Positions 1-64,000 are shown, numbered from the stretch's first letter. The stretch is 64,000 nucleotides of DNA from Burkholderiaceae bacterium (GCA_004298905.1 SCTK01000018.1:5870-69869); one strand, 5' to 3'. A program made the numbers and translations. Notes: generated by a model from the letters alone, not told the origin.

Positions 1-781
1 CAAGCGTGAATACACGTTTGCCCACACCTTCCCGACCGGCACGCACGCGATGTGGTTGTACTACTGGCTGGCAACCTATGGCGTCGACCCGTTCAAGGAT
101 GTGAAAACCATTACCGTGCCACCGCCGCAAATGGTCGCAAACATGCGCGTTGGCAACATGGATGGCTATTGTGTGGGTGAGCCGTGGGGCCACCGCGCCA
201 TCATCGACGGCATCGGCATTACCGCAGTGACGACGCAGGATATCTGGAAAGACCATCCGGAAAAAGTGCTCGGCACGCGTGATGAATTCGTCCAGCAGAA
301 TCCCAACACCTGCCGCGCCGTGGTCAGCGCGATTCTGGAAGCCGGTCGCTGGATCGACAGCGGTTTGATGAACAAGCGCCAGATGGCCGAAGTGATTTCC
401 GCACCGGCCTATGTCAACACCTCGACCGATGCCATCAACGAGCGCATTCTCGGCCGCTATCAAAACGGCCTGGGAAAAACCTGGGATGACCCCAACCACA
501 TGAAGTTCTACAACGACGGCGCGGTGAACTTCCCCTACCTCTCCGACGGCATGTGGTTCCTCACCCAGCACAAACGCTGGGGCTTGCTGAAGACGGATCC
601 GGATTATCTGGCCGTGGCGAAGCAGATCAACAAGATCGATCTGTACAAGCAGGCCGCCACCGCCACCAAGACACCGCTGCCGAAGAGCGACATGCGCACG
701 TCGAAACTGATCGACGGCACGGTGTGGGACGGCAAGGATCCGGCGAAGTACGCCGCGTCGTTCAAGATTCGCGCGGCTTGA
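1..781 (+). CDS. nrtA: Nitrate/nitrite ABC transporter periplasmic substrate-binding protein (NrtA/NasF/CmpA family), C-terminal part; 5' end lies outside the window
   Basis: The frame is open from nt 2 to the stop at 779-781. TFAHTFPTGTHAMWLYYWLA and PPPQMVANMRVGNMDGYCVGEPWGHRAI match this binding-protein family. The cognate permease and ATPase genes follow. Confidence 0.8.
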   Translation, partial: KREYTFAHTFPTGTHAMWLYYWLATYGVDPFKDVKTITVPPPQMVANMRVGNMDGYCVGEPWGHRAIIDGIGITAVTTQDIWKDHPEKVLGTRDEFVQQNPNTCRAVVSAILEAGRWIDSGLMNKRQMAEVISAPAYVNTSTDAINERILGRYQNGLGKTWDDPNHMKFYNDGAVNFPYLSDGMWFLTQHKRWGLLKTDPDYLAVAKQINKIDLYKQAATATKTPLPKSDMRTSKLIDGTVWDGKDPAKYAASFKIRAA

Positions 782-791
782 AATTGGAAAT

Positions 792-884
792 CCCTCCCCC
801 TTCAAGGGGGAGGTTAGGAGGGGGATGGGGTTCGGTCTCAGACGAAACCCATCCCCACCCCGGCCCTCCCCTTGAGGGGGAGGG
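792..884. repeat. Composite REP-like palindromic element (three consecutive hairpins)
   Basis: Seen directly: CCTCCCCC-ttcaa-GGGGGAGG, then GGGGATGGGGTTCG...CGAAACCCATCCCC, then CCCTCCCC-ttga-GGGGAGGG. An element of the same architecture lies at 11712-11832. Track ORFs crossing it are artefacts. Confidence 0.7.
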
Positions 885-904
885 AGTTGAGAAAGGAGTT
901 GAAC

Positions 905-1867
905 ATGAGTGCAGCAATGAATCCAGTCCTCGCCGCCAGGGCGGCACCCAGAGAAAGCAAGACACCGACAATGGTTCCGGCCGCCAAGGCGGTTGAGCCG
1001 CAGCAGGATGCTGCAAATTCGGTTGCGATACCGCCTGCGGCACAGGTCGAGGCAACGCCTGCCGCACAGCCGGTGATTTCGGCAGCGGTCAAACGCAAGA
1101 TACGCAATGAGCGCATCCTGAAGGTCGTGGCGCCCGTGTTCGGCCTGCTACTGTTGCTGCTGGTGTGGGAGATTGTCTCCAAGGGTGGCCAGACGATTCC
1201 CGGCCCGGTTGCCACATTCAAGCATGGCGTGACGATTTTTTCCGATCCGTTTTATCAAAATGGGCCGAACGATCAAGGCATCGCCTACAAGATCATCAAC
1301 TCGCTGGAGCGGGTCGCACTCGGTTTCGGGCTGGCCGCACTGGTTGGCATTCCAGCCGGATTCATGCTGGGCCGCTTCACGTTTTTCAACAACATGTTCA
1401 GCCCCATCATTTCGCTGCTGCGCCCGGTCTCGCCGCTGGCCTGGCTGCCGATTGGGCTGCTGGTTTTCAAGGGTGCCAACCCGGCGGCGATCTGGACGAT
1501 TTTCATTTCCTCGATCTGGCCGATGCTGATCAACACCGCCGTTGGCGTGCAGCGCGTGCCGGCCGATTACATGAACGTGGCCAAGGTGCTCAACCTGTCC
1601 GAGTGGAGAATTTTCACGCGCATTTTGTTTCCCGCCGTGCTGCCCTACATGATGACCGGCGTGCGCCTGTCCATCGGTGTGGCCTGGCTGGTGATCGTCG
1701 CCGCCGAAATGCTCACTGGCGGAGTGGGTGTCGGCTTCTGGGTGTGGGACGAGTGGAACAACCTGAAAGTCGAAAGCATCCTGATCGCCATCATCGTGAT
1801 CGGCGTGATCGGTCTGCTGCTGGAAGCCGCGTTGATGGCCCTGGCAAAACGTTTCTCCTACGAGTGA
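905..1867 (+). CDS. nrtB: Nitrate ABC transporter permease
   Basis: ATG at 905 is preceded by GAAAGGAG. The product is a multi-TM protein ending in VAAEMLTGGVGVGFWVWDEWNNL, typical of NrtB/NasE/TauC-type permeases. The TTG at 872 on the track lies inside the repeat and is unlikely to be the start. Confidence 0.85.
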   Translation: MSAAMNPVLAARAAPRESKTPTMVPAAKAVEPQQDAANSVAIPPAAQVEATPAAQPVISAAVKRKIRNERILKVVAPVFGLLLLLLVWEIVSKGGQTIPGPVATFKHGVTIFSDPFYQNGPNDQGIAYKIINSLERVALGFGLAALVGIPAGFMLGRFTFFNNMFSPIISLLRPVSPLAWLPIGLLVFKGANPAAIWTIFISSIWPMLINTAVGVQRVPADYMNVAKVLNLSEWRIFTRILFPAVLPYMMTGVRLSIGVAWLVIVAAEMLTGGVGVGFWVWDEWNNLKVESILIAIIVIGVIGLLLEAALMALAKRFSYE

Positions 1868-1875
1868 GGCCTGAC

Positions 1876-2688
1876 ATGAGTATCGAAAAACTGGAACGCG
1901 ATTATCTGAAAGTGGAAAACGCCGGCATGGTGTTCGACACCAAGCAGGGTTATTTCACCGCGCTGCGCGATATCAATCTAGCGGTGGCCAAGGGTGAGTT
2001 TGTCACGCTGATCGGCCACTCCGGTTGCGGCAAATCGACGCTGCTGAATTTGATGGCGGGCCTGCTGCAAGCCACCTCCGGCGTCCTGCTGTGCGCCAAC
2101 CGCGAAATCGCTGGCCCGGGCCCGGAACGCTCGATGGTGTTTCAAAACCATTCGCTGCTGCCCTGGCTGACTTGTTATCAAAACGTCCATCTCGCGGTCG
2201 AGCGGGTGTTTGGCGCGAACGAATCCAAGGCGCAGTTGCGTGCCCGCACCCATGCCGCGCTCGAGCTGGTGGGATTGACGCACGCTGCGCACAAACGTCC
2301 CGCCGAAATTTCCGGTGGCATGAAGCAGCGCGTCGGTATTGCCCGCGCGCTGTCGATGGAGCCCAGAGTCTTGTTGATGGATGAACCCTTTGGCGCACTC
2401 GATGCGCTGACGCGCGCCCACCTGCAGGACGAACTGCTCAAGATCGTGGCGCAGACCAAAAGCACGGTGGTCATGGTGACGCACGACGTCGACGAAGCGG
2501 TGTTGTTGTCGGACCGCATCGTCATGATGACCAACGGACCGGCGGCCACCATCGGCGAAGTGCTCAGCGTCGACCTGCCGCGCCCGCGCGACCGCGTCGC
2601 CCTCGCGCAAGATCCGTCCTACATGAAACTGCGCACGCAAGTGCTGGAATTCCTGTATCGCAAGCAAGTACACAAGCAGGCAGCATGA
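1876..2688 (+). CDS. nrtD: Nitrate ABC transporter ATP-binding protein
   Basis: Walker A GHSGCGKST, ABC signature ISGGMKQRVGIARAL and Walker B LLMDEPFGALD are present. ATG at 1876 lies 9 nt after the nrtB stop. The long 1165..2688 track ORF is an upstream extension overlapping nrtB. Confidence 0.85.
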   Translation: MSIEKLERDYLKVENAGMVFDTKQGYFTALRDINLAVAKGEFVTLIGHSGCGKSTLLNLMAGLLQATSGVLLCANREIAGPGPERSMVFQNHSLLPWLTCYQNVHLAVERVFGANESKAQLRARTHAALELVGLTHAAHKRPAEISGGMKQRVGIARALSMEPRVLLMDEPFGALDALTRAHLQDELLKIVAQTKSTVVMVTHDVDEAVLLSDRIVMMTNGPAATIGEVLSVDLPRPRDRVALAQDPSYMKLRTQVLEFLYRKQVHKQAA

Positions 2689-2745
2689 TCACAATGCAGG
2701 GCGCTGCGCGGCGAAGCCGCATCATGATTAGTCTGGAGTCATCGC

Positions 2746-4839
2746 ATGAGCGGTAACAAGAAAACGAGTGTAAAAGCAGCAGCAGGTTACGTCGGCAAGT
2801 ATCGCGAAATTCTTTTGGCGGTGGCGTTTTTTCTGGTGTTCGATCTGGCGGTACTGGTTCTGAATTTTTATATCTCGTTCCAGATTTCCGAAGATGCGAA
2901 TGCCATCAACCTGGCTGGGCGTCAGCGTATGTTGTCGCAGCGCATGGCCAAGGCGGCATATGCGATCGACGCTGATTTCTCGGCCGGGGTGTCGACGGGG
3001 GAGAGTGTCGAAGAGTTGAAAAAAACCGTCTCCCTGTTCGATCAAACCTTGCAAGCCTTTGTGCAGGGCGGTGAGGTGACCGGGGCGGGTGGCAATCCCG
3101 TCGTCCTGCAGGCGGTTGAGGCGGCCGGTGGCCGCAAGATCATGGATCAGGCGGTACCGCTGTGGGCTGTGTACCGGGAAGCGCTGCTGCCCTTGCAGCG
3201 CGAGCAACTCAGCGCGGCGGAGATTGCGACGGCGGTTGCCGTGGCACGCGCCAATAACGTCAAGCTGCTCGGCTTGATGAACGATCTGACCAACCATCTG
3301 GAACGCGTGGCAGCGGCCAAGGCCGATCGTTTGCGGCTGGTGCAAACGGCCGGGATTTTGCTGGCGCTGGTCAACTTCGCCTTCATTCTGTTCAAATTCA
3401 TCCGCAAGTTGCGCGAGAATGACCGCGCCATCGAAGCGGCGCAAAACGAGACGGCCGAGATTCTCGGTACCGTGAGAGAGGGGCTGTTTTTGCTTGATGC
3501 ACGCTACAAGATCGGCTCGCAGTATTCGGCCTCGCTGAGCCCGATTCTCGGTCAGCCCATCGTGGCCGGTGAGAACTTTCTCGATGTGCTGAAAAAAATG
3601 GTCCCCACGACCGTCTATGAGACTGCGCGCGATTACATCGAATTGCTGCTCGGCGACCGGGTCAAGGAAAGTCTGGTGCAGGAACTCAATCCACTGATTG
3701 CCGTTGAAGTCCTGGTCTCACTGGACCCGGTGCACCCGGCTTCACGTTTTCTGACGTTTCAATTCAACCGCGTCATGCAGGGCGGCGTGGTGCGGCACTT
3801 GCTGGTGACCGTATCGGATGTGACCGCGCAGGTTGAACTGGAAAGCAAACTTGCGCAGGCGCGTCAAAAGGCACGCACCGAAGTGGCGGTGATGCTAGAT
3901 GTCCTCAAGGTCAGTCCGGAAGTGTTGCGCCGCTTTCTGACCGATACGGAAAAAGCGCTGCTGGAAATCAATGATCAGTTGCGTAGCGTCGGTTCGGGGC
4001 GCCCCGACTATCACCGCCTGATCGACAATGTCTTTCGCAAGATCCATACGATCAAGGGCGATGCAGCGACGCTGGGGCTGGAAATGTTTGAAGAACTGGC
4101 ACACGAGTTTGAATCCCTGTTGCGCCCCTTGCGCGACAACAAGTTGAACGGCGGCCAGGTGAGTGGCGAAGATCTGCTGCGCGTGCCGATGCCGCTGGAT
4201 GAAATGCTGGAACGAGTCACCATGGTGCGCGACATGCTCGCGCGCTTGAGCAGTTATCAGCAGGGCAGCGATGCGGTGGGGAATGCGCGCGAATTCACCG
4301 AACAGTTGCACGCGCTGACACAACGCATCGCCACCGATCATGGCAAGCAAGTCACCTTGCAGGCAGATCTCGATTTGCTCGACGCTCTGCCGCAGGCCAT
4401 GCGCCAGGAGGTCAAGGACATTGTTGTGCAACTGTTGCGCAATGCCGTCGTGCACGGCATCGAACCCGGCATGCAGCGGCGTGCGCTGTCCAAGAACGAA
4501 ACCGGCGCCATTGCCCTGCACCTGCGTAATCAGGACGACGGCGAACTGGAGCTGGTGCTGCGCGATGATGGCCGTGGCATCTCGCCGTATCAGGTGCGCA
4601 CCGCGTTGATCGCATCCGGCCGCTATACCGAGAAGCAATTGAACGAGCTGGATGATCGCAGTTTGTTGTTGAAGATTTTTGAACCGGGTTTTTCAACGGC
4701 AGCGGGACTGTCGCGGCATGCCGGGCAGGGAGTGGGGATGGATGTCGTGCATCAGAAAATTCTGCAACTGGGTGCGCGCTTGCGGGTGGCAACCCGTCCC
4801 AATAGCTACACACAGTTTTCCATCGTGTTCAGTGCGTAG
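2746..4839 (+). CDS. Transmembrane sensor kinase: PilJ/NarX-type periplasmic sensor module fused to a CheA-type HPt + HATPase core, with no CheW-like domain
   Basis: TM1 is ILLAVAFFLVFDLAVLVLNFYISF. AINLAGRQRMLSQRMAK matches the PF13675/P-box-like signature. TM2 is around ILLALVNFAFILFKFI. HPt motif FRKIHTIKGDAATLG is present. The CheA-like ATPase boxes are LLRNAVVHGIE (N), DDGRGI (G1), FEPGFST (F) and GQGVGMDVV (G2). The protein ends about 30 aa after G2. Confidence 0.75.
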   Translation: MSGNKKTSVKAAAGYVGKYREILLAVAFFLVFDLAVLVLNFYISFQISEDANAINLAGRQRMLSQRMAKAAYAIDADFSAGVSTGESVEELKKTVSLFDQTLQAFVQGGEVTGAGGNPVVLQAVEAAGGRKIMDQAVPLWAVYREALLPLQREQLSAAEIATAVAVARANNVKLLGLMNDLTNHLERVAAAKADRLRLVQTAGILLALVNFAFILFKFIRKLRENDRAIEAAQNETAEILGTVREGLFLLDARYKIGSQYSASLSPILGQPIVAGENFLDVLKKMVPTTVYETARDYIELLLGDRVKESLVQELNPLIAVEVLVSLDPVHPASRFLTFQFNRVMQGGVVRHLLVTVSDVTAQVELESKLAQARQKARTEVAVMLDVLKVSPEVLRRFLTDTEKALLEINDQLRSVGSGRPDYHRLIDNVFRKIHTIKGDAATLGLEMFEELAHEFESLLRPLRDNKLNGGQVSGEDLLRVPMPLDEMLERVTMVRDMLARLSSYQQGSDAVGNAREFTEQLHALTQRIATDHGKQVTLQADLDLLDALPQAMRQEVKDIVVQLLRNAVVHGIEPGMQRRALSKNETGAIALHLRNQDDGELELVLRDDGRGISPYQVRTALIASGRYTEKQLNELDDRSLLLKIFEPGFSTAAGLSRHAGQGVGMDVVHQKILQLGARLRVATRPNSYTQFSIVFSA

Positions 4840-4848
4840 CCGGAGCCG

Positions 4849-5217
4849 ATGATGAAACTGATGATCGTGGATGACTCCAATATCATTCGCACCCGCATTG
4901 CCCGCCTCACCGTGGATTCGCGTCTGCCCCTGTTCCAGATTATCGGCATGGCCAAGAATGGATTGGAAGCGCTGTCGCTGGCGCAGCGCTTTCAGCCCAA
5001 GGTGGTGACGATGGATTTGACCATGCCGGAAATGGACGGCATTACCTGTGTCGAGAAACTGTGCCATCTCGACCCGAGCATGCGCATCCTCGTGATTTCG
5101 GCACTGAGCGATAAAACGACCGCGATCAACGCCTTGAAGAAAGGGGCACACGGTTTTTTGCACAAACCCTTCAGCGACGAGCAACTGGTCGGCGGTATGC
5201 TGGAATTGCTTCGGTAG
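4849..5217 (+). CDS. Single-domain CheY-like response regulator
   Basis: 122 aa with LMIVDDS and the phospho-acceptor context VVTMDLTMPEMDG, plus a conserved K in FLHKPF. It starts 10 nt after the kinase stop. Confidence 0.85.
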   Translation: MMKLMIVDDSNIIRTRIARLTVDSRLPLFQIIGMAKNGLEALSLAQRFQPKVVTMDLTMPEMDGITCVEKLCHLDPSMRILVISALSDKTTAINALKKGAHGFLHKPFSDEQLVGGMLELLR

Positions 5218-5249
5218 TTGTAAGGAAAATAAAAAATGAGCGACCAACC

Positions 5250-5723
5250 ATGAGCGACCTGAGCGAATCCCAACTGAAAATTTTTATCGACGCGGTGTTG
5301 CACTACTTCAGTCAGATGACCCAACGCCCCGCCGAAATCAAGACGTCGTATCTGGCTGAGCAGGGCACGCCCAGCTTCGATTACACCGGCTTGATCACGA
5401 CCTCCAATTGTTATCGCGGTTGTGTCTATTTCACCGCGCCACGGCTGATGCTGCGTCAATTGCTGATCGAAATGCGCGAGCCCGACACGACCGAAGCCAA
5501 CCTGCTCGATGCCGTCGGCGAAATCGCCAACACGATTGCCGGCAACGCGCGCCGCCACTTTGGCGAGGCGCTGGAAATTTCTGTACCGGTCGCATTCAAG
5601 GGCGTCGCCGAACAACTCCGGGCCGCTGTGCGCGCACGCCCCTTTGTCATCGTGGTGGGTTGGTGCGGTCATGAGGCTGCGGTCGTAGTGGATATCGAAG
5701 CTGACCCCGCATCATCGCGCTGA
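5250..5723 (+). CDS. CheX-like chemotaxis phosphatase family protein
   Basis: 157 aa. AVGEIANTIAGNARRHFGE resembles the CheX/CheC-type E-x2-N signature helix. The gene is co-directional and tightly spaced after the CheY-like gene. Confidence 0.65.
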   Translation: MSDLSESQLKIFIDAVLHYFSQMTQRPAEIKTSYLAEQGTPSFDYTGLITTSNCYRGCVYFTAPRLMLRQLLIEMREPDTTEANLLDAVGEIANTIAGNARRHFGEALEISVPVAFKGVAEQLRAAVRARPFVIVVGWCGHEAAVVVDIEADPASSR

Positions 5724-5732
5724 AAGGAAAAC

Positions 5733-6089
5733 ATGGAAACGACACGTATCTTCAATAGCGCGGATTATTTTCAACCCGCAGAGGGCGAACCGATCCGTTC
5801 GGTGGTGACGGAGTCGAAAGACGCCGTCGTGGTCGCCTGGCATGTCAAACCGGGGCAAAGCATTCGTCCGCACATCCACCCCAGCGGACAAGACACCTGG
5901 ACCATCCTCTCCGGCAGCGGCCGCTATTTTCTCGAGCAAGACGGCACCTCGCAACAGATCAAGGCAGGCGATGTCGTGATCGCCCCCACCGCCGCCCTGC
6001 ACGGCGTGTTGAACAACGGTACCGTACCGCTCGTATTCATTTCTGTGGTGTCACCGGCCGATGCGGGTTATGAATTGATGGCGCTGTAA
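5733..6089 (+). CDS. Cupin domain protein
   Basis: 118 aa. The pattern HIHPSGQDTWTILSGSG ... AGDVVIAPTAALHGV fits the two cupin motifs G-x5-H-x-H...G and G-x5-P-x-G-x2-H. Confidence 0.7.
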   Translation: METTRIFNSADYFQPAEGEPIRSVVTESKDAVVVAWHVKPGQSIRPHIHPSGQDTWTILSGSGRYFLEQDGTSQQIKAGDVVIAPTAALHGVLNNGTVPLVFISVVSPADAGYELMAL

Positions 6090-6226
6090 ATCGGCCAGAC
6101 TCGGCCGACGTGCCTCCGTACGCTAAAGGTTTGATAGAGCTTATACTGCACGGGATTCAATTCCTCTCAACACAAGACAGATCTCTATCTGGAGACGCTG
6201 ACCTGTCGCAGACCAAAGGAGCCATC

Positions 6227-6550
6227 ATGGGTGTGATTTTTGTTATCGCAATCACTGTTTTCGTTCTTGCAGGTTTTTGGAAGGTATTCGAAAAGGCAGG
6301 GCAGCCGGGTTGGGGTGCGCTCGTTCCTATCTACAACGGCTACCTTATGGCCAAAGTCGCCGGGCGCCCAGGGTGGTGGTTGATTTTGATGTTCATCCCA
6401 CTCGTCAACTTCATCATCGCCATTATTCTGTCGCTTGATATCGCGAAAAAATTCGGACAGGGCGCTGGGTTTGGCATCGGGCTTCTCCTCCTCGGCTTCA
6501 TCTTTTACCCCATCCTGGGTTTTGGAGATGCGGTCTATCAGAATAATTAA
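6227..6550 (+). CDS. Small integral membrane protein (DUF5684-like)
   Basis: ATG at 6227 is preceded by AAAGGAG. There are three predicted TM helices. WKVFEKAGQPGWGALVPIYN ... GRPGWW matches what I recall of DUF5684. The track start at 6110 has no RBS. Confidence 0.6.
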   Translation: MGVIFVIAITVFVLAGFWKVFEKAGQPGWGALVPIYNGYLMAKVAGRPGWWLILMFIPLVNFIIAIILSLDIAKKFGQGAGFGIGLLLLGFIFYPILGFGDAVYQNN

Positions 6551-6751
6551 GCTCAGGCCGTTAAAAGCCGCGCACTGCGGAAGAAACGTGGTCTGTGTCC
6601 CTAAGATACCGGGCCGTACAGCCCGATAGCATCGCAATACTTGCCTTGCATCGCGCAAATGCGGGACACTGAGCGCATGAATAAAAAAACAAATCAATGC
6701 TGTAAGAGCGCCATGCATATTTTCTGGAGATTGCGATGGCGCGCTACAAGG

Positions 6752-6886
6752 TCACTGATCGAAGCCCGGGATTTCTGCCGGTCGTTCTAGGTGCCCAACC
6801 CTGATGGCTGATGGGTGCTGCGCGTCGGCCACGGCCGGTTGATAAACATTCTTTGCCAAATCCACTGCAACAGTTGTAGCATTCAT
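6752..6886 (-). pseudogene. N-terminal stub (44 codons) of an IS110-family (DEDD) transposase
   Basis: My own translation of the minus strand gives MNATTVAVDLAKNVYQPAVAD..., preceded by GAGAGGAG. This matches the conserved IS110 N-terminus (x-V-G-[IL]-D-L-A-K-x-V-F-Q). The similarity is lost after about 20 aa and a stop follows at codon 45. It is too short for the ORF track. Confidence 0.4.
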
Positions 6887-7063
6887 TTCGACTCCTCTCT
6901 CGGATTGGGTTATGCTGACTCGCTCTCAAATCGTCGCCAGCGGGCACTATGATGCCGTGCAAATTCGGGGGGAGTCCATCCCGTCAGTCCGTTGGGCCGC
7001 ACGTCAGTGGGGCAATGCAACCTCGTCCCGCTATCATCCACTCGCTTAGCGCACGGAGAACAC

Positions 7064-7642
7064 ATGTCACGCATCCGCCCCACCAAGTTCGCCCACGTCG
7101 TCTACCGCACCCGCCGCTTCGAGCAGATGCTGCGCTGGTATCAGACCGTGTTCGACGCCAAGGTCCAGCATCAGAATCCAGTGCTGGCTTTCCTGACCTA
7201 TGATGATGAACACCACCGGTTTGCATTTGCCAATCTGGAAATTCTGCAGCCGGAAGGTACTGAGGCGGATTGCAGAGGCAAGATCGGTGTTGACCATGTG
7301 GCGTACACCTACGCCTCGCTGATTGACCTGTTCGAGAACTATGCGCAGCTCAGAGATCAAGGTATCCGGCCCTACTGGTGCATCCATCACGGCGTTACGG
7401 TGTCGATGTACTACGCCGATCCCGATGGCAACCAGATGGAGTTCCAGGTCGACTGCTATGGTTCGAATGAAGAGGCCAACGCGTTCATGGCAGGACCGCA
7501 CTTCACCGCCAATCCGATTGGCGTCGAATATGATCCGGAAGACTGGTTGGCGAGGCTGCGCGCCGGGGCCCCTGCAAGCGAGTTTCTGCTGCGCCGGACC
7601 GACGAGCCCGTTTCCCCTATTCGAGGCTCGTTTGCGAATTAG
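7064..7642 (+). CDS. VOC-family (glyoxalase / extradiol dioxygenase fold) protein
   Basis: ATG at 7064 follows GGAGAA. KFAHVVYRTRRFEQMLRWYQTVFDAKV ... GVDHVAYTY ... GVTVSMYYADPDGNQMEF are typical beta-alpha-beta-beta-beta VOC modules with metal-ligand H and E residues. Confidence 0.7.
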   Translation: MSRIRPTKFAHVVYRTRRFEQMLRWYQTVFDAKVQHQNPVLAFLTYDDEHHRFAFANLEILQPEGTEADCRGKIGVDHVAYTYASLIDLFENYAQLRDQGIRPYWCIHHGVTVSMYYADPDGNQMEFQVDCYGSNEEANAFMAGPHFTANPIGVEYDPEDWLARLRAGAPASEFLLRRTDEPVSPIRGSFAN

Positions 7643-7830
7643 CCACGGCACGTTGGCAACCGATCCTTGCTTGGCGCGGCTTCGTTGGCCCGAGCGATCG
7701 CAGCCGACGTCCCAATCGTTCGAGACTTTGTCGCGCACGGGGAAAGGAAATGAAAATGCTCAAGATCGAGAAATTTGTGGGTGGCAACCATCCGCTGGTT
7801 TCATTGCACTAGTTGAATAGGGGGAATCAA

Positions 7831-8832
7831 ATGAATAGCTACATCTTGTGTGTTCGCGATAAGGCCTCCGGGGAAGACAAGTTCGGGAGCGGTCTCGGTT
7901 CGGCTTCATATCTGGAAGTTCCGGACGGCGCAAATGTGCCGCTCCCTTCGCAAAAAGTCGGTGGGGTAAAGGAATGGTTAGACAGGATTGTGAAACAAGC
8001 GAGCCCGCCCGGGACGGAATCAGGAAATGAGCTGGATATTATTTTCTTTGTGCATGGCTATAACACAGACCCGGAAGAAGCATTGAAGCGCCAACGACAG
8101 GTTGAGAAAGAGTTAAGGAATCGCGGTTTCCAGTGCATGGTCATTGGCTTCGATTGGCCGACTGGTGGCAGTGCCGTGCTGTACGAATATGACCGTTTCG
8201 AGGCGCAGAGTGCGGCGTCTCTTCTGGTTAAGGGCGGCATTATTCCGTTTGCCAACTACACGCTCAAGGATTGCCCAATCAACATTCACGTGATGGCGCA
8301 TTCTATGGGCGGGTTCGTCGTGCGCGAAGCGTTTCGTGCTGTGGATAAAGGCCGTAACTCAGATTTGGCCAACGACTGGCGAATCGGTCAGGTGGTTCTG
8401 TTTGCCGCCGACATATCTTCAGATTGTTTTGCTCTCAACGATACCGAAATGGTGCCGGTATTTGATCACTGTGGACGACTCACCAATTATTTCAGTGGCT
8501 ACGACGAAGCGCTGGCGGTTTCCAACATAAAGAACATCGACATCAGCTCCCGCGTAGGGCGGGTTGGCATGCCAGCGGACACCCCCGCGCATGAGAAGGC
8601 AGTGGATGTCGATTGTGGCCCGCGTTACGTGGCTATACCGGAGGACAAAAGGAAGAAAGACCTCGAGAAGGTCGTTGATGGCATGGTGTCGCACTCGTGG
8701 TATTTGGAAGACAGCATCTGGTACGACGATCTGGCCTATACGTTGAAAGGACAAATGGATCGAAATTCCATCCCTACTCGAACGCGTGTTGGGCCAAATG
8801 ACTTTGTCCTGGTCACACAGGTGGTTAGTTGA
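7831..8832 (+). CDS. Alpha/beta hydrolase, DUF900 (PF05990)-like putative esterase/lipase
   Basis: ATG at 7831 follows AGGGGG. DIIFFVHGYNT, FDWPT, YEYDRFEA, nucleophile elbow AHSMGG, LFAADISSDCF and NYFSGYDEALAVS follow the DUF900 pattern. No signal peptide is evident. Confidence 0.7.
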   Translation: MNSYILCVRDKASGEDKFGSGLGSASYLEVPDGANVPLPSQKVGGVKEWLDRIVKQASPPGTESGNELDIIFFVHGYNTDPEEALKRQRQVEKELRNRGFQCMVIGFDWPTGGSAVLYEYDRFEAQSAASLLVKGGIIPFANYTLKDCPINIHVMAHSMGGFVVREAFRAVDKGRNSDLANDWRIGQVVLFAADISSDCFALNDTEMVPVFDHCGRLTNYFSGYDEALAVSNIKNIDISSRVGRVGMPADTPAHEKAVDVDCGPRYVAIPEDKRKKDLEKVVDGMVSHSWYLEDSIWYDDLAYTLKGQMDRNSIPTRTRVGPNDFVLVTQVVS

Positions 8833-8938
8833 AACTCGCATCAACAAGCGTGTTGCCGGGTCACCCAACCAAGCATTCCACCGGACCTTCGCAAAGAATC
8901 GCGCAGCCCGGTGGGTTCGAACGTTAACCGCTTCGCGC

Positions 8939-9502
8939 ATGAACAGGCCCCCCGAGTTTGCAGAGGAGTACACATTCACCGAGAGAGTCCGAATCATCGT
9001 ACTCGGTGTGCTTGTTGGGATCCCGGTCATCGCCGTGGCAAAGCTGTTTCTTTCTCCTTGGCTGGCCGGGTTCGCCGCTTCAGCGCACTGCCGAACCGTG
9101 TTGGGCTTGGGTGGCGTCGCCGTGCTTTGGTATGGCCTGTTTGTCGGGCTTCCGCTGTTTTGCGCAGCTCTGGTTGCTGGCACTATGGGTCGCCGAGGTG
9201 TCAAGGTGCTGCGCGCCTCGCAGGTGCCACTGCCTGGCGAGAAAGTCTTTCGTCCCACACGCATTGTTCGAGGCACGAGAGCAATACGCATCGGCTACGG
9301 CCACGTTCTGGCATGTACCCTTCTTATTGCGTGCTCAGTTTGGGGCGCGTATCAAGCAGCCGCTTTATCCAAACAAGGGCAGGCCACCACTGTCAAATGC
9401 GCAGCCAATCCCAACACACCTCGCCGTCTTGTTGATCAACACGATCCGGAAACAGGCGAAAGAAGTGGCGGCAACATTTCACCGCGCGCTCGAAAACCAT
9501 AA
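8939..9502 (+). CDS. Three-TM membrane protein ORF; its 3' portion looks like out-of-frame read-through, possibly the N-terminal half of a broken gene
   Basis: The product starts MNRPPEFAEEYTF and has three hydrophobic helices: IIVLGVLVGIPVIAVAKLFL, VLGLGGVAVLWYGLFVGLPLFCAALVAG and HVLACTLLIACSVWGAY. After about nt 9400 the translation becomes low-quality (PRRLVDQHDPETGERSGG). Confidence 0.4.
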   Translation: MNRPPEFAEEYTFTERVRIIVLGVLVGIPVIAVAKLFLSPWLAGFAASAHCRTVLGLGGVAVLWYGLFVGLPLFCAALVAGTMGRRGVKVLRASQVPLPGEKVFRPTRIVRGTRAIRIGYGHVLACTLLIACSVWGAYQAAALSKQGQATTVKCAANPNTPRRLVDQHDPETGERSGGNISPRARKP

Positions 9503-9641
9503 TCTGAATGCAAAGCGCGGCTACGATATCTTGTTCTCCCATGGCATCGTCGAATTTGACCCCGCGAAACACCCTACGATTGAAGCGCTGCTGGCAGAGG
9601 GCGACGCCGCCATGTACGAATTCAAAAGGTCCAAAGGCTAA
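9414..9641 (+). pseudogene. C-terminal about 75 aa fragment of a GGDEF diguanylate cyclase domain
   Basis: This is the frame of track ORF 8958..9641. LAVLLINTIRKQAKEVAATFHRALENH...YDILFSHGIVEFDP...TIEALLAEGDAAMYEFKRSKG aligns with the region from the GGDEF strand to the terminal ADxALYxAKxxGRN helix. The upstream part of that frame is Cys/Trp/Arg-rich junk. Confidence 0.55.
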
Positions 9642-9677
9642 AGCGGCAAACCACATCGGCGGGCCGCTGGCACGCTT

Positions 9678-9706
9678 TTGCACGCCATAAAAATTATCTA
9701 TATAAT
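9678..9706 (+). promoter_or_regulatory. Sigma-70 promoter of the tRNA-Ala/Glu/Asp cluster
   Basis: TTGCAC-N17-TATAAT is followed by a GC-rich discriminator (CCCGC), about 15 nt upstream of the tRNA-Ala 5' end. Confidence 0.6.
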
Positions 9707-9721
9707 CCCGCTTCTTCGTTT

Positions 9722-9797
<76 letters not shown>

Positions 9798-9858
9798 AGT
9801 CTCTTTCGGTGATCGACGAGGAATAACAGCAGTTGCAGTACCCGTAAGTCAGTGCCTC

Positions 9859-9934
9859 GTCCCCATCGTCTAGAGGCCTAGGACATCACCCTTTCACGGT
9901 GAGTACCGGGGTTCGAATCCCCGTGGGGACGCCA
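9859..9934 (+). tRNA. tRNA-Glu (anticodon UUC)
   Basis: GTCCCCATCGTCTAGAGGCCTAGGACA...CCCTTTCACGG...GGTTCGAATCCCCGTGGGGACGCCA is close to E. coli tRNA-Glu. Confidence 0.95.
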
Positions 9935-10001
9935 AATCCAAGAGGCTTGGCGTTGTATGCCAAGCTTTTTCATTTTGGCAATAAGTTTTACCACCGCATA
10001 C

Positions 10002-10078
10002 GGAGCGGTAGTTCAGTTGGTTAGAATACCGGCCTGTCACGCCGGGGGTCGCGGGTTCGAGCCCCGTCCGCTCCGCCA
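10002..10078 (+). tRNA. tRNA-Asp (anticodon GUC)
   Basis: GGAGCGGTAGTTCAGTTGGTTAGAATACCGGCCTGTCACGCCGGGGGTCGCGGGTTCGAGCCCCGTCCGCTCCGCCA is close to E. coli tRNA-Asp. Confidence 0.95.
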
Positions 10079-10085
10079 AACACAA

Positions 10086-10110
10086 AAGCCACCCTCGGGT
10101 GGCTTTTTTG
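10086..10110 (+). terminator. Rho-independent terminator of the tRNA cluster
   Basis: Stem GCCACCC / GGGTGGC with loop TCG, followed by TTTTTTG. Confidence 0.8.
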
Positions 10111-10248
10111 TTTGGTGCAGTGGATGGGCAGCGAGAACCCGCCGGGTTCGGGCAAACAGTCCAGTGGACTGTTTGCAGACGTCAGCCTTCGGCTGACGGT
10201 CGCGAAGCGATGAATTTCGCAAGGGTTTCTTGCGAAATTCACAAGGGC

Positions 10249-10280
10249 CCCCGTCCGCTCCGCGCCACCCGCAGGGTGGC
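10249..10280. repeat. Direct repeat of the tRNA-Asp 3' end plus a terminator-like hairpin (att-like scar)
   Basis: CCCCGTCCGCTCCGC at 10249-10263 is identical to 10062-10076 inside tRNA-Asp. It is followed by GCCACCCGCAGGGTGGC, compare GCCACCCTCGGGTGGC at 10088-10103. Confidence 0.75.
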
Positions 10281-10288
10281 TTAGCGTC

Positions 10289-11629
10289 CTACAAACTTAG
10301 CGAATATTTCCTGTCAGCGCGTTTGTGCAGTGGATCAAATCCCAGCTCCCTTGTCTCTCCGTTCCAGTCAAAAGGGAGACCGGTATAAGGGTTACACCAC
10401 TCAGTTGGGAGTTTCTTGTTTGCTTCTGAAACCCCAGTGTTCATCAATCTGATTTTCCAGCTCGCACCAACCAGCCGGTTCATTGCATACAGATCAAATA
10501 CGCGATCGATGTAGTCCACATAACTGGTGGACGCCATCCATGCCGATATTCTGCCGATAGGGTTGTACGCCCAGGAAATATCTGGTTGAGCCATGGATTC
10601 AAGCCGGTGTGTCAACGCCGCGCGCTCCTGTACCCACTCATGCGGTTTTAAGCGGGAAACCGCCATGTATTCTGACACCCACTTAGCCGTTTGATTTTCA
10701 AAATCCTGGCGGTTATAGACCAAGCGAGTCAGGAATGACAAAAGATAATCAAGGCGCTGCTCAGGCAGAGATGATAGTGCCTTGTTGTTACCAAGAATTT
10801 CACCAACTTTGCGTATGAAATCGTTTTCATAGCGGATGGCAGGGCTCATGTCGAGTGAAGATTCTGAAAAGATCAAGGCACGTGCGATCAGCGCCTCATA
10901 GCGCCGCAAATCTTCTAGACGCATATCGGCAATAAATTCCCCCAGCAGGCGATAATTCTTGTGCAGTTGCACGGTAGCAATCATTTTCATAATCAGGGAT
11001 CTGGATTGCTCGAATACAAGCCGATTGAAACGAATGTCCATTTCCAGCGCTTGCAGCGGCTCTTCGCGCTTGCCGCCAATATATTGGGCGGTGATTTCTG
11101 TCAAAAAAAGATTCTGCGCCTGAGTGTGCAGTGCGATATTCGGTAAGTGTGGACCGGCCACAGCTTGTTCTTCGAATGACTGAAATTTCTGCAGCGTTCG
11201 ATAGCGACCCAGCAAATGCGCATTTGCTGTCAAGGTTGCACGCAATTTCTTCTGATCGGCTGCGCGAATTTCCTGCAGACATCGTTGCGCCAGAGGGTTG
11301 CAGAATTTTTCGATGTTGATGTGCGATTCAGGAATTGGCTCAACAGGGTCTGTTGTTCCAAATCCGAGTGCATTGGCTTGATTGTATTTGTCCAGACGCC
11401 TTCTGCCAGCATCGATTGGGTCGGAATTTTTGTCGGCATCGAACCCGAGCATATACAGATAAGCATTGTCCCGATCTTGTAGCGTGTTGACGAAAGGCTT
11501 GGCGAGTTCTACTGCTGCCGGACTCGGCTTGCGATCAAACAGGTTGATCAGAATCACGAGAAGAATGCAGGCAACGGCTATGAGCAGCAACCATTTGACG
11601 ATCTTCCAGGTGCGTCTCAACAACATCAT
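10289..11629 (-). CDS. Hypothetical membrane-anchored protein, 446 aa, no family recognised
   Basis: A long uninterrupted ORF in a low-GC segment (hand count 42 % in 10741-10800). The N-terminal TM anchor is IVKWLLLIAVACILLVILINLF. The rest is hydrophilic and helix-rich. It is the only substantial ORF here. Confidence 0.7.
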   Translation of the reverse strand: MMLLRRTWKIVKWLLLIAVACILLVILINLFDRKPSPAAVELAKPFVNTLQDRDNAYLYMLGFDADKNSDPIDAGRRRLDKYNQANALGFGTTDPVEPIPESHINIEKFCNPLAQRCLQEIRAADQKKLRATLTANAHLLGRYRTLQKFQSFEEQAVAGPHLPNIALHTQAQNLFLTEITAQYIGGKREEPLQALEMDIRFNRLVFEQSRSLIMKMIATVQLHKNYRLLGEFIADMRLEDLRRYEALIARALIFSESSLDMSPAIRYENDFIRKVGEILGNNKALSSLPEQRLDYLLSFLTRLVYNRQDFENQTAKWVSEYMAVSRLKPHEWVQERAALTHRLESMAQPDISWAYNPIGRISAWMASTSYVDYIDRVFDLYAMNRLVGASWKIRLMNTGVSEANKKLPTEWCNPYTGLPFDWNGETRELGFDPLHKRADRKYSLSL

Positions 11630-11711
11630 TCCGTGTTCCCCCTTTATTATTCTCAGAATCGATCAAGTGTAGTGTTGCATGCTGCGCGGAACTTAAGCAC
11701 ATTGCCCACGT

Positions 11712-11832
11712 CCCCTCTCCCGCAGGCGGGAGAGGGTTAGGGTGAGGGCGCATCCATCTTCGTACTACAAAAACATTGCCCCGTTCCGTCGCCCTCATCC
11801 CCAACCCTTCTCCCGCCTGCGGGAGAAGGGGG
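11712..11832. repeat. Composite REP-like palindromic element (same family as 792-884)
   Basis: CTCTCCCGC-aggc-GGGAGAG, then GGGTGAGGGCG...CGCCCTCATCCC as a long-range stem, then CTTCTCCCGC-ctgc-GGGAGAAG. Track ORF 11535..11846 is an artefact of it. Confidence 0.7.
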
Positions 11833-11887
11833 AGAACCAAGCCCACCAGAGTTCGAAGATAAGGCCGCTCAAGAATGCAGCACTACA

Positions 11888-12559
11888 CTAGCTTGGCAGG
11901 ATGCGCTGCAACCATTGGCCGATGTCGTTCACCTCATCCGCGCACACCGAATGCTGCATCGGGTACTCGTGCCATTCCACACGATAGCCCATCTCTTCGA
12001 GCCGAGCCCTGGTCTGCTGTCCCCATGCGAACTGCACGATTGTGTCCTGCGTGCCATGCGCCATGAAAATTGGCGTGTCCTGATTGGCACTGTGGCGTTC
12101 GCTGGCCACGGCTTCGTGCACAGGTAGATAGGTAGAGAGCGCGAGCAGTCCGGCCAGTTTGTGCGGGTAGCGCAGGCCGGTGTGCAGGGTGATGGCGCCG
12201 CCTTGCGAGAACCCGGCCAGGACGATGCGTTCGCTCGGGATGCCGCGTTCATTTTCGCGCTGGATCAATTGTTCAATCGCTGCTTGCGAAGCGCGCACGC
12301 CGGCTTCATCTTCGCGCTGCGCAAAATCGGGCGTGCGGATGTCGTACCAGGCGCGCATCGGATAACCGCTGTTGATGGTGACCGGGATCACCGGCGCATG
12401 CGGGAAGACAAAGCGCAGCGGCAAGATTTTTTCCAGATCGAGTTCACGCACGATGGGCACGAAGTCGTGGCCGTCGGCGCCCAGTCCATGCAGCCAGATG
12501 ATGCTGGCTTGTGGGGTGGCGCGGCTTTGCAGTTCAACACATTCGAGTTCGGTGGTCAT
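11888..12559 (-). CDS. Carboxylesterase / phospholipase family alpha/beta hydrolase
   Basis: IIWLHGLGADGHDF, nucleophile elbow GFSQGG and FMAHGTQD are present, with the catalytic H near WHEYPMQHSV. The ATG at 12559 overlaps the mog stop (ATGA). Confidence 0.8.
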   Translation of the reverse strand: MTTELECVELQSRATPQASIIWLHGLGADGHDFVPIVRELDLEKILPLRFVFPHAPVIPVTINSGYPMRAWYDIRTPDFAQREDEAGVRASQAAIEQLIQRENERGIPSERIVLAGFSQGGAITLHTGLRYPHKLAGLLALSTYLPVHEAVASERHSANQDTPIFMAHGTQDTIVQFAWGQQTRARLEEMGYRVEWHEYPMQHSVCADEVNDIGQWLQRILPS

Positions 12560-13149
12560 GATTTTTTGAGGGCAGATTTGGGGCGGAATGCTTTGCAAAC
12601 CGCTTCATGTGTTTCGATATAAGGTCCGCCGATCAGATCGACGCAGTAGGGAATGGCGGCGAAAATTCCCGAAGCCAACACTGTGCCCTGCGCATCTTTC
12701 AAACCTTCCAGCGTTTCGGCAATCGCCTTGGGCTGGCCGGGCAGGTTGACGATCAGACTCTGTTTGCGGATCACGCCGACCTGCCGGGACAGTATAGCCG
12801 TCGGTACAAAGCGCAGACTGATCTGGCGCATCTGTTCGCCAAAGCCGGGCAACTCGCGGTCGGCAATCGCCAGCGTCGCTTCGGGCGTGACATCGCGCGG
12901 CGCCGGGCCGGTGCCGCCGGTGGTGAACACCAGGTGGCACTGTTGCACATCGACCAGTTCGATCAAGGTCGCTTCGATCTGCGCCTGTTCATCGGGAATC
13001 AGCCGCGTGACGGCTTCCCAGGGGTTGCGCAGGGCGCGGTTCAGCCAGTCCTGCAGACCGGGGATGCCCTTGTCTTCATACACGCCGCTGCTGGCGCGGT
13101 CGCTGATGGAGATCAGGCCGATGCGCAAGGTGTCGAGTGCGTCACTCAT
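12556..13149 (-). CDS. mog: Molybdopterin adenylyltransferase
   Basis: Collinear with E. coli Mog: LRIGLISISDRASSGVYEDKGIP, TTGGTGPAPRDVTPEAT and PGFGEQMRQISLRFVPTAILSRQ. Confidence 0.9.
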   Translation of the reverse strand: MSDALDTLRIGLISISDRASSGVYEDKGIPGLQDWLNRALRNPWEAVTRLIPDEQAQIEATLIELVDVQQCHLVFTTGGTGPAPRDVTPEATLAIADRELPGFGEQMRQISLRFVPTAILSRQVGVIRKQSLIVNLPGQPKAIAETLEGLKDAQGTVLASGIFAAIPYCVDLIGGPYIETHEAVCKAFRPKSALKKS

Positions 13150-13684
13150 CGTCGCTCTCGCCTGTATCGGTGTGTTGCTGCTTGAGCAATTGAAACAGTT
13201 CGCGGAAATATTTCGGCGGACGCGGCGGTTGCGCGGCTTGTTCCTTGCGTACGTTGCGGATCAGCGTGCGCAGCTGCTGCGCATCGACGGTGGGATGTTC
13301 CTGCAGGTAGGCGGTCAGCACGTCATCGTTATCGATGAGTTGCTGGCGTTGACGTTCAAGCCGGTGAAAGTGCGCGGTCTCTTCCGCGCTCTTGCCCTCC
13401 CAGCCGTCGATGGCCTTTTGAATCGCCGCGCCATCGACATCGCGCATGATCTTGCCGATCAATTGCATCTGCCGCCGCTTGCCTTCGTGGCTGCGAATGC
13501 GCTGCGCTTCGGCAATCTCGATCAGCAGCCGTTCCGGCAAGGGCAGGGTATTGAGTTTTTCGGCGGGGAGCGCGACCAGTTTCTTGCCGAGTTCCTGCAG
13601 GGCATGGCTATCCCGTTTCAGCTGGCTTTTGCTGGGGCCGTCGTAAATGGATTCGGCGTCCTTAGGGTCGGGATTCTCTTGCAT
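13142..13684 (-). CDS. yjgA: Ribosome-associated protein YjgA (DUF615)
   Basis: PSKSQLKRDSHALQELGKKLVALP ... EGKRRQMQLIGKIMR is the YjgA pattern. ATG at 13684. The gene has an 8-nt overlap with mog. Confidence 0.8.
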   Translation of the reverse strand: MQENPDPKDAESIYDGPSKSQLKRDSHALQELGKKLVALPAEKLNTLPLPERLLIEIAEAQRIRSHEGKRRQMQLIGKIMRDVDGAAIQKAIDGWEGKSAEETAHFHRLERQRQQLIDNDDVLTAYLQEHPTVDAQQLRTLIRNVRKEQAAQPPRPPKYFRELFQLLKQQHTDTGESDDE

Positions 13685-13748
13685 CGTGATTCGCTGAATT
13701 GAAGTGTGGGCGGTATGATAGCGCGCTTGTCGAATGGATTCCCTACCT

Positions 13749-15101
13749 ATGTCCACACCCCGTTTCAGCTTTACTCAAGACGCCCTCAAAACCCTCGCCG
13801 CCGAGGTTTTGCAGCAGGCCCGTGCGCTGGGCGCGTCCGATGCCGCGTGCGAATTTTCCGAAGGCCATGCGCTGTCGGTCACCGTGCGCCAGGGCAGTGT
13901 CGAAACCATCGAACACAACCGCGACAAGGGCATGGGCGTGACGGTCTATATCGGCCAGCGGCGCGGCCATGCCAGCAGCTCCGATTTTTCTTCTCGCGCA
14001 CTGCACGATGCGGTGAAAGCGGCTTACGACATTGCCCGCTTCACGGCCGAAGATGATTGCGCCGGGCTGCCCGATGCCGAGCAACTGGAAACCGCGCCGC
14101 CGGATCTCGATCTGTATCACCCCTGGGCGCTGGATGCCGATCATGCCGCGCAACTGGCGCAGCGCGCCGAAGCGGCGGCATTGGCCACCAGCCCGCTGAT
14201 TCGCAATTCCGAAGGCGCGTCAGTGTCCGCCAATCACGGCCAGTTTGTGATGGCCAACACGCGCGGATTTTCCGGTGGCTATCCTTACTCACGCCACTAC
14301 CTTTCCTGCGCGCCGATTGCCGGGCAAGGCAAACACATGCAGCGCGACGATTGGTATAGCAGCGCGCGCGATCACCGCCATATGGCCACGCCCGAAGCAG
14401 TGGGGCGCTACGCCGCCGAGCGCGCCCTGGCACGCCTGCATGCGCGCTCGCTCAAAACCCGGCAAGTGCCGGTGCTGTTCGATGCGCCGCTGGCGGTGGG
14501 ACTGCTCGGCAGTTTCACGCAAGCAGTCAGCGGCGGCGCCCTGTATCGTAAATCCAGTTTCCTGCTCGATTCGCTGGGGCAGGCTGTGATGGCCGAACAT
14601 CTGACGCTGAAAGAAGATCCCACGCTGCGCGCTGCGCTGGGTAGCACACCGTTCGATGAAGAAGGCGTCAAAGTGGCGCCACGCGATGTGGTGCATGACG
14701 GCGTCTTGCAAGGCTATTTCCTGTCTTGCTATTCCGCCCGCAAGCTTGGCATGCAAACGACGGGCAATGCAGGTGGCTCGCACAATCTCTTCCTCACCAG
14801 CCGCCACACGCAGGCGCAGGACAACCTGCCTGCGATGCTGAGAAAACTCGGCACCGGTTTGTTCGTCACCGAATTGATGGGCCAGGGTGTCAATACCGTC
14901 ACCGGCGATTATTCGCGCGGCGCGTTTGGCTACTGGGTGGAAGGCGGCGAAATTTGCTACCCGGTGCAGGAAATCACGATTGCCGGGAATCTGAAACAGA
15001 TGCTGCACGACATCACCGCCATCGGCAGCGACGTGATCACACGCGGGACGAAAAATACCGGCTCCATATTGCTTTCCAATATGACGGTGGCAGGCGCATA
15101 G
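13749..15101 (+). CDS. pmbA: Metalloprotease PmbA (TldE)
   Basis: About 450 aa of the PmbA/TldD family, with a C-terminal GDYSRGAFGYWVEGGEI motif. It is divergent from yjgA as in E. coli. An alternative start lies at 13734. Confidence 0.85.
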   Translation: MSTPRFSFTQDALKTLAAEVLQQARALGASDAACEFSEGHALSVTVRQGSVETIEHNRDKGMGVTVYIGQRRGHASSSDFSSRALHDAVKAAYDIARFTAEDDCAGLPDAEQLETAPPDLDLYHPWALDADHAAQLAQRAEAAALATSPLIRNSEGASVSANHGQFVMANTRGFSGGYPYSRHYLSCAPIAGQGKHMQRDDWYSSARDHRHMATPEAVGRYAAERALARLHARSLKTRQVPVLFDAPLAVGLLGSFTQAVSGGALYRKSSFLLDSLGQAVMAEHLTLKEDPTLRAALGSTPFDEEGVKVAPRDVVHDGVLQGYFLSCYSARKLGMQTTGNAGGSHNLFLTSRHTQAQDNLPAMLRKLGTGLFVTELMGQGVNTVTGDYSRGAFGYWVEGGEICYPVQEITIAGNLKQMLHDITAIGSDVITRGTKNTGSILLSNMTVAGA

Positions 15102-15130
15102 AAAGTTGCGCCATCAGTTGTTTGAAAACA

Positions 15131-15577
15131 ATGCGGCTTTACAATTCTCCAAAACAACCGACACTCCAAGTGCCCATAGAACAATACAAAAAAACCAGCC
15201 GATTATTCAACTTGCTATCGGCATCCTTCGCCTTCTTTCTGTGGGGAGGATGGGCCTATTACCTCAATGGATCTTCTCAGGAAAATACCGGACTGATTTC
15301 CGGGATCGCTCAGGGCACGGCCAGCTTTTTTATCACCTTATGCATGGTTCACGTCGTAACATTTCTGTACCACCACCTATCGCCAAATAAATGGCGTATA
15401 TGGCTACCTGCATTGCTTACCGTTTCCGTGACGGGGAGCGGCCTGGTCTGTATGCACTATTGGCTCGGTACGCCTCACATTTTTTATACGATATCGCCAG
15501 CACTTACTGTGGCATTTATATTTTGTTTATTCACCACTCAAAAATTACGGCAGGTTAATAAAGAAAAAGGAGATTGA
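15131..15577 (+). CDS. Small four-TM membrane protein of unknown function (first gene of the low-GC lipid cassette)
   Basis: ATG at 15131, 148 aa. Hydrophobic helices include FAFFLWGGWAYYL, ASFFITLCMVHVVTFLY and WLPALLTVSVTGSGLVCM. The track ORF 14726..15577 is an upstream extension overlapping pmbA. Confidence 0.6.
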   Translation: MRLYNSPKQPTLQVPIEQYKKTSRLFNLLSASFAFFLWGGWAYYLNGSSQENTGLISGIAQGTASFFITLCMVHVVTFLYHHLSPNKWRIWLPALLTVSVTGSGLVCMHYWLGTPHIFYTISPALTVAFIFCLFTTQKLRQVNKEKGD

Positions 15578-15581
15578 GGCT

Positions 15582-16244
15582 GTGGCTAATATTGAAAATA
15601 GACGTCCATTGAAAGTACGTGACGCGAACCTGGCAAAATTAATCGCACGTACCTTAAGCCAGAAAAACATCACCCCGAACCAGATATCTGTAATGAGCAT
15701 ATTTTTTGCGGCATTGGCAGGTGGCTTTTTGTATTTGACGCCGCGTGTTGCAGGTATCCAAGCTTGGGCATTTCCTTTACTCGCTGCTGCCTGTATTCAA
15801 CTGCGCTTGCTATGTAATTTATTTGATGGAATGGTGGCTGTTGAAGGTGGCAAAAAGACGCCTGCAGGTGAGTTGTTCAACGATATTCCAGACCGCATTG
15901 CGGACCCCATCATTTTGATCGCCGCGGGTTACGCCGTTGCGGTTGTGAGTTGGGGTGGAGCCTTGGGATGGTGCGCAGCACTGCTTGCCGTGATGACGGC
16001 TTATGTACGCACACTTGGATCAAGTGTTGGGGCGCCTGCCAATTTTCAGGGGCCCATGGCAAAACAACACCGTATGGCAGTCGTCACGTTTGCCTGCCTA
16101 GTTTGTGCCGTTGAGGCCGCATTTTTTCAACAAAGTTATGCCATGTTATTTGCGCTCTCGATTGTTGTTGTGGGTTGCATGATTACTCTCTACCGTCGAG
16201 TGATGACGATCTATCACTACCTGGGAGCCCACAAAAATGTTTAA
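15582..16244 (+). CDS. CDP-alcohol phosphatidyltransferase family protein (YnbA-like)
   Basis: The family motif D-G-x2-A-x8-G-x3-D-x3-D is seen as DGMVAVEGGKKTPAGELFNDIPDRIAD. At about 220 aa and all-membrane it has the size and architecture of E. coli YnbA. A GTG start lies 5 nt after the previous stop. Confidence 0.8.
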   Translation: MANIENRRPLKVRDANLAKLIARTLSQKNITPNQISVMSIFFAALAGGFLYLTPRVAGIQAWAFPLLAAACIQLRLLCNLFDGMVAVEGGKKTPAGELFNDIPDRIADPIILIAAGYAVAVVSWGGALGWCAALLAVMTAYVRTLGSSVGAPANFQGPMAKQHRMAVVTFACLVCAVEAAFFQQSYAMLFALSIVVVGCMITLYRRVMTIYHYLGAHKNV

Positions 16245-17169
16245 TGTTCCACAGAACTCCCTATATGGGATGTTGGTTATCTTCGGGCTTTTGATTGCCG
16301 CCACTTGTATTCGTCTATTGCTGGCCGGAAAGAATCCCAATATAGATTACACAGAGTTGCGCCAACGTATCCAGTCATGGTGGTGGATGATTGCTTTACT
16401 GTTTATTGCACTGTTGGTGAGTAAATTGACGGCCATCGTATTTTTTGGTTTTTTGAGTTTTCTGGCACTTAAAGAATTTCTTTCGATTGTTGGCACCCGG
16501 CAGGCTGATAGGAGAGTTGTGTTCTGGGCTTATCTATCGATCCCGCTTCAATACTATTGGGTGAGCATTGGCTGGTATGGGATGTTCATCATTTTTATCC
16601 CTGTTTATGTTTTTCTTTTCTTGCCGATGCGCATGATCTTGATTGGCGAAACGAAGGGGTTTATTCATTCGGCGGGCATACTGCACTGGTCAGTGATGCT
16701 GACGGTTTTTTGCATCAGCCATCTCGCCTATTTACTAACGTTACCTGAAATCAATGCTGCTGCAGGCAGTATTGGTCTCGTACTATTCCTGCTTTTCATG
16801 ACACAGTTTAATGATGTCAGCCAATACATCTGGGGAAAGCTGTTAGGAAAACATAAGATCATTCCAAAAGTCAGTCCGAATAAAACCTGGGAAGGTTTTT
16901 TGGGAGGATTGTTCACCATCACTGTGTGCTCAGGATTTTTGGCGCCGGTGTTGACACCGCTGCCTTTTAAATATGGACTGATTGCGGGTGTGTTGATCAG
17001 TGCAAGTGGTTTTGTCGGAGATGTAGTGATTTCTTCGGTGAAGCGCGATTTGCAGATCAAGGACACGGGAAATTTTATCCCCGGACATGGCGGAATCCTG
17101 GATCGACTGGATAGTTTGATTTATACGGCACCCCTGTTTTTTCATTTTCTTTACTACGTGGCCTATTAA
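16237..17169 (+). CDS. Phosphatidate cytidylyltransferase paralogue (CdsA family, YnbB-like)
   Basis: CdsA signatures SPNKTWEGFLGG and KRDLQIKDTGNFIPGHGGILDRLDS are present. FLALKEF and FNDVSQYIWGK resemble my recollection of E. coli YnbB rather than CdsA. The gene has an 8-nt overlap with the upstream gene. Confidence 0.8.
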   Translation: MFNVPQNSLYGMLVIFGLLIAATCIRLLLAGKNPNIDYTELRQRIQSWWWMIALLFIALLVSKLTAIVFFGFLSFLALKEFLSIVGTRQADRRVVFWAYLSIPLQYYWVSIGWYGMFIIFIPVYVFLFLPMRMILIGETKGFIHSAGILHWSVMLTVFCISHLAYLLTLPEINAAAGSIGLVLFLLFMTQFNDVSQYIWGKLLGKHKIIPKVSPNKTWEGFLGGLFTITVCSGFLAPVLTPLPFKYGLIAGVLISASGFVGDVVISSVKRDLQIKDTGNFIPGHGGILDRLDSLIYTAPLFFHFLYYVAY

Positions 17170-17817
17170 ATGATGCGCATCATCATTAAGGTACTATTTT
17201 TTGCGGTGATCATTCGCCCCATCACATTAATCGTATTGGGTTTGAATGTCAGAGGAAAGAATAAATTACCCATGAATGGCCCAGCCGTATTGGCAGCCAA
17301 TCATAATAGCCACCTCGATACGATGGTTCTCATGAGCCTCTACCCCTTGTCGAAAATAAATAAAGTACGGCCGGTGGCAGCAGCAGATTATTTTTTGAGT
17401 AATCGTTATCTAGCGTGGTTCTCATTGCATTGCATTGGCATTATTCCGTTAGATCGCAGTGGCAATGCCGATAAAAAAGACTTGTTCAGTGCGTGTCACC
17501 AAGCGCTGGATAATGGAGACATTTTGATCGTCTTTCCAGAAGGTAGCCGTGGCGATCCTGAGAAATTGAGCAAAATAAAATCCGGACTGTTTTATCTCAC
17601 GAAAGATCACACCAACGTACCGGTGATCCCTGTGGTCATGCATGGACTTGGTCGGGCATTGCCAAGAGGGGAAGCGCTATTTGTACCCTTCAACTGCGAC
17701 GTTATTGTTGGCGATCCATTGCCGCGCGCGCTTGTGTCGAAAGATTTGGTGGACAATATATCTACAGCGTTTAATACGCTATCCACAGAGTTTTTGACAC
17801 GTGGTGCCGATGCTTAG
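17170..17817 (+). CDS. 1-acyl-sn-glycerol-3-phosphate (lysophospholipid) acyltransferase family protein
   Basis: PlsC motifs NHNSHLDT (H-x4-D) and VFPEGSRG are present. The ATG directly abuts the preceding TAA. Confidence 0.8.
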   Translation: MMRIIIKVLFFAVIIRPITLIVLGLNVRGKNKLPMNGPAVLAANHNSHLDTMVLMSLYPLSKINKVRPVAAADYFLSNRYLAWFSLHCIGIIPLDRSGNADKKDLFSACHQALDNGDILIVFPEGSRGDPEKLSKIKSGLFYLTKDHTNVPVIPVVMHGLGRALPRGEALFVPFNCDVIVGDPLPRALVSKDLVDNISTAFNTLSTEFLTRGADA

Positions 17818-17966
17818 CCTCGTTAGCCGCCACAGGAATCAAATTGCCCCAGTTGTCCTGTTTCTCGTTGTCTTTTTCAGCAACGTTGTTCTAGTCTTCG
17901 TCGATGATATGTCGGGCTACGCCTGATTGGGGAAAATTGGCTGGTAACTCCCCACCCCCTCATAAT

Positions 17967-19403
17967 TCAACCCAGCTTCTTGCGCCAGCGCGCAATCGCC
18001 GCCCGCACTTGTTCCGGCGCGGTGCCGCCGATGTGGTTACGGCTGGCGAGCGAGCCTTCGAGGGTGAGGACGGCGAACACATCGTCGCCAATCAGGGGCG
18101 AGAATTTTTGCAATTCGGCCAGCGGCAGGTCGGCGAGGTCGCAGGATTTCTGCTCGCAAATGCGCACGGCATGGGCGACGATTTCGTGGGCATCGCGGAA
18201 CGGCAAGCCTTTCTTCACCAGATAATCGGCCAGATCGGTGGCGGTGGCAAAGCCTTGCAGGGCGGCGGCGCGCATGGCTTCCGGCTTGACGCGGATGCCG
18301 GGCACCATGTCGGCGAAAATGCGCAGGGTGTCGATCAGCGTGTCGGCCGTGTCGAACAGCGGTTCCTTGTCTTCCTGATTGTCCTTGTTGTACGCCAGCG
18401 GCTGCCCTTTCATCAGGGTCAGCAAGCCGATCAGGTGACCGTTGACGCGGCCGGTCTTGCCGCGCGCGAGTTCGGGCACGTCGGGGTTTTTCTTTTGCGG
18501 CATGATCGAGCTGCCGGTGCAGAAGCGGTCGGCCAGGTCGATGAAGCCAACGCGCGGGCTCATCCACAGAATCAATTCTTCCGACAGCCGCGAGACATGC
18601 GTCATGACGAGCGCGGCGGCGGCACAGAATTCAATCGCGAAGTCGCGGTCGGACACGGCGTCGAGCGAGTTTTCGCACACGCCGTCAAAGCCCAGCGTGC
18701 GTGCCACACGTTCGCGGTCGATGGCGTAACTGGTCCCCGCCAGCGCGGCGGCGCCCAGCGGCAGGCGGTTGATCCGCTTGCGCGCATCCTGCAGGCGTTC
18801 GGCATCGCGGCCGAACATTTCCACATAGGCGAGCAGATGGTGGCCGAAGGTCACGGGTTGCGCCACCTGCAAATGCGTGAAGCCGGGCATGACGGTGGCG
18901 GCGTGCTGTTCAGCCAAATCGAGCAGCGCGGTTTGCAGTGCGGCCAGCAGGGGGACGAGGGTATCGATCTGCGCACGCAGCCAGAGCCGGATGTCAGTGG
19001 CCACTTGATCGTTGCGCGAACGGGCGGTGTGCAAGCGTTTGCCGGCATCGCCCACCAGCTCGGTCAGCCGCTTCTCGATGTTCAGGTGCACGTCTTCCAG
19101 ATCGAGTTGCCATTCAAAGGTGCCGGCTTCGATGCTGGCGAGAATTTTTGCCATGCCATCGCAAATTGCCTGATAATCGGCAGCGGACAGCAGGCCGACA
19201 TGGCGCAACATTTCCGCATGCGCTAGAGAGCCTTGAATGTCGTAAGGCGCCAGCCGCTTGTCGAAAAACACCGAGGCGGTGTAGCGTTTGACCAGATCGG
19301 AGACCGGTTCGGAAAAACGCGCCGACCAGGCTGCGCTTTTATTGGCCAGCGGATCAGCCGATGGTGCAGACGATGTTGCAGAGGATGCAGGTTTTTCGCT
19401 CAT
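17967..19403 (-). CDS. argH: Argininosuccinate lyase
   Basis: The fumarate-lyase signature [12 protein letters not shown] and ArgH N-terminal [20 protein letters not shown] are present. ATG at 19403. Confidence 0.92.
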
Positions 19404-19444
19404 GGATGGCTCGATAGAATTCTTCACCCGATTATAAAGCAGTG

Positions 19445-20503
19445 ATGACGCCAACCGACCCCATCACGCACAAGATCGCTTCCGCGAACCCTGCCGCCCT
19501 GCAGCAGGGCGTGTTGCCCGACGGCTGCAATGTCGGCGTGATTTTGCGCGTCTTGCTGATGATCAACGCCACGGTGGCACTGGCGCTGGCGGTGCGCATC
19601 GACAGCTGGCAACAGTTTTCCAATGACTTTGCCGCCGTTGCGGTGATCGTGGAACCGGTGGTGCTGGCTTCCCTGTTGTGCGTTTGCACGTTGCGCCCAC
19701 TGGTGCAGCGCTGGCCCAGCGTTTGGCAGACCCTGCTGGGTTGCGCGATTCCTGCGTTGCTGACCTGGTTGTTGTTGCAGGCATTCATCCCCATGGGTGT
19801 TGTGGCCACGGGCAAGGGACTTTGGCTGCCCGTGGTGTTGGCGGCCTTGATGGCCTTGCTGCTGTTGCATTACTTTGAGTTGCGCGCACGGGCCTATTCC
19901 CCGGCGCTGGATGAGGCGCGCATGCAAGCCTTGCAGGCGCGCATCCGGCCGCATTTTCTATTTAACAGCCTGAATGCCGTGCTGGGGGTGGTGCGCGAAG
20001 ACCCGCGCCGGGCGGAGGCTATTCTGGAAGATTTGAGCGATCTGTTTCGCGCCCTGCTGCGCGATGCGCGCCAGCAGGTTTCGGTCAATCAGGAAGTCGG
20101 CTTGTGCCGGCAGTATCTGGCGATCGAGCAATTGCGCTTGGGTGATCGTTTGCAGGTGCGCTGGGATGTGGATGTAGCGGCGGAACCGGCCGGTATTCCC
20201 GCTTTGCTGCTTCAACCTTTGGTCGAAAATGCCGTTCATCACGGTGTGGAGCAACGCAGCCAGCCGAGCAAAATCGAGGTGGCCGTGCACAAGCGCGGCG
20301 ACCGCTTGCTGATCCGCGTGGCCAATCCCTTGCCGGAAAGCGAGGCGAATCCGGTGGCGAAGCGCGAACGCGGTAACCAGATGGCGCTGGACAATATCCG
20401 GCAACGTCTGACAGTTTTGTATGACATTGAAGCGCAGCTGGAATCGAATCGAACTGCAACGCAGTTTGTGGTCGAGGTGAATTTGCCCTACCGGACGATA
20501 TGA
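19445..20503 (+). CDS. algZ: LytS/AlgZ(FimS)-type sensor histidine kinase
   Basis: Several N-terminal TM helices are followed by the His_kinase (PF06580) motif [18 protein letters not shown] and the ATPase part [14 protein letters not shown]. It is divergent from argH as in Pseudomonas. Confidence 0.75.
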
Positions 20504-20528
20504 TGCAGAGGCTATGAAGGAAGCGGCG

Positions 20529-21323
20529 ATGACGGAATTGAAAATTCTGATCGTGGATGATGAAGAACCGGCACGGGCGCGGCTGCGTACCTTGCTGTCC
20601 GATATCGCGGGCGATTTGCCGCACCGGCTGGTCGGCCAGGCCGAGGGCGCCGAGGCGGCGCTGGCGTTGTGTGCACAGCATCAGCCCGATGTCGTGCTGC
20701 TCGATATTCAAATGCCTGGCGTCAGCGGTCTGGAACTCGCGCGCCACCTGCGGCCTGCGGAGCAGGCACAGTCGCGCCCCTGGGTCATTTTTGTCACGGC
20801 TTATGACGAGTATGCCGTCAAGGCCTTCGACGTGCATGCCCTTGATTACCTGCTCAAGCCGGTACGCGCCAGCCGCTTGCTGGAAGCGTTGCAACATGTG
20901 TTGCGCGTGCATGATAGTCAAGCGGGAGCGGCACAGGATTTGAATGCGCTGGCTCCGGTGCGCCAGCATTTGAGTATTCACGAGCGCGGCCGGGTCTTTC
21001 TGGTGCCGGTGCGCGATGTGATTTATTTCAAGGCGGAAATGAAATACATCACAGTGCGCACGGCGGAGCGCGAATACATCAGTGAGGAATCGCTGGTGGC
21101 GCTGGAACAGGAATTCGCCGAACAGTTTGTGCGCATCCACCGCAACGCCCTGATTGCCAAACAGGCGATTGCCGGATTTGAACGGGTGGCCACCGGCATC
21201 GATCAGGAAGAAGATAACCGCAGTACCGACCCGCATTGGGAAGTGGTGCTCAAGGGTATTCCCGAACATCTCCCCGTCAGCCGCCGTCAGTGGTCTACGG
21301 TCAAGGCGTTGCTGAAACAGTAA
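20529..21323 (+). CDS. algR: LytTR-family response regulator (AlgR-like)
   Basis: The REC domain shows ILIVDDEEPAR and DVVLLDIQMPG. The LytTR domain shows YITVRTAEREYISEESL and FVRIHRNALIA. ATG at 20529 follows GAAGGA; an alternative start lies at 20514. Confidence 0.8.
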   Translation: MTELKILIVDDEEPARARLRTLLSDIAGDLPHRLVGQAEGAEAALALCAQHQPDVVLLDIQMPGVSGLELARHLRPAEQAQSRPWVIFVTAYDEYAVKAFDVHALDYLLKPVRASRLLEALQHVLRVHDSQAGAAQDLNALAPVRQHLSIHERGRVFLVPVRDVIYFKAEMKYITVRTAEREYISEESLVALEQEFAEQFVRIHRNALIAKQAIAGFERVATGIDQEEDNRSTDPHWEVVLKGIPEHLPVSRRQWSTVKALLKQ

Positions 21324-21327
21324 CTAC

Positions 21328-21357
21328 AAAAAACGCGCCACAGAGGGCGCGTTTTCT
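21328..21357. terminator. Bidirectional rho-independent terminator between algR and the convergent lipoprotein gene
   Basis: AAAAAA-CGCGCC-acagag-GGCGCG-TTTTC. Confidence 0.75.
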
Positions 21358-21360
21358 TGC

Positions 21361-21894
21361 TTAATCATCGATCGGATGCACCGTCACCACTACGCGGAGA
21401 CGGTTGCCCGGATCGTGATTCATCACTGTGGTGTAAGTTTCACCGTGGTATTTGTAGGTGACGTTATAGCCGGTGGTACGGTCTTGATAGTGGTCTACCA
21501 CCTGGCAGCGTTGCACCGGTTCCTCGCTCACCGTTTCACGGCCTTGCCCGTTCTGGATGCGGTCACCGACGACCGCGCCGGTAATCGCGCCGACTGCCGT
21601 GGCTGCGGTGCGCCCATTGCCCCTGCCGATCTGGTTGCCGACGATGGCGCCGGTAAGGCCGCCCAGAATCGAGCCACCGACGCGGCGATCTTCTTCGCGC
21701 GTGACCTGACGATATTCGGTATGGCAGCGTTGTTCCGGCATGCTGACGCGCTCGACTATCGGCGCGACATTCATCACGCGCGCGTAATCCTCAAATTCAG
21801 GGCCTTCTTCGCGTGCCACGGCGGTGCCGGGCAGGGCAGCCAGACCCAGCAATACCAGAATGGCCGGGGCGGCGATTTTCGAACTTGTTTGCAT
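21361..21894 (-). CDS. Glycine-zipper 2TM / 17-kDa surface-antigen-like secreted protein
   Basis: The signal peptide is MQTSSKIAAPAILVLLGLAALPGTAVA. The glycine zipper is GGLTGAIVGNQIGRGNGRTAATAVGAITGAVVGDRI. Confidence 0.75.
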   Translation of the reverse strand: MQTSSKIAAPAILVLLGLAALPGTAVAREEGPEFEDYARVMNVAPIVERVSMPEQRCHTEYRQVTREEDRRVGGSILGGLTGAIVGNQIGRGNGRTAATAVGAITGAVVGDRIQNGQGRETVSEEPVQRCQVVDHYQDRTTGYNVTYKYHGETYTTVMNHDPGNRLRVVVTVHPIDD

Positions 21895-21982
21895 GATTCT
21901 CTCCTGTGTGTAAATCATGATTGTAGTGTAGGGAAGAAGGTCGGCGACAGGTGTTCTTTGCCTGCAAAAAGTGTAAGCAATC

Positions 21983-22155
21983 GTAACCAGCGACTAGGCG
22001 CGCGTATTTTGCGCGCCTAGTCGAATGGCTATGCAACGCAGTAACCAACGACTTGGCACAGGTTTTATCGTGCCTAGTCGGCTGGCAGTAACCAATGACT
22101 TAACCAGCGGCTTGGCATTCGTCTTTTGAATGGCTAGCCGATTGGCTATGCAAGC
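21983..22155. repeat. Three tandem, diverged copies of an about 55-nt hairpin repeat (REP/BIME-like)
   Basis: Units start GTAACCA(G/A)(C/T)GACT. Each contains a palindrome, for example CGACTAGGCGCGC-gtatttt-GCGCGCCTAGTCG, followed by GAATGGCTATGCAA. A fourth copy lies at 49548-49602. Confidence 0.8.
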
Positions 22156-22176
22156 TAACTAAACTTCTGAGCCTGC

Positions 22177-23016
22177 TTAGACGGGTGTATAGAAGCGCTC
22201 ACGCAACGGCGCCAGGCCGACACTGTCGATGATTTCGTGCAGGCGGCGGGCAGCGTGCTGGCCGGGCAGATTTTTGCGTTCGGCAATGATCAATTCGTTT
22301 TTCAGCGAATGTTCCCAGCCCACCAGTTCGGTGACACTGACCTGGTAGCCATGCGCCTCCAGTTGCAGACAGCGCAGGACATTGGTGAGTTGGCTGCCGA
22401 ATTCGCGCGTGTGCAGGGGGCGTCGCCACAGTTCGGCCAGCGGCAGTTGCATGCTGGCCTGCTTGGTTTGCCGCAACAGCGCCGCCACTTCTGCCTGGCA
22501 ACAGGGCACCAACACCATGAACTGCGCCTGCTTGTGCAAGGCAAAGCGGATGGCATCGTCGGTGGCGGTATTGCAGGCGTGCAGGGCGGTGACGATATCA
22601 ACTTGCGGCGGCAGTTCAGACGAGACAATCGATTCGGCCACGGAGAGGTTGAGAAAGGACATGCGCGTAAAGCCGAGTTTCTGCGCCAGGGCTTGCGATT
22701 TTTCGACCAGCTCGGGGCGGGTTTCGATACCATAAATATACGACCGGTCGCTCTGCGTTTTAAAAAACAGGTCATACAGAATGAAGCCCAGATACGATTT
22801 ACCCGCACCATGATCGACCAGTTGAATGTCCGCATGTTCCTGCCGGATTTTTTCCAGCAACGGTTCGATGAATTGGTAGAGGTGGTAGACCTGCTTCAGT
22901 TTGCGGCGGCTGTCTTGATTCATCTTGCCGTCGCGCGTGAGGATATGCAGCGCCTTGAGCAGTTCGATCGACTGGCCGGGTCGGATGCCGTGCTTTTCTG
23001 CTGGTGTCGCCGTCAT
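22177..23016 (-). CDS. Class I SAM-dependent methyltransferase (Methyltransf_32-like), last gene of the arn gene string
   Basis: Motif I VDHGAGKSYLG and TALHACNTATDDAI are present. ATG at 23016 lies 9 nt after the arnD stop; an alternative GTG lies at 23025. Confidence 0.7.
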   Translation of the reverse strand: MTATPAEKHGIRPGQSIELLKALHILTRDGKMNQDSRRKLKQVYHLYQFIEPLLEKIRQEHADIQLVDHGAGKSYLGFILYDLFFKTQSDRSYIYGIETRPELVEKSQALAQKLGFTRMSFLNLSVAESIVSSELPPQVDIVTALHACNTATDDAIRFALHKQAQFMVLVPCCQAEVAALLRQTKQASMQLPLAELWRRPLHTREFGSQLTNVLRCLQLEAHGYQVSVTELVGWEHSLKNELIIAERKNLPGQHAARRLHEIIDSVGLAPLRERFYTPV

Positions 23017-23025
23017 GATTGACAC

Positions 23026-23904
23026 TTAGGTCATCACTTCGCCGGAGCGCCCCGGCAGGGTACCCCAGAGCGGGCTGCGCGGTGCGGGCGGCGTGGGCAG
23101 AGCGGCGAAGGATTGTGCCAGCGTTTGCAAGTGAAAACCCTGATCTTGCCAGCCCCGCAGCAGACGCTCGAATTGCGGCAGCAGTTTCCTGCCTTCCAGC
23201 TCGGCGTGCAGGGTGAAGATCTGTTCGTTCTGCGTGGTTTGCGCCAGCACATGATCGGCGGCGGCGTTTTCATCCATGTCATCGACGCCGATGATTTCAT
23301 CCAGCGTTGGCAGTGTAGTCGGCAATTGCACGCACTGCATTTTCTTTCCCGCAATGACCGGTGTGAAGGGTTGACCGCCGCGCGTATCCGATGCGTAGCG
23401 CAGACCCAGCTCATCAAGACACACAAAGGCATGGTCATTCATCTGCCAGCCCGCAGCGCCGTGGGTGGTGGGGGGCGTACCGAAAATATCGACGAAGCGA
23501 TCGCAGGCGCGTTGCATCTGTTTGCGTGTCCAGTCGCCATTGCGCGCACGCACATTGTCCTGCCACAGCACATGATCCCAGGTATGAACGCCAACTTCGT
23601 GGCCGGCATCGCGCACGCTGCGCAGGATGTCTTTCGTGCGCAGGCCGATGTCCGGCGCGGGCAGCAGCGTACCGTACAACAGCGTTTTCAAGCCATAGTG
23701 GCTGAGCACGGAAGTACGCTGCACCTTGGAAAAAAAACCGGGCCGAAAAGCGCGGCGGATGGCCCAACCGGTGTGGTCGGGCCCGAGTGAAAAGAGAAAG
23801 GTGGCGCGGGCTTGCACCTGGTCCAGCAAACGCAGCAGGTTGGGTACGCCTTCCTGCGTGCCGCGCAAGGTGTCAACATCAACCTTGAGTGCGAGTCCGG
23901 GCAT
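23026..23904 (-). CDS. arnD: 4-deoxy-4-formamido-L-arabinose-phosphoundecaprenol deformylase (polysaccharide deacetylase family)
   Basis: LKVDVDTLRGTQEGVPNLLRLL ... ATFLFSLGPDHTG ... HTWDHVLWQD matches the ArnD pattern. Its start overlaps the preceding stop (TGATG). Confidence 0.85.
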   Translation of the reverse strand: MPGLALKVDVDTLRGTQEGVPNLLRLLDQVQARATFLFSLGPDHTGWAIRRAFRPGFFSKVQRTSVLSHYGLKTLLYGTLLPAPDIGLRTKDILRSVRDAGHEVGVHTWDHVLWQDNVRARNGDWTRKQMQRACDRFVDIFGTPPTTHGAAGWQMNDHAFVCLDELGLRYASDTRGGQPFTPVIAGKKMQCVQLPTTLPTLDEIIGVDDMDENAAADHVLAQTTQNEQIFTLHAELEGRKLLPQFERLLRGWQDQGFHLQTLAQSFAALPTPPAPRSPLWGTLPGRSGEVMT

Positions 23905-24950
23905 CAATCCACCAGTTTTCTGGCTTCACCGATTTGTGCGCGGTAAGCGTCGAAAATCTTGCGTAGTGCATCCTGCATGTTCACCTGCGGTGCCCAATTC
24001 AATTCCTGCATGGTGTTGGTGATTTTCGGCACACGGTTTTGCACGTCTTGATAACCGTTGCCGTAATAGGCCCCCGCCGTAGTCTCGACAATTTTCACCT
24101 GCTTGGCGCTGTCGCGGTATTCAGGATATTCGGCCGCCAGCGCGAGCATCATCTCGGCCAGTTCGCGGATCGAATAATTGTTTTTCGGGTTGCCGACGTT
24201 GTAGATCTTGCCGGTGGCGACGCCGCCTTTGTTATGGATGATCGCCATCAGTGCGTTGATGCCATCGTCGACATAGGTGAACGCACGTTTCTGTTGGCCG
24301 CCGTCGACCAGCGAGATATTTTCGCCGCGCACGATGTGACCGAAGAATTGGGTGATGACGCGCGAGCTGCCTTCCTTGGCAGTGTGAATGGAATCGAGAC
24401 CGGCGCCGATCCAGTTGAACGGGCGGAACAGGGTGAAGTTGAACCCCTTTTCGCCCATGCCGTAGGACCAGATCACGCGGTCCATCAATTGCTTGGCGCA
24501 GGCGTAGATCCAGCGCGGCTTGTTGATCGGGCCGTAGATCATCTCGGAAGCTTCCGGGTCGAACTCGCCATCCTTGCACATGCCATAGACTTCGGAGGTC
24601 GACGGGAAAATCAGGTGCTTGCCGTATTTGACGGCGGAGCGGACGATCGGCAGGTTGGCTTCGAAGTCCAGTTCGAACACGCGCAGCGGATCCTTGACAT
24701 AGGTGGCGGGCGTAGCGATGGCGACCAGCGGCAGAATCACGTCGCATTTCTTGACGTGGTATTCGATCCATTCCTTGTTGATCGTGATGTCGCCTTCAAA
24801 GAAATGAAAGCGCGGGTTGTCCATCAACTCGGTGACACGGTCAGATTGCATGTCCATGCCATAGACTTCGTAATCGGTGTCTTTGAGAATGCGGTGCGAC
24901 AGGTGGTGGCCGATGAAACCGTTGACGCCGAGGATCAGGATTTTTTTCAT
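23904..24950 (-). CDS. arnA: UDP-glucuronate oxidative decarboxylase (stand-alone C-terminal ArnA domain)
   Basis: Rossmann motif ILILGVNGFIGHHL is present. FFEGDITINKEWIEYHVKKCDVILPLVAIATPATY is near-identical to the E. coli ArnA dehydrogenase domain. It is a separate ORF with an ATGA overlap to the formyltransferase gene. Confidence 0.88.
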   Translation of the reverse strand: MKKILILGVNGFIGHHLSHRILKDTDYEVYGMDMQSDRVTELMDNPRFHFFEGDITINKEWIEYHVKKCDVILPLVAIATPATYVKDPLRVFELDFEANLPIVRSAVKYGKHLIFPSTSEVYGMCKDGEFDPEASEMIYGPINKPRWIYACAKQLMDRVIWSYGMGEKGFNFTLFRPFNWIGAGLDSIHTAKEGSSRVITQFFGHIVRGENISLVDGGQQKRAFTYVDDGINALMAIIHNKGGVATGKIYNVGNPKNNYSIRELAEMMLALAAEYPEYRDSAKQVKIVETTAGAYYGNGYQDVQNRVPKITNTMQELNWAPQVNMQDALRKIFDAYRAQIGEARKLVD

Positions 24951-25897
24951 AGTGAAGTCAAATCAAATTTAATATGCGGTGTTCCAAAATGCTGCACAAA
25001 GTTGGCCGCCTCCAGCGGCACGCCATCGACATCGGCACGCAGCACCTGCAAGACGCCATCGCAGCAGTCGATCAACACACGGTCCTGATCGATTCTGATA
25101 CCGGGCGAATGTGCGGTGGCAGGTTCCAGAACACGGGTTTTCCAGAGCCGGATGCATTTGCCGGCAACTTCGAAAAACGCTCCCGGATAATACGGCGGCG
25201 CCACGGCGCGTACCAGATTGTGAATGGCGCGCGTATTGTACTCCCAGCGGATACGGCCATCTTCCGGGGTGCGACCACCGAAATAGCTGCCTTGCGCCAG
25301 ATCCTGCGGTGTGCCGCGTGCGGTGCCGTCGAGCAAGCCGGGCAGGGCGGAGGTCAATGCGCGTTCTGCAGCATCGGTCACTTTGTCGAACACGGTCTTG
25401 GCGTCGTCGTCGGGCAGAATCGGCACAGATGATTGCGCGAAGATGTCGCCTGCATCGGGTTTGAGGGCCATGGCGTGCAGGGTCGCGCCGGTTTCGCTGG
25501 CGCCGTGCAAGACAGCCCAGTTGACCGGCGCACGGCCGCGAAATTTCGGCAGCAGCGAGCCATGCATGTTGTAAGCGCCGTGCGTTGGTAGTGCCAGCAA
25601 GGGCGCTTTCAGCATCAGCCGGTAGTAAAAAGAAAACAGGAAATCGGTTTGCAGCACAGCCAGTTGCGCGACAACGTCGTCGCGATTCGGATCATTCGGG
25701 GTGATGACGGGAATGCCATACGCGGCGGCGGTGGCGGCCACGCTGTCGAACCAGATCGTTTCCTGTGGGTTGTCAGTGTGGGTAATTACCATGCGCACAT
25801 CAACCCCGTGCGCCAGCAAGACTTTCAGGCAGCGGACGCCGACGTTATGGTACGCAAAAACGATGGCAGAGGGTGTCGAGGGGAGGTTGTTACTCAT
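24947..25897 (-). CDS. arnA: UDP-4-amino-4-deoxy-L-arabinose formyltransferase (stand-alone N-terminal ArnA domain)
   Basis: Formyl_trans N/C pattern: IVFAYHNVGVRCL, YNMHGSLLPKFRGRAPVNWAV. ATG at 25897 overlaps the arnC end by 8 nt. The track start at 25999 would overlap arnC extensively. Confidence 0.85.
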   Translation of the reverse strand: MSNNLPSTPSAIVFAYHNVGVRCLKVLLAHGVDVRMVITHTDNPQETIWFDSVAATAAAYGIPVITPNDPNRDDVVAQLAVLQTDFLFSFYYRLMLKAPLLALPTHGAYNMHGSLLPKFRGRAPVNWAVLHGASETGATLHAMALKPDAGDIFAQSSVPILPDDDAKTVFDKVTDAAERALTSALPGLLDGTARGTPQDLAQGSYFGGRTPEDGRIRWEYNTRAIHNLVRAVAPPYYPGAFFEVAGKCIRLWKTRVLEPATAHSPGIRIDQDRVLIDCCDGVLQVLRADVDGVPLEAANFVQHFGTPHIKFDLTSL

Positions 25898-26846
25898 CCG
25901 CGATTTTTTGTTCCAGCACCGCCTTGATAATGTAGCGCGGGCGGGCGCGCACTTGCTGGTAGATGCGGCCGACGTATTCGCCCAGCAGGCCGATGCCAAA
26001 CAGGGTGAGGCCGATCAGGAAGAAGCCGAGCACATCGCGGTCGTATAGTGCGCCCAGGCCCACGATAAAGCTGTCCGAGATCGTGCGCTTGATGAGCAGG
26101 ATGAACAGAAACAGCACCGAACCCAGCGAGGTCAAAATACCGAGCAGCGAAAAAATTTGCAGCGGCACCACCGAGAAGCCGGTGACCAGATCGAAATTCA
26201 GGCGGATCAGTTTATAGAGCGAATACTTGGATTCACCTGCGGTGCGTTCTTCGTGAGCCACTTCGATTTCGGTCGGATTGGCGGCGAAGGAATACGCCAG
26301 CGCGGGAATGAAGGTGTTGACCTCGGCGCATTGGTTGATGACGTTGACGATATCGCTGCTGTAGGCGCGCATCATGCACCCTTGATCGGTCATCTGGATG
26401 TGAGTGATTTTTTCGCGCAGCTTGTTCATCATCCGCGACGCGGAGCGGCGGAACAGACTGTCCTGGCGCTTGCGGCGTATCGTGCCGACGTAATCGTGGC
26501 CTTCCTGCATTTTCTTCACCAGATGGGCAATTTCTTCCGGCGGGTTTTGCAGATCGGCGTCCAGCGTGATGACGATGTCGCCACGCGCGCGTTGGAAACC
26601 CGCCATGATGGCCATGTGCTGGCCATAGTTGCCGTTGAACAGCACGATGCGCGTGACTTCCGGACGGCGTTCGAATTGCTGGCGCAGCAGTGCGGCCGAG
26701 CGGTCGATGCTGCCATCGTTGATGAAGATCACTTCAAAGGTTTCGCCCAGCGCATCGAGCGCGGGATAGAGACGGTCGAACAGAGCTTGCAAGCCATCTT
26801 CTTCGTTGTAGACCGGGATGACGATTGAAATCAGCGGGGCACTCAT
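25890..26846 (-). CDS. arnC: Undecaprenyl-phosphate 4-deoxy-4-formamido-L-arabinose transferase (GT2)
   Basis: ISIVIPVYNEE, FINDGSIDRS and ITLDADLQNPPEEI are present, with two C-terminal TM helices. Confidence 0.88.
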   Translation of the reverse strand: MSAPLISIVIPVYNEEDGLQALFDRLYPALDALGETFEVIFINDGSIDRSAALLRQQFERRPEVTRIVLFNGNYGQHMAIMAGFQRARGDIVITLDADLQNPPEEIAHLVKKMQEGHDYVGTIRRKRQDSLFRRSASRMMNKLREKITHIQMTDQGCMMRAYSSDIVNVINQCAEVNTFIPALAYSFAANPTEIEVAHEERTAGESKYSLYKLIRLNFDLVTGFSVVPLQIFSLLGILTSLGSVLFLFILLIKRTISDSFIVGLGALYDRDVLGFFLIGLTLFGIGLLGEYVGRIYQQVRARPRYIIKAVLEQKIADE

Positions 26847-26849
26847 TGA

Positions 26850-27977
26850 TTATTTTCCTTGCAGAACTTCCAGAGTCGCTTGCACGACGCGATCCACGTC
26901 TGCATCCTGCATAGCCGGGAACAGCGGCAGGGTCACGATGCCGCGGCCGATGCTTTCGGCCACTGGAAAATCGCCGGGGGCAAAGCCGAGTGCGCGATAC
27001 AGACTGAACAAATGAATCGGCGGGTAGTGTACCCCAACGCCGATGTTGCGCGCCTTCATCGCAGTGATGAAATCGGCGCGCGCGATGCCATTTTCCGGCA
27101 GCACCAGTTGGAACATGTGCCAGTTGCTGTTTTCGAAATCGCGTGGTGGCAGCTGTGCCGCGAGCGCACCGGCCTGATCGAAGAGGGTGAAATAACGTTG
27201 TGCCAGTTGCCGCCTGCGCTGCGTGAAGGTGTCGAGTTGCGCCAGTTGGCCCAGGCCAATGCGCGCCGCAATATCGGTGAGATTGAACTTGCCGCCGAGC
27301 ACATCGACATCCATGCCATCGACGCCGCTGCGCGTGACGCCTTGCAGGCGCAACTTTTCTGCCAGCGGCAGCAGGCTCGCATCCGGCAGCACAAGACAGC
27401 CGCCTTCCGAGGTGGTGATGTTCTTGTTGGCGTGAAAACTGAATGAAGCAAAGTCGCCGAAGCTGCCGATAGCCTTGCCTTGCCAGCGGCTGCCGATGGC
27501 TTGCGCTGAATCTTCGATGACGCGCAATTTGTGTTTGTGCGCCAGCGCATAGAGACTATCCATGTCCACCGGCAGGCCCGCCAGATAGACAGGCATGAGC
27601 GCCTTGGTGCGCGGCGTGATGGCGGCTTCGATGCGGCCGAGGTCGATATTGCGCGTGACCGGATCGACATCGACAAACACGGGTCGCGCACCGACTTCGA
27701 GAATCACATTGCTGGTGGCGACCCAGGATAGCGGCGTGGTGATGACTTCATCGCCCGCGCCGATACCGCACAGACGCAGCGCGATTTCCATGGTGCAGGT
27801 GCCGGAGTTGAAGCAGCGCACCGGGCGGCCACCGAAATAATCGGACAGCGCGGCTTCAAACTTCAGCACATTGGGGCCGGAAGTCAGCCAGCCGGAACGC
27901 AGCACTTCCACCACGCCGGCGATTGTGTCTTCGTCCAGTTGCGGACGCGTGAAGGGAAGGAAAGGTAGGTCAGACAT
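26850..27977 (-). CDS. arnB: UDP-4-amino-4-deoxy-L-arabinose--oxoglutarate aminotransferase (DegT/DnrJ/EryC1 family)
   Basis: LPFTRPQLDEDTIAGVVEVLRSGWLTSGP and SFHANKNITTSEGG (the PLP lysine) are present. ATG at 27977. The track extension to 28211 overlaps the upstream gene. Confidence 0.88.
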   Translation of the reverse strand: MSDLPFLPFTRPQLDEDTIAGVVEVLRSGWLTSGPNVLKFEAALSDYFGGRPVRCFNSGTCTMEIALRLCGIGAGDEVITTPLSWVATSNVILEVGARPVFVDVDPVTRNIDLGRIEAAITPRTKALMPVYLAGLPVDMDSLYALAHKHKLRVIEDSAQAIGSRWQGKAIGSFGDFASFSFHANKNITTSEGGCLVLPDASLLPLAEKLRLQGVTRSGVDGMDVDVLGGKFNLTDIAARIGLGQLAQLDTFTQRRRQLAQRYFTLFDQAGALAAQLPPRDFENSNWHMFQLVLPENGIARADFITAMKARNIGVGVHYPPIHLFSLYRALGFAPGDFPVAESIGRGIVTLPLFPAMQDADVDRVVQATLEVLQGK

Positions 27978-27988
27978 CAGAACGTGGG

Positions 27989-28360
27989 TCAGGATTTGGC
28001 CAGCAGTGCGACGCCGATGATGATGATGGTGACGGCCAGTAATTTCTGCCCGGTCAATGGCTCGCCGAAGAAATAATGGGCCGCAAACAGATTGACGACA
28101 TAGCCGAGCGACAGCATCGGATAGGCAATCGACACATCGACACGCGACAGACCAAGAATCCACACCACTACGCTGATGACATAACAGCTCAGCCCGCCGA
28201 TGATGGGCCATTGCGTGGCCAGCTTGAAGCCGATAGGAATGATGTTGGCGCGTGTGAATTCAAACGCGCCCACGGCGTTGGTGCCGGTCTTCAATAGCAG
28301 CTGTGCAGCGGCGTTGAGCAACACGCCGGTCAGGATCAAGCCGAAGGTGAGCAGGTTCAT
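27989..28360 (-). CDS. arnE: SMR/EamA-like 4-TM subunit of the undecaprenyl-phosphate-L-Ara4N flippase (ArnE/ArnF-type); only one copy present
   Basis: 123 aa with four TM helices, located between arnT and arnB with a 4-nt overlap to arnT. Confidence 0.65.
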   Translation of the reverse strand: MNLLTFGLILTGVLLNAAAQLLLKTGTNAVGAFEFTRANIIPIGFKLATQWPIIGGLSCYVISVVVWILGLSRVDVSIAYPMLSLGYVVNLFAAHYFFGEPLTGQKLLAVTIIIIGVALLAKS

Positions 28361-30012
28361 GGTTTGGTGACCACCACGCGCAAATGATCTTCGTACACGA
28401 CTTTCATCGGCACACTCAGCGTGGCAAGTTTTAAGTAAGTTTCTGGCTGCATGAAGGCAAAGGGTGCAGTATCGCTGTTCCAGCGCTGTACAAATGCGTC
28501 CAGAGTTGGGATCCAGCGCTCTGGCTCTTGTTGCAGCCCATATGCTAATTCATTTTGATGCGCGACCAGGATCACTGTGTGTTGCAGATAAAACGGCAGC
28601 GTGTGGTCGAAGGTTTCAATGCTGTAGAACGGTGTGTCCGCCTGCAGCAGCGGTTTGATTTGCGCGCTGAGAGTTTTGGTGGAACTGATGCGGCCCAGAT
28701 TTTCGTGCCCGAGCACTGCCAACAGGCAGGCGAGAAAGGCACTCACAGAGAAAGCCAGCAGGGCGGGGCGGAACTGTGGCCGCCGCAGCCAGGCATAGCT
28801 CAGTGCCAGTCCGCCGATCCAGATCACCAACGCAACATAGAGCCAGCCACGGTAATCGGTGGCGGCTTGTCGCATTACTTCGACGTCGGTGTCATTGCCA
28901 CCCACTTGCGAGAGCACAGCGATCAACGCCAGCGCCAGCACGCACCAGATCGCCATCTGCCAACGCAATGCGCGCACACTGGCGCGGGTCAGATACAGCC
29001 CGATCAGCAGCGCCAGTGCGGGAAAAATCGGCAGGATGTAAGAAGCCAGCTTGGAATCCGACAGACTGAAGAAAACGAAAATGAGCGTGACCCAGAGCAG
29101 CAGAATCCGCGCCACCAGAGTTTGCTGTGCATTACCCTGCGGACGCAGCCCTTGCCACAATCCCTGTAGCACAAAACCAAGCCAGGGCAGCATGCCAAAG
29201 GCAAACACCGGCAGGAAATACCACCAGGGCTCATAGCGCATATGCACCTTGGTCAGAAAGCGTTCAAAGTGTTCGTGAATAAAGAAGAAGTGTGCGAACT
29301 CAGGATTGATCACGGAAACGGCAATGAACCAGGGGGCAGCAATCAGCAGAAACAGCAGGCTGCCGTAAGACCATTCCAGTTTGCGCAGCAGTGCCCAGTC
29401 GCGTGCAGCAAAAATGTACAGCGTGAGCACTCCGCCCGGCAGAATCATGCCGACCAGCCCCTTGCTCAGAACAGCTAAGGCCATGCTGGCCCAGGCGAGC
29501 AGCATCCAGCGGCGGCGCAAGCGCGGATCGAGATCGGCTTGAAAATGTGCCAGCAGAAAGCAGCACAGCGTTGCCTGCATGAAGAAACACAGCCCCATGT
29601 CCAGCGTGTTCATCTGGCTCATGCCCAGATAAAGCGGACTGGACGCAAGAATCAGCGCGCTGTTGGCCGCTACCGCCGGGGTGAACAAGCGCCGCGCTGT
29701 GAACCAGAGCAACACCACGCCGAGAAACCCCGTCAGCGCCGTCCAGAGCCGTGCCGTCCATTCATGCAGGCCGAAGTTTTTGAATGCAAGTGCGGTCATC
29801 CAGTACTGCAGCGGCGGTTTTTCAAAATATTTGATGCCATTCAGGCGCGGGGTGATCCAGTCGCCACTCACCACCATCTCGCGCGCAATTTCCGCATAGC
29901 GGGCTTCATCAGTTTTGATCAGAGTGCGGTAGTCGAGCGCGCCAAACCATGCGATGGCAAGCAACAACATCATTACCAGTGCGCTGCGGGACGAGAATGA
30001 TGGGGCGGGCAT
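28357..30012 (-). CDS. arnT: 4-amino-4-deoxy-L-arabinose lipid A transferase (GT39/PMT_2 family)
   Basis: DEARYAEIAREMVVSGDWITPRLNGIKYFEKPPLQYW matches the ArnT/PMT signature. The protein has many TM helices. ATG at 30012. Confidence 0.85.
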   Translation of the reverse strand: MPAPSFSSRSALVMMLLLAIAWFGALDYRTLIKTDEARYAEIAREMVVSGDWITPRLNGIKYFEKPPLQYWMTALAFKNFGLHEWTARLWTALTGFLGVVLLWFTARRLFTPAVAANSALILASSPLYLGMSQMNTLDMGLCFFMQATLCCFLLAHFQADLDPRLRRRWMLLAWASMALAVLSKGLVGMILPGGVLTLYIFAARDWALLRKLEWSYGSLLFLLIAAPWFIAVSVINPEFAHFFFIHEHFERFLTKVHMRYEPWWYFLPVFAFGMLPWLGFVLQGLWQGLRPQGNAQQTLVARILLLWVTLIFVFFSLSDSKLASYILPIFPALALLIGLYLTRASVRALRWQMAIWCVLALALIAVLSQVGGNDTDVEVMRQAATDYRGWLYVALVIWIGGLALSYAWLRRPQFRPALLAFSVSAFLACLLAVLGHENLGRISSTKTLSAQIKPLLQADTPFYSIETFDHTLPFYLQHTVILVAHQNELAYGLQQEPERWIPTLDAFVQRWNSDTAPFAFMQPETYLKLATLSVPMKVVYEDHLRVVVTKP

Positions 30013-30077
30013 GGCAGTAATTTCCGCGCGTGCGGATAGACACAATAAAGCGGAGAGTATAAGGGGGAACTTGCGGG

Positions 30078-30113
30078 CAAAAACGAAAAGGCCTCGCAGT
30101 GCTGCGAGGCCTT
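30078..30113 (-). terminator. Rho-independent terminator of tRNA-Asn
   Basis: On the minus strand: AAGGCCTCGCAG-ca-CTGCGAGGCCTT followed by TTTCGTTTTT. Confidence 0.75.
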
Positions 30114-30120
30114 GTATGTC

Positions 30121-30196
30121 TGGCTCCCCGACCTGGGCTCGAACCAGGGACCTACGGATTAACAGTCCGGCGCTCTACCGACTGAGCTATCGGGGA
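30121..30196 (-). tRNA. tRNA-Asn (anticodon GUU)
   Basis: The reverse complement TCCCCGATAGCTCAGTCGGTAGAGCGCCGGACTGTTAATCCGTAGGTCCCTGGTTCGAGCCCAGGTCGGGGAGCCA is close to E. coli tRNA-Asn. Confidence 0.95.
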
Positions 30197-30210
30197 ATGG
30201 AAAGTCGCGC

Positions 30211-30239
30211 ATTATACGAAGACTTCCACAGAGGGTCAA
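30211..30239 (-). promoter_or_regulatory. Sigma-70 promoter of tRNA-Asn
   Basis: The minus strand reads TTGACC-N17-TATAAT followed by the GC-rich discriminator GCGCGAC, about 15 nt upstream of the tRNA 5' end. Confidence 0.6.
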
Positions 30240-30259
30240 ACCGGCCGACCCTCACACGC

Positions 30260-31465
30260 TTATTTGACGATGTCGGCAATTGCGTCGGCGACGTAATCGA
30301 GGTTGTTGCTGTTCATTGCCGCCAGACAAATACGCCCGGTTCCGACGGCGTAAATGCCATAGTCGTTGCGCAATTGATCGACTTGCGCGCTGGTCAGGCC
30401 AGAGTAGGAGAACATGCCGCGCTGGTGTGCGACGAAAGAGAAATCCTGTTTGACGCCGCGTGCCCGCAAGCCATCCACCAGGCCGCTGCGCATGGCGCGA
30501 ATGCGGTCACGCATTTCAGCCAGTTCGGTTTCCCATATGGCTCGCAGTTCCGGAGTGTTGAGTACGGTGGCGACAATCGTGCCGCCGTGGGTGGGTGGGT
30601 TCGAATAGTTGGTGCGAATCACGCGCTTCAGTTGGCTGAGCACGCGCGTTGATTCGTCCTTTTCCGTGGTCACGATGGACAGCGCGCCGACGCGCTCGCC
30701 ATACAGCGAGAACGATTTTGAAAATGAACTGGAGACAAAGAAGCTGATGCCCGAGGCGGCAAACAAGCGCACGGCGATGCCGTCCGCTTCGATGTTTTCA
30801 CCGAAGCCTTGATACGCCATGTCGAGGAACGGGGTGAGCCGACGCGACTGACACACCTCGACGATTTGTTGCCATTGATCGTTGCTCAGATCGACGCCGG
30901 TGGGGTTGTGGCAGCAGGCGTGCAGCAGAATGATGGTGTGCGCAGGTGCTTGATTGAGCGTGTCCAACAGACCGGCGAAGTTGACGCCGTGGCCGGTCGG
31001 ATCGTAATAGGGATAGGTGCCAACGCTGAAGCCGGCGCTTTCGAACAGCGCACGGTGATTTTCCCAGCTGGGGTCGCTGATCAACACTTGCGCATCTGGT
31101 GTCAAGCGCTTGAGAAAGTCGGCACCGATTTTCAGGGCGCCCGTGCCGCCCAAGGCTTGGGCCGTGACGACGCGGCCGGTGGACAGTAGCGGCGAATCTG
31201 TGCCAAACAGCAATTTCTGCACACCCTGGTTATAGGCGGCCAACCCTTCGATCGGCAGATAGCCGCGCGGCGCGGCGGCAGCGATACGTTGCGCTTCGGC
31301 TTCCTTGACCGCGCGCAGCAGTGGAATTTTGCCGGCGTCATTGGTATAGACGCCCACCCCAAGATTGACCTTGGTGCTGCGTTGGTCGGTATTAAAGGCT
31401 TCATTCAGGCCAAGAATAGGATCGCGCGGGGCGAGTTCGACGGATGCGAAAAGATCAGAAGACAT
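30260..31465 (-). CDS. Aromatic-amino-acid / aspartate aminotransferase (class I, AspC/TyrB type)
   Basis: FASVELAPRDPILGLNEAFNTDQRSTKVNLGVGVY and SSSFSKSFSLYGERVGAL (the PLP lysine) are present. The product is 401 aa. Confidence 0.88.
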   Translation of the reverse strand: MSSDLFASVELAPRDPILGLNEAFNTDQRSTKVNLGVGVYTNDAGKIPLLRAVKEAEAQRIAAAAPRGYLPIEGLAAYNQGVQKLLFGTDSPLLSTGRVVTAQALGGTGALKIGADFLKRLTPDAQVLISDPSWENHRALFESAGFSVGTYPYYDPTGHGVNFAGLLDTLNQAPAHTIILLHACCHNPTGVDLSNDQWQQIVEVCQSRRLTPFLDMAYQGFGENIEADGIAVRLFAASGISFFVSSSFSKSFSLYGERVGALSIVTTEKDESTRVLSQLKRVIRTNYSNPPTHGGTIVATVLNTPELRAIWETELAEMRDRIRAMRSGLVDGLRARGVKQDFSFVAHQRGMFSYSGLTSAQVDQLRNDYGIYAVGTGRICLAAMNSNNLDYVADAIADIVK

Positions 31466-31812
31466 GGGAGGGATATCAGTTAGGGAAAAATGAATAGATC
31501 AGGGTTGTTTTCGGTACGGCCTTGGCAAAATCAATATGCATGCGGGTCTGGCGACGAATGCAGGATTTTGGCACAGGTATGGGGCATTATGTGGCAAATT
31601 AATGACGAAAAATCTCTATAAGAAACAATGCGTTACATTTGCCTAGCGTAGATCGGCGATAATTATGTTTTGCAATGCAGCAAGCGCACTTGGTGCGGTT
31701 AGTTGCACTTTTCGAGTGCTGTTGCCATGGCTGTGGGCGGTGCTGATTTTAGCATGGGACACACCCGTGCCCAGTGGGCACGGGGCTGGCAGACGTGCAT
31801 CAGGTGAACACG

Positions 31813-33852
31813 ATGTCCGAGGCAGTGGATGACAAAAATTTCATCCGGTTTGATCACAGTCCGTTCCAGTTGGCGCAGCCTTTTCCACCGGCGGGAGATC
31901 AACCGCAGGCGATCGAGCAGTTGCTTGAGGGTGTGCGCGATGGTTTGAGTTTTCAAACCCTGCTGGGCGTCACCGGTTCGGGCAAGACTTACACCATGGC
32001 CAATGTGATCGCCCGATTAGGCCGGCCGGCCCTGGTGCTGGCGCCGAACAAGACGCTGGCGGCGCAGTTGTATGCAGAAATGCGGGAATTTTTTCCGCAC
32101 AACGCGGTGGAGTATTTCGTTTCGTACTACGACTACTACCAGCCGGAAGCGTATGTGCCGCAGCGCGATCTGTTTATCGAAAAGGACTCGTCAATCAACG
32201 AGCAGATCGAGCAGATGCGATTGTCGGCCACCAAGTCGCTGCTGGAACGGCGTGATACGGTGATTGTGGCGACGGTGTCGTGTATTTACGGCATCGGTAA
32301 TCCGAGCGATTACCACGCCATGATTCTGATTCTGCGCACGCAGGACAAGTTGTCGCGGCAGGATGTGGTGACGCGGCTGACGGCGATGCAGTATGACCGC
32401 AACGATGTGGATTTTGAACGCGGCACGTTTCGCGTGCGTGGGGATACGATCGATATCTTCCCCGCCGAACATGCGGAACTGGCGGTGCGGGTTGAATTGT
32501 TTGACGACGTAGTTGAAACGATTCAGTTGTTTGACCCCTTGACTGGCCGCGTGCGGCAAAGGGTGCCGCGCTTTACGGTGTACCCCTCGTCGCATTATGT
32601 GACGCCACGCGCCACGGTATTGCGTGCGGTAGAAGATATCAAGGTTGAGTTGCGTGAGCGGCTCGACTGGTTTTACCAGGAGAACAAGCTGGTGGAAGCG
32701 CAGCGATTGGAGCAGCGCACCCGGTTTGATCTCGAAATGTTGAGTGAATTGGGTTTTTGCAAGGGCATCGAGAATTACTCGCGGCACTTGTCAGGCGCCC
32801 AGCCGGGCGAGCCGCCGCCGACATTGATTGATTACTTGCCGAGCGATGCCTTGCTGTTCATCGACGAGTCGCACGTGAGCGTGAGTCAGGTCGGTGCGAT
32901 GTACAAGGGCGACCGGGCGCGCAAGGAGAATTTGGTGGATTACGGGTTTCGGCTGCCTTCGGCGCTGGATAACCGGCCACTGAAGTTTGAGGAATTTGAA
33001 GCCAGGATGCGGCAATGCATCTTTGTTTCTGCCACACCGTCCACATATGAGGCAGAGCATGCCGGTCAGGTGGTGGAACAAGTGGTGCGTCCGACCGGAC
33101 TGATCGACCCGCAGGTGCTGGTGCGTCCGGCGTCGACGCAGGTGGACGATGTATTGAATGAAATTCGTGCGCGGGTGAAGTTGCAGGAGCGCGTGCTGGT
33201 GACCACGCTGACCAAGCGGATGGCCGAGGATCTGACGGATTTTCTTGGCGATCACGGGGTCAAGGTGCGGTATCTGCATTCCGATATCGATACCGTGGAA
33301 CGGGTCGAGATTTTGCGCGATTTGCGTCTCGGGCTGTTTGATGTACTGGTCGGCATCAACCTGTTGCGTGAAGGGCTGGATCTGCCGGAAGTTTCGCTGG
33401 TGGCGATATTGGATGCGGACAAGGAAGGTTTTTTACGCTCCGAGCGTTCGTTGATTCAAACGATTGGCCGTGCAGCACGGAACCTCAACGGCATGGCGAT
33501 ACTCTATGCCGACAGGGTTACCGGCTCGATGCAGCGGGCGATGGATGAAACCAACCGGCGACGGACAAAGCAGATAGCTTATAACGCGCAGCATGGCATC
33601 ACGCCGCGCGGCGTGGTCAAGGGTATCAAGGATTTGATCGATGGCGCGTATGACCTGCAGGAAGCGAGGCAGGAACGCAAGGCGGCCCAGGATCGCGCGC
33701 AGTACGAAGCGATGAGCGAGAAGGATGTCGCGAAAGAGCTGAAGCGGCTGGAGAAATTGATGATGGATCACGCCCGCAATCTGGAATTTGAACAGGCGGC
33801 GCAAGTGCGGGACCAGTTGAGATTGTTGAAAGAGCAGATTTTTTTTAGGTGA
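31813..33852 (+). CDS. uvrB: Excinuclease ABC subunit B
   Basis: Walker [16 protein letters not shown], helicase motifs and the C-terminal UVR domain [13 protein letters not shown] are present. ATG at 31813. Confidence 0.93.
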
Positions 33853-33857
33853 ACGTC

Positions 33858-34349
33858 ATGATGACAAAAATATTGTTTGTTTGTATGGGAAACATTTGCC
33901 GCTCGCCCACGGCGGAAGGCGTGTTTCGTGCCCAGGTGGCGACAGCGGGGCTGCAGCCCCATGTCGAGATCGATTCGGCGGGTACGCACGCTTACCACAT
34001 CGGCGAAGCGCCGGATCCGCGTGCGCGCAATGCGGCCCGCAAGCGCGGCTACGATCTGGAATCGCTGCGCGCCCGTCAGGTCAAGCCCGAAGATTTTCGT
34101 GACTATGATCTGATTCTCGCGATGGACTGGGAAAACCTGGCGTTCATGCAGCAGAAATGTCCGAAACCCTATCAGCACAAACTGCAATTGCTGATGCGTT
34201 TTGCGATTGACCATGAAGAAGCCACCGTACCCGATCCCTATTACGGCGGGGAAGATGGCTTCGAGCAAGTACTCAATTATGTTGAGGATTCCTGCACCGG
34301 CTTGCTGGACTACGTGCGCAAGCGCGCCACCATGTACGTTGCGGCTTGA
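33858..34349 (+). CDS. Low-molecular-weight protein-tyrosine phosphatase
   Basis: P-loop CMGNICRSP (C-x5-R-S) and the general-acid loop VPDPYYG are present. Confidence 0.85.
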   Translation: MMTKILFVCMGNICRSPTAEGVFRAQVATAGLQPHVEIDSAGTHAYHIGEAPDPRARNAARKRGYDLESLRARQVKPEDFRDYDLILAMDWENLAFMQQKCPKPYQHKLQLLMRFAIDHEEATVPDPYYGGEDGFEQVLNYVEDSCTGLLDYVRKRATMYVAA

Positions 34350-34371
34350 GTTTGAGCGCAACCGCCCACTG

Positions 34372-34396
34372 AAAAAAGCGCCTATGCGCTTTTTTC
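34372..34396 (+). terminator. Rho-independent terminator after the phosphatase gene
   Basis: AAAAAAGCGC-ctat-GCGCTTTTTTC. Confidence 0.75.
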
Positions 34397-34405
34397 ATGG
34401 CCGCA

Positions 34406-34457
34406 AAGTTGACTGACTTGGTCGGGTACCATATACTTGAGCAGGATAGTCAACTAC
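34406..34457 (+). promoter_or_regulatory. Two putative type-1 IscR operator sites in the iscR promoter
   Basis: AAAGTTGACTGACTTGGTCGGGTACC (34406-34430) and ATACTTGAGCAGGATAGTCAACTAC (34433-34457) each approximate the E. coli type-1 consensus ATASYYGACTRwwwYAGTCRRSTAT with a few mismatches. They lie 40-90 nt upstream of iscR. Confidence 0.5.
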
Positions 34458-34494
34458 TTGTGAAACCGCGCGAACACGCGGGTGGAGGGTACTG

Positions 34495-34968
34495 ATGCGA
34501 CTGACGACCAAAGGGCGTTTCGCCGTGACAGCCATGATTGATCTCGGCCTGCGTTATCACGGCGGGCCGGTGACGTTGGCGGGCATTAGTTCGCGCCAGA
34601 AAATTTCACTCTCCTATCTGGAACAGTTATTCGGCAAGTTGCGGCGTTCCGAACTGGTCGACAGTGTGCGCGGGCCGGGGGGCGGATATGTACCGGCGCG
34701 GCCGATAAGTGATATCACGGTGGCGGACATTATTTATGCCGTGGATGAACCGCTTGATGCGACTCAGTGTGGCGGCAAGGAAAATTGCCTGGATGAACAC
34801 CGCTGCATGACGCACGATTTGTGGACCAATTTGAACCGCAAGATGGTCGATTATCTGGACTCGGTCAGCCTGCAGGATCTGGTCGAGCAACAATTGCAAC
34901 GCCAGCAAGCCAACGCGGCGCCGCAGGTCAAGGTTTTTCGCGATGGCAAGCAGGCTCAGGCAGTTTGA
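34495..34968 (+). CDS. iscR: Fe-S cluster assembly transcriptional regulator IscR (Rrf2 family)
   Basis: [17 protein letters not shown]..., w[18 protein letters not shown] and the Cys cluster [16 protein letters not shown] are present. It is the first gene of the isc operon. Confidence 0.92.
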
Positions 34969-36206
34969 TGGAAAAAATCATGTCACAGAATTTGGGAATC
35001 AAGTTACCGATCTATATGGACTATTCCGCCACGACCCCGGTAGATCCGCGGGTGGTTGACAAAATGGTCCCCTGGTTGTCGCAACACTTTGGCAACCCGG
35101 CTTCGCGCAGTCATCCGTTCGGCTGGGAAGCTGAGAAAGCAGTCGAGGACGCGCGCGAACAAGTGGCCGCGCTGGTCAATGCCGATCCGCGCGAAATCGT
35201 ATGGACTTCCGGTGCCACCGAATCGAACAATCTGGCGCTCAAGGGTGCGGCTCATTTCTATAGTGAAAAGGGCAAGCATATCGTTACCGTCAAGACCGAG
35301 CATAAAGCCGTGCTGGATACCTGCCGCGAACTCGAGCGTGAAGGTTTCGAGGTGACCTATCTGGAGGTGCTGCCGAACGGCCTGATCGACCTCGAACAAT
35401 TCAAGCAGGCACTCCGCGCCGATACCGCTGTCGTATCGGTGATGTATGTCAACAATGAAATCGGCGTGATTCAGGACATTCCGCAACTCGGCGCGATCTG
35501 CCGCGAGCGCGGCATCATTTTCCACGTCGATGCCGCGCAGGCGACTGGCAAGGTGGAAATTGACCTGGCTGCACTGCCTGTTGATTTGATGAGTTTTTCC
35601 GCCCACAAGACCTATGGCCCGAAAGGTATCGGCGCCTTGTATGTGCGTCGCAAGCCGCGCGTGCGTATCGAAGCGCAAATGCATGGCGGTGGCCACGAAC
35701 GCGGCATGCGTTCGGGCACGTTGCCGACACATCAGATCGTCGGCATGGGCGAAGCCTTCCGCATCGCACGCGCCGAAATGGCGACTGAGAACGAACGCAT
35801 TCGCATGTTGCGCGACCGGCTCTGGCAGGGCGTCTCGTCCATGGAAGAAGTGCATCTGAACGGCGACATGGAGCGCCGCGTCCCACATAACCTGAATGTC
35901 TCGTTCAATTATGTCGAGGGTGAATCCCTGATCATGGCGATCAAGGATGTGGCGGTGTCCAGCGGGTCGGCCTGCACCTCGGCCAGCCTGGAACCCTCCT
36001 ACGTATTGCGCGCGCTGGGACGCAGCGACGAGTTGGCGCACAGCTCGATTCGTTTCACGGTGGGACGTTTTACCACCGAAGCGGAGGTCGATTATGTGAT
36101 CGGCCTGATGCAGGGCAAGATTGCCAAATTGCGCGATCTTTCACCCCTGTGGGAAATGTACAAGGATGGCATCGACTTGAATTCGGTGCAGTGGGCGGCG
36201 CATTAA
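34968..36206 (+). CDS. iscS: Cysteine desulfurase IscS
   Basis: Collinear with E. coli IscS: [37 protein letters not shown] and [21 protein letters not shown]. An alternative ATG lies at 34980. Confidence 0.95.
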
Positions 36207-36246
36207 GTGATGCACTAAGCGGCCGGCCAAAGATTGGAGAAACATC

Positions 36247-36651
36247 ATGGCATACAGCGAAAAAGTTCTAGACCACTATGAAAACCCGCGTAACGTCGGT
36301 TCCTTTGCCAAGGGCGACGAGAGCGTGGGTACCGGCATGGTTGGCGCACCGGCCTGCGGTGATGTGATGAAGTTGCAAATCAAGGTTAATGCCCAGACTG
36401 GGTTGATCGAAGACGCCAAATTCAAGACCTATGGTTGCGGTTCGGCGATTGCTTCGTCGTCGCTGGTGACCGAATGGGTCAAGGGCAAATCGCTTGATCA
36501 AGCGATGGACATCAAGAACACGCAGATCGCGGAAGAGCTGGCGCTGCCGCCGGTGAAGATTCACTGTTCGATTCTGGCGGAAGACGCGATCAAGGCCGCC
36601 GTGGAAGACTACAAGGCCAAGCACGGCACCGGCGCAGCAAAAGCAGCATAG
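36247..36651 (+). CDS. iscU: Fe-S cluster scaffold protein IscU
   Basis: [23 protein letters not shown] and [13 protein letters not shown] are present. Confidence 0.95.
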
Positions 36652-36659
36652 GAAGCGAC

Positions 36660-36983
36660 ATGGCGGTCACACTCTCGGAAAAAGCGGCGCAACACGTCGC
36701 CAATTTTCTTGCCAAACGCGGCAAGGGGCTGGGCTTGCGCATTGGCGTGCGCACGACGGGTTGTTCCGGCATGGCGTACAAGCTCGAATATGTGGATGAG
36801 GTGAACGCGGAAGATCAGACTTTCGAAAGTCACGGCGTGAAGGTTTTCATCGATCCGAAAAGCCTGGCCTACATTGACGGCACCGAACTGGACTACACCC
36901 GCGAGGGTTTGAACGAAGGCTTCAAGTTCAACAATCCGAACGAAGCAGCGCGCTGCGGTTGCGGCGAATCGTTCACCGTTTGA
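36660..36983 (+). CDS. iscA: Iron-binding A-type carrier IscA
   Basis: 107 aa with GCSGMAY and the C-terminal CGCGESF. Confidence 0.93.
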
Positions 36984-37049
36984 GGCGAAACACATAAGGA
37001 CAGGGAGCGGCGCAATGGCAGCCGCTTTTCTTTTTTGAAGCACCAGGAA

Positions 37050-37577
37050 ATGAGCCAGGAACACAATCACTTCACCCTGTTTCAATTGCCGCAGCAGTTT
37101 GCGCTGGATAGCGCTGCGCTAGAGCAGGCGTATCGCAAGGTTCAATCGCAAGTGCATCCCGATCGTTTCGCCAGCGCAGGCGATGCTGAGAAACGTGTGG
37201 CCATGCAATGGGCGACGCGTGCCAATGAAGCTTTTCAAATCCTGAAATCACCCTTGAAGCGCGCGGCCTATCTGTGCCAGTTGCATGGTGTGGATCTGGC
37301 GATCGAAAGCAATACGGCAATGCCGCCGGAATTTTTGATGCATCAAATGGAATGGCGCGAAGCCTTGCACGAAGCCCGCGCAGGTGGCCACGGTGAACCG
37401 CTGGCGGCATTGGAAAGCGAATTGAAAGCAATGCAAACAGACTTGCAGCACACGCTGGAACGACAGATCGATCAGCAAGGCGACTATGCCGCCGCCGCGC
37501 AAAGCGTGCGGCAGTGGATGTTTGTTGACAAGTTTGCCGCCGAGATCGATGCCGCGTATGCGGCGATCGAAGGTTGA
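37050..37577 (+). CDS. hscB: Co-chaperone HscB
   Basis: The J-domain carries an HPD motif ([10 protein letters not shown]). Its position is between iscA and hscA. ATG at 37050. Confidence 0.88.
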
Positions 37578-37579
37578 CC

Positions 37580-39445
37580 ATGGCGCTGCTGCAAATCTCC
37601 GAACCCGGCATGTCCACGGCGCCGCATGAGCATCGGCTGGCGGTCGGTATCGATCTGGGCACGACCAACTCGCTGGTGGCGACGGTGCGCAACAGCATTC
37701 CCGTGGTGTTGTCCGATGCGCAGGGTCACGCCTTGCTGCCGTCGATTGTGCGTTATGCGCCGGAAGGGCAGGTGCAGGTGGGATACGCCGCGCAGGCAGT
37801 GCAGGCGCAGGATCCGAAAAATACCATTGCTTCGGTCAAACGCTTTATGGGGCGCGGCGTCAAGGATGTCGCGCACATTGAAAATACGCCGTATGACTTT
37901 GTCGCTGCCGACGGCATGTTGCAAATCAAGACGCTGGCCGGGCCGAAAAGCCCGGTTGAAGTGTCGGCCGAGATTCTGAAAAAACTGCGTGTGCAAGCGG
38001 AACACAGTCTGGGTGGTGCGCTGGTCGGCGCGGTGATAACCGTCCCCGCGTATTTCGACGATGCGCAGCGCCAGGCGACCAAGGATGCCGCGCGCGTGGC
38101 AGGGTTGAACGTGCTGCGCCTGCTCAACGAGCCGACCGCAGCGGCCATCGCCTATGGACTGGACCATGCCGCCGAAGGCATCTATGCCGTGTATGACCTG
38201 GGCGGCGGCACTTTCGACATTTCAATTCTGAAACTCACCAAGGGTGTGTTTGAAGTGTTGGCCACCGGCGGCGATTCCGCACTGGGCGGCGACGATTTCG
38301 ACCAGCGCGTGTTCTGCTGGATCGTCGAGCAAGCCAAACTGCAACCGCTGTCAGCTCAGGATATGCGCCTGCTGTTGGTGAAGGCGCGCGAAGCGAAAGA
38401 GTATCTGAGCAGTCACGGCGAGGTGCGTATCGATACCCGGCTGGCTTCCGGCGAAACCGTGGCGCTGGTATTGAACGAAGAAACCTTCAGCCAGATCACG
38501 CGCACGCTGGTCAACAAAACGCTCGCGCCGATGCGCAAGGCCTTGCGCGACGCCGGCCTGAGTACCGATCAAATCAAGGGCGTGGTGATGGTGGGCGGCG
38601 CGACGCGCATGCCGCAGATTCAGCAGGCGGTGGGCGAATTTTTCGACCAGACGCCGCTGACCAATCTTGATCCCGACAAGGTGGTCGCGCTGGGCGCGGC
38701 GATTCAGGCCAACGTACTCGCAGGCAACCGCAGCCGAGAGGACGACTGGCTGTTGCTCGACGTGATTCCTCTGTCACTCGGTATCGAAACCATGGGTGGT
38801 CTGGTGGAAAAAATCATCCCGCGCAATTCCACCATTCCGGTCGCGCGCGCGCAGGAATTCACCACCTTCAAGGATGGCCAGACGGCGATGGCGATTCATG
38901 TCGTGCAGGGCGAGCGCGAGCTGGTTAGCGATTGCCGCTCGCTGGCACGCTTCGAACTGCGTGGCATTCCGTCGCTGGCGGCGGGCGCGGCGCGCATTGC
39001 CGTCACTTATCAAGTCGATGCCGATGGCTTGCTCTCCGTGACGGCACGGGAAGCGCGTACCGGCGTGGAGGCGGCGATCAGCGTCAAACCTTCCTATGGC
39101 TTGAGCGACGATCAAATTACCCGCATGCTGCAGGAATCCATGACCACGGCGGAATCCGACATGCGGCAGCGCGCGCTGCGCGAATTGCAGGTGGACGGCG
39201 AACGTTTGCTCGAAGCGATCGCGAGTGCGTTGCAACATGACAGCGATCTGCTGAGCGCCGCCGAGCAGACACAATTGCGGCAACAGATAGGTGCCTTGCA
39301 GGCTGTGGTCAACGGCGATGATGCCGCCGCGATCAAGGTGGCGATTGAAACCCTGGGCCAAGGCTCGGAGCATTTTGCTGCATTGCGCATGGACCGGGGC
39401 GTCAAAAAAGCCCTGGCCGGAAAATCACTGGATGAAATAAGCTGA
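37580..39445 (+). CDS. hscA: Fe-S protein assembly chaperone HscA (Hsp70 family)
   Basis: [23 protein letters not shown] and [12 protein letters not shown] are present. Confidence 0.95.
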
Positions 39446-39447
39446 TC

Positions 39448-39780
39448 ATGACCACAGTCAAAGTCTTGCCGCATGCCGATCTGTGCCCAGAGGGCACATC
39501 GTTCGAGGCCGAGCCCGGCCAGAATCTGTGCAAGGCCCTGTTGGCACACGGAATAGAAATCGAACACGCGTGCGAAATGTCGTGCGCCTGTACTACTTGC
39601 CATGTCATCGTGCGTAATGGGTTCAATTCACTCGATGCCAGCGAGGACAAGGAAGACGACCTGCTCGACATGGCTTGGGGCTTGACGCCGCAATCGCGCC
39701 TGTCCTGCCAGGTCAAGGTTGGCGACACCGATCTGACGGTGGAATTGCCGCGCTATACCATCAATCACGCCCGGGAGTAA
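39448..39780 (+). CDS. fdx: ISC-system [2Fe-2S] ferredoxin
   Basis: Adrenodoxin-type cysteines are seen in [11 protein letters not shown] plus LSCQV. The product is 110 aa. Confidence 0.92.
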
Positions 39781-39784
39781 TGCC

Positions 39785-39991
39785 ATGCCGCACGCTCTGA
39801 AATGGACCGACAGCCTGGAAATCGCGCTTGCGCTCCATGACAAATACCCGGGCGTCGACCCGCGCAAGATCCGTTTCACGGATTTACACAATTGGGTGCT
39901 CGAGCTGGAAGACTTCGGCGACGACCCTAAACACACCGGCGAGAAAATTCTCGAAGCGATTCAGCAAGCCTGGATCGACGAGAAAGATTGA
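39785..39991 (+). CDS. iscX: Fe-S assembly protein IscX (YfhJ)
   Basis: 68 aa. [32 protein letters not shown] is the IscX pattern. Confidence 0.88.
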
Positions 39992-40237
39992 GGCCAGTCA
40001 AGCCTCCACACGCTTTTTACTGCTTCCTTCCCTCCACACCGCTTTGCTGCATTGCAGGTCAAGCTGCGAACTGCAGCACCATTTCCTTTTTATTTCTCTT
40101 CTCGATTGGCGCATCGCCGTCTAAATTTAATTCAAGAAACATAGACAAGGTGGCGTAAAACTATTTGCGTTGCTGTAGTTCCAACGGCTTGCGCTGTCTA
40201 TACTTTTGATGACTTGGGGCCGAGCAAGGAGAGAACG

Positions 40238-42160
40238 ATGGATATCTTCACCAAATTTTCGGAACGTTTCGATCGCACCCGCGAAGAAGAGTATTCGCTG
40301 GAAGAGTATCTGGCGCTGTGCAAAAAAGACCCGAATGCCTACGCGACCTCGGCGGAACGGATGCTGGCGGCGATTGGTGAGCCGGAGTTGATAGATACCC
40401 GCAATGATTCGCGCTTGTCGCGCATTTTCCAGAACAAGCTGATCAAGATCTATCCGGCCTTCAAGGAATTTTATGGCGCCGAGGAAATCATCGAACAGGT
40501 GGTGTCCTATTTCCGCCATGCCGCACAGGGCCTGGAAGAGAAGAAACAGATTCTGTACCTCCTCGGTCCCGTGGGTGGCGGCAAGTCTTCAATTGCCGAA
40601 CGGCTGAAACAGTTGATGGAGCAGGTGCCGTTCTATGCCATCAAGGATTCGCCAGTCAACGAATCGCCACTGGGCTTGTTCAACGTTGACGAAGACGGCC
40701 CCTTGCTGCACGAGCAATACGGCATCCCGGAGCGCTATTTGAACCGGGTGCTGTCGCCTTGGGCAGTCAAGCGCTTGCACGAATTCAACGGCGACATCCG
40801 CCAGTTCCGCGTCGTCAAGCGTTTCCCCTCGATCATGCAGCAGATCGCCATCGCCAAGACCGAGCCCGGCGATGAAAATAATCAGGACATTTCTTCGCTG
40901 GTCGGCAAGGTCGACATTCGCAAGTTGGAGCAATACGCCCAGCACGATCCGGATGCCTACAGCTTTTCCGGTGGCCTGTGCCACGCCAACCAGGGCTTGC
41001 TGGAATTCGTGGAAATGTTCAAAGCGCCGATCAAGGTGTTGCACCCGCTGCTAACGGCGACCCAGGAAGGCAACTTCAAGGGCACCGAAGGTTTTGGCGC
41101 GATCCCGTTTGACGGCATCATCCTGGCTCACTCGAACGAATCGGAATGGAAGCTGTTCAAGAACAACAAGAACAATGAAGCCTTCCTCGACCGCATCTAC
41201 ATCGTCAAGGTGCCGTACTGCCTGCGCGTGTCGGAAGAGGTGAAGATTTACGAGAAACTGGTCCGCAATTCTTCGCTGGCCGATTCGCCATGCGCGCCCG
41301 GCACGTTGAAAATGATGGCGCAGTTTTCCATCCTGACTCGCTTGAAAGAGCCGGAAAACTCCAGCTTGTTTTCGAAGATGCAGGTGTACGACGGCGACAA
41401 TCTGAAAGACACCGATCCCAAAGCCAAATCGATCCAGGAATACCGCGATTACGCGGGCGTGGACGAAGGCATGATGGGCATCTCCACGCGCTGGGCGTTC
41501 AAGATCATTTCCAAGGTGTTCAACTTCGACATGAGCGAGGTCGCGGCCAACCCGGTGCACCTGCTTTATCTGCTGGAGCAGAACATCGAACGCGAGCAGT
41601 TTCCCAAGGAGACCGAGCAGAAATATCTCGCCTATGTGAAGGAATATCTGGCCAACAAGTATGTCGATTTCATCGGCAAGGAAATTCAAACCGCTTACCT
41701 GGAGTCGTATTCCGAGTACGGCCAGAACATTTTCGACCGCTATGTCACGTTCGCCGATTACTGGATTCAGGATCAGGAATACCGCGATCAGGACACCGGC
41801 GAATCGTTCGACCGCGGCTCGCTCAACAACGAGCTGGAGAAAATCGAAAAACCGGCCGGCATCAGCAATCCCAAGGATTTCCGCCACGAGATCGTCAACT
41901 TTGTATTGCGTGCGCGTGCCAACAACGCCGGCAAGAATCCGCCGTGGACCACCTACGAAAAACTGCGCACGGTGATCGAGAAAAAAATGTTCTCGAACAC
42001 CGAGGAATTGCTGCCGGTCATTTCCTTCAACGCCAAATCGTCGGCGGAGGAACAACGCAAACACGAGGATTTCGTCAACCGCATGGTGACCAAGGGCTAC
42101 ACGCCCAAGCAAGTGCGGTTGCTCTGCGAATGGTATTTGCGTGTGAGGAAATCGAGTTGA
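40238..42160 (+). CDS. yeaG: PrkA/YeaG-family serine protein kinase (AAA+ N-terminal domain)
   Basis: AAGGAGAG precedes ATG 40238. P-loop GPVGGGKSS is present. At about 640 aa it is typical of PrkA and is followed by yeaH and a spoVR-family gene. Confidence 0.9.
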   Translation: MDIFTKFSERFDRTREEEYSLEEYLALCKKDPNAYATSAERMLAAIGEPELIDTRNDSRLSRIFQNKLIKIYPAFKEFYGAEEIIEQVVSYFRHAAQGLEEKKQILYLLGPVGGGKSSIAERLKQLMEQVPFYAIKDSPVNESPLGLFNVDEDGPLLHEQYGIPERYLNRVLSPWAVKRLHEFNGDIRQFRVVKRFPSIMQQIAIAKTEPGDENNQDISSLVGKVDIRKLEQYAQHDPDAYSFSGGLCHANQGLLEFVEMFKAPIKVLHPLLTATQEGNFKGTEGFGAIPFDGIILAHSNESEWKLFKNNKNNEAFLDRIYIVKVPYCLRVSEEVKIYEKLVRNSSLADSPCAPGTLKMMAQFSILTRLKEPENSSLFSKMQVYDGDNLKDTDPKAKSIQEYRDYAGVDEGMMGISTRWAFKIISKVFNFDMSEVAANPVHLLYLLEQNIEREQFPKETEQKYLAYVKEYLANKYVDFIGKEIQTAYLESYSEYGQNIFDRYVTFADYWIQDQEYRDQDTGESFDRGSLNNELEKIEKPAGISNPKDFRHEIVNFVLRARANNAGKNPPWTTYEKLRTVIEKKMFSNTEELLPVISFNAKSSAEEQRKHEDFVNRMVTKGYTPKQVRLLCEWYLRVRKSS

Positions 42161-42266
42161 TGAGAAATGACTGCGCCTTCGGCACAATAACGGCCGCGCT
42201 GCGGCCTATGAAAGTGGGTGGAGGTTTTTTTATTTCTCATCTTTCATATTTCATAAGCGAAGCGTC

Positions 42267-43538
42267 ATGTTCCAACTCATCGACCGCCGTCTGAACGGCA
42301 AGAACAAAAGCGCGATCAATCGTGACCGCTTCCTGCGGCGTTATCGCACGCAGATCAAGGATGCCGTTGGCAAGTCCATCAAGGGCCGCAGCATTACCGA
42401 TGTCACCAGCGGCGAGAAGGTTTCGATTCCGGTCAAGGACATTGGCGAGCCGACCTTTGGTCACGGCTCCGGCGGTGTGTGGGAAGCGATTCACGCCGGC
42501 AACGAGAAATATGTCACCGGCGATCAGTTCGACCGGCCGCCGCCGCAAGGCGGCGAGGGCGGTTCGCAAGCCAGTGCCGACGGCGAAGGGGAAGACGATT
42601 TTTCCTTTTCCCTGTCGCGTGATGAATATCTGAACTACATCTTCGACGATCTGGCCTTGCCGAATCTGGTCAAGGAATATCTCGCGCCTTCGACGGAAAC
42701 CAAGACCGTGCGCGCCGGCTTCAAGGCCGACGGCACGCCGACCAATATCCACGTGGTGCGCTCCCTGCGCGGGGCGATGGGCCGTCGCATCGCCTTGGCC
42801 GGGCCGCTGCATAAACGGATCAAGGAACTGGAAGAGGAACTGACGCTGCTGATGAAAGCGCCGGAAGAACATCGCAGCGCGATTGCCGATCTGGAACAGC
42901 GCATCCACGCACTCAAGGGCCGCATTCTCGGCATTCCCTATCTCGATCCTTTCGATCTACGCTACAGCAATCGCGTCAAGCAGCCCAAGCCGAGCAACAA
43001 GGCGGTGATGTTTTGCCTGATGGATGTGTCGGGCTCAATGGATGAAGACAAGAAGGATATGGCCAAGCGCTTCTTCATTCTGCTGTATCTGTTCTTGATG
43101 CGCGCCTATGAAAAGATTGATGTCGTGTTCATTCGTCATCACACGCAGGCGCAGGAAGTCAGCGAGGAAGATTTTTTCCACTCGCGCGAATCGGGCGGCA
43201 CGGTGGTGTCGTCGGCGCTCAAGCTGATGGCTGAGATTATCGAAAAACGCTACTCGCCCAACGAATGGAATATCTATGGCGCGCAGGCGTCGGACGGCGA
43301 CAACTGGAGCGGCGATTCGCCGCTGTGCCACGAATTGCTGACCGAGAAAATCATGCCGCAGGTGCAGTACTTTGCTTATGTCGAAATTACTGACGGTGAA
43401 CCGCAAAACCTGTGGATGGAATACACACGTTTGCAGGAAACTCAGAAATACTTTGCCATGCAACGCATCGGCTCGCGTGAAGATATCTATCCAGTGTTCC
43501 GTGAATTGTTCAAGAAACAAACGCAGATGGTGGCGTGA
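42267..43538 (+). CDS. yeaH: YeaH/YhbH family protein (DUF444, vWA-like)
   Basis: MFQLIDRRLNGKNKSAINRDRFLRRY and the MIDAS-like VMFCLMDVSGSM are present. Confidence 0.88.
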   Translation: MFQLIDRRLNGKNKSAINRDRFLRRYRTQIKDAVGKSIKGRSITDVTSGEKVSIPVKDIGEPTFGHGSGGVWEAIHAGNEKYVTGDQFDRPPPQGGEGGSQASADGEGEDDFSFSLSRDEYLNYIFDDLALPNLVKEYLAPSTETKTVRAGFKADGTPTNIHVVRSLRGAMGRRIALAGPLHKRIKELEEELTLLMKAPEEHRSAIADLEQRIHALKGRILGIPYLDPFDLRYSNRVKQPKPSNKAVMFCLMDVSGSMDEDKKDMAKRFFILLYLFLMRAYEKIDVVFIRHHTQAQEVSEEDFFHSRESGGTVVSSALKLMAEIIEKRYSPNEWNIYGAQASDGDNWSGDSPLCHELLTEKIMPQVQYFAYVEITDGEPQNLWMEYTRLQETQKYFAMQRIGSREDIYPVFRELFKKQTQMVA

Positions 43539-43546
43539 AAGGTGCT

Positions 43547-45124
43547 ATGCCCATCCCGGCCAAACCGAAACTTGAAAGCAAGGCGCCGCCCGATTTTCTG
43601 AAGCGGCGGGCGCAGCCCTTGCCTGCGCCGTCCGAGTGGAGTTTTGAACTGATCGAAACCTACCATCAGGAGATCGCCCGCATCGCCGAGAAATACAAGC
43701 TCGATACCTATCCCAATCAACTGGAAATCATTTCCGCCGAACAGATGATGGATGCCTATGCCGCTGTCGGCATGCCGGTCAACTACCATCACTGGTCTTT
43801 CGGTAAACATTTCCTCTCGACTGAGCGTTCCTACAAGCGCGGGCAGATGGGCCTGGCTTACGAGATCGTCATCAACTCCGATCCTTGCATCGCCTACCTG
43901 ATGGAAGAAAACACCATGCCGATGCAGGCGCTGGTGATTGCGCACGCCGCCTACGGCCACAACTCCTTCTTCAAGGGCAACTACCTGTTCCGCACCTGGA
44001 CCGATGCCAGCTCGATCATCGACTACCTCGTCTATGCCAAGGCCTATATCGCCGAATGCGAAGAACGGCACGGCATTGACGCGGTGGAAGAATTGCTCGA
44101 CTCCTGTCACGCCCTGATGACCTATGGTGTCGACCGCTACAAACGTCCGCGCAAACTATCGCTGGCCGAAGAGCAGGCACGCCGCAAAGACCGCGAAGCG
44201 CACATGCAATCCCAGGTTAACGAACTGTGGCGCACGCTGCCCTACCGTCCGACCGAAGTGGCGCAGAAAGAAGCCTTGCGTTTCCCGGAAGAGCCGCAGG
44301 AAAACATTCTCTACTTCATTGAAAAAAATGCGCCGCTGCTCGAACCCTGGCAGCGCGAAATCGTGCGCATCGTGCGCAAGATCGCGCAGTATTTTTATCC
44401 GCAACGCCAGACCCAGGTGATGAACGAAGGCTGGGCCACCTTCTGGCACTACACCATCCTCAACACCCTGTATGACGAAGGGTTGGTGAATGAAAACTTC
44501 ATGATGGAGATTCTGCACTCGCACACCAACGTGGTGTACCAACCGCCGGTGTCGGCCAAGTGGTATCGCGGCATCAACCCTTATGCCCTTGGCTTCGGCA
44601 TGTTTCAGGACTTGCGCCGCATCTGCGAACATCCCACTGACGAAGACCGCGAATGGTTTCCCGAGATCGCCGGCTCGGATTGGCTGACCACACTGCATCA
44701 CGCCATGCGCAACTTCAAGGATGAAAGCTTCATCGCTCAATATTTGTCGCCCAAACTGATGCGCGATATGCGTTTCTTCGCCATCCTCGACAACGATGAA
44801 AACGAAAAACTGGAAGTCGCAGCGATCCATGATGAAACCGGCTACCGCCGCATCCGCGAAACGCTCGCCGCGCAATACAACGTCAGCAACCGCGAACCCA
44901 ACATCCAGGTCTACAACGTCGATGTGCGCGGCGACCGGTCACTCACCCTGCGTCACTATGTCTTCAACCGCCGCCCGCTCAACAAGAACACCGACGAAGT
45001 CCTCAAACACGTCGCCCGCCTGTGGAAATTCGACGTGCGCATGGAATGCGTCGACGAAGACGGTGATGTCGCCGCCACCTACGAATGCCGCTACGACAAG
45101 CGGCATGAGGTGCGGCACATATAA
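43547..45124 (+). CDS. ycgB: SpoVR-family protein (YcgB)
   Basis: About 525 aa. YPNQLEIISAEQMMDAY..GMPVNYHHWSFGK is the SpoVR pattern. An alternative GTG at 43535 overlaps the yeaH stop. Confidence 0.88.
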   Translation: MPIPAKPKLESKAPPDFLKRRAQPLPAPSEWSFELIETYHQEIARIAEKYKLDTYPNQLEIISAEQMMDAYAAVGMPVNYHHWSFGKHFLSTERSYKRGQMGLAYEIVINSDPCIAYLMEENTMPMQALVIAHAAYGHNSFFKGNYLFRTWTDASSIIDYLVYAKAYIAECEERHGIDAVEELLDSCHALMTYGVDRYKRPRKLSLAEEQARRKDREAHMQSQVNELWRTLPYRPTEVAQKEALRFPEEPQENILYFIEKNAPLLEPWQREIVRIVRKIAQYFYPQRQTQVMNEGWATFWHYTILNTLYDEGLVNENFMMEILHSHTNVVYQPPVSAKWYRGINPYALGFGMFQDLRRICEHPTDEDREWFPEIAGSDWLTTLHHAMRNFKDESFIAQYLSPKLMRDMRFFAILDNDENEKLEVAAIHDETGYRRIRETLAAQYNVSNREPNIQVYNVDVRGDRSLTLRHYVFNRRPLNKNTDEVLKHVARLWKFDVRMECVDEDGDVAATYECRYDKRHEVRHI

Positions 45125-45139
45125 GGCGGTAGCGAAAAC

Positions 45140-45465
45140 GGGGTCTGATTCGATTTTTCTCCGAGGTAATGTTGCGAAGTGCACTGCCACAGAAAACATC
45201 GAGTCTGACCCCTTTTTCGCGGCACTACGAAGTGGGACACATGCCGGGGGTTGCCCGGCAGCAAGTTACCTGTCTTTGCGTCGCCAAAGAAAAGTAACCA
45301 AAAGAAAGGCGAACCGCCGACGCTGCCCTTCGGGTTCCCGAAAAACTACGGTACAAAACGGGGAAACAAAATAACTCGCCCTCGCAAGCTCGGTGCTCAG
45401 ACAGATTTTGTTTCTGATCCGTTTTGTACCGCAGTTTTTCGGCAGCGTCGAAGCGGATCAGACCC
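45140..45465. repeat. Repeat-dense non-coding spacer: GGGGTC(T/A)GA-type motif copies plus a long imperfect hairpin (MITE/REP-like)
   Basis: Motif copies lie at 45140-45154 (+), 45198-45212 (inverted) and 45456-45465 (inverted). The hairpin arms 45338-45372 and 45405-45442 include CCGAAAAACTACGGTACAAAACGG against CCGTTTTGTACCGCAGTTTTTCGG with one mismatch. Track ORF 45251..45484 is an artefact. Confidence 0.7.
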
Positions 45466-45533
45466 GCGAGTGCCAGCGCAGTAATCTGAGTGCTGGGATT
45501 TCATCCCGGCTTACGCTTGCTGGCCCATTTCCT

Positions 45534-46208
45534 CTACAAGCAGTGCTGCATAACTTCACGATGCAACTTCGCAAAACCGAACGAGTTTGATGCTTCAGAT
45601 ATAGCAAGAAGGGTTGATTTATATGCTTCATCTATGAGCTGTAAGTGCGCCACTCTCTGCTGTTGAGATGGGATGCCTGAGATGTTGAAGCTGCCTTGCT
45701 GCAGAGGACCAAACATTTGCATGATGTGAGCGTACCCCGCGTGCGTATAACCGGAGAAGGTTTTGTACACGTTGGTGAGGTGTGTCTTGATACGCTCATC
45801 TTGCTCGCGGCCAGTGAGTGACCTAACTACGGCTGCGTGAATCTTCTTGGTTTGAACTGGCTCTTCGTCACTAGACAAGTAGCCGTCAATAGTCTGTGAG
45901 AAAAACGCCTTCACAAATTTTTGAACGTGCTCCGACTGTTTCGGATAACTCTCCAAGAGAAAGTAGACCTCCCATATGCAATCGTTGACGCATCGATAAA
46001 TTGCACCCATATCAACGAAAAGCCCGCTTCGGCAAAGTAAATCCATGGCGTGAACTCCTTGAGAGGCTCTGACCAATTTCAGAGCAACTACAAGTTCCAG
46101 GCTTTGGTTGTGGTAGTTGAAAACGGTTTTTGACGAGATCCACTCTGGATCACCAACCGACTCGGCACGAAGCCTTTCTGTCAACGAAGCAAGAAGAGGC
46201 AGATCCAT
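45534..46208 (-). CDS. Hypothetical 224-aa cytoplasmic protein, unclassified; candidate toxin/effector partner of the upstream antitoxin gene
   Basis: Clean ORF with AGGA 4-5 nt before the ATG. GC is low (hand count 43 % in 45601-45660). There is no TM helix or signal peptide and the composition is helix-rich. The C-terminal REVMQH has Rx4H spacing. I recognise no family. Confidence 0.7.
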   Translation of the reverse strand: MDLPLLASLTERLRAESVGDPEWISSKTVFNYHNQSLELVVALKLVRASQGVHAMDLLCRSGLFVDMGAIYRCVNDCIWEVYFLLESYPKQSEHVQKFVKAFFSQTIDGYLSSDEEPVQTKKIHAAVVRSLTGREQDERIKTHLTNVYKTFSGYTHAGYAHIMQMFGPLQQGSFNISGIPSQQQRVAHLQLIDEAYKSTLLAISEASNSFGFAKLHREVMQHCL

Positions 46209-46254
46209 GATTCCTACTAATGAGTAAGAGCAAAAGGGGTCAGGCTCGATTTAT

Positions 46255-46485
46255 TCAGAGTTGATTCGGAAATAATGTTGACCGAACTTGTTCCCACGGT
46301 ACGGCAGTGGAAGGGTCGGCATGGTGGGCGGTAACGCGGCGCTGCAATTCGGTCTTTTGTTCTTGCGACAATTCAATGGTGGTAGATGCCTCAGCAGCAA
46401 TGCTGTCCCAGATGTCCTCGACGAGCTGGATGCGCTCGGAAACGGACAGCTTCAAGTAGTCGGTCGTGTCGGCAGGAGTAGGCAT
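46255..46485 (-). CDS. Putative addiction-module antitoxin component (TIGR02574 / Unstab_antitox family)
   Basis: LSVSERIQLVEDIWDSI ... LSQEQKTELQRRVTAHHADPSTAVPWEQVRSTLF matches the family pattern across the whole 76 aa. An alternative TTG start lies at 46509. Confidence 0.8.
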   Translation of the reverse strand: MPTPADTTDYLKLSVSERIQLVEDIWDSIAAEASTTIELSQEQKTELQRRVTAHHADPSTAVPWEQVRSTLFPNQL

Positions 46486-46526
46486 GAGCGCAGTATAAAT
46501 CAAGGCCAATGCTCAATGTAAGGGGG

Positions 46527-47438
46527 TCAGTGGCGAGTCTGTGAAGGTGCTCCAGCTGCAGTTTCGCGCAGCAATTGCGCGCAATCTACCGCATCAAAAT
46601 CGTAGCGCTGATTGCAGTATTCACAGTGAACGGTAATCTGCTCCTGTTCGGACAGAATGGATTCGATTTCTTCCTGCCCCAGTGTGCGCAGCATGTTGCC
46701 GACGCGTTCGCGTGAGCAGCAGCATTTGAATTCGCAGGAGCGCGCTTCGCTGTGCTGCAGGGTCTCTTGCCAATACAGGCGGTGGATGAGGGCAGCTGGT
46801 GGCAGGGTGAGGAGTTCTTCGGGCTTCACGGTGTGCGCTAGTTGCGTGGCGCGATCCCAGGCGTCGTGGTCGCTGTGTGTGGCGGCGCTGCCGCCTTCGG
46901 TGGGGAGTTGTTGCAGCAGCAGTCCGGCGGCGGTGTCTTTATCGGCGGCCAGCCAGAGGCGGGTGTGCAGTTGCTCGGATGCTTCCATGTAGTGTTCGAG
47001 CGCTTGCGCGATGCTGGTGCCGGTGAGGGGGACGATGCCTTGATAGGGTTGCTGGCCCGGCAGTTTGTCTTTGGGGTCGAGGGTGATGACGCAGCGGCCC
47101 TTGCCGTGCGTATTGATCAGCGCTTGCATGTCGGCGGCGGGGTCGAGCGTGGCGTTGGCCGCGAGTTTGGCGGTGGCGCGCAGAGTGAGGTCGGAGTTGC
47201 ATTCGACCACCAGCAATTGCAGCGGGCCGTCGCCGTGAATCTGCATGATCAGCGCGCCGTTGAATTTGAGGTTGGCGCATAGCAGAGCGCTGGCCGCAAC
47301 CATCTCGCCCAGCAGTTGCATGACGTTGGGGGGGTAGTCGTGATGCTGTTGAATGCGTTGCCACGTTTTGGAAAGTTGCACGACTTCGCCACGCACAGGG
47401 GCGTTGGCGAAGAGGAATTTATGGAGGGTGTCGGACAT
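46527..47438 (-). CDS. hslO: Redox-regulated chaperone Hsp33
   Basis: The N-terminal FLFANAPVRGEVVQL and the C-terminal zinc centre CCCSRERV ... VHCEYCNQRY are present. Confidence 0.9.
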   Translation of the reverse strand: MSDTLHKFLFANAPVRGEVVQLSKTWQRIQQHHDYPPNVMQLLGEMVAASALLCANLKFNGALIMQIHGDGPLQLLVVECNSDLTLRATAKLAANATLDPAADMQALINTHGKGRCVITLDPKDKLPGQQPYQGIVPLTGTSIAQALEHYMEASEQLHTRLWLAADKDTAAGLLLQQLPTEGGSAATHSDHDAWDRATQLAHTVKPEELLTLPPAALIHRLYWQETLQHSEARSCEFKCCCSRERVGNMLRTLGQEEIESILSEQEQITVHCEYCNQRYDFDAVDCAQLLRETAAGAPSQTRH

Positions 47439-47489
47439 GCTGAAAATCTTTTCGGTTGTTTGAGTTCCCTCGCCACTACAGGCGACGGG

Positions 47490-48017
47490 TTAATCGCTGA
47501 TTTTTTTCAACGACTTTTTAAACGCTTGCGCTTTGCGCACGTAGACTTCGGCGTTGCGTTGCATGCGCGCGAAATCTTCTGCGCCGAGTTGGCGCACGAT
47601 CTTGCTGGGGCTGCCGAGCACCAGTGAATTGTCGGGGATGTGTTTGCCTTCGGTGACCAATGCACCGGCGCCGATGAGACAATTTTTGCCGATCACGGCG
47701 CCGTTCAATACCACGGCCTGGATGCCGATCAAGCTGCCATCGCCGACGGTGCAGCCATGCAGCATGGCCTGGTGGCCGATGGTGACGCTGTTGCCGATGG
47801 TGCAGGGAAAGCCGGGGTCGGTGTGCAGGGTGGTGCCTTCCTGCACGTTGCTGTTTTCGCCCACGGTGATCGGTTCGTTGTCGCCGCGAATCACGGCGCC
47901 GAACCAGACGCTGCTGCCCGCGGCGAGGGTGACGCTGCCGATGACGCTGGCCGAATCCGCCACGAAGGCGCTGCCGTCAATGGCGGGAATGCGGTTTTCG
48001 AATTGATAGACAGCCAT
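47490..48017 (-). CDS. Gamma-carbonic-anhydrase-like hexapeptide-repeat protein (YrdA/PaaY family)
   Basis: A left-handed beta-helix repeat protein of 175 aa, with [30 protein letters not shown]. Confidence 0.85.
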
Positions 48018-48094
48018 GCGGTGCTCCTTCAGGTGTAAGGATTTTAACGCACTGCATGCGCAGGAAAGCCGGGCGCAGCGAGTAAAATGCAGTC

Positions 48095-48925
48095 ATGAAC
48101 ATTGATCTGCATTGTCATTCCACGATTTCCGACGGTTTGCTCAAGCCCGACGAGGTGGCACGTCTGGCGCGCAACAAGGGCGTGGATGTCTGGGCCTTGA
48201 CCGACCACGATGAGGTGAGCGGTCTGGCGCTGGCGCGGGCGACGGCGCAGGAGATTGGTTTGACCTTTGTTGATGGCGTTGAAATTTCCATCACCTGGGC
48301 TAACAAGACGATTCACATACTCGGCCTGCATCTTGATCCCACGAATGCCGAGTTGTGCGCCGGGCTGGCGCACACGCGTTCCGGCCGCGACCGCCGCGCG
48401 CAGCAGATTGCCGATCAACTGGCTGCCGTTGGCATCCCCGGTGCTTACGATGGCGCGCTCAAATATGTTGCCAACAAAAGCTTGATCGGCCGCGCGCATT
48501 TCGCGCGCTATATCGTTGAGCTGGGCGTGTGCCCGGATGTCAAAACGGTCTTCGGCAAGTATCTGGTGGAAGGCAAACCCGGCTACGTGCCGCATGCCTG
48601 GGCCACGTTGGAAGATGCGGTGCGCTGGATACGCGGTGCCGGAGGTGTGGCGGTGATTGCGCACCCCGGTCGCTATCACTTCGATCTGGTGCAGGAAACG
48701 GCGTTTATCGAACAATTCATCGAGGCCGGTGGCGCGGGGGTCGAGGTGATCACCAGTGCGCATTCCCCGGCCGAATGGAAATACTACGAAGCGCTGGCAA
48801 AAAAATATCAGCTCAAGGGCTCGCGCGGTTCGGATTATCACGGCCCCGGCGAGAGCGAGGCTGAGTTGGGCGCCTTGCCGCCGTTGCCCGCACCACTGAC
48901 GCCGGTGTGGCAGGACTGGTTCTAG
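48095..48925 (+). CDS. PHP-domain phosphoesterase (TrpH/YciV, RNase AM family)
   Basis: MNIDLHCHSTISDG ... ALTDHDEV is the PHP metal-binding motif. It is followed by yciO as in E. coli. Confidence 0.85.
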   Translation: MNIDLHCHSTISDGLLKPDEVARLARNKGVDVWALTDHDEVSGLALARATAQEIGLTFVDGVEISITWANKTIHILGLHLDPTNAELCAGLAHTRSGRDRRAQQIADQLAAVGIPGAYDGALKYVANKSLIGRAHFARYIVELGVCPDVKTVFGKYLVEGKPGYVPHAWATLEDAVRWIRGAGGVAVIAHPGRYHFDLVQETAFIEQFIEAGGAGVEVITSAHSPAEWKYYEALAKKYQLKGSRGSDYHGPGESEAELGALPPLPAPLTPVWQDWF

Positions 48926-48927
48926 CA

Positions 48928-49551
48928 GTGGCACAATTTTTCTCGCTTCATCCTGATAACCCGCAGCAGCGCTTGATTCAACAAGCGGTGCAGATTGTGC
49001 GCGCGGGCGGCGTGATTGCTCTGCCCACCGATTCCTGTTACGCCCTGTGCTGCCATCTGGACGACAAGGCGGCGGTGGAAAAACTGCGTCGGATTCGCGG
49101 CATCGACGAGAAACATCACCTGACGCTGTTGTGCCGCGATCTGGCAGAGATCGCCAACTATGCGCGTGTGGACAACCGGCAGTACCGCTGGCTCAAGCAC
49201 GCCACGCCGGGGCCTTTTACGGTGATTCTGGAAGCGACGCGCGAAGTGCCGCGCCGCCTGAGCCACCCCTCGCGCAAGACCATCGGCATTCGCGTGCCGG
49301 AGAATCGCATCGCACATGCTTTGCTAGAAGCGCTGGGCGAACCGCTGCTGAGTGCGACGCTGATTTTGCCGGATCGTGAGGAGCCGCTGGTGGAAGCCGA
49401 AGAGATTCGTGGCCTGATCGAGCATCAACTCGACCTCATCATCGACGGCGAGCACTGCACGATGGAACCGACCACGGTGATCGACCTGACGGACGAGGTG
49501 CCGGTGTTGCTGCGTCAGGGGCGCGGCGATGCATCTGTGTTTGGGCTGTAA
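48928..49551 (+). CDS. yciO: Sua5/YciO/YrdC-family dsRNA-binding protein (YciO-like)
   Basis: VAQFFSLHPDNPQQRLIQQAVQIVRAGGVIALPTDSCYALCC parallels the E. coli YciO N-terminus. A GTG start at 48928 is inferred from that alignment. Confidence 0.8.
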   Translation: MAQFFSLHPDNPQQRLIQQAVQIVRAGGVIALPTDSCYALCCHLDDKAAVEKLRRIRGIDEKHHLTLLCRDLAEIANYARVDNRQYRWLKHATPGPFTVILEATREVPRRLSHPSRKTIGIRVPENRIAHALLEALGEPLLSATLILPDREEPLVEAEEIRGLIEHQLDLIIDGEHCTMEPTTVIDLTDEVPVLLRQGRGDASVFGL

Positions 49552-49602
49552 CCAGCGACTTGGCGCAAGACTTATCGCGCCTAGTCGAATCGCTATACAG
49601 CG
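49548..49602. repeat. Solo copy of the 21983-22155 hairpin repeat family
   Basis: GTAACCAGCGACTTGGCGCaagacttatcGCGCCTAGTCGAATCGCTATACAGCG. The yciO stop codon lies inside the first bases of the repeat. Confidence 0.8.
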
Positions 49603-49636
49603 TATTAGTGCCCGGCCGCACTGGTAGAATCGCGCC

Positions 49637-50290
49637 ATGCAAGAAATTATTCAAACACTCACTGTCGTCGCGTTGCCTGTCATTTTTGCGATTACCCTGC
49701 ACGAAGCCGCCCATGGCTATGTGGCGCGCGCTTTGGGCGACAACACCGCTTTCGTTGCCGGCCGGGTCAGCCTGAATCCTTTGCGCCATATCGATCCGGT
49801 TGGAACGCTGCTGGTGCCGATAGCCATCTTGATTCTGTCCAAACTGTCGGGCGGGCCGGCCATGTTGTTTGGCTGGGCCAAACCGGTGCCGGTGAATTTC
49901 GGCAACCTGCGTTCGCCCAAGCGCGATATGCGCTGGGTGGCGCTGGCTGGACCGGCGTCCAACCTCTTGATGGCGCTGGGCTGGGCGTTTCTGATCAAGT
50001 TTCAGGCGGCGCTGGGGGTGCGAGAAGTTTTCTTTTACGAGATGGCGCAGGCGGGGATTGTCATCAATCTGGTCTTGATGGCGCTGAATCTATTGCCACT
50101 GCCGCCGCTCGATGGCGGCCGCATCGTCTTCAGCCTGCTGCCGAATCGGCTGGCCTGGCAATACGGCAAGATCGAACCCTATGGCATGATCATCATGCTG
50201 GCGCTGTTCGCCTTGAACGTGCTGCCGGTGTTGATGCGGCCGCTCATGGGTCTGGGTATGCGCATCGTTCAATTTTTTATCGGGGTTTGA
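49637..50290 (+). CDS. Site-2 protease family (peptidase M50) membrane metalloprotease
   Basis: The HEAAHG zinc motif sits in the first TM region. The protein has several TM helices and is 217 aa. Confidence 0.8.
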   Translation: MQEIIQTLTVVALPVIFAITLHEAAHGYVARALGDNTAFVAGRVSLNPLRHIDPVGTLLVPIAILILSKLSGGPAMLFGWAKPVPVNFGNLRSPKRDMRWVALAGPASNLLMALGWAFLIKFQAALGVREVFFYEMAQAGIVINLVLMALNLLPLPPLDGGRIVFSLLPNRLAWQYGKIEPYGMIIMLALFALNVLPVLMRPLMGLGMRIVQFFIGV

Positions 50291-50296
50291 GTACTC

Positions 50297-51499
50297 ATGT
50301 TTCCTGATCGTGTCCTGTCCGGCATGCGTCCTACCGGGGCTTTGCACCTGGGGCATTACCACGGCGTTTTGAAAAACTGGTTGCGCCTGCAAAGCGAGCA
50401 TCCCTGTTTGTTCTTTGTGGCCGATTGGCATGCGTTGACCACTCACTATGAAGCGCCCGAAGACATCGAGCGCAATGTCTGGGATATGGTGATCGATTGG
50501 CTGGCGGCCGGAGTCGATCCGGCGCAAGCGACGATTTTCATTCAGTCGCGCGTGCCGGAACATGCCGAATTGCATTTGCTGCTGTCGATGTCCACGCCGC
50601 TGGGTTGGCTGGAGCGTGTGCCGACCTACAAGGATCAGCAGGAAAAAATGACCGACCGCGATCTGGCGACCTACGGTTTTCTCGGCTACCCGCTGCTGCA
50701 GGCGGCCGACATTCTGATCTACCGCGCCACGCTGGTGCCGGTGGGTGAAGATCAAGTGCCGCATGTAGAAATGACGCGCGAAATTGCGCGCCGTTTCAAC
50801 CACCTTTACGGCCGCGAACCTGACTTCGAGGAAAAAGCGCTGGAAGCGTTGAAAAAACTGGGCGGCAAACGCGCGCGGTTGTATCAGGAAGCGCGCACCA
50901 AATATCAGGAGCAGGGCGACGAAGCGGCGCTGGAACAGGCGCATGCGTTGTTGCAAGAGACACAGAACATCAGCATGGGCGACCGTGAACGTTTGTTCGG
51001 TTATCTCGAAGGCGGACGCAAGATCATTCTGGTTGAGCCGGATGCCTTGCTCACCGAAGCGTCGCGCATGCCCGGACTCGATGGGCAGAAAATGTCAAAA
51101 AGCTATAACAACACGATCTCCCTGCGTGAAGATGCGGACAGCGTCACCAAGAAGGTGCGCACCATGCCGACTGATCCGGCCCGCGTGCGGCGTACCGATC
51201 CAGGCGAGCCGGAGAAGTGCCCGGTGTGGCAGTTGCATCAGGTGTATTCCAGCGAGGAAACCAAGGATTGGGTGCAAAAGGGTTGCCGCAGCGCGGGCAT
51301 TGGCTGCATCGAATGCAAGCAGCCGGTGATCGACGCGATTTTGAAAGAACAGGAACCGATGCGCGAGCGTGCGCAGACCTATCTGGACGACCCTGCATTG
51401 GTGCGCAATATCGTTGCCGATGGCTGCGAAAAAGCGCGCAAACTGGCGCAGGAAACGATGCGCGAAGTACGCGAGGCGATGGGTCTAAATTATTCATAA
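50297..51499 (+). CDS. trpS: Tryptophan--tRNA ligase (long form)
   Basis: The class I motifs are the HIGH-like GALHLGHYHG and KMSKS. The product is 400 aa. Confidence 0.9.
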   Translation: MFPDRVLSGMRPTGALHLGHYHGVLKNWLRLQSEHPCLFFVADWHALTTHYEAPEDIERNVWDMVIDWLAAGVDPAQATIFIQSRVPEHAELHLLLSMSTPLGWLERVPTYKDQQEKMTDRDLATYGFLGYPLLQAADILIYRATLVPVGEDQVPHVEMTREIARRFNHLYGREPDFEEKALEALKKLGGKRARLYQEARTKYQEQGDEAALEQAHALLQETQNISMGDRERLFGYLEGGRKIILVEPDALLTEASRMPGLDGQKMSKSYNNTISLREDADSVTKKVRTMPTDPARVRRTDPGEPEKCPVWQLHQVYSSEETKDWVQKGCRSAGIGCIECKQPVIDAILKEQEPMRERAQTYLDDPALVRNIVADGCEKARKLAQETMREVREAMGLNYS

Positions 51500-51562
51500 A
51501 GGCCGGTCGAGAAAAGCGGCACGATCAGCTACAATGGCCCTCTATTTTTCAACGCTTTCTAG

Positions 51563-52450
51563 ATGCAGAACATGATTACAGGCAGCCTGGTCGCGCTGGT
51601 GACCCCAATGCATGCGGATGGGGCGATCGATTGGGACAGTTATCGCGCATTGATCGATTGGCATGTCGAGGAAAAAACCGACGCGCTGGTCGTGGTCGGC
51701 ACGACCGGTGAATCACCCACCGTCACGGTGGCAGAGCATTGCCAATTGATCGACGTCGCCGTCAAACATGCGGCGGGCCGAATTCCCGTGATCGCCGGCA
51801 CCGGCGGCAATTCGACGCAGGAAGCGATTGAGTTGACTGCCTATGCCAAAAAGGCGGGCGCGGCCGCCTGTCTATCGGTGGTTCCGTATTACAACAAGCC
51901 GTCGCAGGAAGGTCTGTACCACCACTTCAAGGCGATTGCCGAAGCGGTCGATCTGCCTGTGGTGTTGTACAACGTGCCGGGCCGCACCGTGGCCGACATG
52001 AACAACGATACGGTGTTGCGGCTGGCGCAGGTGCCGGGCATCGCCGGTATCAAGGACGCCACTGGCAATATCGAGCGCGGCAGCTGGCTGATTCGCCAGG
52101 CACCGAGCGGGTTTGCCGTGTATAGCGGCGACGATGGCTCGGCACTGGCATTGATGCTGTTGGGCGCACAGGGCAATATTTCGGTGACGGCCAACGTTGC
52201 GCCACGCGCGATGCATGACCTGTGCGCGGCTGCGCTTGCCGGTGATGTGGCGACCGCGCGCAAGATCAATCAACGTTTGTTGCCGATGCACAAGCAGTTG
52301 TTTGTAGAAGCAAACCCGATCCCGGTGAAATGGGCGTTGCAGACTATGGGGCGGATTCCGGGGGGAATCCGTTTGCCATTGACACCGTTGAACCCGGACT
52401 GTCATGCACTGGTCAGAACGGCGTTAGTGGATGCGGGTATAACGAGGTAA
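51563..52450 (+). CDS. dapA: 4-hydroxy-tetrahydrodipicolinate synthase
   Basis: [22 protein letters not shown] and YNVPGRT are present, with the catalytic K in IAGIKDATG. Confidence 0.93.
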
Positions 52451-52515
52451 GGATTTGAAGTCCGGGGTGTTTATTGCACACGGTTTTTATCAAGAGACAA
52501 AATGAATATAACGAG

Positions 52516-53652
52516 ATGAATACGACGAGATATTTTCTGGCAGGCATGATGACGCTGAATCTGGCGGGGTGCGGGATGTTCGATACCGTGACCAAGGGTG
52601 CGAGCATCGATTACAAATCGTCAGGCAAACTGCCATCGCTGGAAGTACCACCTGACTTGATCAAGCCGGCCGCCAACGAGCGCTATAACATTCCCGAAAA
52701 CAGTCGCGGCACTGCCACCTTGTCGGACTATCAGCACACCCGCGAGGATACGGCGCGCAGCTCCGGGCAGGCGGGGGTGTTGCCAACGGTGGAAAAGGCG
52801 CATATCGAGCGTTCCGGTTCGCAGCGCTGGCTGGTCGTGAATCGTTCGCCGGAAGAATTGTGGCCGTTGATTCGCGAGTTCTGGCAGCAAGCGGGTTTTC
52901 TGATCAATATGGATTCTCCGGAAACCGGCATCATGGAAACCGACTGGGCGGAAAACCGCGCCAAGATTCCGCAGGATTTAATTCGTTCGACTATCGGCAA
53001 GCTGTTCGACAGCCTCTATTCCACCAGTGAACGCGACAAATTCCGTACCCGGCTGGAAAAAACTGCGCAGGGCACGGAGATTTTTATCAGCCATCGCGGT
53101 GTAGTCGAAGTCTATGACAACAATGTAGAAAAAAACAAAACCGTTTGGCAGCCGCGCCCCTCCGACCCTGAGCTGGAAGCCGAATTTCTGCGCCGCTTGA
53201 TGCTGGTGCTGGGTACGGAGAATGCGCAGGACATCGCCAGCGCTGCCGAGAATGTGCAGCAGGAACACGCCAGTCTGATCCGTACGGGCAGCGGCTTGTC
53301 GGGTGTGCGTGTCAATGAAGGTTTTGATCGCGCCTGGCGCCGTGTCGGTTTGGCGCTGGATCGCGTGGGCTTTACGGTGGAAGACCGCGATCGTTCCAAA
53401 GGTTTGTACTTCGTACGCTATGTCGATCCACTGATTGACAGTGCCAATGCGGAGAAAGAAAAAGGTTTCCTGGGCAAGATCTTCTCCTTTGGCAAGAAGG
53501 AAGAGAAGCCGACTGAATACCGCATCAGCGTGGCCGCTAACGCGAGTGTCGAGCAGGCTACCGAGATTCAGGTGCAAGGCAAGGATGGCAAGCCGGAGCA
53601 TTCGGACACGGTGGATCGCATTCTCAAGCTGCTCTACGATCAGCTCAAGTAA
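52516..53652 (+). CDS. bamC: Outer-membrane protein assembly factor BamC (NlpB)
   Basis: The lipobox is LNLAGCG. Its position directly after dapA is conserved. PPDLIKP and GIMETDWAENRAKIPQD are typical of BamC. Confidence 0.8.
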   Translation: MNTTRYFLAGMMTLNLAGCGMFDTVTKGASIDYKSSGKLPSLEVPPDLIKPAANERYNIPENSRGTATLSDYQHTREDTARSSGQAGVLPTVEKAHIERSGSQRWLVVNRSPEELWPLIREFWQQAGFLINMDSPETGIMETDWAENRAKIPQDLIRSTIGKLFDSLYSTSERDKFRTRLEKTAQGTEIFISHRGVVEVYDNNVEKNKTVWQPRPSDPELEAEFLRRLMLVLGTENAQDIASAAENVQQEHASLIRTGSGLSGVRVNEGFDRAWRRVGLALDRVGFTVEDRDRSKGLYFVRYVDPLIDSANAEKEKGFLGKIFSFGKKEEKPTEYRISVAANASVEQATEIQVQGKDGKPEHSDTVDRILKLLYDQLK

Positions 53653-53667
53653 CGCTTTCCAATTCCG

Positions 53668-54444
53668 GTGCGTTTTACGATTCTCGGCAGCGGCAGTGAA
53701 GGCAATGGGTTGGTGGTCGAAGCCGGTGCGGCCCATCCGACCCGGATTCTCGTTGATTGCGGTTTTGGTTTGCGCGATCTGATCGCGCGGCTCGCGCGTG
53801 TAGAACTGACACCGGAGCAGATCGACGCCATTGTGTTGACGCACGAGCATGACGATCATGCCAGTGGTGCCTTCAAGTTCGCGCATGGTTACGATATCCC
53901 GGTCTGGCTGACGGCGGGCACCTTGCGTGGTTGCAGAAATTATCTGCGCGACGGTGTCCGGCTTCGGCCCTTCGATGCACACCTCCCCTTTGTGATTGGC
54001 GATCTGACGGTGCAGCCGGTGGCGGTGCCGCACGATGCCTGTGAGCCGACGCAGTTTGTCTTTTCCGACGGGGTACGCCGTCTCGGTTTATTGACCGATG
54101 CCGGTCGGCCGACGGCACATATCACCGCCGCCTTCAGTGGCGTCGACGCGCTGATTCTCGAATGCAATCACGATGTACAGATGCTGGCGCAATCGCGCTA
54201 CCCCGAATCGCTGAAGCGGCGCATTGGCGGGGAATTCGGTCATTTATCCAACACAGAGGCGGGGACGATCCTCGCGTCCCTGGATCGAAGCAAGCTGAAG
54301 CATGTGATTGCGGCCCATCTTTCGCAAGTCAACAACACGCCGCTACATGCCCGGAATGCTCTGGCAGAAGTTTTATCTTGCAAGGTGGATGAAGTGGAGG
54401 TGGCTTGCCAGGCGGACGGTCTGGGCTGGCGCGCTTTAGGCTGA
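53668..54444 (+). CDS. MBL-fold metallo-hydrolase
   Basis: THEHDDHASG is the H-x-H-x-D-H motif. The product is 258 aa with a GTG start. Confidence 0.8.
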   Translation: MRFTILGSGSEGNGLVVEAGAAHPTRILVDCGFGLRDLIARLARVELTPEQIDAIVLTHEHDDHASGAFKFAHGYDIPVWLTAGTLRGCRNYLRDGVRLRPFDAHLPFVIGDLTVQPVAVPHDACEPTQFVFSDGVRRLGLLTDAGRPTAHITAAFSGVDALILECNHDVQMLAQSRYPESLKRRIGGEFGHLSNTEAGTILASLDRSKLKHVIAAHLSQVNNTPLHARNALAEVLSCKVDEVEVACQADGLGWRALG

Positions 54445-54480
54445 CTCCACGGTTGAGCGAAGCAGAAACATTGAAAATAA

Positions 54481-54508
54481 AAAAAGCCGACGGTTAAGTC
54501 GGCTTTTT
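54481..54508. terminator. Bidirectional rho-independent terminator
   Basis: AAAAAGCCGAC-ggttaa-GTCGGCTTTTT lies between convergent genes. Confidence 0.8.
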
Positions 54509-54582
54509 AGTTTCGCTCGAGATGTGCTGATCAAGTAACACCGGCGGGTACGCCGGCTTGCCCAGCACCAGCATCAGGCGAA

Positions 54583-54759
54583 TTATTTTTTCTCTTCAGC
54601 AGCAGGAGCGGCAGGAGCAGCAGCCGGAGCAGCCGGAGCGGCATCAGCAGCAGGAGCAGCGGCAGGAGCAGGAGCGGCGGGAGCAGCAGCCTCTTCTTTT
54701 TTACCGCAAGCGGCCAGAGCGATGGCGAGCAGAGAAGCGATCAACAGGGACTTTTTCAT
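54583..54759 (-). CDS. Small Ala/Pro-rich lipoprotein (Neisseria H.8/Lip-like)
   Basis: MKKSLLIASLLAIALAAC is a signal peptide with a lipobox. The mature part consists almost entirely of A/P repeats flanked by KKEE and EEKK. Confidence 0.65.
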   Translation of the reverse strand: MKKSLLIASLLAIALAACGKKEEAAAPAAPAPAAAPAADAAPAAPAAAPAAPAAEEKK

Positions 54760-54938
54760 GAAATTTCCTTTGACAAGCAAGTTAGCTAAAAATGAGAATA
54801 CCGGTATTTATTGCTTTAGACATCTTGGACGCGTACCTGAGCGGTGTCCTGATCAAACCCATACTCATTGTCCAGTCGTCCAGCGCGCGATTATACAAAA
54901 AATTTCAACCAAGGTGTGACACTCTCGGGCGGTGGTTT

Positions 54939-56141
54939 TCAAGGCAGCGAGCTGGTTTTTAAATGAACCCAGCCAGCGCAATACCATTCGTGCAGCGTGT
55001 CGATCAAGACTTCCAGATCCTTGATTCCCGCACCTTTCAAATGTCTCTCGTTGGCCAGTTGCTTAAGCAGGATTGCATCCTGCCCGCGCGCCGTAAAACT
55101 CTCCCCATTGACGAAGATTTCTGGATTGCGATAGAGCATGCGCGTGCGGGCATCCAGCGCCAGGTGTCCACGTTGTAGTTGCTGTGCAAAGCGCGCGCGT
55201 GACAGCGGCTTGGCGGGCGGGGAAAAGAACGTGCTGGGCTTGGGCGTGCTCAGATATTCGCCGAGGAAATTACGCAGCGCCGATTTGTTCCAGCGGATTC
55301 CTTGTAGCGCTTTGTCAACGCGATCCATCCAATCGTCATCGATCCACGCCGGAGCCGCGCTGGCCTCGCGTTGCGGGTCGGCATAGCGGCCGGGGAGTGC
55401 AATCGTGTCGGCAAGATATTCGAGAAAGACTTGACCAATTTCTTGATAATCCGGTGCGCGAAAACCGATCGACCAGGTCATGCATGCTCCGAGCGCCACA
55501 CCGTTGTGGGCGACGTGCGGTGGCAGATACAGCATGTCGCCGGGCTCGAGCACCCAGGATTGTTCCGGTTGAAAATTCTTGAGGATCTTCAATGACATGC
55601 CCTCAACCAGCGCGAGATCACACTGCGTACTGATTTCCCATTGCCGCTGGCCGGCCGCTTGCAACAGAAAAACATCATAGGAATCGAAATGCGGCCCGAC
55701 GCCGCCGCCATCCCCGGCGAGGCTGATCATCACATCATCAAGACGGGTGTAGGGAATGAAGTTGAATTGCTGCAGTAGTTGATCGGCGCCGGCATGATGC
55801 AGGTTGACCCCTTGCACCAGCAGGGTCCAGTGTTTTTGCTTGTGGCTGGGCAAATCGGCGGCGGTGAAGGGGCCGTGTTCTACCTGCCATGTGTGTGCCG
55901 CGACTTTGCTGCGGCGTTGACGGATCAGACGCGACTCCACATCCTCTTGTTGTGCAAGGGCCAATAATTCTGACTGCGCCACCGGTGGCTTGAAGCCGGG
56001 GATCGCCTGACGAATCAGGAGCGGTTTTTTGTGCCAGTAGTCACGCAGAAATTCCTGGGCCGACAAGCCGCCCAGCAAGGTGAGCGGCCGCTTGAGCTGA
56101 AGTTTGGAAGTCATGTCGCGAGTATAATCAAAACCCCGCAC
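54939..56141 (-). CDS. Cupin-4/JmjC-type ribosomal protein oxygenase (RoxA/YcfD-like)
   Basis: LGGLSAQEFLRDYWHKKPLLIRQAI and GVGPHFDSYDVFLLQ (the HxD iron motif) are present. A GTG start at 56141 follows GGAGA; an alternative ATG lies at 56114. Confidence 0.8.
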   Translation of the reverse strand: MRGFDYTRDMTSKLQLKRPLTLLGGLSAQEFLRDYWHKKPLLIRQAIPGFKPPVAQSELLALAQQEDVESRLIRQRRSKVAAHTWQVEHGPFTAADLPSHKQKHWTLLVQGVNLHHAGADQLLQQFNFIPYTRLDDVMISLAGDGGGVGPHFDSYDVFLLQAAGQRQWEISTQCDLALVEGMSLKILKNFQPEQSWVLEPGDMLYLPPHVAHNGVALGACMTWSIGFRAPDYQEIGQVFLEYLADTIALPGRYADPQREASAAPAWIDDDWMDRVDKALQGIRWNKSALRNFLGEYLSTPKPSTFFSPPAKPLSRARFAQQLQRGHLALDARTRMLYRNPEIFVNGESFTARGQDAILLKQLANERHLKGAGIKDLEVLIDTLHEWYCAGWVHLKTSSLP

Positions 56142-56180
56142 GTACTTTTTTCTCCGGCCCTGTCCCTATCGTTTCTCATC

Positions 56181-56774
56181 ATGAAGATCGCTAAAAATAC
56201 CGTTGTCACCCTGCGCTTTACCGTGTTCGATGCGCAAAACAATTTGCTGGAAGACAGCGATATTCCGATCAGCTATTTGCACGGCGGTTACGATGAAATT
56301 TTCCCACGGGTAGAAGAAGCATTGGCCGGACAGGATGTCGGTTACCAAACCACGCTGCAGCTGGAACCGGAAGATGCTTTCGGCGAATACGATGCACAAC
56401 AGGTCCGGCTGGAGCCGCGCAGCAAATTCCCGGAACCGATCGAAGTGGGCATGCAGTTCGAGGGTATTCCTGATGATGACGAAGGTGGCGCGGATGATGA
56501 AGGCAGCGATGAGCCAAAAATTTTCATCGTCACTGATCTGACCGGTGATCAGGTGGTGCTCGACGCCAACCATCCCTATGCCGGAATGGCGCTCCGATTC
56601 GAGGTGAAGGTGCTCGATGTGCGCGCGGCGGAGCCCGAGGAAATCGCGCTCGAACGTGCGTTGAGCGACACAGATCAGGATGCTGCGCAAGAAGCGGACT
56701 CTGCGGAAGAGTCCGATGCCGAATTGGAGGCGCAGATCGCTGCGCGTCAGCAGCGTCCGCCCACCCTGCATTGA
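56181..56774 (+). CDS. slyD: FKBP-type peptidyl-prolyl isomerase SlyD-like, with an acidic tail
   Basis: MKIAKNTVVTLRFTVFDAQN...ISYLHGGYDEIFPRVEEALAGQ ... DANHPYAGMALRFEVKVLDV is the SlyD/FkpB pattern. The track ORF from 56031 is an upstream extension. Confidence 0.85.
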   Translation: MKIAKNTVVTLRFTVFDAQNNLLEDSDIPISYLHGGYDEIFPRVEEALAGQDVGYQTTLQLEPEDAFGEYDAQQVRLEPRSKFPEPIEVGMQFEGIPDDDEGGADDEGSDEPKIFIVTDLTGDQVVLDANHPYAGMALRFEVKVLDVRAAEPEEIALERALSDTDQDAAQEADSAEESDAELEAQIAARQQRPPTLH

Positions 56775-56788
56775 ATTTGCATTGAAAT

Positions 56789-57748
56789 TTATTGCTGCGC
56801 GGCAGGCAGGCTGCGTGTTTCGATGCGGAAAATTTTGTGCTGCGCCGGTTGCACGGTCACCTTGATCCACTGACTGATCAAGGGCGAGCCGAACACTTCC
56901 AGGCGCGTGAAGTTCTTCAGCGTTTTTCCCTGCGCGTCCTTGAGCGGCTGATCGAGCCGGTAGTGGTGGCTGTCGCCATGGATCAAGAGCACCTGACCCT
57001 CGTACTGGCCCGCCAGCGTGCGTAACTGCTGGCGCAATTCTAGATAGCCATCGCGTCCTTTGATTGGCGCGTGTTCAAAATTCGGATCGGCCTGAATCAA
57101 TATCACCAGCGCAGGCAAGTGTTTTTGCCGTACGTGGGCAAAGGCACGTTGCAGCCAGACGCGATTGGCCACCAGGCGATCTTCGAAATCGCCATTGCGT
57201 CCAGCAGCGGTTTGATAATTGTTGTTGCTGCCGGGAATGTTCAAGCCAACAAACAATACCGACTGGTATTCCCAGCGCACATTCTCCTGATAGGGCCGGA
57301 ACTGCGGTATTTCCGATTGCCGCGTCAAGCGCAGTTTTTCCTGCCCAAGGGAATATTCATCATTGAAAAAAAGTTCGCGCAGATATTGCAGGCGTTCCAT
57401 CGGGTTGTGCTGACCGACGGATGTGTGATGACAGTCGGTCCATTCATTGTCGCCGGGCACCAGAATCAGCGGCTGACGCGCCTGGTCCAGCAGCGCCTTG
57501 CGTGCCGACAGCAATTCGTCCGAGCAGGGCGCGGAAGCACTCTTGATATCGCCGGCATGCAGGATGAAAGCACTGTCGTCCAGCGCGATGGCCGCGAGAA
57601 TCTGTTGCAACACATCGGCTTCGGCATCGTTATAAGGGACATCGCCGATGGCAATGAAGCTGAAGGCGTGTGCTTGAGCGCGCGCGTGTGCGGCAGCGGC
57701 AAACAACACCAGAACGCCGAGGAGCAGCCGTGTGATACATGCGCGCAT
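56789..57748 (-). CDS. Secreted metallophosphoesterase
   Basis: A signal peptide is present. The calcineurin-like motifs are IAIGDVPY, HAGDIKS, PGDNEWTDC and IHGDSHH. Confidence 0.8.
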   Translation of the reverse strand: MRACITRLLLGVLVLFAAAAHARAQAHAFSFIAIGDVPYNDAEADVLQQILAAIALDDSAFILHAGDIKSASAPCSDELLSARKALLDQARQPLILVPGDNEWTDCHHTSVGQHNPMERLQYLRELFFNDEYSLGQEKLRLTRQSEIPQFRPYQENVRWEYQSVLFVGLNIPGSNNNYQTAAGRNGDFEDRLVANRVWLQRAFAHVRQKHLPALVILIQADPNFEHAPIKGRDGYLELRQQLRTLAGQYEGQVLLIHGDSHHYRLDQPLKDAQGKTLKNFTRLEVFGSPLISQWIKVTVQPAQHKIFRIETRSLPAAQQ

Positions 57749-60366
57749 CAGGTTCCACCTGCCTGCTTGAGCCGGTACAGCGCATCGAGCGCTTCACGCG
57801 GTGTCATTTGGTCGGGGTCGAAACCATCGAGCAACTCCAGAGCCGGGTGCAGTGGTGCATCGGGTTCGATCGCGTCGGCGCTGTGCGCAAACAAATCGAG
57901 CTGGTTGTGCCGGTCGATGGATTGCTGTTCGAGTTGCTGCAGAGTGCGTTGCGCGGCGCGAATCACGCGCGGCGGAATACCCGCGAGTTTGGCCACCTGC
58001 AAGCCATAACTCTGGCTGGCCGGGCCTTTTTCGACCGCGTGCAGAAACACGATGCGATCCTGATGTTCCACCGCCGACAGATGCACATTGGCGACGCTGG
58101 GAAATTCATCCGCCAGTTGCGTCAATTCGAAATAATGCGTGGCAAACAGAGTCAGACTGCGGTTCTGTTCGATCTGGTGACGCGCAATCGCCCAGGCCAG
58201 GGCGAGACCGTCGAAGGTCGACGTGCCGCGGCCGATTTCATCCATCAGCACCAGACTGTGTTCGGTGGCTTGATGCAGAATCGCAGCGGCCTCGGTCATT
58301 TCCACCATGAAGGTCGAGCGGCCACCGGCCAGATCGTCGGCCGCGCCGATGCGGGTGAAGATGCGATCGATCGGGCCGATGCGCGCACTTTGCGCCGGGA
58401 CCGGGCAACCGATATAGGCAAGCAAAACGATCAAAGCAACCTGACGCATATAGGTGGACTTGCCGCCCATGTTTGGCCCGGTGATCAGCAGCATGCGCCG
58501 TTGTTCATGCAGGGCGCAGTGATTGGGAATGAAGTGTTCGATTTCGTGTTCGACGACAGGATGACGTCCGCCTTCGATCGCGATTTCCACTTGTGTGCTC
58601 AGGGTCGCGGGCACCCAGCCGAAACGTGCTGCGAGTCCAGCGAAGTTGCACAGGACATCCAGTTCGGCAATGGCGCGTGCCAATTGCAACAACGCCGGAA
58701 CGTCAGGTGCCAGATCGCTCAACACCTGATCGAACAAGCGTTTCTCGCTCGCCAGTGCGCGCTCTTGCGCACTGAGCGCCTTGTCTTCGAAAGCCTTCAG
58801 CTCCGGTGTGATGTAACGCTCCGCACCCTTGAGGGTTTGGCGGCGACGGTAGTGCTCCGGCACCTTGTCGGTCTGGCCGTGCGTCACTTCGATGTAGAAG
58901 CCATGCACCCGGTTGTATTCGACGCGTAGATTGGCAATGCCAGTGGCGGCGCGTTCGCGCGCTTCCAGTTGCACGAGAAACTCGCCAGCGTTGTTGTGCA
59001 GAGCACGCAGTTCATCCAGCGCGGCATCGAAACCGTCGGCGATTACATTGCCATCACGCACCAGCGCTGCCGGTTCCAGAGCGATTGCCGCCTGCAGCAA
59101 GGGCAGGGTGGCGGCGGGCAGTAGAAATTGGGGCAGGGATTCGCGTTCTTCAGCAGTGAGGCGGACAAGAATTTTTTGCAGTATCGCAACCTGTTGCAAG
59201 CTGTCACGCAGCGCGGCCAGATCGCGCGGGCGGGCATTTTTCAGGGCGATGCGGCTGGTGATGCGTTCCAGATCGGCAAACGTTTTCAATTCCTGTTGCA
59301 GCGGTGTATGCACGGCTTGCAGCGCCAGTACCGCTTGCTGGCGCGTTTGCACTGCAGCTTGATCGCGCAAGGGATTGTGCAGCCAGCGGCGCAGCAGGCG
59401 GCTGCCCATGCTGCTGGCGCAATGATCGATGCGTTTGAACAGCGTCGGCCCATCGGTGCCGCGCAGGGTTTCGGTGAGTTCGAGATTGCGCCGCGTAGCG
59501 GGATCGAGCACGATGTTTTCATGCACCTGCTCCACACGCACATCCTGAATGTGCGTCAGCGGTTGTCCTTGCGTTTCTTCGGCATAGCGCAGCAGCGCCG
59601 CGCAGGCGGCCAGCGCCACCGGCATCGGTTCGCAGCCGTAGGCAGACAGTGTGCTCACGCCGAGGCAATGCTGCAGTGCCTGTATGCCATGCGTGGTATC
59701 GAACTGCCAGACGGGGCGAGCGACCTGAGTTGCCGTCGCGGCCATGTCATCAAGCGCGGGCAGGGGTGCATCGGCGCGCAGAATTTCCGCCGGTTGCAGG
59801 CGTTCGATTTCAGTCGCCAGTTGCAGCGACCCGCATTCAAGCAGACGCAGGCTGCCCGCGGCAAGGTTCAACCAGGCCAGGCCGATTTCGCGCTGGCCCT
59901 TGACGGTGGCAATGGCCAGCAACAGGTTGTCCTGTTTTTCCGCCAGCAGGGTGCTGTCGGTCAGGGTGCCGGGGGTGACGATACGCGTGACCTTGCGTTC
60001 TACTGGCCCCTTGCTGGTGGCTGGATCGCCGATCTGTTCGCAGATCGCCACCGACTCGCCCAGCTTGAGCAGGCGCGCCAGATATTGCTCCACTGCATGC
60101 TGCGGCACACCCGCCATGGGAATTGGCATGCCGCCCGACTGACCGCGCTGGGTCAGCGTGATGCCCAGCAGACGCGCGGCTTTCTGCGCGTCGTCGTAAA
60201 ACATTTCGTAGAAATCGCCCATGCGGTAGAACAGCAGCATGTGCGGATGGGCGGCCTTGATGCGCAGGTACTGCTGCATCATTGGCGTGTGGGAAGTCGG
60301 GTCGGCAGCAGGCGGTCGGCTGTCGGCGGTGGTGGGAATGTCGATCTTGTTATTGGCAGGGCGCAT
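57748..60366 (-). CDS. mutS: DNA mismatch repair protein MutS
   Basis: [15 protein letters not shown], Walker [14 protein letters not shown] and STFMVEMTE are present. The product is 872 aa. Confidence 0.95.
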
Positions 60367-60402
60367 CCGCGCATTTTACCGCCGACCGTAACTGTCGACT
60401 TT

Positions 60403-62700
60403 TTACTTGCTGCCCTCGCGCAGGATGCGCCACTTGCCATCGACTTTCACCAAATCGAGCACTTTGGTGGTGTTGGCACGGTGATTGGCCGAACGGTATT
60501 TTTGCTGGAATTGAATGCGCGCTTGATCGCCTTCCTGACTCAGCAATTGCAGGTGAGCAATGCCGATATGGATGTTATTCTGGGCAGCGATGACTTTCTT
60601 GCGCCGCGCTTCCCAATCGGTTCTGGACAAGCCCTGGCTGGGTTCGAACTGATCCGCATAGGCGGCAAAATAAGCGTCGAGGTTTTGCGTCGACCAGGCA
60701 TTGGTCCAGTCGTTGACGAAATCGCTGAGGCTGGCATCGACGGTTTGCGCGACAGCTTGCACAGGCGCTGCGCCGGGCCGATCGAGCACTTGGTCGCGGG
60801 TTTCTTCGCGCTGGATTTTCCAGCGGCCGGCATCTTCTTTCAGCTTGAGCGTCTTGGTCACACTATCGCCGAAGGAATCGGAGCGATAGGTTTGGCGGAA
60901 TTCGATTTCAGCCTTGCTGTTATCCGTCGCAGCGTCGCTGCGTTTTACCTTGACGTCTTCCGCCTTGATCTTGATATTGCGCGATCCGCCGATGATGCGC
61001 TTGCGGTTCTTCACCCAAGCGGCGTGGTTGCGGCCCTTGTCTTTGGCGGGTTTGAAATCGTCCGAATAAAAGCTGAAGTACTGCGGCAAGTCTCTGGCCA
61101 TCCACGTCGCGAGCCAGCTATCAACAACCTGTTCCGGTTCCAGTTTCAGACTGTTGCCAACGGGGGTGCCCGGGGTGGGCGCTGCTGCAGGTGCAGCGGC
61201 CGGTTCGATTTGCGGTGAAGTGACCGGCGCGGGCGCGGCCGCGGCCTCTGCGGCCGGTGCCGGTGCTGCCGGTTTGAACAAAGGCGTGGCCTTGGCCATC
61301 AAGGCATCTTTGTCGATCTCGATCACGGCGACCGCTTCGACCGAGCAGCCTGGATTGTCGTTGCCCTCCGGCCGTTTGGCGGACAGATCGGCCAGAGTGG
61401 GCATGCCGTTGCGGGCAATGTCCAGACTGGACAGCATGTGGCCCATGCTTGTTTGGGTGCGGGCGTGGGCCAGTTCGTAATCGCGTGCGCCATTCACATA
61501 GGCGCGCCGGGCCTGAAAATATTCGTTCTCGGTATCGAGCAAGTCGAGCAGGGTGCGCTGGCCGATTTCAAATTGACGCTGATACGCTTCACGCGCTTTT
61601 TCGATCGACAGTTGATGCTGATCCAGGTATTTCAATTGCTCAGCCAGGCGCTGGATATCGTTGTAGGCAATCGTCAGGGTCTGGCGCAAATCGATACATG
61701 CCTTGTCGCGCAGATCCTTGCTGTTGTTCATTTGTTCCGCCGCTTGCTTGAGCGCAGCGCTGTCCGAACCGCCTCTGAACAGATTCCAGTTGAGTACGAC
61801 CTGGACGGTGCGCGAATCGGCATGCGGTCCGACACCGACATCGTTGTTGTTGCGGTAGTCCGCATCGGCGCGGAACTCGACACGCGGGGTGAAACGTGCC
61901 CGGCGCACATCGATTTCCGATTTGGCGGCACCAATGTTTTCGATGGCTGCCAGCAGTGCAGGATTGGTTTCGTAGGCCTGTTTCAGTGCGCCATTCAATT
62001 TGCCGGGAATGTTGTCCTTGAGCAGGCCCGCATCGGTGAGCGTATCACCTGGCAGGATGCCGGCAACGCGTTGGAAGCGCGCGCTGACGTCATGCAGATT
62101 GCTCAGCTCTGTGAGCAAATTGGATTCGGCTAGTGCCAGACGGCCGCTGGCTTGCTCCAGATCGACCCGGCGGCCGACGCCGGCCTTGGTGCGTTCCTGG
62201 ATCTGATCGAAGTACTGGCGATGGCGCACATAGTTGTCTTCCGCCAATTGCACCAGCTCACGGTAGCGCTGCACGTCGATGTAAGCGCGCGCCGCTTCCA
62301 GCGCGGTATTTTCGGCGCTGTCCAGCAGTTCGAAATAACGCACCAGTGCCGCGTAGTTGAGGCGTTCGACATCGTTGCGGGTGGCAAAGCCGTCGAACAG
62401 CATTTGCGTCAGCGTCAGGGTGGCGCCGTGCTGGTTGAAGTTGAGATTATTGATACCCGCTTCATCGCGGTAGCGGCGCGCGGTGTTGGCAGACAGATCG
62501 ACACGCGGAAAATAACCGCCGCGCGCAACATCTTTTTCGTGTTGAGCGGCGAGAAAATTATGCCAGCGGGCCTGCACTTCGGGATTGGTTTCTATGGCGC
62601 GTTGCGCCACTTCTCTCAGGGTCATATTTTGCGCAGAGGCGAGTCCGGGCAGAAGCGCCATCAAGGCGATTCCCAGAAGCTTCCGTACTTTCATCTGCAT
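60403..62700 (-). CDS. TolC-family (LapE-type, type I secretion) outer-membrane protein with a C-terminal Ala/Pro linker and two tandem about 110-aa extra domains
   Basis: The signal peptide is MKVRKLLGIALMALLPGLASA. TolC repeats include TLREVAQRAIETNPEVQ and ALKQAYETNPALLAA. Then comes the linker PAAPAPAAEAAAAPAP...AAAPAAAPTPGTP. Two homologous units starting DSWLATWMARDL and NDWTNAWSTQNL follow. Confidence 0.8.
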   Translation of the reverse strand: MQMKVRKLLGIALMALLPGLASAQNMTLREVAQRAIETNPEVQARWHNFLAAQHEKDVARGGYFPRVDLSANTARRYRDEAGINNLNFNQHGATLTLTQMLFDGFATRNDVERLNYAALVRYFELLDSAENTALEAARAYIDVQRYRELVQLAEDNYVRHRQYFDQIQERTKAGVGRRVDLEQASGRLALAESNLLTELSNLHDVSARFQRVAGILPGDTLTDAGLLKDNIPGKLNGALKQAYETNPALLAAIENIGAAKSEIDVRRARFTPRVEFRADADYRNNNDVGVGPHADSRTVQVVLNWNLFRGGSDSAALKQAAEQMNNSKDLRDKACIDLRQTLTIAYNDIQRLAEQLKYLDQHQLSIEKAREAYQRQFEIGQRTLLDLLDTENEYFQARRAYVNGARDYELAHARTQTSMGHMLSSLDIARNGMPTLADLSAKRPEGNDNPGCSVEAVAVIEIDKDALMAKATPLFKPAAPAPAAEAAAAPAPVTSPQIEPAAAPAAAPTPGTPVGNSLKLEPEQVVDSWLATWMARDLPQYFSFYSDDFKPAKDKGRNHAAWVKNRKRIIGGSRNIKIKAEDVKVKRSDAATDNSKAEIEFRQTYRSDSFGDSVTKTLKLKEDAGRWKIQREETRDQVLDRPGAAPVQAVAQTVDASLSDFVNDWTNAWSTQNLDAYFAAYADQFEPSQGLSRTDWEARRKKVIAAQNNIHIGIAHLQLLSQEGDQARIQFQQKYRSANHRANTTKVLDLVKVDGKWRILREGSK

Positions 62701-62883
62701 GCGTTTTTCTCCACCACCCGATAACACTATTCGCTGGATATCTTTGTTGAAAATCAGTCTCTTAGACGCTCATTGCCGAGATAGCCTCAAGTGTAACATC
62801 GACAAAGCCGTTGATAACAATTTGGCGTCGCATGTTCGCCTAATTTGACTCAAAAATTTATACGGTTCTTTCGTTAGGCCCTT

Positions 62884-63582
62884 ATGTCCGGCTGGTTGGA
62901 TCCCTTCGTTCCCCGCTTATCGGCAGGACAGCGCAGTTTTTGCATTGCGTTGCTGGCACTGTTTGGCATGGTGCTGGGGTGGGCCGACTATCGCCTCGAC
63001 AAAATGCTCACCATCGCGCAGCAACGCTACGGGGAAGCGGCGCTGCCACTGTTGCGCGATTGGGATCGCATGATCCAGGATGCCGCGCCGTTGCCTGAGA
63101 CCGAGAAGTTGCGCCGCGTCAATGAATTCTTCAATCGCCACATCGTGTTTACCGACGACATGGTGCTGTGGCATCAGGCGGATTACTGGGCCACGCCACT
63201 GGAAACGATGGGCCGGGCCGCGGGCGATTGCGAGGATTACACCATCGCAAAATACATGACGCTGAAACAGATGCAGGTGCCAATCGAGAAACTGCGCCTG
63301 ATTTATGTTCGTGCCAGAATTGGTGGCCCCTATAGCACGGTACAGCAGGCGCACATGGTGCTTGGCTATTATGCGCAGCCGAATGCCGAACCGCTGATTC
63401 TGGATAATCTGATCAGCGATATCCGCCCCGCCAGCCGCCGCAGCGATTTGTTTCCGGTCTTCAGCTTTAACGGTGATGGCCTGTGGGTCGGCGGCGAAAC
63501 GAATCCCGTGGCCAGCGCCACGGCACGACTGTCGCGCTGGCGCGATGTGTTGACACGAATGCAGCAAGAAGGAATTGAATGA
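62884..63582 (+). CDS. lapG: Periplasmic transglutaminase-like cysteine protease LapG (peptidase C93)
   Basis: The catalytic context GDCEDYTIAKYMTLKQ, then AHMVL and LDNL, are present after an N-terminal signal/anchor. lapD follows. Confidence 0.85.
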   Translation: MSGWLDPFVPRLSAGQRSFCIALLALFGMVLGWADYRLDKMLTIAQQRYGEAALPLLRDWDRMIQDAAPLPETEKLRRVNEFFNRHIVFTDDMVLWHQADYWATPLETMGRAAGDCEDYTIAKYMTLKQMQVPIEKLRLIYVRARIGGPYSTVQQAHMVLGYYAQPNAEPLILDNLISDIRPASRRSDLFPVFSFNGDGLWVGGETNPVASATARLSRWRDVLTRMQQEGIE

Positions 63583-63606
63583 GAAATTCGAAATGAGGAG
63601 TGCGCA

Positions 63607-64000
63607 ATGTCACTAATCAAACAATTATGGATTGGCGTCTTGCTGATCGTGCTGGTCGCGTTCGGCAGCAGTTTCGTGGTCAGTACGCTGGCGGCCAAGC
63701 GCTATCTTGAGCAGCAACTCTTGCTGAAGAATATCGACAATGCCACGGTGCTCGCCCTGTCGATGTCGCAAATGCAAAAAGAGCCGGTGGCCATTGAACT
63801 GCTGCTGGCGGCGCAATTCGATGCCGGTCATTATCAATCGATCACCTTGGCAGGGCCGGAAGGCGGCGTGTTGGCGGAACGCCAGAACCAGGCGTCGATT
63901 GATGCCGTGCCCGCCTGGTTCATGCGCATGATTCCGCTGCGCGTTGCACCGGGTGTGGCGCAGGTGAGCGATGGCTGGAAGCAATACGGCACGTTGACGG
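63607..64000 (+). CDS. lapD: c-di-GMP receptor LapD, N-terminal part (LapD_MoxY_N periplasmic domain); 3' end lies outside the window
   Basis: My own translation from ATG 63607 gives MSLIKQLWIGVLLIVLVAFGSSFVVS...VPAWFMRMIPL...QVSDGWKQYGTLT, which parallels P. fluorescens LapD (MSLFKQL..., VPDWF, GW.Q). The frame is open to the window end, so it is not on the ORF track. Confidence 0.8.
   Translation, partial: MSLIKQLWIGVLLIVLVAFGSSFVVSTLAAKRYLEQQLLLKNIDNATVLALSMSQMQKEPVAIELLLAAQFDAGHYQSITLAGPEGGVLAERQNQASIDAVPAWFMRMIPLRVAPGVAQVSDGWKQYGTLT

Follow-up and report, generated by a model that had tools for sequence, protein, structure and literature searches.

CheA is taught as the sole histidine kinase that is unable to sense for itself. 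The HKIII class of histidine kinases, reportedly defined by genome comparison in 2017 by Adebali, Petukh, Reznik, Tishkov, Upadhyay and Zhulin in J Bacteriol 199:e00218-17, is said to combine a sensory domain of its own with an Hpt and a CheA-type catalytic domain, and to possess neither a dimerisation domain nor a CheW domain. Its members are reportedly encoded next to a single-domain response regulator and CheX, in genomes which carry pilT and which may be without chemotaxis genes, and control of type IV pili is said to have been proposed as their output. This work is cited and paraphrased in PMC6501615, and no experimental study of the class was found in the searchable literature. All surveyed CheAs have Hpt, H-kinase_dim, HATPase_c and CheW domains, with a sensor domain being absent (Berry, Andrianova and Zhulin, 2023; PMC10782961). 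For nitrate, the closest described sensors are McpN (PA2788), the nitrate chemoreceptor of Pseudomonas aeruginosa, whose two TM helices flank a periplasmic four-helix bundle of the PilJ type, and NarX/NarQ, which hold sensor and kinase in one polypeptide and have a dimeric periplasmic four-helix bundle with a conserved Arg-containing box beside TM1.

The window, a stretch of 64,000 nucleotides from a Burkholderiaceae bacterium, contains three consecutive ORFs at the positions reported by the first-pass annotation, these and all other features described here lying on the + strand. They encode a sensor kinase (2746..4839, 697 aa), a CheY-like protein (4849..5217, 122 aa) and a CheX-like protein (5250..5723, 157 aa). 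Domain scan, structural model and fold search identify the first as a class III, CheA-like kinase with the domain order TM1, PilJ sensor, TM2, PAS-like domain, Hpt and P4. Exactly two hydrophobic peaks were detected in it, at approximately residues 22–44 and 197–219, which coincide with helices of the model (TM helix 1, 2809..2877; TM helix 2, 3334..3402) and bracket the periplasmic module as had been proposed. The Pfam scan suggested by the first-pass annotation matched PF13675, PF01627 and PF02518 in the 697-aa protein with P3 and P5 absent, while H-kinase_dim, HisKA, HAMP and CheW gave no match in the same scan. The annotation's view of the core as CheA-type and not HisKA was thereby upheld, Hpt and P4 both being matched.

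The interval between TM2 and the Hpt had been described as a cytoplasmic linker of about 200 aa. This description was incorrect, as the AlphaFold model shows a well-predicted PAS-like alpha/beta domain (residues 243–358, 3472..3819) composed of two strands, four helices and three strands, with pLDDT mostly >90, followed by a connecting helix (residues 360–387). The PAS-like region had no Pfam match in the 697-aa protein; Foldseek related it to PAS-kinases, one relative matches PAS_4, and I239, G246, N315, P316, F340 and D358 are invariant family-wide. The Hpt is a P1-type four-helix bundle (residues 391–502, 3916..4251) assigned from PF01627 (residues 392–490, E 1e-11) and CheA P1 structures, and it includes the motif FRKIHTIKGDAATLG (residues 430–444) quoted in the first-pass annotation. 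The predicted phospho-accepting residue, His434 (codon 4045–4047), is at least 90% conserved in the family, as are Lys437 and Gly438. The CheA-type P4 ATP-binding domain (residues 514–697, 4285..4836) was assigned from Pfam (HATPase_c PF02518, residues 556–695, E 8e-13), solved relatives and Foldseek. It carries the N, G1, F and G2 boxes, with N566, HGIE570–573, D607, G609, G611, F645, G660, G662 and G664 invariant (invariance was judged across 93 and 67 diverse homologues). The best solved relatives of the kinase core are CheA P4 and P1 domains, its best NCBIfam match is CheA, and alignment of the model with the P4 of Thermotoga CheA by Foldseek gave a target-normalised TM-score of 0.84 with an rmsd of 2.3 Å.

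The kinase thus shares with CheA a P1-type Hpt with the phospho-His on its second helix, a P4 with the CheA-specific HGIE motif and the four boxes, and, as predicted for this system, a CheY substrate and a CheX phosphatase. It differs from CheA in having its own TM sensor and PAS-like domain, in having relatives in genomes without CheW or MCP, and in the absence of P2, P3 and P5, so that from the four-domain set of the surveyed CheAs it has Hpt and HATPase_c but neither P3 nor P5. The protein terminates at P4 and therefore has no P5, in agreement with the earlier observation that it halts after G2 without a CheW-like domain.

Using a cut-off of E <= 1e-30, the family comprises 1219 clusters (50% identity), and the homologues sampled among the >1000 family matches have the same length and C-terminal end. 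HATPase_c was found in all 67 of a set of spaced representatives and Hpt in 63, with CheW and H-kinase_dim found in none. The kinase–CheY–CheX order and strand are kept in essentially all of approximately 60 full-length loci, the few exceptions mostly lying at contig ends; these loci belong to Beta- and Gammaproteobacteria and one Methylacidiphilales genome. The trio is also present in Neisseria wadsworthii, N. musculi and Kingella pumchi, whose genomes have no CheW or MCP domains, and this indicates that receptor arrays are not needed. No CheW or MCP domain was found on the 75.6-kb contig holding the window, which extends the earlier remark that no such gene lies nearby; the matches to both domains in this genome all sit on other contigs. 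The array-free minimal pathway suggested by the first-pass annotation is therefore supported by the three Neisseriaceae genomes, and the design is real and widespread. HMMER often misses P3 in true CheAs (PMC10782961), and it could be argued that the protein is an ordinary CheA with overlooked P3 and P5, or the product of a truncated gene, acting inside chemoreceptor arrays. This is contradicted by the model, in which a loop of only 11 residues separates the end of the Hpt (502) from the first P4 helix (514), while the P4 fold runs to the C-terminus. The common length and end of the sampled homologues, the absence of CheW from the 67 representatives, the two TM helices with a periplasmic domain, and the CheW- and MCP-free genomes also speak against this explanation, which is considered extremely improbable.

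With respect to HKIII, the locus shares every feature attributed to the class: the kinase has its own sensory domains (the TM-flanked PilJ and the PAS-like domain), both an Hpt and a catalytic domain of CheA type, and no HisKA/DHp, H-kinase_dim or CheW-like domain; the neighbouring genes encode a single-domain response regulator and CheX; the genome has three PilT-family genes above cut-off; and the trio occurs in genomes without chemotaxis genes. No soluble chemoreceptor gene was found at this locus. As no structural difference from HKIII as reported was seen, the kinase trio looks like a typical member of the class. What is new in relation to the 2017 description is the presence of an N-box on the sensor, and the location of a third of the N-box loci in or beside nitrate assimilation clusters.

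The sensor is a periplasmic PilJ-type four-helix bundle (residues 45–196, 2878..3333) supported by the model and by PF13675 (residues 42–153, E 1e-14), and among solved structures it best matches 6GCV, the nitrate-bound ligand-binding domain of McpN. The N-box was first defined in 2019. Its pattern in nitrate-binding PilJ domains is [IVL]-[ND]-x-A-G-x-Q-R-M-L-[ST]-Q (PMC6381276), and the sequence INLAGRQRMLSQ (residues 54–65, 2905..2940) of the kinase fits it exactly at all twelve positions. This box lies within the motif AINLAGRQRMLSQRMAK (residues 53–69) in which the first-pass annotation had recognised a signature of PilJ-type and nitrate sensors, a reading borne out by both the PF13675 match and the N-box. 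The core IN-AG-QRMLSQ is identical in McpN, and Gly58, Arg61 and Met62 of the kinase occupy nitrate-contacting positions of McpN with the same numbering; G58, R59 and R61 are invariant among 24 close relatives. Arg61 falls on Arg61 of McpN in the alignment to 6GCV, a residue which hydrogen-bonds nitrate and whose loss abolishes binding (PMC6381276). Given the complete N-box, nitrate is the predicted ligand, and the sensor probably binds it, possibly along with nitrite. The same type of sensor is fused straight to a kinase here, whereas in McpN it precedes a cytoplasmic MCP signalling domain acting via CheW and CheA in arrays, with methylation. The resemblance to NarX/NarQ consists of the similar periplasmic bundle, the joining of sensor and kinase in one polypeptide and, by prediction, the nitrate signal. 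However, the NarX/NarQ architecture relies on HAMP, a GAF-like domain, HisKA_3 (DHp) and a CA domain of class I, with the DNA-binding regulators NarL/NarP as phosphorylation targets; Pfam found none of these domains in the kinase and no DNA-binding domain in its CheY-like partner.

The trio is preceded by genes for nitrate uptake. These are the 3′ part of nrtA (2..781; NMT1_2 PF13379, E 2e-57), which encodes a periplasmic nitrate-type ABC binding protein with a Tat signal (SRRRVIQ) and begins 551 nt upstream of the window (full ORF C10:5319-6650); the permease gene nrtB (872..1867; TIGR01183 ntrB, 240 bits vs a cut-off of 209), with a likely start at the ATG at 905; and the ATPase gene nrtD (1876..2688; TIGR01184, 339 bits vs a cut-off of 292), for which the listed ORF 1165–2688 is over-extended, homologues being 267–273 aa. 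The distance from nrtD to the kinase gene is 57 nt, as first reported. Because of this short distance and of the absence of a terminator-like hairpin in the nrtD–kinase gap, the trio is probably co-transcribed with the nitrate uptake genes under nasT control, and so made during nitrate assimilation.

Linkage to nitrate genes was found to recur in other genomes when co-occurrence was analysed as the first-pass annotation had proposed. Adjacency to nrtABD, nasT or nirBD-nasA was seen at 11 of 30 N-box loci and at none of 42 loci with other sensors (10 of the 29 other N-box loci plus the window vs 0/42; Fisher p = 1.8e-5, uncorrected for phylogeny). Among the linked loci, four come from Comamonadaceae, L106 and L107 encode an identical protein, and at least three independent changes of linkage are placed on the kinase tree. 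Three gene arrangements were observed, among them NasT–kinase–CheY–CheX–NrtABD and, in one relative with the trio inside a complete nas operon, NasT–NrtABD–kinase–CheY–CheX–NirB–NirD–NasA. The annotation had named a conventional HisKA kinase, or a cluster never linked to nitrate genes elsewhere, as observations that would count against its proposal; no HisKA domain was found and the linkage is present in other genomes. In most genomes the trio is not adjacent to nitrate genes, and in Janthinobacterium, Noviherbaspirillum and one metagenome contig it sits amid housekeeping genes. At approximately two thirds of the N-box loci the neighbourhood contains no nitrate gene, which could mean that the sensor serves another ligand or a partner protein, with the position behind nrtD a lineage-specific accident. 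Nitrate binding is not universal in PilJ domains, as neither of the two such modules in P. aeruginosa PilJ binds it (PMC6381276), and relatives with other sensors adjoin solute-binding proteins that may deliver ligands (SBP_bac_3 in Psychrobacter). However, the fit of all twelve N-box positions, including the Arg61 essential in McpN, and the fact that nitrate-gene linkage is confined to N-box kinases, where it spans several lineages and arrangements, make this explanation rather unlikely, and nitrate is retained as the predicted ligand.

The CheY-like gene directly follows the kinase gene as had been noted, although the gap measures 9 nt and not 10. Its product is a single-domain response regulator (PF00072, E 4e-24) in which the phospho-acceptor Asp, the acidic pair, Thr/Ser, Lys and the aromatic switch residue are all present, D8, D9, D56, S84, F103 and K106 being invariant in 72 module partners. 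Among solved proteins it is closest to archaeal and Thermotoga CheY, and no DNA-binding domain was detected by Pfam. The gene behind it encodes the CheX-like phosphatase expected from the first-pass annotation (PF13690, E 7e-16), with its active-site residues intact: D87, E91, N94 and P113 do not vary across 71 sequences and fit the D/S-x3-E-x2-N ... P motif. The N-to-P spacing is 18 residues, that of the CheX consensus being 22. A single tblastn match identifies this as the sole CheX-family gene in the genome. A Cupin_2 gene (5733..6089) lies 9 nt behind cheX and is probably co-transcribed with it; it is kept only in the closest relative and is therefore placed outside the core module. No target for CheY-P is encoded near the trio.

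Two other outputs were considered. In the first, the flagellar motor is the target of the CheY-like protein, or canonical CheY/CheB are cross-phosphorylated by the Hpt, giving a swimming response to nitrate that is free of arrays and of methylation. The genome is flagellated (FliM was found) and has three canonical che clusters with nine MCPs, and the CheY-like protein most resembles the motor-binding Thermotoga and archaeal CheYs and keeps the aromatic switch F103. However, the family occurs with the same CheY and CheX in the non-flagellated Psychrobacter, Moraxella, Neisseria and Kingella, three of these genomes being without CheW or MCP domains, which excludes the flagellar motor as the conserved output. 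The module also has no CheR/CheB adaptation system, so gradient sensing is not expected, and a flagellar role is regarded as decidedly unlikely. In the second, the module regulates nitrate assimilation, with CheY or CheY-P acting on the NasT antiterminator or on NrtABD and the kinase serving as the external nitrate sensor of the nas regulon in place of the cytoplasmic NasS. Three arrangements place the trio inside nas operons, once with nasT and nrtA directly on either side and once with nrtD and nirB as its neighbours. Furthermore, this 100%-complete genome has NasT and one NrtA-like gene, and as this sole gene bears a Tat signal there is no NasS paralogue, a pattern of NasT without NasS which was found in eight of nine N-box-kinase genomes. 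Against this, most kinase-less relatives from the same family also carry just one NrtA-like gene, so the missing NasS does not set kinase-bearing genomes apart. In the NasT receiver the acidic pair and the conserved Lys are missing, making direct phosphorylation unlikely, the trio is far from nasT in most genomes, and versions with other sensors are found in very different contexts. A role in nas regulation is accordingly judged unlikely.

It is considered likely that the trio represents a three-gene HKIII-type phosphorelay working without a receptor array. In such a system the periplasmic PilJ-type sensor would read nitrate, possibly nitrite, and the signal would pass through TM2 to the PAS-like domain and along the connecting helix to the Hpt bundle with His434, which is set directly against P4. 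Dimerisation of the kinase probably involves its sensor, TM and PAS regions, as in NarX/NarQ and McpN. P4 would phosphorylate His434, from which the phosphoryl group would move to Asp56 of the adjacent CheY-like protein, and dephosphorylation of CheY-P by the adjacent CheX-like protein may then set the time constant. The output could be type IV pili, following what was reportedly proposed for the HKIII class.

It is tentatively suggested that the N-box branch of HKIII forms a dedicated pathway for external nitrate, free of arrays and of methylation and made together with the genes for nitrate uptake and reduction, in which CheY and CheX may redirect behaviour on surfaces (type IV pili, attachment) or adjust the uptake and assimilation of nitrate to supply. 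If so, the whole HKIII class would gain its first ligand and its first physiological role, and NarX/NarQ and McpN would be joined by a third type of bacterial nitrate sensor. The family breaks the rule that CheA does no sensing of its own, and operates independently of arrays, CheW and methylation. Its simplicity also makes it a suitable system in which to study the regulation of CheA-type P1–P4 without P3 and P5. The nitrate link gives an orphan class a predicted ligand, expression condition and mutant phenotypes, making it directly testable.

The sensor kinase gene (2746-4839, 697 aa) is followed on the same strand by genes for a CheY-like protein (4849-5217, 122 aa) and a CheX-like protein (5250-5723, 157 aa), which confirms the three ORFs described in the first-pass annotation. 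Located 5' of this trio are genes for an NrtA-like binding protein of a nitrate-type ABC transporter and for an ntrB permease and an ntrCD-type ATPase, each of the latter two scoring over its curated cut-off, and no terminator-like hairpin was found in the 57-nt gap between nrtD and the kinase gene. A NasT-like protein, in which a receiver-like domain is combined with an ANTAR domain, is encoded farther 5' on the contig and is likely the regulator of the adjoining transporter. The nirB and nasA-like genes of this genome lie on a contig other than that of the trio. On the 3' side, a Cupin_2 gene (5733-6089) begins 9 nt after cheX on the same strand and is also present behind the trio of the closest relative (L106/L107), though in no other locus compared. 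Next comes a gene for a small DUF5684-family membrane protein (6110-6550), and a 446-aa ORF on the minus strand (10289-11629) had no Pfam match at E <= 0.001.

The Pfam scan of the kinase detected a PilJ domain (residues 42-153, E 1e-14), an Hpt domain (392-490, E 1e-11) and a HATPase_c domain (556-695, E 8e-13), with no match to H-kinase_dim, HisKA, HAMP or CheW; the proposed CheA-type core in place of a conventional HisKA kinase was thus borne out. CheA was the top match in both NCBIfam and PDB, over the P1 and P4 parts only. Hydropathy indicated exactly two membrane segments. An AlphaFold model (93 homologues, mean pLDDT 90.8) placed TM1 at about residues 22-44, followed by a periplasmic four-helix bundle and a long helix which includes TM2 (about 197-219) and extends to residue 242. 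Residues 246-358 form an alpha/beta domain with the element order of a PAS domain (two strands, four helices, three strands), and a connecting helix (360-387) leads to the four-helix Hpt bundle (391-502), which carries His434 on its second helix. Only an 11-residue loop separates this bundle from the P4 fold (514-696), with which the protein ends, so that in the model there is no room for a P3 dimerisation hairpin and the CheW-like P5 is absent, as had been anticipated. Using Foldseek, the C-terminal domain was superposed on P4 of Thermotoga CheA (target-normalised TM-score 0.84, rmsd 2.3 A), and the PAS-helix-ATPase part was aligned with kinases of the PAS-DHp-CA type, among them YF1 and WalK.

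Conservation was scored across two sets of diverse homologues (n = 93 and n = 67). Invariant or nearly so in these were His434, Lys437 and Gly438 of the Hpt domain, Asn566 and the HGIE motif (570-573), D607, G609 and G611 of the G1 box with Phe645, and G660, G662 and G664 of the G2 box, and because these catalytic-box residues are retained the kinase looks catalytically competent from its sequence. Several residues of the PAS-like domain were equally conserved; together with the modelled fold, this replaces the cytoplasmic linker of the first-pass annotation with a conserved PAS-like domain.

The CheY-like protein consists of a receiver domain alone and is nearest to archaeal, Thermotoga and Bacillus-type CheYs. 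In an alignment of the partners encoded beside kinases of the family, D8, D9, D56, S84 and K106, together with F103 as the aromatic switch, were invariant in the CheY-like proteins (n = 72), as were D87, E91, N94 and P113 in the CheX-like proteins (n = 71). The CheX-like protein was identified as CheX by Pfam and is the single member of that family in the genome. Solved structures gave weak matches only (E 0.02-0.25), and the CheX assignment, made at the level of sequence, stands on the Pfam match and the conserved motif.

A survey of CheA proteins found all of them to contain Hpt, H-kinase_dim, HATPase_c and CheW domains and no sensor domain (Berry, Andrianova and Zhulin, 2023; PMC10782961); the window kinase therefore lies outside this definition of CheA. 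A literature search did not turn up its architecture. The criteria of Adebali et al. for class III histidine kinases (HKIII) are said to be sensory domains carried by the kinase itself, a kinase core of CheA type, the absence of a dimerisation domain, and a single-domain regulator plus CheX. All four of these features are found in the window trio, and its genome holds three copies of pilT. The HKIII paper (Adebali et al., 2017) appears in the reference list of PMC6501615, where it is paraphrased as finding that these kinases occur also in genomes without chemotaxis genes and always alongside a marker gene for type IV pilus motility. The trio is therefore a typical HKIII member, belonging to a class that is known computationally and for which no experimental study was found, and is not a new kind of system; the initial interpretation of the locus is supported.

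At least 1390 homologues of the kinase were found in a word-based search, the best 120 of which all had the same three Pfam domains and were mostly about 680-730 aa in length. When the cytoplasmic core was used as query in an exhaustive HMMER search, 1219 representative clusters were obtained at E <= 1e-30. Among 67 spaced representatives, HATPase_c was present in 67, Hpt in 63 and PilJ in 45, with Cache or HAMP in a few and CheW or H-kinase_dim in none. The representative library also included a protein of 4858 aa (P0197) with 25 separate stretches matching the query and a C-terminal P4 of CheA type; it is possibly a giant ChpA-like kinase with multiple Hpt domains.

In a survey of 185,579 species genomes, the kinase-CheY-CheX order and strand were kept in nearly all of the roughly 60 full-length loci of the family, with the few exceptions mostly at contig ends. 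The trio in the order seen in the window occurred in 10 of 301 sampled genomes (10 of 143 genera). Trio loci were found in Burkholderiales, Methylophilaceae, Thiobacillus, Rhodocyclaceae, Neisseria and Kingella, and further in Psychrobacter, Moraxella, Cellvibrio, Lysobacter, Steroidobacteraceae and one Methylacidiphilales genome. Three genomes (Neisseria wadsworthii, N. musculi and Kingella pumchi) have neither CheW nor any MCP signalling domain, and the module is therefore independent of chemoreceptor arrays; Psychrobacter and Moraxella have the Pil-Chp set only. Clustering of the ORFs neighbouring 63 loci showed that only the three genes themselves are kept across the family, with no conserved output gene beside them family-wide. 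Two lineages carry additional genes. The Steroidobacteraceae trio (L041:6513-9954; also L043, L046, L047, L051 and L054) is preceded by a gene for a protein of roughly 690 aa with TPR repeats and a terminal TonB_C and one for a Ser/Thr kinase domain protein of roughly 450 aa, a lineage-specific extension of the module. Psychrobacter (L027:7473-13600 and nine other loci) has kinases without a detectable PilJ domain, two CheX genes in tandem and, directly 5', an MFS transporter and an SBP_bac_3 solute-binding protein, which might deliver the ligand of the sensor.

The PilJ domain of McpN has been solved with bound nitrate, which is contacted by Gly58, Ala59 and Met62, with Arg61 being essential, and the N-box [IVL]-[ND]-x-A-G-x-Q-R-M-L-[ST]-Q was put forward as a marker for nitrate-binding PilJ domains (Martin-Mora et al., 2019; PMC6381276). 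Residues 54-65 of the window kinase (INLAGRQRMLSQ) match the N-box exactly, Gly58, Arg61 and Met62 even carrying the same numbers as in McpN, and the McpN ligand-binding domain (6GCV) was the top solved match of the isolated periplasmic domain. It should also be noted that the same genome encodes a paralogue outside the window (contig C3:41012-42553, minus strand) with a similar TM1, PilJ-type sensor, TM2 and PAS-like segment and a near-N-box (INIAGRQRMLTE), in which a GGDEF diguanylate cyclase domain replaces Hpt-P4; sensors of this type may thus act on c-di-GMP signalling here as well. The NasT of Pseudomonas putida is reported to be inhibited by c-di-GMP (PMC10783516, published in 2023).

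The family falls into a subfamily with an N-box or near-N-box and subfamilies with degenerate or unrelated sensors. Linkage to nitrate genes, which the first-pass annotation had proposed to look for in other genomes, recurred in several arrangements: besides the window, 10 of 29 N-box or near-N-box loci adjoin nrtABD, as against none of the 42 loci with other sensors (Fisher p = 1.8e-5, uncorrected for phylogeny; L106 and L107 encode the same protein). The kinase tree requires at least three changes in linkage. The order NasT-NrtABD-kinase-CheY-CheX is shared by the window, its nearest relatives and Comamonadaceae, and a Thiobacillus genome has NasT-kinase-CheY-CheX-NrtABD. The clearest example of the trio inside a full nitrate assimilation operon is a metagenome relative (56% identity; L109:3685-16609), in which NasT-NrtA-NrtB-NrtD-kinase-CheY-CheX-NirB-NirD-NasA are co-oriented. 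About two thirds of the N-box loci, for example those of Janthinobacterium and Noviherbaspirillum, have no nitrate gene nearby.

The NasT-like regulator is encoded at L089:4423-5046 (the window's own locus, on contig C10), 0.8 kb 5' of the window. NasT is present while no second NrtA-like (NasS-type) gene was found in this 100%-complete genome, a pattern that would be expected if the kinase had taken over from NasS the sensing of nitrate for NasT. However, relatives of the same bacterial family without the kinase mostly have the same pattern of NasT with a single NrtA-like gene, and the comparison did not separate carriers from non-carriers, so that the absence of NasS is no evidence for such a replacement, which is given a low probability. 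In the receiver of the NasT-like protein neither the acidic pair nor the conserved Lys is present, which marks it as a pseudo-receiver, and its direct phosphorylation was rejected as unlikely on the same grounds.

In the proposed working of the trio, nitrate would bind in the PilJ bundle, at the interface of the dimer, and the signal would run from TM2 by way of the PAS-like domain to Hpt and P4, which are joined by short segments, unlike in CheA with its long tethers. His434 would be phosphorylated and the phosphoryl group handed to Asp56 of CheY, with CheX resetting the system. The flagellar motor was excluded as the conserved target of CheY because many carriers have no flagella; the window's genome does have them. 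Type IV pili are reportedly the output proposed for HKIII, and this is compatible with the phyletic pattern, although that pattern has little power to discriminate. The operon context, for its part, points to a possible role in nitrate assimilation as such. For this orphan class, the window trio provides a predicted ligand and a physiological context.

Follow-up and report, generated by a model that had tools for sequence, protein, structure and literature searches.

The window analysed here is a 64,000-nucleotide stretch of DNA from a Burkholderiaceae bacterium (GCA_004298905.1, SCTK01000018.1:5870-69869). Between pmbA and argH it carries four intact open reading frames on the same strand (Table 1), packed as tightly as the first-pass annotation had described. 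Genes 1 and 2 are separated by a 4-nt gap (TGA GGCT GTG), genes 2 and 3 overlap by 8 nt (ATGTTTAA), and the TAA of gene 3 is followed by the ATG of gene 4 with no gap. The four genes are translationally coupled. Gene 2 starts with GTG, preceded by an intact Shine-Dalgarno sequence (AAGGAG). In a consensus scan no promoter-like site was found between pmbA and gene 1, and the hairpin 3′ of gene 4 was not above shuffled expectation. Orthologues of pmbA are present in 25/25 relatives at 54-68 % identity, with the est-mog-darP(yjgA)-pmbA synteny kept. The argH gene is 80 % identical to that of a relative from another genus (G005), in which it directly abuts pmbA.

Table 1. Features of the four-gene cassette (15131-17817) and its surroundings; positions are counted from the first letter of the window.
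Feature	Coordinates	Strand	Description
pmbA, left flank, native	13734..15101	+	455-aa ORF, 61.7 % GC
Whole low-GC insert, pmbA stop to argH stop	15102..17966	+	2,865 bp, 45.9 % GC
Gene 1, small four-helix membrane protein	15131..15577	+	148 aa, unnamed family
Gene 2, YnbA-type CDP-alcohol phosphatidyltransferase	15582..16244	+	220 aa, PF01066
Gene 2 catalytic motif region, residues 79-108, NLFDGMVAVEGGKKTPAGELFNDIPDRIAD	15816..15905	+	regex and alignment
Gene 3, YnbB-type CDP-diacylglycerol synthase paralogue	16237..17169	+	310 aa, PF01148
Gene 4, small PlsC/LPLAT-type acyltransferase	17170..17817	+	215 aa, PF01553
Weak terminator-like hairpin 3′ of gene 4	17866..17885	+	consensus scan only
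argH, right flank, native, convergent	17967..19454	-	495-aa ORF, 61.9 % GC

The product of gene 1 had been described as an unclassified small protein with four transmembrane segments. It has no match in Pfam, NCBIfam or the PDB; its AF2 model (pLDDT 91) contains four helices, and a Foldseek search with this model returned nothing better than E 1.9. Homologues were found at 28 of 87 related loci, always directly upstream of the transferase gene, with 52 % identity in Planctomycetota and 40 % in Desulfobulbaceae. Residues A34, F35, G39, W41, Q61, G62, S65, H109, T114 and T120 are invariant. In one natural case the small protein is fused to the transferase (P0243), and in Acinetobacter the two occur as a stand-alone pair. 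The four-helix protein probably serves the transferase as a membrane-bound partner of its own, acting as its subunit or as a handler of its product.

The three enzyme genes were assigned to the expected families, clearly for gene 3 (237 bits) and gene 4 (84.6 bits) and marginally for gene 2 (24.2 bits, gathering cut-off 22). The catalytic motif of the gene 2 product departs from that claimed at first reading. DGx2Ax8Gx3Dx3D had been listed as present; a regular expression for the canonical D-G-x2-A-R-x8-G-x3-D-x3-D gives no match in this protein. The sequence is instead N79-L-F-D82-G-M-V-A-V-x8-G96-E-L-F-N100-D-I-P-D104-R-I-A-D108, in which asparagine stands for the first and third metal-binding aspartates (N79, N100) and V87 for the arginine after the alanine. 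N79, D82, G83, A86, G96, N100, D104 and D108 are invariant in sets of 17 and of 28 homologues, E. coli YnbA included. The motif aligns to D68/D71/D89/D93 of M. tuberculosis PgsA1, where D68 and D89, at the positions of the two asparagines, coordinate Mg-1 and bridge to Mg-2. With two of the four metal-binding aspartates replaced by asparagine, the enzyme could have a different chemistry or weak activity.

Profile and structure searches place the gene 2 product nearest to enzymes of inositol-phosphate lipids. Its best curated profile is that of archaetidylinositol-phosphate synthase (NF040950, 72.2 bits), followed here by the phosphatidylinositol-phosphate (PIP) synthase profile NF045883 (40.9 bits), and both scores miss the equivalog cut-offs (180 and 170, respectively). 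In Foldseek the fold is closest to PIP synthases (E 1e-5, TM 0.72-0.79; 6WM5, 6H59, 5D91), and the top 16 matches are all PIP synthases or AF2299. R105, R143, R164 and R206 are invariant and align to R94, K135, R155 and R195 of PgsA1, the residues that hold the phosphate of inositol-phosphate in M. tuberculosis. The transferase thus keeps the arginine pocket that in PIP synthases takes up the phosphate of the acceptor. These matches and the conserved pocket would fit a bacterial phosphatidylinositol-phosphate or inositol-lipid pathway. However, the scores lie far under the equivalog limits and the catalytic motif differs at two aspartates. Moreover, inositol-1-phosphate synthase (PF01658) was not found in the genome, which is estimated to be 100 % complete, while the same search detected the family in 6 control genomes. 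E. coli, which has YnbA, also gave no PF01658 match in the control search. An inositol-lipid function is on this evidence very unlikely.

A phosphate-binding pocket would also suit glycerol-3-phosphate, the only abundant phospho-alcohol certainly available in the cell. With this acceptor the cassette would provide an alternative phosphatidylglycerophosphate (PGP) route, a second and conditional PlsC-CdsA-PgsA line that refills phosphatidylglycerol or cardiolipin precursors, for example after phospholipase damage. E. coli YnbA does match a PgsA profile weakly (31 bits), and four products of the Pseudomonas aeruginosa arc1 cluster were called homologous to phosphatidylglycerol-synthesis enzymes by Ting et al. 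(PMC8926400). The gene 2 product itself, however, has no match to the PgsA profiles TIGR00560 and NF008090 at E <= 0.01, and the solved PGP synthase is a far poorer structural match (E 0.02, TM about 0.5) than the PIP synthases. A canonical PgsA is already encoded in the genome, and a duplicate reaction would not call for a dedicated variant of the active site kept across phyla. This route, a sub-case of the explanation preferred below, is in our view unlikely.

Gene 3 had been read as a second-type CDP-diacylglycerol synthase, and the comparisons bear this out. The protein is of the YnbB type. Aligned over its entire length with E. coli YnbB it is 43 % identical (E 7e-83), and its identity to the Pseudomonas arc1-type enzyme is 41 % (E 2e-73); the organism's own housekeeping CdsA matches at only 35 %, over the C-terminal 173 aa. 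The full CDP-diacylglycerol synthase signature, tested as the PROSITE-type pattern S-x-[LIVMF]-K-R-x4-K-D-...-H-G-G-x2-D-R-x-D, is present at residue 266 (SSVKRDLQIKDTGNFIPGHGGILDRLD). The score of 101.7 is below the housekeeping CdsA equivalog cut-off of 385, as expected for a paralogue, and in a tree of YnbB-type proteins gene 3 falls in a cassette-linked clade, with the housekeeping CdsA far outside. Gene 4 encodes the proposed H-x4-D acyltransferase: of the two motifs tested, HX4D is found as HNSHLD at residue 45 and FPEG[ST]R as FPEGSR at residue 122. The best curated match is the acyltransferase domain of Aas-type acyl-ACP-phospholipid O-acyltransferase, and the identity to the acyltransferase in the arc1-type cluster from Pseudomonas is 35 % (E 2e-25). 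The substrate is not assignable from the TIGR00530 score (64 bits), which is under the cut-off of 103.

The genome was also checked for other copies of cdsA, pgsA and plsC, the lack of which would, according to the first-pass annotation, have refuted its reading. A housekeeping set is encoded elsewhere, comprising PgsA (TIGR00560, 184 bits), PssA (TIGR00473, 124 bits) and CdsA, and there are three further PlsC-type genes. The cassette is therefore accessory. The notion that it represents the housekeeping cdsA/pgsA/plsC genes of the organism, whose domain families are indeed the same, was rejected and has practically no probability left: the paralogues are encoded elsewhere at native GC, and the cassette is missing from 39/40 relatives.

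The base composition of the cassette is foreign to its surroundings. Its GC content of 45.8 % is far below that of pmbA and argH (Table 1) and of the genome (58.4 %), and is the second-lowest among 4,838 genome-wide windows of equal length. The earlier hand counts were reproduced for 16261-16320 (43.3 %) and 17221-17280 (35.0 %), and a recount of the flanking segment 14401-14460 gave 75 %, compared with the about 70 % first given. The four genes have GC3 values of 0.46-0.50, whereas the genome averages 0.68 +/- 0.07, and this places them in the bottom 1-2 % among 1,636 long ORFs. Hydrophobic proteins of this genome average a GC3 of 0.74 and none falls under 0.58, so the low GC is not explained by the coding of membrane proteins, as might have been supposed.

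Comparison with other genomes points in the same direction. In G005 the stop codons of pmbA and argH lie 3-4 nt apart, and this spacing marks the empty site. A search of the insert for flanking repeats and an integrase found none. Only 1 of 40 relatives, and 14 of 400 genomes in a phylum-wide sample, carry a homologue; those nearest in sequence reach just 65 % identity and belong to other lineages. In the YnbB tree gene 3 lies within a clade of 26 rows (support 99/98) in which Planctomycetota, Bacteroidota, Campylobacterota, Verrucomicrobiota, Thiobacillus and Vibrionaceae are intermingled. In Planctomycetota, Desulfobulbaceae and Thiobacillus the cassette has the same GC as its flanks, whereas it is lower than flank GC in this genome and in the closest relative, L011, where the cassette occupies a chromosomal site other than pmbA/argH. 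The horizontal acquisition suspected at first reading is thus probable from the GC and GC3 outliers, the empty junction, the patchy occurrence and the phylum-mixing clade. The cassette has evidently been transferred between phyla as a single unit.

A survey of how widely the arrangement is spread revealed a recurrent module related to the arc1 cluster. The combination of YnbA-type transferase, YnbB-type synthase and PlsC-type acyltransferase is found in at least 588 species-level genomes from many phyla, and the gene trees of the module cut across phyla. A YnbB-type gene lies within 3.5 kb of the transferase in 79/87 loci and a PlsC-type gene in 80/87; beyond the module genes, no family turns up at more than about 6 of the 87. 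The transferase and YnbB are fused in one natural protein (P0334). YnbC-like and YnbD/PAP2-type genes occur in 2/87 related loci only, and neither E. coli YnbC nor YnbD, used as tblastn queries, matched the cassette or any other part of the genome. The earlier statement that an acyltransferase takes the place of ynbC/ynbD thus holds for the cassette, but not as an arrangement special to this genome. In a Bosea locus (L086) the transferase gene has an internal stop and the end of the YnbB-type gene is shifted, possibly a decaying copy.

Whether the cassette does anything in its present host may be asked, as its GC is unameliorated, no promoter was detected and the Bosea copy may be decaying. 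A recently acquired silent or decaying passenger is nevertheless highly improbable: the four ORFs are intact, all catalytic signatures, the translational coupling and the Shine-Dalgarno sequence before gene 2 are kept, and the closest homologous loci show the same gene order and spacing.

We consider it fairly probable that the cassette is a compact, horizontally acquired member of the ynb/arc1 group of accessory glycerophospholipid modules, inserted as one 2.9-kb unit. That its genes form a self-contained pathway for a non-canonical lipid, as first proposed, can reasonably be inferred. The PlsC-type enzyme would use acyl-ACP or acyl-CoA to convert lysophosphatidate to phosphatidate, or would re-acylate a lysophospholipid. 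The YnbB-type enzyme, judged by its identity to YnbB of 43 % and its intact signature, would convert phosphatidate and CTP to CDP-diacylglycerol. The YnbA-type transferase, with its Asn/Asp/Asn/Asp metal site, would then pass the phosphatidyl group to a small phosphate-bearing acceptor. The product is most likely an anionic phosphatidyl-X-phosphate lipid, where X would best be taken as glycerol-3-phosphate or some other sugar or polyol phosphate; inositol made de novo would not serve, since the genome lacks inositol-1-phosphate synthase. Physiologically the cassette probably serves to remodel or repair membranes under certain conditions rather than to make lipid in bulk, as suggested by the phenotype of Pseudomonas arc1.

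The acceptor could also attack through its phosphate. The phosphate of a sugar-1-phosphate would then be the nucleophile, and the product a glycolipid anchor with a pyrophosphate link (sugar-PP-diacylglycerol), comparable to the first intermediate of MPIase in E. coli. The E. coli enzyme YnbB has CDP-diacylglycerol synthase activity and supports the synthesis of MPIase (GlcNAc-PP-DAG), not bulk phospholipid synthesis (PMC6362211, PMC7018664). The two Asp-to-Asn changes would be expected to lower the repulsion of an anionic nucleophile, and the arginine pocket is conserved. Against this, the published model gives GlcNAc-PP-DAG formation to CdsA/YnbB and nowhere mentions YnbA, no glycosyltransferases are linked to the cassette across the 87 loci, and the chemistry has no precedent in the fold; we regard such an anchor as improbable. 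It is likewise a long shot that the Asn/Asp/Asn/Asp transferases constitute an unrecognised class in the CDP-alcohol phosphotransferase fold with a chemically different transfer. If this were so, a sugar- or polyol-phosphate might attack CDP-diacylglycerol via its phosphate to give an X-PP-diacylglycerol anchor of the MPIase type, or the product might carry a head group so far not observed in bacteria. The four-helix protein would then be an obligatory subunit or a product flippase, and the four genes a minimal portable unit installing the lipid in any bacterium.

The module is not unique to this genome and its genes are recognisable; its value is that an open question becomes directly testable. 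The ynb/arc1 genes are among the few widespread bacterial gene sets for phospholipid synthesis without a known product, and to our knowledge no member of this family has a known lipid product. The ynbABCD genes of E. coli have been orphans for decades, while the phenotype of arc1 is clear, in that it shields the cell from lipases that rival bacteria inject. As a compact 2.7-kb unit that moved as one, the cassette lends itself well to heterologous expression and lipidomics, and offers a way to learn what the Asn/Asp/Asn/Asp version of the textbook four-aspartate site does.

Among known systems, the middle pair had been likened to E. coli ynbA-ynbB. The likeness stands for gene 3 and for the variant motif and profile-hit pattern that YnbA has in common with the gene 2 product, but the transferase itself shares only 22 % identity with YnbA and falls in a different subfamily. 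In E. coli K-12 ynbA-ynbB-ynbC-ynbD (b1408-b1411) the YnbA-type gene is likewise adjacent and coupled to a YnbB-type gene, and the operon is accessory to the essential cdsA/pgsA, as the cassette is accessory in its host. In contrast, the place of the PlsC-type acyltransferase is taken in E. coli by YnbC (hydrolase/methyltransferase) and YnbD (phosphatase), and E. coli lacks the small four-helix partner.

The PIP synthases of M. tuberculosis (PgsA1, 6H59) and R. salmoninarum (5D91) and Archaeoglobus AF2299 / IPCT-DIPPS share the six-helix fold of the transferase and the arginine/lysine phosphate pocket, and are its best neighbours in sequence and profile. They differ in having aspartate at the first and third motif positions, in their operon partners and in the inositol-phosphate supply that the present host lacks, and the gene 2 product scores far under their family cut-offs. 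The MPIase route shares with the cassette a YnbB-type enzyme serving a specialised diacylglycerol-linked product; no role of a YnbA-type transferase or an acyltransferase is reported in it, and the cassette has no linked glycan-building genes.

All three enzyme types of the cassette are present in arc1A-F (PA2541-PA2536) of P. aeruginosa, antagonism resistance cluster 1, which protects this species against type VI lipase effectors (PMC12663445). The cluster was represented here by the six-gene cluster L127 of Pseudomonas sp. PLMAX, whose orthology to PA2541-36 was taken from gene content and the first residues in a published primer, not from the PAO1 sequence. Its transferase has the Asn/Asp/Asn/Asp motif and is 28 % identical to the gene 2 product, and arc1, like the cassette, is accessory to the core lipid genes (PMC8926400). 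The gene order differs, however, and arc1 adds a YnbC-like protein, and a PAP2 plus dual-specificity phosphatase; its small hypothetical protein is a different one, with no homology to gene 1 (hhalign probability 0.3 %). As the cassette is without the phosphatase and hydrolase/methyltransferase of ynbABCD and arc1, its end product may differ from theirs. The Gac/Rsm control of arc1 and its lipase protection are known from experiments in P. aeruginosa only (PMC12663445), and a distant, compact variant may not confer the same phenotype. The cassette is the smallest self-contained form seen, with a transferase, a CDP-diacylglycerol synthase, an acyltransferase and a membrane partner in 2.7 kb.

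The cassette consists of four co-directional genes between pmbA and argH. Its successive junctions are as the first-pass annotation had described them: a 4-nt gap, an 8-nt overlap (ATGTTTAA) and a TAA followed by ATG without spacing. Gene 2 starts with GTG, and an AAGGAG lies eight bases ahead of this codon. The scan for promoters and terminators gave a result no higher than the shuffled expectation. As no promoter-like site was found by the promoter scan in the 29-nt leader ahead of gene 1, transcription of the cassette by read-through from pmbA is possible. No match was obtained with the PADLOC profiles for anti-phage defence.

Genes of the cassette and its flanks, with positions in the window
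Feature	Position	Strand	Product and Pfam match
pmbA, left flank	13734-15101	+	
Gene 1, small four-helix membrane protein	15131-15577	same as pmbA and other cassette genes	148 aa; matches no Pfam family
Gene 2, YnbA-type transferase	15582-16244	same as other cassette genes	220 aa; PF01066, 24.2 bits, just above the cut-off of 22
Gene 3, YnbB-type CDP-DAG synthase	16237-17169	same as other cassette genes	310 aa; PF01148, 237 bits
Gene 4, PlsC-type acyltransferase	17170-17817	same as other cassette genes	215 aa; PF01553, 84.6 bits
argH, right flank	17967-19454	-, convergent with cassette	

The cassette is not the housekeeping set for phospholipid synthesis, a possibility that the first-pass annotation had itself raised. 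A housekeeping-type CdsA is encoded on another contig, and the genome also carries a PgsA that scores 184 bits, over an equivalog cut-off of 109, and a PssA (124 bits; cut-off 107). A fourth PF01066 protein, which is divergent, and three further PlsC-type acyltransferases are encoded as well.

The three hand counts of GC made earlier were borne out on recomputation (43.3 %, 35.0 % and 75 %). The 2.48-Mb genome has 58.4 % GC; the cassette, at 45.8 %, ranks second-lowest among 4,838 genome windows of equal length. GC3 of its genes is 0.46-0.50, against 0.68 +/- 0.07 for 1,636 long ORFs, and all four fall in the bottom 1-2 %. Membrane-protein genes could have been GC-poor throughout this genome, but its 33 most hydrophobic proteins have a mean GC3 of 0.74 with a minimum not under 0.58, which refutes this alternative. 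In Planctomycetota, Desulfobulbaceae (46 %) and Thiobacillus the cassette does not differ from its flanks in GC, but in the window and at locus L011, the closest relative, it lies far under them. The low GC is therefore a sign of recent arrival and not inherent to the genes.

Elsewhere in the genome, islands as GC-poor as the cassette (45-49 %) are present on contigs 6 and 4 (C6:107500-109500, C6:162500-168500 and C4:164000-166500), indicating several recently acquired segments. Within the window, a second islet of about 47-50 % GC (10289-11629, minus strand) holds a single 446-aa ORF with a hydrophobic N-terminal segment and no Pfam match; this ORF, which adjoins an esterase gene (11888-12598), seems to be a further gene of foreign origin. 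Contig C20 (88,156 bp, outside the window) has 70.1 % GC against 53-65 % for all other contigs of the assembly; although the contamination is reported as 0.06 %, it could be contaminating sequence or a replicon of foreign origin.

The gene order est-mog-darP-pmbA is kept in relatives throughout the order. In G005, a genome from a different genus of this family, 3-4 nt separate the pmbA stop codon from that of argH, against 2,865 bp in the window; thus, the entire low-GC block at 15102-17966 behaves as an insertion into the pmbA/argH junction. G005 is distant (PmbA 65 % identical) and serves as an empty-site analogue rather than as one half of a strict before/after pair. No notable direct or inverted repeats were found at the borders of the insert, and no integrase or recombinase genes flank it. 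A close homologue of gene 2 occurs in only one of 40 relatives (48 % identity, with another gene order at another site) and in 14 of 400 genomes sampled evenly across the phylum. The best database matches, from an unclassified Pseudomonadota MAG, Planctomycetales, Desulfobulbaceae and Methylococcaceae, are just 65 % identical. At L011 the cassette is inserted elsewhere, at gyrA/ubiG; the ubiG-HAD pair beside it was considered as part of the module and rejected as ordinary neighbourhood that did not recur in ORF clustering. The GC deviation, the empty-site analogue and the sparse occurrence in relatives uphold the proposal that the cassette was acquired horizontally, as a unit.

The canonical CDP-alcohol signature D1xxD2GxxAR...GxxxD3xxxD4 was absent from gene 2 by regular-expression search, contrary to the first-pass annotation, which had read DGx2Ax8Gx3Dx3D there; its observation of the cassette was otherwise real. 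The motif reads N79-LF-D82-G-MV-A-V-EGGKKTPA-G96-ELF-N100-D-IP-D104-RIA-D108, in which N79, D82, G83, A86, G96, N100, D104 and D108 show no variation across 17 and across 28 aligned homologues. By profile alignment the Asn/Asp/Asn/Asp positions correspond to D68, D71, D89 and D93 of M. tuberculosis PgsA1, where Mg-1 is bound by D68, D71 and D89 and Mg-2 by D89 and D93, D93 being the presumed base (PMC6506517). As the D68- and D89-equivalent positions are invariably Asn, the whole family departs from the PgsA1 metal site at two of its four ligands; the same Asn/Asp/Asn/Asp pattern is found in E. coli YnbA.

A deep phylogeny that took in PgsA, PssA, a third paralogue, PIP synthases and AF2299 recovered the window-type proteins as a single clade (support 85) and E. 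coli YnbA with the arc1-type protein as another (97). Its terminal branches were saturated, with as many as 10 changes per column, and its deep forks did not resolve, so gene 2 was placed by profile scores and fold comparison. Among curated profiles, archaetidylinositol-phosphate synthase scored highest (72 bits), followed by PIP synthase (41 bits), and no PgsA, PssA or Pcs profile matched. AF2299 is the best relative by sequence among solved structures. The AlphaFold model (pLDDT 87) is closest to PIP synthases (TM 0.72-0.79, E 1e-5), with AF2299 and DIPPS next; matches to S. aureus PGP synthase (E 0.02) and PS synthase were far weaker.

In PgsA1 the phosphate of inositol-phosphate is held by R94, K135, R155 and R195 (PMC6506517). 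These align to R105, R143, R164 and R206 of gene 2, all invariant among window-type proteins, from which we infer that the acceptor would carry a phosphate or a similar anionic group. Inositol-phosphate itself is an unlikely acceptor, because no inositol-1-phosphate synthase domain was found in the genome (estimated 100 % complete) by a search that detects the domain in six control genomes. Glycerol-3-phosphate or another sugar or polyol phosphate is possible.

For the small protein encoded by gene 1, nothing meaningful was obtained on family identity from Pfam (E <= 1, 17 members), a profile search of PDB sequences, or Foldseek with the confident AlphaFold model (pLDDT 91), which is a four-helix membrane bundle. 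Homologues in Planctomycetota and Desulfobulbaceae are 52 % and 40 % identical, respectively; about 500 are present in a large protein collection, many from Rhizobium and Ensifer, all labelled hypothetical or transmembrane protein. A homologue occurs at only 28 of 87 loci, always directly upstream of the transferase. In three Acinetobacter loci (L022, L026 and L029, about 3040-4140) the two genes form a unit, and neither a YnbB nor a PlsC gene lies within 3.5 kb; at L022 a convergent dusA-like gene follows the pair. Two metagenomic proteins are in-frame fusions, of the small protein with the transferase (P0243, 324 aa; 43 % identity, E 5e-17) and of the transferase with the YnbB-type synthase (P0334, 403 aa; 54 %, E 4e-79), each known from one 50 %-identity cluster and possibly a sequencing artefact. 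The constant upstream position, the Acinetobacter pair and the fusions are evidence of a link between gene 1 and the transferase, and between the transferase and YnbB.

On the chromosome of Bosea sp. UC22_33 (L086, 2169-4148), a YnbB-type gene runs into the small-protein frame and the transferase has an internal stop. The resulting 442-aa ORF was rejected as a YnbB-small-protein fusion, since it leaves the CdsA consensus just after HGGxxDRL, indicating a frameshift; the locus is either a decaying copy or affected by sequencing errors.

Family membership, intact motifs and gene linkage lead us to propose a lipid pathway. Acylation by gene 4 would yield phosphatidate, which gene 3 would activate with CTP; gene 2, with gene 1, would transfer the product onto a phosphorylated head-group precursor, and a host phosphatase might later dephosphorylate the resulting lipid.

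The first-pass interpretation of the cassette as a whole is largely right, but it overstated singularity, as a scan of one genome per species confirmed at least 588 loci across many phyla. Those listed include Planctomycetota, Acidobacteriota, Verrucomicrobiota, Bdellovibrionota, Campylobacterota, Bacteroidota, Chloroflexota and numerous Pseudomonadota, the last with Vibrio, Photobacterium, Acinetobacter, Halomonas, Pseudomonas and Rhizobium. HMMER against 1.84 billion representatives gave 432 clusters at E <= 1e-30. Within 3.5 kb, a YnbB-type gene was present at 79 and a PlsC-type gene at 80 of the 87 loci examined. Three layouts were seen: small protein-transferase-YnbB-PlsC, as in the window; transferase-PlsC-YnbB, in Acidobacteriota, Verrucomicrobiota, some Pseudomonas and G005; and the rhizobial PlsC-YnbB-small protein-transferase. 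Flanking genes vary between genomes, and clustering of all ORFs from 84 loci gave no recurring neighbours besides the core genes. In the YnbB tree, housekeeping CdsA lies far outside and the gene 3 product falls in a clade (support 99/98) that mixes six phyla, indicating frequent inter-phylum transfer. A literature search by annotation names for the three-gene combination found no paper describing the compact form.

E. coli YnbB is 43 % identical to gene 3 over its entire length; YnbA is 22 % identical to gene 2 and shares its variant motif and curated-profile ranking. In vitro, YnbB is active as a CDP-DAG synthase; it also sustains formation of the MPIase precursor, but is no substitute for CdsA in bulk lipids (PMC6362211, PMC7018664); YnbA is not mentioned in this literature. 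In Pseudomonas, five of the six products of arc1A-F (PA2541-36) relate to phospholipid synthesis, and the cluster is Gac/Rsm-induced and protects against Burkholderia type VI attack (Ting et al., PMC8926400); arc1A contributes to lipase-effector resistance (2025 study, PMC12663445). By analogy with arc1, the cassette may serve to remodel or repair membranes under certain conditions, an analogy that possibly does not apply.

The chromosome of Pseudomonas sp. PLMAX carries a six-gene cluster (L127) whose content matches arc1: a YnbA-type gene with the Asn/Asp/Asn/Asp motif, a YnbC-like gene, a PAP2 plus phosphatase gene, a small hypothetical gene, and PlsC-type and YnbB-type genes. We infer its orthology to PA2541-36 from gene content and a primer-encoded N-terminus, not from PAO1 sequence. 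A 460-aa transposase-like ORF lies directly downstream (8409-9791). The same strain has a transferase-PlsC-YnbB cassette (L092) on the 949-kb plasmid pPLMAXa; the arc1-type and compact forms can thus coexist, and the latter can be plasmid-borne.

The cassette adds a new compact form to a family that is already known, widely distributed and biochemically unsolved; as a minimal construct, it is convenient for finding out which lipid is made and what chemistry the Asn/Asp/Asn/Asp active site performs. Its matches to L127 (YnbB 41 %, E 2e-73; acyltransferase 35 %, E 2e-25; transferase 28 %, E 4e-9) mark it, at the level of sequence, as a compact relative of ynb/arc1; the small hypothetical protein of L127 is unrelated to gene 1. 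The phosphatase and the hydrolase/methyltransferase of ynb/arc1 are missing from the cassette and from the whole genome, whereas the three biosynthetic enzymes are kept and a membrane partner of its own, gene 1, is added.
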